37,581 nucleotides of DNA from Octopus sinensis. Taxonomy: Eukaryota. The notes below the pieces were generated by a model that saw only the letters and a list, made by a program, of their open reading frames with translations, was not told the DNA's origin and did not search any database. Each line of letters starts with the position of its first letter. Within the stretch, counting starts at the first letter, position 1. The position numbers were made by a program, and so were the translations under genes. The stretch lies in assembly GCF_006345805.1 (NCBI RefSeq), contig NW_021835906.1, forward strand, positions 1-37,581, written 5' to 3'. Of the stretch, positions 1-37,581 are shown piece after piece.

Positions 1-127
1 TGCCTATCGCTAAGGGGGTGCAACGGATGGCACTACTGCCCCTTCTCTATTCAATAGTGCACCCTCAGATTTATAGGGATTCGCCTATTTCGAAACTCCC
101 CATTTAGTATTATTACAAATTAGTGCA

Positions 128-322
128 AGACGGCGAGATGGCAGAATCGTTAGCACGTCGGGCGAAATACCGCTACGTTCTGAGTTCAAATCCCACCGTG
201 GTCGACTTTGCCTTTCAGCTTTTCGGGGGTCTATAAATTAAGTACCAGTGGAACACTGGGGTCGACTAGTCCCCTCCCCTCTCAAATTTCAGGCCTTGTG
301 CTTTTAGTACAAAGGATTATTA
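128..322 (+). mobile_element. tRNA-derived SINE, family A monomer
   Basis: Head GGCGAGATGGCAGAATCGTTAGC (A-box-like) and GAGTTCAAATCC (B-box). Same core as copies at 4078, 18581, 22501, 35751 and 36678. Ends in AAAGGATTATTA. Confidence 0.85.
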
Positions 323-398
323 CAAGTTAATACCCGTCCAGAATATTCTGAAGCATCTCCCCCACCCCACCCCAGGCACGAAAGTCTGGCGATGGACC

Positions 399-475
399 TG
401 CTTCTACTATAGCCCCAGATCTACCAAAGCCTTGCGGGAAAATGTGGTAGACAAAAACTGTGCAAGCCCATCGTA
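399..475 (+). mobile_element. degenerate SINE family B fragment
   Basis: CTTCTACTATAGCCCCAG..ACCAAAGCCTTG..TGGTAGAC matches the family B 5' body (e.g. 19760-19830). Confidence 0.5.
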
Positions 476-510
476 CACACACACATATATATGGATATAT
501 ACATAGTAAA

Positions 511-768
511 GGCGCAACGCTTAGTGGCAAGGCGTGTTAGACTCATGATCGTAAGACTGTGGTTTCGATACCTGAACCGGGCGACAAGTTGTGTTCTTGA
601 GCAAAACACTTCATTTCTCGTTGCTCCACTCCACTCAGCTGGCAAAAATGAGTAGCGCTGCGATGGACCGGCGTCCCGTCCAGGCGGGGAATATATACAC
701 CATTGAAACCAGGAAACCGGCCCTCTTGAGCCTGGCATGGCTCGAGAAGGAAACGTTTATTATTATTT
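511..768 (+). mobile_element. tRNA-headed SINE with a Meta-domain-like core
   Basis: A-box-like GCTTAGTGG and B-box-like GTTTCGATACC, then GTGTTCTTGAGCAAAACACTT and GCGATGGACCGGCGTCCCGTCCAGG (resembles the MetaSINE core, from recall), and an (ATT)n tail. Confidence 0.6.
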
Positions 769-797
769 TTATATGCATACGCGCGCGCGCACAGACA

Positions 798-1153
798 CTG
801 CACAGTTGTGGAAATTAGCTTCCCAGTGGATGTTAACATAAAGCTGAAAATCAGTGAAAAAGAGAATACCTATGCTGAACTATTTGAGAAGTCTGCAGTT
901 ACTCTATCCAGATTACAAGTTCAGGTTTATATCTGTAATTACTGGGACCATGGGATATGTAACACTGCCTAAATACCAAACTCGAGAAATTAGGCTTCTC
1001 AAAAAAGCTAATTCGAAGACTACAGATCCAGTTCATCACTGGAACTGTAAAAATCTATAAAACTTTCCAGAAGTTTATCATTTAAATATATATGAGCATG
1101 TCTAGATATGTAACTATATGCATGAGAATACATACATAAAGTAAAACATATAA

Positions 1154-1157
<4 letters not shown>
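798..1157 (+). mobile_element. 3' fragment of an RLE-type (R4-like) non-LTR retrotransposon, frameshifted
   Basis: Translates as CTVVEISFPVDVNIKLKISEKENTYAEL / LRSLQLLYPDYKFRFISVITGTMGYV ... GTVKIYKTFQKFII*, matching the D-x-x-x-P..K..EK..Y..L RLE motif. Homologous to 26246-26630. Confidence 0.75.
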
Positions 1158-1238
<81 letters not shown>

Positions 1239-1470
1239 AACAAAAAATACCCTGTTGTTGATATTGAAATCTCAATGAAGGAACCTTGAATCTAGGTTAG
1301 AAACCGGCTCTTCCTCCATTGGCAAGAACTCTTGCAATAAATTGGATAATGACATACACACACATACACACACATACACGCATGCAGACACACACACATG
1401 TCGTCATAGTAGTTCATATGTTCGAAAACGAAGCACACTCTAAAACGATAGAGCAGTAATATATCTTTTT

Positions 1471-1630
1471 AGGTAGTTAAATGTTACGGCTGGGCCTAGA
1501 GCAACCATTGGTTTCGCACTTCTGAAGCACTTCGGCCATTTAAGTCTGACGAATCGCCTATACCGGTAAAGGTTTTATAGGTGCGAAACCGATGGTCACT
1601 CGATGATCAGCCATATGAATTAACTTTCCT
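1471..1630. mobile_element. palindromic MITE-like element
   Basis: Degenerate ~50-bp inverted arms at 1471-1521 and 1579-1630 (core ACCATTGGTTTCGCAC / GTGCGAAACCGATGGT). Confidence 0.6.
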
Positions 1631-1650
1631 CTGTGTGTGTGTGTGTGTGT

Positions 1651-1915
1651 TTGCCCAGGTTTTGATCGAAGGTGATGGGATCTTTCTCTTCTTTGATATG
1701 TTTTGGGATAATGTTAAATAGTGCAGGATATCTTGAGATAAAGAAATTGCATTGCATTTAATTTATGTGCTATGGGTCTGAATTGTGTTGGGGACGTATA
1801 ACAAGGTACCTCAGTCTTGGAGAAATTTTGAATCTAATGTTAAGGTCATTTGGGGTCAATGCTGAGGATATACTCCCCACATTGTGAAAATTATCTAGTG
1901 TTCACGGCGGCGTTG
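1651..1915 (-). mobile_element. decayed 3' end of a CR1/L2-group LINE ORF
   Basis: Minus strand translates ...PALFNIIPKHIKEEKDPITFDQNLGK, fitting the P-x-LFN-x-LP...FK-x-x-LD-x-F C-terminus of these LINEs. Confidence 0.5.
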
Positions 1916-1956
1916 GGGAGAATAAAGTGGAGAGAATAAAAGGACCAATGCTTCAA

Positions 1957-2073
1957 CCACACTCGGAGGTCAACAGTTTGAAGACCTGCATCGTGCGTAC
2001 GATACGCAAAATCAAAAACTTTCGTTCTCGTGTGGAAGCAGTAATTGCCCAAAAGAGCGACCATATTGAGTGA
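1957..2073 (+). pseudogene. C-terminal fragment of a Tc1/mariner transposase
   Basis: PHSEVNSLKTCIVRTIRKIKNFRSRVEAVIAQKSDHIE* matches the typical FRxRxEAVIxxxGxHIE* end of IS630-Tc1-mariner transposases. Confidence 0.7.
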
Positions 2074-2952
2074 TAAATAGTTTTGTTGTAATAAATCTTA
2101 CATTAAAATTATATCAGTTTTCTACTATTATTTTAGCATTCCTTGAATTTATCTGCAAGATCCAATATATATTATATTCATATATATATATAAGCAGTAA
2201 TATACATCTGGAAATTTTTAGAATACTAGGCAATGAACCAGTAATTCATTGGATATTACTATCTCTTAATGAGGCTATTTTAACCTCTCATTGAATTGTG
2301 TGTGTGTAGTGGCTTCATGTAGGCATAGCGTGGATTCGATCCTCGATAGCCAAATTTCACTTAACAGTTCAACAGTACTTTTCTCACGGTAAAACAATAG
2401 CTTTTCCGTGAGTGACAGCAGTTACCTTTGCCAGATGCCTTCGCTAAGCAGAATAATGTCTTTGCCACTTGACCCTTCCAGGCCACCAAAAGCTAGAAAA
2501 GAGATAACAGACGGCCAACGAAATCTATCGTTCTCAACAATATGTCTATCTGTCGGGTTGGTTTTGGATAGTTACAAAAACAAGAACTCCTGGCTGACCG
2601 GCTGAACAAAACGCTATCTGTAAAGGAAAAGGCACAGAGGTACAACTATGGTAACTCACCAATGAAGCAGTTGTTTCGTCCCACCACTCTCACTTTCACG
2701 AACTCACTTTCTTTTCTCTGTAACATGACCATCTCTCTCAATATATATACTACTATGAAATCGTGTACACACAAATACAGGCCGAAATTAACTGTCTCTA
2801 CCTTTCATGCTTTACGAACTGTATTATACTATTACACTAGTCTATCCGTCGTGGTATGGCATATATTAAAGTAACGATATATAAATATTTATTTACATAT
2901 GTTCTTCTTTCACATCTTACAACATGCAGTTGTAATAAAACCTTGCCGTTAT

Positions 2953-3011
<59 letters not shown>

Positions 3012-3012
3012 C

Positions 3013-3252
3013 AATTGCAGCATGGAAGGTATTTGTAAGCCATTCAGGGACACCCAAAAACCGTTAGTTTCACTTATAATATAATTTTGATTTGTGTCAA
3101 AATATTTTCGTCCCTTTGAAACCGCGACCTGCCTACAGTGAACAAGTCGCGGTTTCAAAGCGAGAAAAATATTTTTGACACAAATGAAAATTAAATGCTG
3201 AAGTGAAACCAACGGTTTTTGTGTGTCTTTGAGTGGTTTCCACGCTGCAGTT
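3013..3252. mobile_element. long imperfect palindrome (foldback/MITE-like)
   Basis: Nested inverted blocks: CTTTGAAACCGCGAC/GTCGCGGTTTCAAAG (perfect, 17-nt loop at 3129-3145), ATTTGTGTCAAAATATTTT/AAAATATTTTTGACACAAAT, GACACCCAAAAACCGTTAGTTTCACTT/AAGTGAAACCAACGGTTTTTGTGTGTC, and TGCAGCATGGAA/TTCCACGCTGCA. Confidence 0.75.
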
Positions 3253-3311
3253 TTATTTTGTTTCAGCACACGTTCCCAGATCAAGTCACTCGCTATGCAG
3301 GTACATCTCTG

Positions 3312-3560
3312 GGATCTTTACTTTTTGACCTACAGATTTAAAAAATAATTTTTTGTAACTAAACACCTTCAAACTTCGGACACTGGTAGAATGTGTCATA
3401 TAAAACATCTTTGACTCTTGGCATTTTTGAGAAAAACTTATAATTACGAAGTAATTTCACGTTAAAGTAGTCCTATTTCGGTAATTTCAACCAATCAATG
3501 ACGTGTATTCAGCTGAATAAAATTACTGCCGTTGTTTGTCAACAACAACCATTGGCGGTG
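3312..3560. mobile_element. truncated relative of the GGATCTTT-terminated MITE
   Basis: Starts GGATCTTTAC and shares internal blocks (TAACTAAACAC, ACTGGTAGAATGTGT, AATTTCAACCAATCAATGACGT) with 5176-5590. Second end not seen. Confidence 0.6.
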
Positions 3561-3589
3561 TATTTTTCGTTTGTCACTGTTATATATAT

Positions 3590-3591
3590 AA

Positions 3592-3640
<49 letters not shown>

Positions 3641-3827
3641 CTTGTATGTCTGTGTTTGTTCCCCCCACCATCGCTTGACAACCGATGTTGGTGTGTTTAC
3701 GTCCCCGTAAATTAGCGGTTCGGCAAAATAGACCGAAATAAGTACTGGAGTCGATTTGTTCGACTAAATCCGGTGCTACAGCATGGTCGCAATTAAATGA
3801 CTGAAACAAGTAAAAGAATAAAAGAAT
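3590..3827 (+). mobile_element. SINE family B, 3' half with (TG)n
   Basis: GCTTGACAACCGATG..TTAGCGGTTCGGCAAAA..GACTGAAACAAGTAAAAGA tail. Confidence 0.8.
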
Positions 3828-3841
3828 ATATATATATATGT

Positions 3842-3955
3842 AATAAGTACCAGTTACGCACTGGGGTCGATATAATCGACTTAATCTGTTTGTCTGTCCT
3901 TGTTTGTCCCTTCTGTGTTTAGCCCTTGTAGGCAATAAAGAAATAAGAAACGTTA
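3842..3955 (+). mobile_element. SINE family A internal fragment
   Basis: TAAGTACCAGTTACGCACTGGGGTCGATATAATCGACTTAATC...GCAATAAAGAAATAAGAAACGTTA. Confidence 0.8.
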
Positions 3956-4077
3956 TATATACGCATGTATGTGTGTGCATATGTAAATGCGTACTTATTA
4001 CATACATATATATTCACTCCTACACACATACTTATATAAATATATTTACACGTGCATAAACTCCCAACTATAATACT

Positions 4078-4690
4078 CTTCCATTTTAGGCACAGGCCCG
4101 AAATTTTGGGGGAGGTGGGGACCAGTCGATTAGATCGACACCAGTACGCCAGTGGTACTTAATTTATCAACACCGAAAGGATGAAAGGCAAAGTCGACCT
4201 CGGCGGAATTTGAACTCAGAACGTAAAGACAGACGAAATATCGATAAGCATTTCGCCCGGCATGCTAACGTTTCTTATTTCTTTATTGCCCACAAGGGCT
4301 AAACGTAGAGGGGACGAACAAGGTCAGACAAACGGATTAAGTCGATTATATCGACGCCAGTGCGTAACTGGTACTTATTTAATCGACCCCGAAAGGATGA
4401 AAGGCAAAGTCGACCTTGGCGGAATTTGAACTCAGAACGTAACTGTAGATGAAATACCTATTTCATTACTACCCACAAGGGGCTAAACACTGAGGGGACA
4501 AACAAGGACAGACAAACGGATTGAGTCGATTATATCGAAGCCAGTGCGTAACTGGTACTTATTTAATTGACCCCGAAAGGATGAAAGGCAAAGTCGACCT
4601 CGGCGGAATTTGAACTCAGAACGTAACGGCAGACGAAATACTGCTAAGCATTTCGCCCGACGTGCTAATGTTTCTGCCAGCACGCCGCCT
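4078..4690 (-). mobile_element. SINE family A head-to-tail trimer
   Basis: Three tandem ~200-bp units, each containing CCGAAAGGATGAAAGGCAAAGTCGACC..GGAATTTGAACTCAGAACGT. The intact tRNA-like head is only at the 4690 end. Confidence 0.85.
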
Positions 4691-5175
4691 AATGTAGACC
4701 CGACTGTAATAATCAGCTAACTGCTTGGTAAGATTTATTGCTATTTTTGTGACGGCGGGAAACTCTTTGTTGTCGCCCGAGACAAAAAGAAAAAAAATCA
4801 CTGAAATTACTTTAGTTCAATGGTTTGTTAGAAATGTCATTTGAATAATTTTGTATTTGGTTCTCGGGTTTGTTCTCAATTTGAGCGGTGAGTGTTTGAA
4901 GTTAATAAACATTCAGAGACAGCTGAACTTGTATGCAATACAGAAAGAGTCGACCACTGTGACACGTTACCACACAGACACACAGATATGAATGCACACA
5001 TACACACATGTTATGCACACATACACGCACGAACGCACACACGCGCGCACGCACGAACGAACGCGCGCGCACAGCTCTGGATTAACCATTAAACAAGATA
5101 AGTACGTACTTACGGCATCAAGGGAGGGTGAGAGCGCCATAAAAATGGTAAATGGTTTATGGCACAAAAGAAATC

Positions 5176-5590
5176 GGATCTTTTCGGTTTGAACGGCAGT
5201 TTTTTAAAATAATTCCCACGTAACTAAACACTTTTAAACTTCGTATACTGGTAGAATGTGTTTATAAAACATCTTTTTCTCTTGGCTTTATTGAGAAAAT
5301 TCTATAGTTTGTAAGATATTTGTTGTTTTTTTCTTCAATTTCTGCAATTTCAACCAATCAATGACGTCTATTGAGGTGAAAACATTCTGTGCCGCATGAA
5401 TACGTCCCTCGTTTAAGAAACAGATTAGGTTTATTTACATTTCTGAAGAAAAAAAGATACCCTTTCCCCCACCCTAATCTTAACCCTAAAACAGATTGAA
5501 ATGCAATAGATCGATACTAGGGACATAATTATGGGTGACAATTTCATATGACACTGCTAGAAAAAACTGCCGTTCAAACCGAAAAGATCC
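5176..5590. mobile_element. MITE with 30-bp TIRs and an 8-bp TSD (Merlin-, hAT- or MULE-like)
   Basis: Perfect TIR GGATCTTTTCGGTTTGAACGGCAGTTTTTT. AAGAAATC is duplicated at 5168-5175 and 5591-5598. Confidence 0.9.
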
Positions 5591-5745
5591 AAGAAATCAC
5601 TTTAAATTTGCTAAAATAATATTCGAAGTGATTTATATGATCGGAAATCTAATTTTGAAGTGTTTATGGCGTCATAGTGACAATCTGACTTTGCAATGAA
5701 AAGAGGTAAGCGAAAATTTTTCGAAAATATCTAAAGCGGAAGTGT

Positions 5746-5838
5746 GCGTGGCTGTGTGGTAAGTAGCTTGCTTTCCAACCACATGGTTCTGCGTTCAGTC
5801 CCACTGCGTGGCACCTTGGGCCATAGTCTTCAACTATA
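5746..5838 (+). mobile_element. SINE family B, 5' part
   Basis: GTGGCTGTGTGGTAAGTAGCTTGC..GTTCAGTCCCACTGCGTGGCACCTTGGGC, cut off at a TA where the next element starts. Confidence 0.8.
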
Positions 5839-6327
5839 CAAGGTTGGCCAAAAGTCACCCGACAGTAAATCAAAATTCCATAAATACTTAATATTCAATT
5901 TTATTTATTCATTCCAATTATGAATGTTTAATAATTGAATGTTGTGAGTTAAAAATCACCGTTTTTTTTTTCTTTTTCTGGGACTCCCTTCATCGAAAAC
6001 CGGTGATTGTCGTACGCTGAAGACAGGTCAATGCCTAGAAACTGCAGTCCGTGCGTATCACTTTGGTTGACGAGGGAGGGATGACCTCCCTTTGCAAATA
6101 CCATAAGGGCACAGAAAGTGTGCCTAAAGCCAGCTGGAGACGATGTTTTCCTGGGGCTACAAGCTACAGTAACACCCACCCTTAGTGGTTAGCCATATTG
6201 AGATGGCAAGTATACCTAGCATTTTTCTATTTATTAGAAAAGTCTAATTTCTATTTTTGTTTTAATCTTGGAATAAAATGGGGGGGGGGGGCTTGATTTA
6301 CTATCAGGTGACTTTTGGCCAACCACA
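5839..6327. mobile_element. non-autonomous Tc1/mariner-type element
   Basis: TIRs GGTTGGCCAAAAGTCACCCGACAGTAAATCAA and the reverse complement of TTGATTTACTATCAGGTGACTTTTGGCCAACC (2 mismatches). TA on both sides (5837-5838, 6328-6329). Confidence 0.8.
5985..6219 (+). other. structured non-coding dispersed element, family E copy 1 (inside the Tc1/mariner-type element)
   Basis: Homologous to 8268-8511, 8626-8756 and 27486-27629. Four hairpins, no ORF and no tRNA head. Confidence 0.7.
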
Positions 6328-6370
6328 TATATAAACGTATACATGCACGCACACACTGATACATATACAT

Positions 6371-6412
<42 letters not shown>

Positions 6413-6816
6413 TCATACACACACACATATTGTAAATGTAAGGAACAAAAACAAGAAGAAACCAGAAAACAGAGGTGGAACAAGTTTTAATAAATATAGT
6501 ATTAGTTTTAATGCTTAAAACAAGGAAGGGTAAAGGCTCCAATGTTTCGGATAATTCTTCACCTGTTATATGTTGGTCTGTTTATATTGGTTTATTTTCA
6601 CACTTTTTTTTTATTTGGGTCAAACATATCGTTTTTCTTTACTTCTGTTGTTTAGAAATGTTACTTTATTATTTCGTTGCTTCCGGCTCACTTTTTTTTT
6701 CTTTAATTATACCTTAATTATACTACTAAGATAGTCATGTAGACCAAATAAAGCTAGTATAAGCGCTAAGGTATCATCTGTATTAGCTTTACTTTTCATA
6801 TTTTGCAAAATGATAA

Positions 6817-6932
6817 TGATAAATTAAGTACCAGTTACGCACTGGGGTCGATGTAATCGACTTAATATTTATGTCTGTCCTAGTTTGTCCTCTGTGTTTA
6901 GCCCCTTGTGGGTCATAAAGAAATAGGTATTT
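6817..6932 (+). mobile_element. SINE family A fragment
   Basis: GATAAATTAAGTACCAGTTACGCACTGGGGTCGATGTAATCGAC..TTTAGCCCCTTGTGGGTCATAAAGAAATAGGTATTT. Confidence 0.75.
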
Positions 6933-7149
6933 ATACAGGTATATGTCACTCACACACACGCACGCACGCACGCACACACACGCACACATGCATTATTATA
7001 TAAGAATTGTATTTTAATCATCATTTTTTGATTGTTTATATTTTGTTTGTACTTTTTTTTATTATACATAATAACCACTAAAGCCGGTATCCCTCGATTT
7101 ACACGATTTCGATTTGCAATGCGAATACTAATTCACCGTGTAAATCGAA

Positions 7150-8935
7150 AGACAACCGCGAAAGAGCATCAGATCCGGAAACTGCGTTTTTTTTTCCTCA
7201 GGAAGCAATCCGAGTGATTCAAGAATTAAAAGAAGAACCTTATTGATCAAAGATTCAAAGACTTTGGTAGCTACAAGGAAGAAGGTTGATTGGGTGGTAG
7301 TTACAAGGATCGGAATATTCACCAGTGTTTTTGGAAATAGACATACTAATAGAGACCAATTTCCAGTAAGCTGAAAAGGAAGGCATTTGAGGAAGAGATT
7401 AGACAGAACAGAAATAATTTCAGAAGAGCAATTTTGCAAATCAATAGCAGGAATATTATCAGGAATAGAAGCAGTTTAAGTGTCGACGCTAGAAATTGCT
7501 TTCGCCATAGATTTAGATGTTATACGCATGTCAGGTAAAGGAACACGGAGAAGGAAAATTCGGAACATGGCCAGATAAATCAATGTTAGAATTACTGGAA
7601 AACAACCGGAGAAAAGTGAATCTGTTTTATCTTTAGAAGTTATTACCTAATAACCACTGAAGAGAAGGAAATGCTACAGTTACCATTATTCAATATACTA
7701 CTATAAATTTTCTGAAAGTACTGTGAGTCTAGGTTCTGAAAGGCCATTTAGGTTTTGTCCGCTCAATTACTAATGAAAGGAGACGTTTATTTTGTAAAGA
7801 GCCATCACTGCGATAGAAAAGTGAAAAGTGATACCTCTGAACAATAAGAGAGACACAAGGAGGGAAAAGATTGTGGTTTAACTATCACCGATACGAAGGC
7901 GTCTACCAACCTAAGTGCAAGATACTATCTCAGAAGTTCAACTATTAGCAGCAAGAGAAAAGGAATGATGCCATGGAACATCACAAAGTAAATGTCGAAA
8001 AGAATATCAGACTCTTTGTTGATGGTTTTCAAATGAAGGATCAATGCTTGGAGGGGAGCTTAAAGAGAAACAGAGCAAAGGTAGGATCAGTCAGACACGA
8101 AGCAAAGAGGAAAGAATCATAATCGTCGTAAAGTCGATAGTGAATAAGAAAGCTGAGTGAGATTTTGAGATGGAGAGATATTTAGGACATGGGTTCCGAC
8201 AGAATCAGAGATGCTAGAAATGAGTCTACGTGATGAGTAATAAAAACGGCAGACGATAAAATATTTCATAACATAAGGGGGATCAGCCATCTGAATGTGG
8301 CTAGGGTCAGGGCGGGGTGGTGGGGGTGTTACTGATGCATTTAGCCCCAGGCGAACATCAACGTCACCAGAAGAGCCGACACCATCTCGGTGTCCTTGCC
8401 AGCCTGCAAAGGGAGATCAGCCTCCCCGAAGATACGGATACTACACACGGACCGGTTTCGAGGTTATTGCCTCTTGTCAACGTATGGTAAGCACCGCTCT
8501 TCGTTGAGGGACTTACTCTACAGGCTGGATATATAGATTTTCACAGTAACCACAGTCACTGGCGTAGAAAATCCGTTCGAAAACAATAATAAATCTCTGA
8601 GCGAGATATAAACAGTAACTGCTCTATAACATAAGGGGGATCAGCCATCTGATTGTGGCTAGGGTCAGAGCGGGGTGGTGGGGGTGTTACTGATGCATTT
8701 AGCCCCAGGCGAACATCAACGTCACCAGAAGAGCCGACACCATCTCGGTGTCCTTGATGGATAACAAGAAAAGATTTGGTAAATCTCGTCGGATACAGCA
8801 TCAATTGAAGTAATGTCTTGATGGGATGGTTTGTGATAAAGAAGAGTCAACTGGAAACGATAAAGAAATGAATCCTTTGCTACATAACAATACCGTGTCA
8901 ATGGAACATTTGTGTCCATCATTCAGAAGAGGATG
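7150..8935 (-). mobile_element. heavily decayed CR1/Jockey-group LINE (APE endonuclease to RT), interrupted at 8268-8756
   Basis: Minus-strand remnants in the expected order: LYHKPSHQDITSIDAVSDEIYQIFSCYPS | NILSSAVFITHH (GDFNxHH-like), SSISDSVGTHVLNISPSQNLTQ, LQNCSSEIISVLSNLFLKC, GEYSDPCNYHPINLL (NYRPISLL-like), KVFESLINKVLLLILESLGLL. Confidence 0.75.
8268..8756 (-). mobile_element. 489-bp insertion of family E with 131-bp direct terminal repeats
   Basis: 8268-8398 and 8626-8756 are identical except at 2 positions. The 227-bp middle holds the rest of family E plus ~115 bp of unrelated sequence. Confidence 0.8.
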
Positions 8936-9115
8936 TTCTGTCCGCCATCTTGTTATTTCTTGCGTCATTTTTATTTTAATGAAGATGGCGGACTCACAGA
9001 GCATTTGAGGTAATTTGTAGTTTCTACTACTTTGTTATACTTCAATCCCGGCATTCAGTGCTTTTATCGTTAACGAGTAATGCCGCCGGACGCTGTCTGA
9101 AATAAACGGTGTGTC

Positions 9116-9378
9116 TTTACTCTTTTACTCTTTTTCTTGTTTCAGTCATTTGATTGTGGCCATGCTGGAGCACCGCCTTTAGTCGAACAAATCAACCCCA
9201 GGACTTATTCTTTATAAGCTTAGTATTTATTCTATCGGTCTCTTTTTGCCGAACCGCTAAATTACGGGTACGTAAACACACCAGCATCGGTTGTCAAGTG
9301 ATGTTGGGAGGACAAACACACACTAACACACACACGCACACACACACACACATATATATATATACGACAGGCTTCTTG
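9116..9378 (-). mobile_element. SINE family B, 3' half
   Basis: CTTTTACTC tail, GGCCATGCTGGAGCACCGCCTTTAGTCGA and an internal (CA)/(TA) tract. Confidence 0.85.
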
Positions 9379-10034
9379 TGATGTATTGTGAGGAAAGTCG
9401 AGGCTTACAAAGCTTGGTACTGTTGATTCCGCTCATCCACTTCCCGGACTGATTCTAATTAATCCCTGGTGGGATGAAAAGTATAATTGGCCTTGGTTGA
9501 ATTTGAACGCAGAGCGCAAAGTCAGAACATACATGCACAAAAACACATGCGCGCGCGCATATACACATACACACACACACTCACATACACATAAACACGT
9601 GCCTCACACATACACAAACTTAGACAAATTCATTTATACATATGTATGTATTTATATAATAAATGCGAATGTTAGTGTTTCAGTGTATCACACTTTTTCA
9701 ACTTTACTCCTAGAGGCCGTAGCCCAACATATCATACCATTTTGGAATCAGGCCAACTTCGTGAGTAAATTGAAAGCATTCTGGTACGAATCAGGACTCG
9801 CAATCCTGAATTTTTGGATTCCCAAGTTTTCATTACTGCGATTGTTTTCGGCGATTTTTTACATGATTTTTTTTTTGTGACGAATTATTGTACAACTTTT
9901 ATAAATTTTGGGAAATAAATTTTGGGAATATTCGAAATTAATTGCGAAGTCCAGCGATTATTTTCGGCGATTTTTTTACGTGATTTTTTTGCGACGAATT
10001 TGATCATTATTGGGATATGACTCTAGAGGAAGCA

Positions 10035-10142
10035 ATTGCAACAAATTCTCGAAAATAAGTCAGAGATATGTCTGCAGATCTTCCCGACTCTGAATGGGAA
10101 GATCTGCAGACATATCTCTGACATATTTTCGAGAATTTGTTG

Positions 10143-10146
<4 letters not shown>
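10035..10146. repeat. near-perfect 112-bp palindrome
   Basis: 51-bp arms (10035-10085 and 10096-10146) with a single mismatch and a 10-nt loop, GACTCTGAAT. Confidence 0.95.
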
Positions 10147-10188
<42 letters not shown>

Positions 10189-10189
10189 T

Positions 10190-10228
<39 letters not shown>
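10146..10228. repeat. (TA)n microsatellite
   Basis: Read directly from the sequence. Confidence 0.95.
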
Positions 10229-10231
<3 letters not shown>

Positions 10232-10316
10232 AAATACACAGTTATATCTTGAGATAGCTAGTAATAACAATACTCAAAATATAATACAGACTGGAGTTGC
10301 AGTGCTCCAAATCAGC

Positions 10317-10909
10317 TATATTCTACTTCTTAATTTGAACGGAGGCAATGCGAGCAGGAACTAAAGGAAAATTACTAAGATCCACACACAAAGAATGTCT
10401 TAATATTTTCGCAGATGGCTGGTATGTAATTGTACATTAGTTTCCATGCATTGTGTGTAAAAAAAACAGCCTGATGAGGGGAGTGTCAGTTTCGAAAATA
10501 TGAAATGTATCAAATTAATTAGCGCGTCTCCGAAACGGAGATGAAAAATTTTGCAATTTTTGTATTTTTGTATTTTTTCTGGAATTTTAATACGTCATTT
10601 TAATATATCCTTTTTATGTTTTATTATCCCAAATTTTTAACTTACCAATATTTTATAACTTTGAGCGTAAATTTAGTGTGTTTTGTATGTAACACTGATT
10701 CTTATAAACTCTTTTACTCTTTTACTTGTTTCAGTCATTTGACTGCGGCCATGCTGGAGCACCGCCTTTAGTCGAGCAAATCGACCCCGGGACTTATTCT
10801 TTGTAAGCCCAGTACTTATTCTATCGGTCTCTTTTGCCGAACCGCTAAGTGACGGGGACGTAAACACCCCAGCAATGCTAAGGGGACAAACACACACACA
10901 CAAACACAC

Positions 10910-10982
<73 letters not shown>

Positions 10983-11374
10983 ATATATACGACAGGCTTC
11001 TTTCAGTTTCCGTCTACCAAATCCACTCACAAGGCATTGGTCGGCCCGGGGCTATAGCAGAAGACACTTGCCCAAGATGCCACGCAGTGGGACTGAACAC
11101 GGAACCATGTGGTTGGTTAGCAAGCTACTTACCACACAGCCACTCCTATAATATAATATATATATCATATAATATATATATTTATATATATTATATGATT
11201 TTTGTCTATTTATATATATTATTATATTTATATATGTTGGATTTTATATCCGTTCTGTTGATACAAATGAATATATCAATATATGTATGTATTTGATCTT
11301 TGTGTGTGGATCTTAGTAATGTTCCATTAGTTCCTGCTCGCATTGCCTCCGCTCAAATTAAGAAGTGGAATATA
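10317..11374. mobile_element. TIR-bounded non-autonomous DNA element with a nested SINE
   Basis: 78-bp inverted repeats at 10317-10394 and 11297-11374 with 4 mismatches. The outer ends read TATA. Confidence 0.7.
10707..11146 (-). mobile_element. SINE family B, near full length
   Basis: Head GGAGTGGCTGTGTGGTAAGTAGC (A-box-like) and GTTCAGTCCC (B-box-like), internal (TA)(TG) tract, AAGTAAAAGAGT tail. Confidence 0.9.
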
Positions 11375-11655
11375 TATACAAGAGTTTCGGAATAGAGTAG
11401 GTTAGATCCGGGCTACATATATTTCATAACGAGCGGAGCCTTAGATGTGGTAAAAATCCATGCCTGGTGGATATAAAAATCCACAACCTCCTGTCTCAAT
11501 AAACCACTATTGCCGTCTGAAAGTTGTTTTTCTTTTTATATTTCCTACGTATTGATTGAAGCTAACTTTCTTACTTTACCTCGGCCCCTGGACCTTACAT
11601 TATATATATATAATATATATATATATAATATATATATATATATTATATATATATT

Positions 11656-12107
11656 CATCCATCATTCATCCATCCATCCATCCATACATGCATGCATGCA
11701 TCCATCATACATACATGCATACATACATACATACATACATACATACATACATACATACATCCATCCATCCATCCATACATGCATGCATCCATCCATCCAT
11801 ACATACATGTATACATACATACATACATACATACATACATACATACATACATACATACATCCATACATCCATCCATACATACATACATCCATACATACAT
11901 CCATCCATCCATCCATACATGCATGCATCCATCCATCCATACATACATGTATACATACATACAAACATACATACATACATACATACATACATACATACAT
12001 ACATACATCCATACATCCATCCATACATACATACATCCATACATACATACATATATCCATACATACATCCATACATACATCCATGCATCCATACATGCAT
12101 GCATGCA

Positions 12108-12142
<35 letters not shown>

Positions 12143-14195
12143 CCATACATACATCCATGCATACATCCATACATACATACATCCATACATCCATCCATAC
12201 ATCCATCCATACATACATACATCCATCCATCCATCCATCCATACATACATACATACATACATACATACATACATACATACATGCATACATACATCCATAC
12301 ATACATCCATACATCCATACATCATACATACATACATACATACATACATACATACATACATCAACCATCCATCCACCTCCATACCATACATACATACATA
12401 CATACATCATACATACATACATGCAATACATACTCCATACATCCATACATCCATACATACATACATACATACATACATACATACATACATACATGCATAC
12501 ATACATCCATACATCCATAGATACATACATACATACATACATACATCCATCCATACATACATACATACATACATACATACATACATACATACATGCATAC
12601 ATACATCCATACATCCATACATACATACATACATACATACATACATACATGCATCCATACATACATACATACATACATGCATACATACATCCATACATCC
12701 ATACATACATACATCCATACATCAATACATACATACATACATACATGCATCCATCCATACATACATACATACATACATACATACATACATACATACATCC
12801 ATACATACATACATACATGCATACATACATACATGCATCCATACATACATACATACATACATACATACATACATACATACATCATGCATGCATACATACA
12901 TACATACATACATCATACATACATACATACATACTATATCATACATACATACATACATGCATACATCCATACATACAAACATGCATCCATACATACATAC
13001 ATACATACATACATACATACATGCATACATACATCCATACATCCATACATACATCCATACATACATACATACATGCATACATACATACATGCATCCATAC
13101 ATACATACATACATACATACATACATACATACATACATACATGCATACATACATACATACATACATACATACATACATACATACATGCATGCATACATAC
13201 ATACATACATACATACATACATACATACATACCTACATACATCCATACATACATGCATACAACTACATGCATCCATACATACAACATACATACATACATA
13301 CATACATACATACATACATGCATACATACATACATACATACAACATGATATATACATACATACATCATACATACATACATACATACATACATACATACAT
13401 ACATACATACATACATGCATACATACATACATGCATCCATACATACATACATACATACATACATACATACATACATACATGCATACAAATATACATACAT
13501 ACATACATACATACATGCATACATACATACATACATGCATACATACATACATACATCCATCCATACATACATACATCCATACATACATACATACATGCAT
13601 ACATACATACATACATCCATCCATACATACATACATACATACATACATACATACATACATGCATCCATACATACATACATACATCCATACATACATACAT
13701 ATATCCATACATACATACATACATCCATCCATACATACATACATACATACATCCATCCATACATACATACATACATACATACATCCATCCATACATACAT
13801 ACATCCATCCATCCATACATCCATGCATACATACATACATACATCCATCCATACATACATACATCCATACATACATCCATCCATACATACATACATACAT
13901 ACATCCATACATCCATACATACATACATCCATCCATACATACATACATACATACATCCATACATACATACATACATACATCCATACATACATACATACAT
14001 CCATCAATACATACATCCATATATACATACATACATACATATACATACATACATACATACACACACATACATACATACATACATACATACATACATGCAT
14101 ACATACATACATACATATACATACATACATACATATATACATACATACATACATATACATACATACATACATACATACATACATACATACACACA

Positions 14196-14227
<32 letters not shown>

Positions 14228-15834
14228 CATACATACATACATACATGCATACATACATCCGTACATACATACATACATATACATACATACATACATACAT
14301 ACATACATACATACATACACACATAAATACATACATACATACATACATACATACATACATACATCCATACATACATACATCCATACATACATACATACAT
14401 ACATCCATCCATACATACATACATCCATCCATACATACATACATACATACATCCATCCATACATACATACATCCATACATACATACATACATACATACAT
14501 CCATCCATACATACATCCATCCATCCATCCATACATACATACATACATACATACATACATACATCCATACATACATACATACATACATACATACATACAT
14601 CCATCCATACATACATACATACATACATACATACATCCATACATACATACATACATACATACATACATACATACATAAATGCATCCATCCATACATGCAT
14701 ACATCCATACATCCATCCATACATACATACATCCATACATACATACATACATACATACATACATACATACATCCATCCATACATACATCCATCCATACAT
14801 ACATACATACATACATCCATCCATACATGCATACATCCATACATCCATCCATACATACATACATCCATACATACATACATACATATATACATACATACAT
14901 ACATCCATACATACATACATACATACATCCATACATACATCCATCCATACATACATCCATCCATACATACATACATACATACATACATACATCCATACAT
15001 ACATCCATCCATACATACATACATACATACATCCATCCATACATACATCCATCCATACATACATACATACATACATCCATCCATACATACATCCATCCAT
15101 ACATACAACATACATACATACATACATCCATACATACATACATACAACATACATACATACATACATACATACATACATCCATACAATACATACATACATA
15201 CATCATACATACATACATACATACATACTAATACATCCATCCATACATGCATACATCCATACATCCATCCACATACATACATACATACATACATACATAC
15301 ATACATACATCCATACATACATACATCCATCCATACATACATCCATCCATACATCCATCCATCCATACATACATCCATACATACATACATCCATCCATCC
15401 ATCCATACATACATCCATCCATACATGCATACATCCATACATCCATCCATACATACATCCATCCATACATACATACATCCATACATACATACATCCATCC
15501 ATCCATCCATACATACATCCATCCATACATGCATACATGCATACATCCATCCATACATACATCCATCCATACATACATACATCCATACATACATACATAC
15601 ATACATCCATCCATACATACATCCATCCATACATACATACATACATCCATCCATACATACATACATACATACATCCATCCATACATACATCCATCCATCC
15701 ATACATACACACATCCATACATCCATACATACATACATCCATCCATCCATCCATCCATCCATCCATACATACATACATACATACATACATACATACATAC
15801 ATACATACATACATACATACACACATACATACAT
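11656..15834. repeat. ~4.2-kb (CATA)n satellite with CATC and CATG variants
   Basis: Read directly from the sequence. It produces the HTYI and MYVC ORFs. Confidence 0.97.
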
Positions 15835-16182
15835 GCTTGTGTACATGTATGTGTATGCATGTTTTTATAAAACTATTCGAATGTGCATGAAAAGCCATCA
15901 ACCCTTAAAGACACGTTTCTAGCAAAAATGAATAAATAGGAAAATAGATAAATAAATGAATAAATAAATAAATGATCGCCAATTATTGATAGAAAGAGGA
16001 AAGTATGTTATCGATTATTTCCGTGTATGGAAATCTGGTTTTCCAGTGCAGTTCTTCTTATCGACGCCATTTAATGTGAGCTAACAGTTTCATATCCCAC
16101 AGGATTATTCGCGGACAGCTGCGGGAACATGGCAAAGTGTAGCGCTCATAGCGGAAGCATTTACAACAACAACAACAATAAA

Positions 16183-16274
16183 AATGATGATGATGATGAT
16201 GATGATGGTGGTTGTGGTGGTGATGATGATGGTGGTGGTGGTGGTGGTGGTGATGATGGTGGTGGTGGTGGTGG

Positions 16275-16308
<34 letters not shown>

Positions 16309-16454
16309 GGTGGTGGTGATGATGGTGGTGGTGGTGGTGGTGGTGGTGATGATGGTGGTGGTGGTGATGGTGGTGGTGGTGGTGGTGGTGGTGGTGATGA
16401 TGATGATGGTGATGGTGGTGGTGATGGTGGGTGCGGTGGTGGTGGTGGTGGTGG

Positions 16455-16484
<30 letters not shown>
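16183..16484. repeat. compound (GAT)n/(GGT)n microsatellite
   Basis: Read directly from the sequence. Confidence 0.95.
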
Positions 16485-16487
<3 letters not shown>

Positions 16488-16516
16488 CTTTATTAATAAT
16501 AATACTAATAATAATA

Positions 16517-16709
16517 TCTGGAAACTAGAAATACCTCACATTCTAGGTGTATTGCAAAAATCGGCATTACTTAGAACTGCATGCATATTGTGTAAAGTAT
16601 TCTGTCTGTCTGAGGTTTTTGTTGTGACTTGACAAACAGTACAAACCTCCGGTAGACACAATGTCTTCCACCAACATCACGATATTGGATAACGTGCGAT
16701 GCCTTAAAA

Positions 16710-16710
<1 letters not shown>
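16517..16710 (+). mobile_element. extreme 3' end of an R4/Dong-type retrotransposon in (AAT)n
   Basis: WKLEIPHILGVLQKSALLRTACILCKVF matches the LQKxxLLGTAxILRKxL C-terminus. AAT repeats on both sides. Confidence 0.7.
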
Positions 16711-16753
<43 letters not shown>

Positions 16754-16785
16754 CAACAACAACAGCAAGAACAATAATGATAATA

Positions 16786-17347
16786 AGAAAGATGCTCCGT
16801 TGCAGTACCAGGCAGTGGCTCTCATGGCTTCTGATCTTAACTGATTGGAATGGTTATCATGTACATTGTTTTGTCTTGGTATAAAAGATGGGTTACAGCA
16901 GATATTCTGCTCAATACCACAGATTTGCTTGTCAGTTGTTTGACCTTAACCAGTTGAGCATGTCCCTTAGTGGCTGACGATATGTGCATCTCTGATCACG
17001 AGCAGAAGTAGTGGGGGAGCATCATAGCCATGTGTTGAGAGGGATTCTTTGGGGTTTGAATAGTTCACCTCTGGAAACATGGGTGGTTCTTTCAACATCC
17101 TTAAACAACCCTTATTCAGGGACCGTTTGAGCGGGATGGGCTACTCGACCTGAAGAAAATTCTAACTGGCCCCTACCTGCACGGTCATGTGCTGTTTATC
17201 TTGATATGAGATCACCATGTCGCGCACATACGGTTGTGATGCATGTGCCTGGTGTACCTTTATCAGACGGGTAGTCATAATGGGTATATTGGGCTTCGTA
17301 TATTTTACCCCAGTGTCACTTTGATGGTATGAACTGCTCTCTCACTC
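16786..17347 (-). mobile_element. ~560-bp non-coding repeat X, copy 1, flanked by (AAT)n
   Basis: Collinear along its whole length with 17484-18048. No long ORF or tRNA head. Strand inferred from the (TTA)n-type end. Confidence 0.7.
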
Positions 17348-17385
<38 letters not shown>

Positions 17386-17413
17386 TAATAATAATATTAA
17401 TGATAATAATAAT

Positions 17414-17457
<44 letters not shown>

Positions 17458-17483
17458 CCACAGCAAGAACAATAATGATAATA

Positions 17484-18048
17484 AGAAAGATGCTTCGTTG
17501 CAGCACCAGGCAGTGGCTCTCATGGCTTCTGATCTTAACTGATTGGAAGTGTTATCATGTACATCGTTTTGTCTTGGTATAAAAGATGGGTTACAGCAGA
17601 TATTCTGCTCAATACCACAGATTTGCCTATCAGTTGTTTGACCTTAACCAGTTGAGCATTTCCCTTAGTGGCTGACGATATGTGCATCTCTGATCACGAA
17701 CAGAAGTAGTGGCGGGGGGGGGGGGCATCATAGCCATGTGTTGAGAGGGATTCTTTGGGGTTTGGATAATTCACCTTTGGAAACATGGGTGTTTCATTCA
17801 ACATCCTCAAACAACCCTTATTCAGGGACCTTTTGAGCGGGATGGATTACTCGACCAGAAGAAAATTCTAACTGGGCTCCACCTGCAAGGTCATGCGCTG
17901 TTTATCTTGATATGAGATCACAATATGGTGTACATATAGTTATGATGCATATGTCTGGTGTAACCTTATCAAACGGGTAGTCATGATGGGTATATTGGGC
18001 TTCGCATACTTTACCAATTGTCACTTTGATGACATGCATTGCTCTCTC
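17484..18048 (-). mobile_element. ~560-bp non-coding repeat X, copy 2
   Basis: Tandem diverged copy of 16786-17347, separated from it by (AAT)n(AAC)n. Confidence 0.7.
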
Positions 18049-18073
18049 AATAATAATAATAATAATAATAATG

Positions 18074-18136
<63 letters not shown>

Positions 18137-18550
18137 GCCCTGGGAATGATAGCGAAAGGGACTGATTGCTACCTAACTCAGATACCAGGAAACCCCAAAA
18201 TGGCAGAAATTCAAAAGATAGTGCTCATGGGAACTGCTCATATCCTACGCAAAATTCTCTCTATGTAATCCCAAGGTTTAAAACAAATTTTTTAAAAAAA
18301 TTTTTAAATTTTTAATTATTTTTTTAAATTTTATTCATTTTTTTAAAAATTTAATTTTATTATTTACAAATTTTTTAAAAATTTTTTATTTAATTTTATT
18401 TTTATGTATTAGACATTCACTAGTACAACACCAAAAAAAAAAAAAAACCCCAAATATATGGCACAGAACTTCCAACCTGTTGTCTCTTGAGGTCTCTGGG
18501 TGAGACTTGGAGCCAACTTGTACAGACATAAAGCAAAAGTCAAACATAGA
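18137..18550 (+). mobile_element. 3' end plus 3' UTR of an R4/Dong-type retrotransposon in (AAT)n
   Basis: ALGMIAKGTDCYLTQIPGNPKMAEIQKIVLMGTAHILRKILSM* followed by an AT-rich UTR. (AAT)n on both sides. Confidence 0.8.
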
Positions 18551-18580
18551 ATAATAATAATAATAATAACAAATAATAAT

Positions 18581-18981
18581 GATCCTTTCTACTGGAGGCA
18601 CAAGATTTCAAATTTGGTGGAAGGGGACTAGTCGATTACATCGACCCCAGTGTTTCACTGGCACTTAATTTATCGACCCCGAAAGGATGAAAGGTAAAAC
18701 TGACCCCAGCAGAATTTGAACTCAGAACGTAGCGGCAGACGAAATACCTATTTCTTTACTACCCACAAGGGGCTAAACACAGAGGGGACAAACATGGACA
18801 GACATAGGTATTAAGTCGATTACATCGACCCCAGTGCGTAACTGGTTCTTAATTTTATCGACCCCGAAAGGATGAAAGGCAAAGTCGACCACGGCGGAAT
18901 TTGAACTCAGAACGTAGCGGCAGACGAAATCGGCTACGCATTTCGCCTGGCGTGCTAACGTTTCTGCCAGCTCGCCGCCTT
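18581..18981 (-). mobile_element. SINE family A dimer
   Basis: Head GGCGGCGAGCTGGCAGAAACGTTAGCACGCC at 18981, two core units and an ATT tail. Confidence 0.88.
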
Positions 18982-18983
18982 AA

Positions 18984-19025
<42 letters not shown>

Positions 19026-19165
19026 AATACCCAGTTTATTAGCTTCAATGGTTCTGTCTGTATGTACTGGAAAGTCCGAAAGAATCGTTACATTTTCTCC
19101 CTCGGTTACAGACTCAGGGATTATACCACTTGTCAACAGCTTTGATTTTGTAAAGCCGATATATT
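19026..19165 (-). mobile_element. second short R4/Dong RLE fragment
   Basis: EGENVTILSDFPVHTDRTIEANKLGIV parallels EGKNVTILWDFPVNTDRTMLANRPDIV at 19380-19460. Confidence 0.75.
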
Positions 19166-19677
19166 AAGCGGTGTAGATATTGGCCAATTCTGTCATGTCT
19201 TGATTTATACTCACTCCTGCAATAACAGGAACAGCTCTCACTTTAAAATGTCACATCTTTTGTATTTCAATTTCCAGGTCCTTATATTTACTTAATTTGT
19301 CAAATACCTTTACAGATATATTTTTATCGGTAGGAACACTTACAACTATTAGTCAACAAGTATTTTCTTCCTTGTCTTTAATAACTATGTCTGGTCGATT
19401 AGCCAGCATCGTTCTGTCGGTGTTGACCGGGAAATCCCAGAGGATAGTGACATTTTTACCTTCAACGTCTAGCTCAGGATGATGTTCACACCATTAAGCA
19501 GGGGTACTGATTTTGTAGTGTTTACATATTTTCCAATGTCCTACCCTATCGTGGCGATTTTTGTATTCGTTTGGGGTCAACACAGGACATCCCGAGACGA
19601 GATGGTCTATTGCTTCGTCAAATGTGTCACCGAGTCTGCAATTAGAGTCAGAACCGTTTTGTATTATTATTATCATC

Positions 19678-20087
19678 AGGAGTGGCTATGTGGTAAGTAG
19701 CTTGTTTACGAACCACATGGTTCCGGGTTCAGTCCCACTGCGTGGCACCTTGGGCAAGTGTCTTCTACTATAGCCTCGGGCCGACCAAAGGCTTGTGAGT
19801 GGATTTGGTAAACGGAAACTGAAAGAAGCCCGTCGTATATATGTATATATATATATATGCGTGTGTGTCTGTGTTTGTGTGTCTGTGTTTGTCCCCCTAG
19901 CATTGCTTGACAACCGATGCTGGTGTGTTTATGTCTCCGTTACTTAGCGGTTCGGCAAAAGAGACCGATAGAATAAGTACTGGGCTTACAAAAGAATAAG
20001 TCCCGGGGTCGAGTTGCTCGATTAAAGGCGGTGCTCCAGCATGGCCGCAGTCAAATGACTGAAACAAGTAAAAGAGTAAAAGAGAGT
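19678..20087 (+). mobile_element. SINE family B, full length
   Basis: Head, internal (TA)(TG) tract and GTAAAAGA tail. Confidence 0.9.
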
Positions 20088-20485
20088 ATCATCATCATCA
20101 TCATCATCAGTAGTAGTAGTAGTTGTAGTAGTAGTAGTAGTAGTAGTATGTGTTTTTCTTCAATCTCGTTTCCATTTCTTACTGCGTGTCTTCCCGACAC
20201 CTAGGGCTAACTCACTGTATATTGGCCATTAAAATAAACACTTCAGATTGTTCATTTACAAAATTAAAGTTATTTAAAAATTATTATTATTATTATTATT
20301 ATTATTATTTGTGCCCCGTTCCCTCAAAATTGTTACTTCAGTTTCTGTTTATATTTGTTGTTTTCTTTGAAGAATGGAAACAGTGTTGTTGTTGTTGTTG
20401 TTGTTGTTGTTGCTGTTGTTGTTGTTGTTGTTGTTGTTGTTCTTCTTCTTCTTCTTCTTCTTCTTCTTCTTCTTCTTCTTCTTCT
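20088..20485. repeat. cluster of trinucleotide arrays (ATC, AGT, ATT, GTT, CTT)
   Basis: Read directly from the sequence; interspersed with short unique sequence. Confidence 0.9.
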
Positions 20486-21034
20486 CTTCGTGATGGTGGT
20501 GTTAGTGTTGTTATTTCTGGTGGTGTTCCGTAGTCAGAGTAGATATAATAGGTTTTTATTGTAGAAGTTCCCCCCACCCTGCTCCACTCTGTGCATTTGT
20601 GGTAAGCACCATTTCTATGTCAGATTCGGGGCGGTGCATCCTTCTTTTCCTGTCTCGCCATGTCAATTAGTGTACAACCGACAGTATTATTGTTATAACT
20701 TAGTATCGCCTCGCCAACTTCTATATATTTTCCATTTTGCGTTGTTTCAAGTTTTAATTTACAACCGCTTAAAATTATTTCGTTTTCGTATTTGGTTTGC
20801 AAGATTCTTGGTGCAAATTCGTCTGTTGAAACAAATTTCGTTGCGTCTTGAGAGGGTCATTATGCCAATAATAACACATGCACAGCTTCAATTTCACTTC
20901 TTTATTATGAGTCAATCGTTTCATTCTTTCATTTCCTTCTTATGGCATACGCTGGGGAATTTATTTATTCCTAGATATTTTATAACTCTATAAACCTTCT
21001 CTCTATCTCTCTATCTCACCCTCCTTCTCTCTTT

Positions 21035-21049
21035 ATCTATCTACCTATT

Positions 21050-21116
<67 letters not shown>

Positions 21117-21140
21117 GTCTGTCTGTCTGTCTGTCTATCT
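21035..21140. repeat. (CTAT)n(CTGT)n microsatellite
   Basis: Read directly from the sequence. Confidence 0.92.
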
Positions 21141-21787
21141 AGCATGATGTTCTTTATTATTCTCTCTGTAGGGTTACCCTGGTAAATTTGTCTAATCCAT
21201 ATTTCATGTCAGTTTTTCTCGTACACCTTCGCCTAGTGACTCTAGCAGTACTTTTAATTGTTTATCATAAGCTCGTCTAGATATAAAACAATTCTTGACT
21301 GCCCACCCATAACATCTATATCCGAGTCGAGTCTGGTTTAACAAATTGCTTAAATATTTTATTCCCTCTTAGAAGAGACGGCATTTGTTCCTCTTTCGTT
21401 TCTTGAATAATTTATTCAAGGCATGCATCATTACTTGCTAATTATTGCTGCTGCCTTATTCAGGTCTGTTTCAATGATTCGCTTACATGGATCACTGCCA
21501 AAACGTTGTTTGAAAATTAATTCTTGCCATCCTGGGCACTTCTCTCTTCTTAAGGCTTTGTTTATGCAATTGCAAAACACATCACATTACCCTTTTGTTC
21601 TTCTGGAAATGGTTTTATATTTTCTTCAGGAAATTATTTGTTAGCTATAACTCTACTCTTTATTCTTTTACTTGTTTCAGTCATTTTTACTTGTTTCAGT
21701 GTATTATTACAATACACTTTATATCATTATTACAACGACTATTATTGATATTCACCCGATTTCCATGTGTATTTATATTATGACAAC

Positions 21788-21998
21788 TACTCTTTACTCT
21801 TTTACTCTTTTTACTTGTTTCAGTCATTTGACTGCGGCCATGCTGGAGCACCGCCTTTAGTCGAGCACATCGACCCCGGGACTTATTCTTTGTAAGCCCA
21901 GTACTTATTCTATCGGTCTCTTTTGCCGAACCGCTAAGTAACGGGGACGTAAACACACCAGCATCGGTTGTCAAGCAATGCTAATGGGACAAACACAG

Positions 21999-22031
<33 letters not shown>

Positions 22032-22190
22032 CATATATACGACAGGCTTCTTTCAATTTCCGTCTACCAAATCCACTCACAAGGCATTGGTCGGCCCGGG
22101 GCTATAGCAGAAGACACTTGCCCAGTGGGACTGAACCCGGAACCATGTTGTTGGTAAGCAAGCTACTTACCACACAGCCACTCATGCGCC
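21788..22190 (-). mobile_element. SINE family B, near full length
   Basis: Same family landmarks. A short duplicate of the tail lies at 21655-21700. Confidence 0.9.
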
Positions 22191-22500
22191 TATAAGACGA
22201 CTTTTTTTTTTTTGGCACGCGAACGTTTTTAACGCGTGAACCTGGCGTTCAACCTGGCGTTCAACCTGGCGCTTACCTGAAAAGTCAGTCTCTCATCCAA
22301 ATACGCGTTTCTCGTTCGGGTTTGTTGTCTTGCGGACAGTTTTGTATACTTGCGGATTGTTGTGATATAACATTTATCCAAGTAAAATTAGTTATGAGTT
22401 CTTCTTCGCTGAAATCTTGTGGGTTATATTTTATAACTTTAGTAATCAAGGCCCAAATAAGTCACAATTACAGTTACAACATTATTTACTCAGCAATATT

Positions 22501-22860
22501 CTTTTCTACTCTTGGCACAAGGCTCGAAATTTTAGAGGAGGGAGGCTGTCGATTAGATCGACCCCTGTACGCAAATGGTACGTAATTTATCGACCCCGCA
22601 GGGATGAAAGGCAAACTCGACCTCGGCGGAATTTGAACTCAGAACGTAAAGACAGACGAAATACTTATTTCTTTACAACCCACAAGGGGCTAAACATAGA
22701 GGGGACAAACAAGGACAGACAAACGGATTAAGTCGATTACGTTGACCCCAGTGCGTAACTGGTACTTAATTTATCGACTCCGAAAGGATGAAAGGCAAAG
22801 TCGACCTCGGCGGAATTTGAACTCGGAGCGTAAAGACAGACGAAATACTGCTAAGCATTT
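22501..22860 (-). mobile_element. SINE family A dimer, head truncated
   Basis: Two core units joined at AAATAAG|TATTTCGTC. Confidence 0.85.
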
Positions 22861-23346
22861 CTATTTTCAGATTATTTCTATTTAATTAATTTCCACTTTT
22901 TTCCTTTCCATTTTTAGAATTTTCTATTTTAAAATCTTTCCCGGTTTATCATTTCTTCATGCCTTTTTGCCTTTGCTCTTCTGGATCAGTTCATTCTTCT
23001 GTGTCAGTATTCTGAGACGACAATTGTTCCGCTTCTTATCTACAAAGCTATGAGTTCGTTATCAAGGAGCAGCAGCAAAGCTAACCCGGGTCTCATACTA
23101 CATCTTTGATAGACTGATTAGTCGGCACTCAGTCAATTCTGTGCTACCCACTTATCTCTGGCAGCACATTGCATTGACGTAGAACTAAGTAGATAAACGA
23201 AACCATCCTTTCAGACTTGCCACTCCCCACAAACTTACAACGACAAACCCACCAAATGAGTCACTCATAACTACAACACTTCAGACAAAAAGAAAAAAAA
23301 ATTAAAAAAAGAGAAATGACCACCTTTACAAACTGGACCGGTTTTA

Positions 23347-23764
23347 GGATCTTTTCGGTTTGAACGGCAGTTTTTTTAATAATTTCCACGTAACTAAACA
23401 CTTTTAAACTTCGTATACTGGTAGAATGTGTTTATAAAACATCTTTTTCTCTTGGCTTTATTCAGAAAATTCTATCGTTTGTAAGATATTTTTGGGGGTT
23501 TTTTTCTTCAATTTCTGCAATTTCAACCAATCAATGACATCTATTGAGGTGAAAACATTCTGTGCCGTATAAATATGTGCTTCGTTTAAGAAACAGATTG
23601 GGTTTATTTACATTTCTGAAGAAAAAAAAGATACCCTTCCCCCTACCCCTAACCCTAACCCTAAAACAAATTGAAATGCAATAGATCGATACTAGGGTCA
23701 TAATTATGGGTGACAATTTCATATGACACCGCTAGAAAAACTGCCGTTCAAACCGAAAAGATCC
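23347..23764. mobile_element. MITE of the GGATCTTTTCGG family with a 9-bp TSD
   Basis: 29-bp perfect TIRs. CCGGTTTTA is duplicated at 23338-23346 and 23765-23773. Collinear with 5176-5590. Confidence 0.9.
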
Positions 23765-24265
23765 CCGGTTTTACCCTGCACAGCAATTCTTTCAAGACCA
23801 TCTTCTCTCAGCTCCGCAAGTATTCCCGATTCCCAACCGATCATTCCGATTCCTTTCATTGTTTCGGCTTCACACACTTGTTCCGGTTTTAATAAAAAAA
23901 ATTCTTCACAAGTGTAGTGTTTCAGGCCAATTATGAAAATCACAACCATTTCTTTTAAAGAAGAATTAATAATGAAAAAGTTACGAACCTTTAAAGATTT
24001 TTATTTTTTATTTTCATGTAATTTTAGCCATTCAGATCCACTTATTCACGACATAATGAAATCTGAATTGTCGTTTGTTCTCACAGTGTAACCACTTGAT
24101 ACTAAACAGATTGAAACTATAGGAAGAATCGAAACCGAATCGACGAATTTAAAATCACAGCTTAGTAACAGCTTTTTTATGTGATCGACCGAATTATGGA
24201 CCAGTCAGTAGCCAGACATCGCGTGATGTATCTTTTTAGCCGTCTCCAGAATATTCACCAAACAA

Positions 24266-24430
24266 GGAGTGGCTGTGTGGTAAGTAGCTTGCTTACCAGC
24301 CACATGGTTCCGGGTTCAGTCGCACTGTGTGGCATCTTGGGCAAGTGTCTTCTGCTATAGCCCCGGGCCGACCAATGCCTTGTGAGTGGATTTGGTAGAC
24401 GGAAACTGAAAGAAGCCTGTCGTATATATG

Positions 24431-24484
<54 letters not shown>

Positions 24485-24699
24485 GTGTGTGTGCCTGTGT
24501 TTGTCCCCCTAGCATTGCTTGAAACCGATGCTGGTGTGTTTACGTCCCCCGTAACTTAGCGGTTCGGCAAAAGAGACCGATAGAATAAGTACTGGGCTTA
24601 CAAAGAATAAGTCCCGGGGTCGATTTGCTCGACTAAAGGCGGTGCTCCAGCATGGCCGCAGTCAAATGACTGAAACAAGTAAAAGAGTAAAAGAGTAAA
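24266..24699 (+). mobile_element. SINE family B, full length
   Basis: Head, internal (TA)(TG) tract and tail. Confidence 0.9.
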
Positions 24700-25209
24700 G
24701 GCTTATAGATACTTAAGTAAAAACAGCAAAGGGAATATGTGGTACGTTTAGCTGCTGGCTTTCACAATACTGAAGTATCTATAAGCCTTGTTAGGACCCT
24801 TACTCAGACATGCGGCTACAGTTCGCCGACACGAACTCAGTGTGTATATTTTCTCCTGCCTTGGCAATGTAATTACAGTCTTTTTAACCAACAATTTACA
24901 AGAGCCACATAATATTCTTTCCGGTGCATAAACTCTCTGGTGACAATTTCTAATTCCTGACCAACATGAAAATTATTTGTTGAGGTAAAATAAAAATCTG
25001 TTAATTGCTCACGAGTCGTGCATTCGTTATACGCAGCCTGAACCCGACTCGACTACCAACATCTCGTATCTTTATCCTTTGTCTGTCATGGCTACCTTCA
25101 TCTACGCCATCCCGTGGCAATACAATTGTGATCGATTACGTGAAGAGTCAACAATTTGAGACCAAACCAGCTGAAACCATCACGAGTGATCAAGAGGAGA
25201 ATTCGTTAT

Positions 25210-25437
25210 ATGTATGTATGCATGTATGTATGTGTGCATGTGTGTATGTGCGTTTTTTTATGTATGTATGTATGTATGTATGTATGTATGTATGTATGTA
25301 TGTATGTATGTATGTATGTATGTATGAATATATGTAGGTAGGTATGTATGTATGTATGTATGTATGTATGTATGCATGTATGCATGTATGTATGTATGTA
25401 TGTATGTATGTATGTATGTATGTATGTATGTATGTAT
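25210..25437. repeat. (TATG)n microsatellite
   Basis: Read directly from the sequence. Confidence 0.95.
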
Positions 25438-25847
25438 GGGGAGTATGGAGTTACCCTTTACTTACCGTTACTCTCCGGGTCCATTCTGACCCGGATCGGT
25501 GGTACTTGTCTGGGTGCTATCTATGAGTTAAATAAATTCCCCGAGAGTAGAGAAGACTCCCGTTATGTTAAAGAAAGCCGTGGCGGAGGTAGTTCTTCTA
25601 GAAGAAAGATATTTTGACATAAAACTTGCAGTCAAAACAGTAGCAGTCGTCTTTCAATGCTTATCAATGCAATTCCCCGCGGCGACCGAGACGTACAGAT
25701 TTCTTATCGTTTCGTTTCTTGATCCGTTTCGCATTTTATAAAGTCATGTGGCGATGGATATCTGTGCACTTGTAAAAGACGAAAGTAAACCAGAACAATC
25801 AGGCTAAATGTGAGACGGCTTTCATTGGACAAGATGAGGGAGTCAGC

Positions 25848-26245
25848 GTGTGTGTATGTATGTATGTATGTATGTATGTATGTATGTATGTATGTATGTA
25901 TGTATGTATGTATGTATGTATGTATGTATGTATGTATGTATTTGTATGTTTGTGTATGTATGTATGTGTGTGTGTATGTATGTATATATTTATGCAAGTA
26001 TGTATGTATGCATGTATGTATGTATGTATGTGTGTATGTATGTATGCATGTATGTATGCATCTATGTATGTATATGTGTGTATGTATGTATGTGTGTGTA
26101 TGTATGCATGTATGTATTTATGTATGTATGTGTGTGTATGTATGCATGTATGTATTTATGTATGTATGTGTGTGTATGTATGCATGTATGTATTTATGTA
26201 TGTATGTATTTATGTATGTATGTATGTATGTATTTATGTATGTGC
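25848..26245. repeat. (TATG)n microsatellite with variants
   Basis: Read directly from the sequence. It abuts the 3' end of the RLE fragment at 26246. Confidence 0.95.
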
Positions 26246-26630
26246 AGATTTGCATGTTTTATGTATGTCTTCTCTGGCATATAATTGCATATCTAGCCAC
26301 GCTCATATATATTTAAATGATAAACTTCTGGAAAGTTTTACAGATATTTACAGTTCAAGTGATGGATTGGATCTGTAGTCTTCGAATTAGCTTTCTCCAT
26401 TCTGGATCTGAGAAGCCTAATTTCTCAAGTTTGCATTTAGGCAGTGTGTTATACTTCCCAGGGCCCCAATAATTACAGGTATAGACATGAACGTGTAATC
26501 TGGATAGATTAACTGCAGATTTCTCAATAGTTCAGCGTGAGTGTTCTCTTTTCCACTGATCTTCAGCTTTATGTTAACATCCGCCGGGCAGCTAAATTCC
26601 ACAACTGAGCACAGTTTCTCTTCTCTATCC
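26246..26630 (-). mobile_element. 3' fragment of an RLE-type retrotransposon, same lineage as 798-1157
   Basis: DREEKLCSVVEFSCPADVNIKLKISGKENTHAELLRNLQLIYPDYTFMSIPVIIGALG, with a matching 3' UTR (CAGAAGTTTATCATTTAAATATATATGAGC). Confidence 0.8.
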
Positions 26631-26959
26631 CGAGTGTGTGTGTGCGTATGTATGTATATATGTATGTATGTATGTAAATATATATATATATATGAAGAAA
26701 GAGATCATCACATCTTCAATAACTCGTTACAATTGTTTCTATACCAACTCTGTAGTCTTCTTCTTTGATTTATGTTTTATTCTTCGCTAAACACACTAAA
26801 ATGGTTTTACCATTGTGATGCTTGGATGTTCAACAACTGAAGAATTTCCATCTTACTTAAGGCTGTAGTCCGAGGGTGTAGATGGTCTGAAGCTCATGTT
26901 GAGTGCTGCCTTGGAAATAATACCCTATCTTTCTACCCTAGCAGGACCTTAGTATATAG

Positions 26960-27229
26960 TCTTTTACTCTTTTACTTGTTTCAGTCGTTTGACTGCGGCC
27001 ATGCTGGAGCACCGCCTTCAGTCGAACAAATCGACCTCAGGACTTTATTCTTTGTAAGCCTAGTACTTATTCTATCTCTCTTTTTGCCGAACCGCTAAGT
27101 TACGTGGACGTAAACACACCAGCATCGGTTGTCAAGTGATGTGGGGGAGACAAGCAGATACACAAACAGTAATATATATGTATGTATATGTATATATATA
27201 TATATATATAATATATATAATTACTATAT

Positions 27230-27276
<47 letters not shown>

Positions 27277-27443
27277 TATATATATACAGATGGGCTTCTT
27301 TCAGTTTCCGTCTACCTAAATCCACTTACAAGGCTTTGGTCGGCCCGAGGCTATAATAGAAACATCTGCTCAAGGTGCCACAGAGTGGGTCTGAACCGGA
27401 ACCATGTGGTTCGTAAGCAAGCTACTTACCACATACCCACTCC
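26960..27443 (-). mobile_element. SINE family B with an expanded internal (TA)n
   Basis: Family landmarks on both sides of a ~120-bp AT tract. Confidence 0.88.
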
Positions 27444-27485
27444 AGCGTCTATATATATATATATACATATATATATAGAATGGTT

Positions 27486-27629
27486 GTATACTGTCAATCT
27501 AACACGAACGTGACAGTAGGGGGTACACCACCGCTGTTTAGCCCTAGGAAGCATCGACGCCTCCTGATGGCTTTGACACATTTTTCCTGTGTCCTTATAT
27601 ACATTTACGAAGGGGAGACAAACACCCCC
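27486..27629 (-). other. family E, divergent partial copy
   Basis: GCTGTTTAGCCCTAGGAAGCATCG..GGCTTTGACACATTTTTCCTGTGTCCTTAT..AAGGGGAG aligns with the other E copies and keeps the hairpins. Confidence 0.6.
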
Positions 27630-27987
<358 letters not shown>

Positions 27988-28177
27988 CAGTGATGTATGG
28001 TGGTTGTTGTATTCGGTGTGCTGCCACACCCAACGCCACCAAATTTCAAGCAGAGGTATAACAAAAGTTCTCCTTTACGATTTGGGATTTAATGAGTCAG
28101 TTTGATATTTATAACGAATTTGCCATTTTTGATGGGTGTGCTGCATACACCTAGCACATCCAGATTATACGCCCCTG
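27988..28177. mobile_element. possible old MITE
   Basis: Degenerate inverted ends CAGTGATGTAT..GGTGTGCTGCCACACCC versus GGGTGTGCTGCATACACC..ATACGCCCCTG. No clean TSD. Confidence 0.35.
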
Positions 28178-28209
28178 ATATATATACATACATATACGTG
28201 TGTGTGTGT

Positions 28210-28262
<53 letters not shown>

Positions 28263-29498
28263 ATATACGTACACGTTATACTAAGCCGTAGTAAGTACAA
28301 AGTCTAGAATATATTTATAATTGCTCGGATGTTGTCGAGTGATTCAATGACAGACACACGGATAGTTTACGATTAAATTATTATCAACTCTGTAAAAAGA
28401 GAGGGGAAAAAAAAATTTTTTTGTGTGAAAATTGGAAATTCAAAGATTTGGCAATATATTTTCCTTTGGTCGTTTTATCCGGTACATAGTAAGAAAAAAC
28501 CTCTAACAATCTTTCACTATTGAACCAGACAAAATTGATTTTTGCCTTGTATTTCCATCGTATGATAGTACAGTATAATGATTAACATACTGCGTTTCTC
28601 ACGCAAGGAAACTAACGCTTGGCAGCCATTGGGGAAGGAATATAAAATCGTGTGAAAATGTTTTGCCTAGTAATTTCGTGCTGTAAAACAAACTACCATT
28701 CACTAGACTGACTTTCTACGCTCTTTTTATATATATATATATATAATTTCTCCCATGACAATCATTAATATTTTAGTCATGCTCACTTAAACTAAACCCG
28801 CACGCATGCGCACACGTAAACACACTTTTTATGTATTTCTGCTTCCCTCTTTTTCTCTTGTTTCTCTCAGCTCCCCAACCGATTCTTCCTTTCTTTCTTC
28901 TATCTCTCCCTCTTTCTTTCTTTCTTCCGTTCTGTTTCTTTTTCTCTCGCTTTTCTTTCTCTCTTTTCTTTTCGTTCCGAAGATTCGACACAAATTCTAA
29001 CTCGATTATTAAAACCGTTTCAATACATTTAGAATCAACTCAGATTCTGTAATGGCCAGATTATCCTCTTATAATCTGCTCACGGCAAATTGTAATTTCC
29101 TGTTGAAGGAAAACAGATTTCCTCAAAAATATCGAAAAGCGGATATTCTTGTAATCCACCTCAATGTCTTTTATCTCCGACTCCGCATTAAAATAATTTC
29201 CAGTTGCCCAATTTCACTTAACCATTCCATTAACGTCTCACCTGACCGACTGAGGGATCAAAAGCGGCACAAAGTAAACAGCGGGAGCATTGTTTAGTTG
29301 ACGAGTGTTCGGCTAACTTTTACTACCGAGCTCAAATTTTTGCACCACTGAAGAGTCACTTATTTATGGATGTACTAGATTTCGTTCTGTCCTTTGCATT
29401 CTGATTTCAAACCCTGTCAAGGTTAATAAATTAATATTCATGGACAGCATCCGATTCAATCGACTATTCCTACCTTTTTTTTTTTTTTTTTTACAAAT

Positions 29499-29891
29499 TC
29501 TAGCAATAACGCCCTGGCGTTGCTCGGGTTTGTTTCGACCCTTTAGAACTCGAATTTTTGAAAAGTAAAAATTTTGCATTATGTAGCTTGTTATTCTCTT
29601 TAGGTGAACATTTTTATGGTTGAAATACACCGAAAAATGGCGACACAGCAGTCAAAAAATCGTAGAAAATAGGGATTTTGATAGAAAAAATGCACCTTTT
29701 TGATGTAAATCATTTTTGGTGTTAACATGGTCCGATTTGAATTTTATCTCCTACGGAATGAAGAGCAAGCCTTCTTCTATCATACTCTCGATTTTGGTCA
29801 ACTTGCGCCGCAGGGTCTCGGAGGAGATAGTGTTAGTTGAAGGCTACCAAACCTACCACACACAGACAACTTCAGCTTTATATATAGAGAT
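29499..29891 (+). mobile_element. non-autonomous Helitron/Helentron-like element
   Basis: 5' CTAGCAATAACGCCCTGGCGTTGCTCGGG and 3' CAGACAACTTCAGCTTTATATATAGAGAT resemble the termini of DINE/HINE-type elements (from recall). T-flanked, no TSD. Confidence 0.5.
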
Positions 29892-30512
29892 TTGGCCGTG
29901 TATCAACATGAGAAGCCATTAGTTTAATGTTTACTTGAATATCTCACTATTTTCAACACCAAAACTTTATAAGAGATGATTCTCACGAATTAATAAGTTG
30001 ATATTTGTTATAATCACTTCATTTACCAGAAATAGTAGCCAAATCACGATCGAATCTCACCTGGTTGTCCTTTTATGAGCGTAGAATGTGATTTGATTTG
30101 AAAGGCAGCAAAAACAATTTTCATACGCCGCTCATTTGTTACAAAGTTTCTATTTAATTCCTTAACCAACCCAACCATGACAGCTCAGTTCTTACATATC
30201 AGCTGTGTTCTTTAAATATGTCAACCACACATTTCATGTCCTAAATCTTGGGACAGCAATACGCCTGCACCTGTTCCTGCTAATCATAAAGATGACTACT
30301 GTCACAGACTTGATATTATATTCCGAGCTAATAGGCTTATTGCAGCAGATCTGACTGAAGTTAGTCAACAACAGCGAGGCTGGTCGTCTGTTCATTTTGT
30401 TCTTGCGATTCGAATGTTATAAAAGGGCCCAAAGAGGGCGAAAACCAGAGCAAAAATCAAACCTTCCTCCATTGACTGACAAACAACTACTGTCATAAGC
30501 AAAAAGCAATAA

Positions 30513-30631
30513 AACGACGACGACGACGACCACCACCACCACCACCACCACCACTACTACTATTACTACTACTACAACTACTACTACTACTACTACTGCT
30601 GCTGCTGCTACTGCTGCTGCTGCTGCTGCTG

Positions 30632-30663
<32 letters not shown>

Positions 30664-30713
30664 GCTACTACCACTACTACTATTATTATTACTACTACTA
30701 CTACTATTACTAC
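30513..30713. repeat. compound (ACG)(ACC)(ACT)(GCT) trinucleotide array
   Basis: Read directly from the sequence. Confidence 0.92.
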
Positions 30714-33120
30714 AACGCTCCCACGATCGATTGGCCCGCATCAATTTGTACAACATCTTCCCGGTTCGGCCAGGCCCTTCTTGACGTGGCTGAAGATTGT
30801 TTTCTCTCGCAACATGTTGAATATCCGACAAGGCATCGGTCTGGGTTGCAGCCATCTATGCTGGATCTGGTATTCTCCCGCTATCCAAGATCAGTGTCAG
30901 ACGTATCTGTGTGCGCCCCTCTTGCCAAGAGTGATATGCGGTCCTGAAGTTCGTCATGCACACAACTTTTTCTACGCCCACGACTACTTCGCTGCCACGT
31001 AGAGTCTTCTCTGCAATTAATCTTGAAATTCTAACCGAGGCTTCCGCGCTTCTGGACTGGCGATCCCTGATAACGTTGTCCTCAGTTGACGAACTATGGT
31101 CATCCCTCAAAGCATATGTAATCTGGTTGACTGACCAGGCAGTTCCCGTTGGGCTTCCCAAGAAGAAGAAACACAAGCCCTGGGTGACGAAGAAGGTTAA
31201 ACGAGAACGTCGACTCAGAGATATTGCTTGGGCTGAATTCAAAAATCTGGATTCGACTGCATCTTTTGAGGTGTACAAAACTCAACGAGACCGAGCCGTG
31301 AAAATTGAAAAGGAAGAACGCTTCAGTTATGAATACAAAATCGCGGCAAATGCCAGTAGCAATCCAAAAAACCTTCTTTGCCCATGTCCAACGGAATCCC
31401 GCTTGAACAACCAGATTGCAACGTTGGTAGACTCAACAGGCGTATCGATTGAGGACCCTTATCACAGAGTCAATTATTTGCCGAGGCTTTTTCAACTATT
31501 TCAAACAAGATGATGGTCGTGAACCCCCTCCATTTGATAGATCGGTACCTCCAATGCTTCGATTGGTCATCACGCGGGACGAAGTCCAAACGTGTTATTC
31601 AAGGCCTCGATGTCAACAAGGGTCACGGCCCTGACGGCATACACCCAGGTTATCAAAGCGTTGGCTCCGGTCATCTGCGAGCCCTTAACACGTCTATTCA
31701 ATATGTCATTGGCGACGGGTGTTATACCTGCGGACTGGAGAACAGCGATAATCTGCCCAATTTTCAAGAAAGGGAGCCGCGAAGACCCGCTTAACTACCG
31801 ACCGGTTTCCCTTACATCAATAATCAGCAAGATGTTCGAAACCATCCTAAGAAAGAAAAGTATGATGCTCCACCTCCAAAAAACAGCCTCTATCTCTGAT
31901 TCCCAACACGGCTTCGTGCCGAAGAGATCATGCTTGACAACTTACTGTAATGGAAGAATTGGTGACGCGCATCCTCGATGATAGTGATGCTGTTGACATC
32001 GTTTTATTGGACTTTGCCAAAGCTTTTGACTCGGTTAACTACCGCCTATTACTTGTCAAGCTTCAAGCATATAGTTTCCATCCGGATATTGTACGATGGG
32101 TTGGTGCCTTCCTCTCAGATCGCTCCTTCCAAGTCCAAGTTAATGGTTCGCGGTCCGACGTCTCCAGTGCGAGCAGTGGCGTGCCTCAAGGTTCAGTGCT
32201 TGGGCCCTTATTGTTCTTAGTCTTCATAAATGACTTGCCCGACGACCTCACGCAACACCCTTCTATTTGCCGACGATATCAAACTGGTCGCTCCTCGCGG
32301 TGATATAGAGGATCTTCGTCGATGCCTCCACCAAATTTGAAGTGGTCTAACGAATGGGACCTGTGTCTGAACGTATCAAAGTGCTGTCATCTGCCTGTTG
32401 GCTCTCCTCCTGCAACTCAACTTGATTTCGAGCCGGGTCGTCTGCTGCTGGAGAGGACCGATCAGGTAAAGGACCTGGGTATCTTGGTGAATTCCTCCTT
32501 TTCGCCTTCGGCCCAGTGCGTCCATGCTGCCAACAAAGCACGCGGAATTCTGTTCTTGATTCGACGGTCATTCGGAATGCTCACAGCAGCCATATTCCTA
32601 CCACTCTATGTCACGCTGGTGAGACCCATATTGGAGTACGGGATTCAAACCTCTTCTCCTTATCTCCTCAAAGACATACAGCTGGCTACCCGCATGGTTC
32701 ATGGTCTCAAAAATTTGTCCTATGAAGAAAGGCTGAGGACGCTCGACTTTTATTCTCTAGAAAAACGCCGCCGCCGTGGTGAGCTCATTCTCGCCCACAA
32801 CATCATAAGCGGAAAGTGTAACCTCTCGAAAGAGCTGTTCTTCACTCCTACTCCAGAGCGTCGGCTGCGGGGTCACTCCGAAAAGCTCTACCTGCGACGA
32901 TTTCATCTCAATCGAAGGAGAGGAGCTTTCTCCGTCCGGGTTGCGGATCCGTGGAACAAGCTGCCAGACGAGATGAAGATGCCGACGACCGCTTTGTTCA
33001 AAGCCTCTCTGGACCTCAAGTGGCCTGAACTCTTTACATGAACACCACCCTGTACTTAACTCCATGTCCCCCTACATGGCCTTGCTATTTGCTTTTGAGC
33101 CAAAAAATTAACTAACTAAC
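30714..33120 (+). mobile_element. 5'-truncated CR1-clade LINE, ORF2 (APE C-terminus plus RT) broken by frameshifts
   Basis: NAPTIDW, QHVEYPTR, LDLVFS, KGHGPDGIHP, WRTAIICPIFKKG, NYRPVSLTS, QHGF, LDFAKAFDSV, GVPQGSVLGPLLF, FADDIK-like, KDLGI, LYVTLVRPILEY, LEKRRRRGEL, WNKLP, ending LDLKWPELFT* at 33041. 3' UTR hairpin CCATGT/ACATGG at 33062-33079 and a (TAAC)n tail. Confidence 0.95.
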
Positions 33121-33305
33121 TACTAGTGCTGCTGCTACTACAACAACTACTACTACTACTATTACTACTACCATTACTACTACTACTACTGCTACTACTA
33201 CTACCACTACCCCTACTGCTGCTGCTTCTACTACCACTACTACTACTACTAAAGCAACAGGAGCAACAGCTGGAGCAGCAGTAAGTGCAGCAGTAGGAGC
33301 AACAA
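33121..33305. repeat. (ACT)n/(GCT)n trinucleotide array
   Basis: Read directly from the sequence. Confidence 0.9.
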
Positions 33306-33709
33306 ATAATTTATGTCTCAGCTTTGTTCTGTTGCCTTCTTTTTTTTTGTTTTTCTTTCTCTTTCTCGCATCGCTTTCCCTCCGGCAATTGTTGCCGGGA
33401 TATCGAGTATTACATTAATCTTTAAACAATTCGATATCATTTGCTTATCCCATGCTATCCATACGATATTGCTCGTCGATAACATTTCGTCGAAATAGAA
33501 AACGGAACGGTAATGGAATTGCCACAGTGCAAATCTTCTTTCTGATACGTTTTCACAATTTGATATTTAAAGTCAACAATATGGCTGACGTAAGGTTTCT
33601 CAGGGGAGTCTTCTGCAGACTGAATACAGCGACAGTAGGACGTCACACATGTATATAATGGAGTGAACTGAAGCAGTACGATTGACTGGGATTGTTTATG
33701 CTATTAGAA

Positions 33710-34165
33710 ATCGGTAGAGTGTCAGAAAAATGTCCTGCGATATTCTTTTTTTTTTCTTCTGAGTTCAAATCCTGCAAAAGTCGTATTTGCCTTTCACCCT
33801 TTCGGATGGATAAAATAAAATACCAGACCTGTACTTGGCATATTTTGGCATATTTCGGTCATATTATGCGGAGAAAATTCCTGGAGAAGGACATCATGCT
33901 CGGAATGGTCAGTGGCAAGAGAGGAAGAGGCCGACCAAGAACCCGCTGGCTTGACACCATCAAGAGTGATCCCGGAATGGACATAGCCAATCTGAAAGAA
34001 GCGGCCCAGGATAGAACTGACTGGAGGACACTGATCCAACGAGTAACCGAGAGTCGACTTCGACTGAGCGGATAAAATAAGAAGAAAAAGTACTGGAGTC
34101 GATGGTATCGACTAACGCCTTCCCATGAAAACTACTGGCCTTGCGTCTAAATCGGAAACCATTCT
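33710..34165 (+). mobile_element. old SINE family A copy split by an RTE fragment
   Basis: CTGAGTTCAAATCC..TTTGCCTTTCACCCTTTCGG..AAATACCAG resumes at 34089 as AGTACTGGAGTCGATGGTATCGAC. Confidence 0.6.
33827..34088 (+). mobile_element. 3' end of an RTE-clade LINE
   Basis: YFGHIMRRKFLEKDIMLGMVSGKRGRGRPRTRWLDTIK..DRTDWR..SG* matches the RTE C-terminal GxRxRGRPxxRWxD motif. Followed by an A-rich tail. Confidence 0.85.
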
Positions 34166-34343
34166 GTGAAGAAATAGGGTGGGATATAGTGATGTTCTTT
34201 AGATGAATAGATACACAATCACACTTGGATGTGTGCATCGATAGTTCAAACGACACACTAACTCATCCACATATTTACAAACCCCAGGAACTCGCTTAGC
34301 TCAAAAAGCCTTGTCGCTTTGTTAGCGGGCGGCTTGAACTCTC

Positions 34344-34571
34344 ATACTCTTTACTCTTTTTACTCTTTTACTCTCTTTTACTTGTTTCAATCATTTGACT
34401 GCGGCCATGCTGGAGCACCGCCTTTAGTCGAATCAAGACTTATTCTTTGTAAGCCTAGTACTTATTCTATCGGTCTCTTTTACCGAACCGCTAAGTTACG
34501 GGGGACGTAAACACACCAGCATCGGTTGTCAAGCGATTTGGGGGGACAACACATATACACAACATATACCA

Positions 34572-34623
<52 letters not shown>

Positions 34624-34793
34624 CATATATACGACGGGCTTCTTTCAGTTTCCGTCTACCAAATCTACTCACAAAGCTTTGGTCGGCCCGAGGCTATAGT
34701 AGAAGACACTTGCCCAAGGTGCTACGCAGTGGGACTGAACCCGGAACCATGTGGTTCGTAAGCAAGCTACTTACCACACAGCCACTCCTGCGC
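34344..34793 (-). mobile_element. SINE family B, full length
   Basis: Family landmarks and an internal (TA)n. Confidence 0.9.
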
Positions 34794-35750
34794 TAAGAAC
34801 TTAATAAAACATACTCGTACACACTTTTGTATATTGCGATATTATTTTAAGGAATTGTTCCACTGTAGTTTGTATGTAAATACCCAAATGCCCCAGACTG
34901 TGACACTTAATTAATATAATGATTGTGACAGTTAATTAGTTTAATGAATTAATGCGTATAAAACACATCAACGTTGATTATATTTTTTTTCAGAATGTTG
35001 TAATGGAAATATGTACTGTAACTGGAAAAACTCTACAGGTTTTCTTGCTTTAGACTTTCTGAAACCGTTAAAAAAATATTGGAGTTGTTCTGTAGATCGA
35101 TACGTTTGTAGAAATACCAATGATCAACGAGGCATCGGTTGTGAAAGTAGAAATCACACAAGCCACAAAAGAAAATGGTAAAGCCAAATTTGTCACCATA
35201 TTTGGTCATATTTAATATATTCTTTGGTTAAAATGGTTGACATTTCACGGGAATTATTTACATTATTTACATTATTTACATTTGACGGATATTTGTTGTT
35301 AGCACAACTGTTTGTCCATGTTCGATTTTCCGAGTTAGAGCCTGTTTACCATGTTCTTTTCACTGAAGATCTGGCTGGCTTGATGGCTCGTGTGGTCTAC
35401 GGCTGATGAGGAGGCATCTGGAGGAGACAGGGACTGACTGGGACTCGGCTCGACGAATCGCCCGGGGGGCGGGGACCCGGGAATTTACAGACAAATGATA
35501 AATGCAGCGACGCACTGCAATGGCGCATGACCCCTACCCATTTTACCTGGCCTGGCCTGACCTGGCCTGGTTGGTAACAGGAGTATGGCACCGGTCCAAA
35601 CGCCTTGTGTCCTTGTAATTATCTAAGCATGGCACCATTACTTTCCAATTTAAGTCACTTACTAATTGAGCTCAAACTAATTACTTGCAGAGGTGTCACA
35701 TCCACCAGGTTGACTTCGCTCAAATTCAGAGAAAAGTCGTCGCCAGTATA

Positions 35751-36172
35751 ATCTTTTCTACACAAGGCACAAGACCCGAAATTTTGGGGGATGGGCAGTC
35801 GATTAGATCAACCGCAGTACGCAACTTGTACTTAATTTATCGATCCCGAATGGATGAAAAGCAAAGTAGACCTCGGCGGAATTTGAACTCAGAACGTAAA
35901 GACAGACGAAATACTGCTAAGCATTTCACCTGATGTGCTAAAGTTTCTTATTTCTTTATTGCCCATTAGGGGCTAAACACAGAGAGGACAAACAAGAACA
36001 GACAAACGGATTAAGTCGATTATATCGACCCCAGTGCGTAACTGGTACTTATTTAATAGACCCCGAAATGATGAAAGGCAAAGTCGACCTCGGCGGAATT
36101 TGAACTCAGAACGTAACGGCAGACGAAATACGGTTACGCATTTCGCCCGGCGTTTCTGCCAGCTCGCCGCCT
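35751..36172 (-). mobile_element. SINE family A dimer
   Basis: Head at 36172 and two core units joined at AAATAAG|AAACTTTAGC. Confidence 0.88.
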
Positions 36173-36377
36173 TTCTTCGCTAGTATAATGAGCAACGATA
36201 ATTAAGGATTACACATCATTTAAGCGTAAAATGGAGCATTGTAATTAAAACACATCAGATTTCTGTATTGTGAGGTCAGAGACAGAACCTTCTTCATTAC
36301 TATTATTGAATTAAGGATTTTTTTGTTTTCTATGAAACTTTTTACCCACAGTGTATAGAGTGTGTGAGTGTAAAGTG

Positions 36378-36980
36378 GAGGTTCTCAACGTAGGCGGCAC
36401 CGACCCAAGGGGGCAATGGGCATGCTGAAGGGGGAGTTAGGCTTTAGGCGGTGAGGGGGCGATAAGGTGACATAACTTACATACGAAATTTTACCTGTAT
36501 TAGTAACTGCATTAACTAGCAATGGTCATTACAATAAAATGCAATCTCATCAGGCACAAGGAGGTCATTAACTTGTAATGTATAAAGTAATTTTAGTCTT
36601 TAGTCTTTGTTAGTTTTTTTGTCCATTTCTAGAGTAAAATTTATAAACTATGATTTATGTTAAATTATTCTGGTCATGATACCTATTTCTTTACTACCCA
36701 CATGGGGCTAAACACAGAGGGGACAAACAAGGACAGACAAACGGATTAAGTCGATTATATCGACCCCAGTGCGTAACTGGTACTTATTTAATCGACCCCG
36801 AAAGGATGAAAGGCAAAGTCGACCTCGGCGGAATTTGAACTCAGAACGTAGCGACAGGCGAAATACTACTAAGCATTTCGCCCGGCGTGCTAACGTTTCT
36901 GCCAGCACCACCTCACTCATCATTTAGGCACAACAAAAATGGGTCGTGGTGCTACGAAAAAGTAGTTAAGAAGCACAGAT
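36378..36980. mobile_element. possible old hAT-type MITE hosting a SINE
   Basis: Ends GAGGTTCTCAAC and GTTAAGAAGCACAG only loosely match the CAGTGGTTCTCAAC-type TIR (9 of 14 positions agree between the two ends). Confidence 0.3.
36678..36912 (-). mobile_element. SINE family A monomer with the alternative tail
   Basis: Head GGCAGAAACGTTAGCACGCCGGGCG, core, and GGGTAGTAAAGAAATAGGTAT end. Confidence 0.88.
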
Positions 36981-37581
36981 GTAAAGGATAACCTGGCAAC
37001 GAGAAAAAAAAGCAGTCTGTGACGTGTCGTCGCAATATAACAATATTTAACATTGATGAGTCCTATCTTCTGGTTCAGCTGGAAGCTAACTCTAAACAGA
37101 GGCAGAACAATAAAAATGGGAAATGATTCGTTAGTTTACACTGCTTAACTTAACTCCTTCTTTAGGCATAACTTAGAAGAAAGCTTAGTCTTCTTCGAAC
37201 TGGTTTCCCGATCACACACAACATAGAACCTGATTCCGGTTAATATATGCAAAATTTCCTTCTAAGCAAAACAAAGCCTCAATTCGTAAGCTAAAGGCAA
37301 AATGGCTGCTAATTTTGGTGGCCGACACGGTGAACAAAACAATACTCTCGTCACGAGTTCTATTAACTCTCATTGTATTTATTTTAATGGACGGTCTATA
37401 GGCAAAGGAAGGGTCACTTGTGGGTCCCACTATATATTCAAAAACGCAGTCTTCGACCAGCTGTGAGTGCTAATACTGTACCTTTTCGAATTTCTTCTAT
37501 TACGCAGTGGATGCTGTATAACACGGGATGCATCATCTCCTCCTCCGCCTCCTTCTCCTCCTCTTCTTCTTCTTCTTCCCC

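What the first reader, a model, noticed from the sequence alone, without database searches (positions are those of the whole stretch)
5985..6219. Family E: a ~240-nt non-coding element whose four hairpins survive through compensatory mutations
Seen in sequence: homologous copies lie at 5985-6219 (+), 8268-8511 and 8626-8756 (-), and 27486-27629 (-). Shared anchors include TCCCT(T)CA(T/A)CGAA and CCTGGGGCTA(C/A)A(A/T)GC(TA/AT)CAGTAACACCC. The copies are visibly divergent, yet the stems are kept. One stem is GGCACA/TGTGCC (6108-6124), GACACC/GGTGTC (8378-8394) and GACACA/TGTGTC (27575-27593), i.e. double changes that preserve pairing. A second is GGGAGG/CCTCCC, GGGAG/CTCCC and GGGG/CCCC. A third is GGAGA/TTTCC, GGTGA/TCGCC and AGGAG/TTCCT; each has a G-U wobble that works on only one strand, and it is the same strand in all three. 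The terminal stem is GCCAT/ATGGC, AGCCA/TGGCT and CTGTCA/TGACAG. There is no tRNA head, ORF or TIR. A possible TTTTTCT TSD flanks copy 1 (5973-5979, 6222-6228) but is low complexity. Inference: structure is under selection, as expected for a mobile structured RNA (unrecognised ribozyme, RT-recognition scaffold or SINE from an unusual RNA) or a single-stranded-DNA rolling-circle element.
Basis: partly seen in the sequence, partly recalled or inferred. Interest (0 to 1): 0.75.

Follow-up and report, generated by a model that had tools for sequence, protein, structure and literature searches.

The report
Hammerhead-ribozyme retroelement copies in octopus DNA
The repeated ~245-base element is a short non-coding mobile element of an octopus genome. 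Its first third folds into a hammerhead self-cleaving ribozyme, which makes it a new example of an already known kind of ribozyme-carrying retroelement rather than a new class of RNA.

Summary
Copies lie at 5982-6222(+), 8262-8514(-) and 27480-27635(-). A fourth, 8626-8756(-), is a 98.5% duplicate of the second copy's 3' half. The four 3' hairpins are kept in all copies, several through changes on both sides of a pair.

In the two full-length copies the 5' third (6011-6055+, 8444-8486-) is a type I hammerhead ribozyme of the usual animal design:
- a 6-bp helix I;
- the CUGANGA box, which in copy 2 is UUGACAA, the documented U3-A8 swap of the C3-G8 core pair;
- a 4-bp helix II with a 6-nt loop;
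- GAAA, then a tiny palindromic helix III (ACUGCAGU or ACCGGU) and a GUC cleavage site.

A literature-based descriptor hits only these two sites and none of 1500 shuffled windows. On short slices Rfam reports Hammerhead_1 (E=0.1) and Hammerhead_HH9 (E=3e-4), both below the curated thresholds.

Best reading: a non-autonomous retroelement like animal retrozymes, Penelope-like-element repeats or schistosome SMalpha. The shared 3' ends, the 5' truncations and a partial tandem point to reverse transcription.

Limits: only two ribozyme-bearing copies could be collected, and no catalysis or expression data exist. It is a new member of a known kind, of moderate interest.

The parts
5982..6222 (+). Copy c1, full length (5980-6221 if TTTTTCT is a true target-site duplication)
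   Evidence: blastn and nhmmer against c2; sequence
5994..6072 (+). c1 5' domain: long closing helix (5994-6007 with 6057-6072) around the hammerhead three-way junction
6011..6055 (+). c1 hammerhead. Helix I is 6011-6016/6050-6055. CUGAAGA is 6017-6023. Helix II plus loop is 6024-6037, with a C.A mismatch at 10.1-11.1. GAA is 6038-6040. The palindromic helix III ACUGCAGU is 6041-6048 and C17 is 6049. Predicted cleavage is between 6049 and 6050.
   Evidence: descriptor hit, 0/1500 shuffles; Rfam Hammerhead_1 15.8 bits, E=0.1, model 1-45
6074..6090 (+). c1 hairpin A, GGGAGG/CCUCCC
6108..6124 (+). c1 hairpin B, GGCACA/UGUGCC; two pairs covary with c2 and c3
6136..6151 (+). c1 hairpin C, GGAGAC/GUUUUCC, with a G-U pair
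6150..6177 (+). c1 conserved, apparently unpaired 28-nt motif CCUGGGGCUACAAGCUACAGUAACACCC
6190..6209 (+). c1 terminal hairpin D (core GCCAU/AUGGC, 6192-6207), followed by a 12-13-nt tail
8262..8514 (-). Copy c2, full length; the element ends at 8268 (...CCCCUUAUGUUAU)
8427..8503 (-). c2 5' domain: closing helix (8503-8490 with 8442-8427) around the hammerhead
8444..8486 (-). c2 hammerhead. Helix I is 8486-8481/8449-8444. The core UUGACAA is 8480-8474 (U3-A8 variant). Helix II GAGG/CCUC with loop CAAUAA is 8473-8460. GAA is 8459-8457. The palindromic helix III ACCGGU is 8456-8451 and C17 is 8450. Predicted cleavage is between 8450 and 8449.
   Evidence: descriptor hit; Rfam Hammerhead_HH9 22.8 bits, E=3.1e-4; U3-A8 covariation described in PMC4209133
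8284..8426 (-). c2 3' domain: hairpin A 8426-8411, B 8394-8378, C 8368-8350, motif 8351-8325, D 8303-8284
8515..8625 (-). 111-nt stretch between c2b and c2. It is either ordinary flank or the 5' part of a 358-nt unit.
   Evidence: period 358; the unit folds with z=-2.7 linear and -3.2 circular; no homology to the c1 flanks; duplex test not significant
8626..8756 (-). Copy c2b: 5'-truncated (starts at hairpin B, no ribozyme), 98.5% identical to c2, with the same 3' end
27480..27629 (-). Copy c3: 5'-truncated (starts at hairpin A), embedded in (TA)n/(ATAG)n microsatellite. Hairpin A is 27629-27613, B 27593-27575, C 27564-27547, D 27516-27491.

Best explanation
Family E is a short (about 245 nt, possibly 358 nt in one subfamily) non-coding, non-autonomous retroelement of an Octopus genome. 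It carries a canonical animal type I hammerhead ribozyme.

Layout on the sense strand (+ for c1):
- a 12-nt leader;
- a hammerhead held inside a roughly 20-bp closing helix;
- four hairpins plus a 28-nt conserved unpaired motif;
- a short tail.

Proposed working (inferred):
1. Helix III is only 2 bp with a 2-4-nt palindromic loop. The ribozyme should therefore cut after GUC only when two copies pair through that palindrome, either in a multimeric transcript or in trans.
2. [quoted passage not shown]
3. This RNA, linear or ligated into a circle, is copied into DNA by the reverse transcriptase of an autonomous partner.
4. The partner is most likely a Penelope-like element, less likely a LINE. 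It probably recognises the conserved 3' hairpins and motif.
5. Target-primed reverse transcription from a fixed 3' end explains the shared 3' termini, the 5'-truncated copies (c2b, c3), the partial tandem c2b-c2, and insertion into AT-rich or microsatellite DNA.

Shown here: homology, the ribozyme motif, strand-specific conserved structure, the truncation pattern.
Inferred: catalysis, dimer dependence, circularisation, the identity of the partner.

The compensatory changes reflect selection on the master copies of different subfamilies, not on the inserted copies themselves. c1 already has a broken 10.1-11.1 pair.
For: (1) A descriptor was written from the published architecture: helix I 6 bp, CUGANGA, helix II 4 bp, GAA, a palindromic A...U stretch of 4-8 nt, then H17 (PMC4209133).
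- It hits only 6011-6055(+) and, allowing the core variant, 8444-8486(-) in the whole window on both strands.
- The two strict versions give 0 hits in 1500 dinucleotide shuffles. The loosest version gives 7 in 1500.

(2) c2's two core differences are exactly C3->U and G8->A. These two bases form a Watson-Crick pair in the active fold (PMC3884650). U3-A8 is a documented natural covariation in hammerheads of Penelope-like elements (PMC4209133).

(3) Helix III differs between the copies by an indel, yet is a perfect palindrome in both (ACUGCAGU, ACCGGU).

(4) On a structure-blind alignment of the 5' domains, 92.6% of cells pair, against 23-43% in slid controls. Five pairs change on both sides, against 0 in slid controls.

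(5) Rfam on 55-57-nt slices gives Hammerhead_1 at 15.8 bits, E=0.1, at exactly 6011-6055. It gives Hammerhead_HH9 at 22.8 bits, E=3.1e-4, at 8441-8490. The HH9 match includes the UUAC(C) loop-1 side and an A-rich 6-nt loop 2.

(6) The 3' hairpins are conserved with double changes. G-U pairs and fold z-scores favour the same strand as the ribozyme.

(7) c2 and c2b share an exact 3' end and have unrelated flanks. c3 is 5'-truncated inside microsatellite.

(8) Nothing suggests coding or another RNA class: no tRNA, and no coding signal.
Against: - Only two ribozyme-bearing copies could be examined, and they are homologous, so they are not independent.
- Both Rfam scores are far below the curated gathering scores (34 and 52). 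Runs on 256-3300-nt stretches or the whole window reported nothing. Scaled to the whole window, the E-values would be about 66 and 0.2.
- c1 has a C.A mismatch at the normally invariant G10.1-C11.1 pair.
- The descriptor was written after the motif had been seen by eye.
- Only a 1.37-unit partial tandem with a single ribozyme is present, so cis dimer cleavage cannot happen at this locus.
- No Penelope-type ORF was found in the window, and no link to any autonomous element was shown.
- The three-sequence structural alignment was tuned by hand.
Confidence: 0.75

Rival explanations
1. An ordinary LINE-dependent SINE or LINE 3'-UTR fragment. The hairpins serve reverse-transcriptase recognition and the hammerhead-like 5' domain is a chance or long-dead resemblance with no role.
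For: The copies are dispersed single copies with a fixed 3' end, a terminal hairpin and 5' truncations, as in stringent SINEs. Rfam scores are below the gathering thresholds. Degenerate LINE pieces are nearby.
Against: The full hammerhead architecture is absent from 1500 shuffles. There is a compensatory U3-A8 core change and a palindromic helix III in both copies. There is no tRNA, 5S or 7SL head. Family E shares no 3' tail with the CR1 element or the SINEs of the window. There is no A-rich or microsatellite tail on c2 or c2b.
Confidence: 0.12
2. The stems are kept by a DNA-level mutational process (template switching within quasi-palindromes), not by selection on an RNA. The family would then be a structure-neutral repeat.
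For: Template switching is known to create paired double changes in hairpins (own knowledge, not tested here). Only three sequences are available.
Against: It does not explain the unpaired conserved hammerhead boxes or the non-adjacent C3/G8 covariation. It does not explain the 12 G-U cells that work on one strand only, or the long-range closing helix, whose arms lie about 50 nt apart.
Confidence: 0.05
3. A single-stranded-DNA rolling-circle (Helitron-like) non-autonomous element, with hairpin D as the 3' terminal hairpin.
For: c1 begins with TC and has CTAG 12 nt after a hairpin.
Against: c2, c2b and c3 end in GTTAT or CCATTC, not CTRR. No copy lies between a host A and T. 5' truncation with a fixed 3' end and one-strand G-U pairing point to an RNA intermediate. 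A hammerhead is an RNA-only catalyst.
Confidence: 0.02
4. A decayed fragment of a protein-coding sequence on the opposite strand, for example a reverse-transcriptase piece. The minus-sense frame is open for 52-70 codons in all copies, and c1 reads ...GFR...(30 aa)...IDLSSAYD, reminiscent of LINE RT motifs.
For: Open frames in the same register in c1, c2 and c3.
Against: There is no Pfam hit even at E<=10, and no homologue among 5.8 billion proteins. The motif-like residues are absent from c2 and c3, and amino-acid identity is only 22-41%.
Confidence: 0.02

Closest known systems
Metazoan non-LTR retrozymes (Cervera & de la Pena 2020, PMC7229834; review PMC7761336)
   Same: Both are non-coding units of a few hundred bases carrying a type I hammerhead with a weak, palindromic helix III, and a well-paired RNA. 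They occur in molluscs (mussel units are 350-390 bp). The 358-nt c2b-c2 period falls in that range.
   Different: Retrozymes are defined by tandem arrays with a ribozyme in every unit and by abundant circular RNAs. Here there are dispersed single copies with common 5' and 3' ends, 5'-truncated copies, and only a 1.37-unit partial tandem with one ribozyme. GC is 46-54%, against the stated <45-50%. Expression is unknown.
Hammerheads in the pseudo-LTRs of Penelope-like elements (Cervera & de la Pena 2014, PMC4209133; Craig et al. 2021)
   Same: Shared features are the U3-A8 core covariation, the palindromic helix III and dimer logic, partial tandems, 5' truncation, and insertion in AT-rich or microsatellite DNA. 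Single dispersed motifs are common.
   Different: The hammerheads described for animal PLEs are mostly 'minimal': a long helix II (6-8 bp), a short helix I, and an extra base between positions 9 and 10.1. Family E has the canonical 6-bp/4-bp design. No RT/GIY-YIG ORF is adjacent.
SMalpha / Sjalpha SINE-like retroposons of schistosomes (Ferbeyre 1998; Laha 2000; cited in PMC8490949)
   Same: Both are dispersed, SINE-sized (about 335 bp) non-coding retroposons carrying an active type I hammerhead. This is the closest match to the dispersed-copy anatomy.
   Different: There is no sequence relation. From memory, SMalpha is reported to have pol III boxes and an A-rich 3' end, and neither is seen here.
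Rfam RF00163 Hammerhead_1 and RF02275 Hammerhead_HH9 (clan CL00010)
   Same: These are the best Rfam matches, and the only ones below E=1 on the ribozyme slices, on the right strand and at the right coordinates. The c2 match includes loop-1 and loop-2 nucleotides.
   Different: Scores are 15.8 and 22.8 bits against gathering scores of 34 and 52. HH9 is an amniote intronic ribozyme, not a repeat.

Membership tests
Hammerhead ribozyme, type I | Core boxes C3U4G5A6N7G8A9 and G12A13A14, the A15.1-U16.1 pair, and H17 at the cleavage site | tested here: met
   c1 has CUGAAGA...GAA-A...U-C exactly. c2 has UUGACAA, i.e. C3U+G8A, the known pair-preserving variant.
Hammerhead ribozyme, type I | Three helices around the core, with helix I open and helices II and III closed | tested here: met
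   Helix I is 6/6 bp in both copies. Helix II is 4/4 bp in c2 and 3/4 bp in c1. Helix III is 2 bp plus loop.
Hammerhead ribozyme, type I | Conserved G10.1-C11.1 pair | tested here: inconclusive
   Present in c2. In c1 it is C.A, so c1 is probably a decayed copy.
Hammerhead ribozyme, type I | Canonical animal design: helix I 6 bp, helix II 4 bp, helix III 1-2 bp capped by a 2-4-nt palindromic loop (PMC4209133) | tested here: met
   0 of 1500 shuffles.
Hammerhead ribozyme, type I | Score at or above the Rfam gathering threshold | tested here: not met
   15.8 against 34 bits (RF00163) and 22.8 against 52 bits (RF02275). Nothing was reported on stretches of 256 nt or longer.
Hammerhead ribozyme, type I | Site-specific self-cleavage | not testable with these tools
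   Needs in vitro transcription of monomer and dimer constructs.
Metazoan non-LTR retrozyme | Head-to-tail tandem repeats of 150-450 bp with a type I hammerhead in each unit | tested here: not met
   Only c2b-c2 is tandem-like (period 358, 1.37 units, one ribozyme). c1 and c3 are solitary.
Metazoan non-LTR retrozyme | Non-coding unit with a stable, highly paired RNA | tested here: met
   No coding signal. Fold z is -2.7 to -3.2 for the 358-nt unit and -1.9 for c1.
Metazoan non-LTR retrozyme | Accumulates as circular RNA joined at the cleavage site | not testable with these tools
   No RNA data were available.
Penelope-like element pseudo-LTR or derivative | Flanks, or derives from the flank of, an RT plus GIY-YIG ORF | tested here: inconclusive
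   No such ORF is next to any copy. The nearest RT fragments are LINE-type. The window was not scanned exhaustively, and no Octopus PLE could be fetched.
Penelope-like element pseudo-LTR or derivative | Minimal hammerhead with a long helix II and an extra base between positions 9 and 10.1 | tested here: not met
   Helix II is 4 bp and there is no extra base in c2.
Penelope-like element pseudo-LTR or derivative | Partial tandems, 5' truncation, AT-rich or microsatellite targets | tested here: met
   This is consistent with PLEs but not specific to them.
Classical SINE | Head derived from tRNA, 5S or 7SL RNA with pol III boxes | tested here: not met
   ARAGORN found none. Rfam found no such family on the element.
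Helitron-type rolling-circle element | 5'-TC and 3'-CTRR ends, inserted between A and T | tested here: not met
   The ends of c2, c2b and c3 do not fit.

The most novel reading that the evidence does not exclude
Family E may be a hybrid not yet described: a hammerhead-bearing element that spreads as a linear, SINE-like RNA rather than through tandem arrays and RNA circles. It would use target-primed reverse transcription from a fixed 3' end. Its conserved 3' module (four hairpins plus a 28-nt unpaired motif) would be the dedicated recognition scaffold for a Penelope-like reverse transcriptase. That would give the first sequence-defined template-recognition module for such an enzyme in molluscs, and the first cephalopod ribozyme retroelement.
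Probability: 0.25. Interest if true: 0.55.

Novelty: new member of a known kind. Interest (0 to 1): 0.35.

Why it matters
Hammerheads in animal repeats are well known, and they are numerous in schistosomes, mussels, corals and amphibians. The full-text library searched here holds no description of one in a cephalopod.

This family is useful for two reasons:
- It shows dispersed copies with fixed ends and 5' truncations, which bears on whether such elements move as circles or as linear templates.
- It pairs a canonical ribozyme with a separately conserved 3' module that could be the handle used by the still unidentified reverse transcriptase.

Practically, it shows that Rfam scans on long stretches miss these ribozymes because of the speed filters. 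The hits appeared only on slices of under 60 nt.

Tried and rejected
1. Rfam on the whole window, on 3.3 kb and on 256-276-nt slices gave no hit on the element. This turned out to be a filter effect. Slices of 55-57 nt gave hammerhead hits.

2. The 3' domain alone against Rfam gave only chance-level matches.

3. Opposite-strand ORF idea: no Pfam hit and no homologues. Rejected.

4. Attempts to collect more copies all failed:
- a metagenome scan with the 27-nt anchor gave 0;
- protein searches with the window's CR1 ORFs, meant to reach more Octopus DNA, gave one O. vulgaris locus only;
- that 20-kb locus (L001) has no family E copy, by nhmmer or by covariance model;
- the covariance model of the 5' domain found no third copy in the window.

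5. Flank homology tests found none:
- c1 upstream or downstream against the c2b-c2 spacer;
- the sequence upstream of c2b against the 5' half of c2.
The element borders therefore stand, and the 111-nt spacer is not shared by c1.

6. The spacer-to-c2 duplex test was not significant. Whether the spacer belongs to the unit rests only on the period and the fold z-score.

7. Helitron ends, tRNA head and pol III boxes are absent.

8. The bacterial promoter/terminator scan was uninformative.

Full report
CONTEXT. The window is eukaryotic. It is full of microsatellites, carries a frame-shifted CR1-type LINE at 30956-33041 and many copies of a short repeat. The LINE's last ORF is 89% identical to a protein encoded on Octopus vulgaris chromosome OX597823.1. 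That O. vulgaris locus (L001) shares the window's short repeats at 75-94% identity. The window is therefore from an Octopus or a close relative.

THE OBSERVATION. The four stretches are homologous. I call them c1 (5982-6222, +), c2 (8262-8514, -), c2b (8626-8756, -) and c3 (27480-27635, -).
- c1 and c2 are 67% identical over 197 nt (E=8e-15; nhmmer about 1e-16).
- c3 matches a c1+c2 profile at E=2.4e-7.
- c2b is 98.5% identical to the last 131 nt of c2, so it adds no independent information on structure.
- No further copy exists in the window or in L001, by nhmmer or by covariance model.
- The flanks of the copies are unrelated to one another, so the borders are real.
- c1 and c2 start at the same point (TCCCU..CA.CGAA). 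c2 and c2b end at exactly the same base (...CCCCUUAUGUUAU). c2b and c3 lack the 5' part.

I made a structural alignment of c1, c2 and c3 by hand. On it, 118 of 124 pair cells (95%) are standard pairs. Sliding the 3' partners by 1-3 columns gives 34-46%. Eleven pairs change on both sides and stay paired, against none in any slid control. Six pairs have a broken cell. A structure-blind MAFFT plus RNAalifold run recovers the same four hairpins.

Hairpin by hairpin:
- Hairpin A (GGGAGG/CCUCCC) is conserved, with only one-sided, wobble-compatible changes.
- Hairpin B has two true double changes (G-C to A-U, A-U to C-G).
- Hairpin C has two (A-U to U-G, A-U to G-C).
- Terminal hairpin D has two or three.

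Twelve paired cells are G-U, which would be C-A mismatches on the other strand. The fold z-scores agree: sense -1.9 (c1) and -0.8 (c2), antisense +0.1 and +0.3.

The caveats are that it rests on three sequences and that the three-way alignment was tuned to the structure.

The 5' third, present only in c1 and c2, reads as follows.
- c1: CGUACG-CUGAAGA-CAGG(UCAAUG)CCUA-GAA-ACUGCAGU-C|CGUGCG
- c2: CAUACG-UUGACAA-GAGG(CAAUAA)CCUC-GAA-ACCGGU-C|CGUGUG

This is the layout of a type I hammerhead. Cervera & de la Pena describe the canonical animal form as follows: helix I of 6 bp, helix II of 4 bp, and a helix III of 1-2 bp capped by a 2-4-nt palindromic loop. Such a ribozyme is active only when two copies pair (PMC4209133).

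I coded that description as a search pattern.
- In the real window, on both strands, it hits only 6011-6055(+) with the exact core CUGANGA and one mismatch in helix II.
- Allowing two core differences, it also hits 8444-8486(-).
- In 1500 dinucleotide-preserving shuffles of the window, the two strict versions gave no hit. The loosest version gave 7.

Three further points argue against chance.
- First, c2's two core differences are C3 to U and G8 to A. C3 and G8 form a Watson-Crick pair in the active structure (PMC3884650). U3-A8 in place of C3-G8 is a described natural covariation, with about 1,300 hits in Schistosoma mansoni, found there by homology to a Penelope-like element (PMC4209133).
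- Second, helix III differs by a 2-nt indel between the copies, yet is a perfect palindrome in both.
- Third, helix I has a G-C to A-U double change. The junction is also closed by a further irregular helix of about 14 bp (5994-6007/6057-6072 and 8503-8490/8442-8427) with three more double changes.

On the MAFFT alignment of the two 5' domains, 92.6% of cells pair, against 23-43% when slid. Five pairs change on both sides, against none when slid.

RFAM. Runs on the whole window, on 3.3 kb and on about 260-nt slices returned nothing on the element. On slices of 57 and 55 nt, where the tool's filters are laxer, the results were:
- c1 gave RF00163 Hammerhead_1 at 15.8 bits, E=0.1, full model, at exactly 6011-6055.
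- c2 gave RF02275 Hammerhead_HH9 at 22.8 bits, E=3.1e-4. The match includes UUACC on the 5' side of helix I, an A-rich 6-nt loop 2 and GUA after helix I, the positions Rfam's consensus keeps for the loop contacts.

Both scores are well below the curated thresholds (34 and 52 bits). Scaled to the whole window, the E-values would be about 66 and 0.2. Rfam is therefore supporting evidence, not proof. c1 also has C.A in place of the G10.1-C11.1 pair, so it is probably a decayed copy. c2 has no visible defect.

WHAT KIND OF ELEMENT.
- There is no tRNA or other small-RNA head.
- The opposite strand is open for 52-70 codons in each copy. It has no Pfam match and no relative among 5.8 billion proteins, so I reject a coding origin.
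- A fixed 3' end with 5'-truncated copies indicates copying from the 3' end of an RNA, that is, target-primed reverse transcription.
- c3 lies inside (TA)n/(ATAG)n, and c1 follows a T-run.
- c2b and c2 lie 111 bp apart in the same orientation, a 358-bp period.
- If the 111-nt stretch belongs to the unit, this is a partial tandem of the kind Penelope-like elements make. The 358-nt unit folds better than shuffles (z=-2.7 linear, -3.2 as a circle permuted at the cleavage site, antisense -1.2).
- Against that, c1 does not share this stretch, and a direct duplex test was not significant. The unit size stays open.

COMPARISON WITH KNOWN ELEMENTS. Three known groups fit.
- Animal non-LTR retrozymes are 150-450-bp tandem units with type I hammerheads, expressed as circles, and are known from a mussel (PMC7229834, PMC7761336).
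- Hammerheads occur in the pseudo-LTRs of Penelope-like elements (PMC4209133).
- The SMalpha/Sjalpha SINE-like retroposons of schistosomes are a third group (cited in PMC8490949).

Family E works like all three, but it fails the defining tandem feature of retrozymes in this window. It has the canonical rather than the 'minimal' hammerhead typical of Penelope-like elements. It also lacks the SINE head. I therefore file it as a hammerhead-bearing non-autonomous retroelement, with the Penelope-like partner as an inference at about 40%. A recent preprint argues that animal retrozymes derive from Penelope pseudo-LTRs (10.64898/2026.07.22.740005). That makes these categories overlap in any case.

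NOVELTY. The full-text library holds no report of hammerheads in cephalopods. The motif class, its association with retroelements and even the U3-A8 variant are all published. This is a new member of a known kind.

LIMITS.
- I could not obtain more copies.
- The conclusions on the ribozyme rest on two related sequences.
- Nothing is known about transcription or cleavage.

Noticed in passing
window 5835-5873 and 6293-6331: A 39-nt inverted repeat (87% complementary, 419 nt between the arms) brackets copy c1. The 32-nt core occurs nowhere else in the window. c1 may have inserted into a small foldback or MITE-like element.
   Followed up: partly
window 5748-5838, 11053-11143, 19682-19772, 22123-22184, 24269-24359, 27368-27440, 34695-34785: There are many copies of a roughly 90-nt piece of an abundant short repeat, 86-92% alike, also present in O. 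vulgaris locus L001 at 83-86%. By eye it looks like the tRNA-related head of an octopus SINE, although ARAGORN calls no tRNA.
   Followed up: partly
window 11645-15834: A 4.2-kb (ATAC)n microsatellite of about 1050 units gives GC skew near -0.9 and spurious ORFs of up to 1179 codons on both strands.
   Followed up: no
window 30956-33041, then 33119-33251: A CR1-type LINE has its reverse transcriptase split over several frames (RVT_1, E=2e-13) and is followed by an (ACT)n tail. The best protein match carries a bird-style locus tag (llap_6084), yet its exact sequence is encoded on an O. vulgaris chromosome. This may be a naming or contamination oddity in the source databases.
   Followed up: partly
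window 7100-7520 (- strand): A degenerate, frame-shifted LINE reverse-transcriptase fragment (by eye: ...SDPCNYHPINLL...) lies about 750 nt downstream of c2 on the same strand. No continuity with c2 could be shown.
   Followed up: partly
window 4276-4641: A 184-bp unit is repeated twice in tandem (91% match). By eye it resembles another octopus short interspersed repeat.
   Followed up: no
window 5985-5993 with 6073-6081 (c1); 8509-8506 with 8424-8421 (c2): The conserved 5' leader (UCCCUUCAU, or CCUC in c2) can pair with the GGGAGG arm of hairpin A and so extend the closing helix of the ribozyme domain. This alternative to hairpin A is a possible conformational switch.
   Followed up: no
window 8613-8619 and 8544-8550 (- strand): The 111-nt stretch between c2b and c2 contains GUUACUG twice. 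This is the complement of the CAGUAAC core of the conserved 28-nt motif (8334-8328). In the predicted fold one of them pairs with it.
   Followed up: partly
window 16191-16471: A (TGG/TGA)n array with a 30-nt superperiod lies immediately after the (ATAC)n block, and GC skew changes sign sharply there.
   Followed up: no
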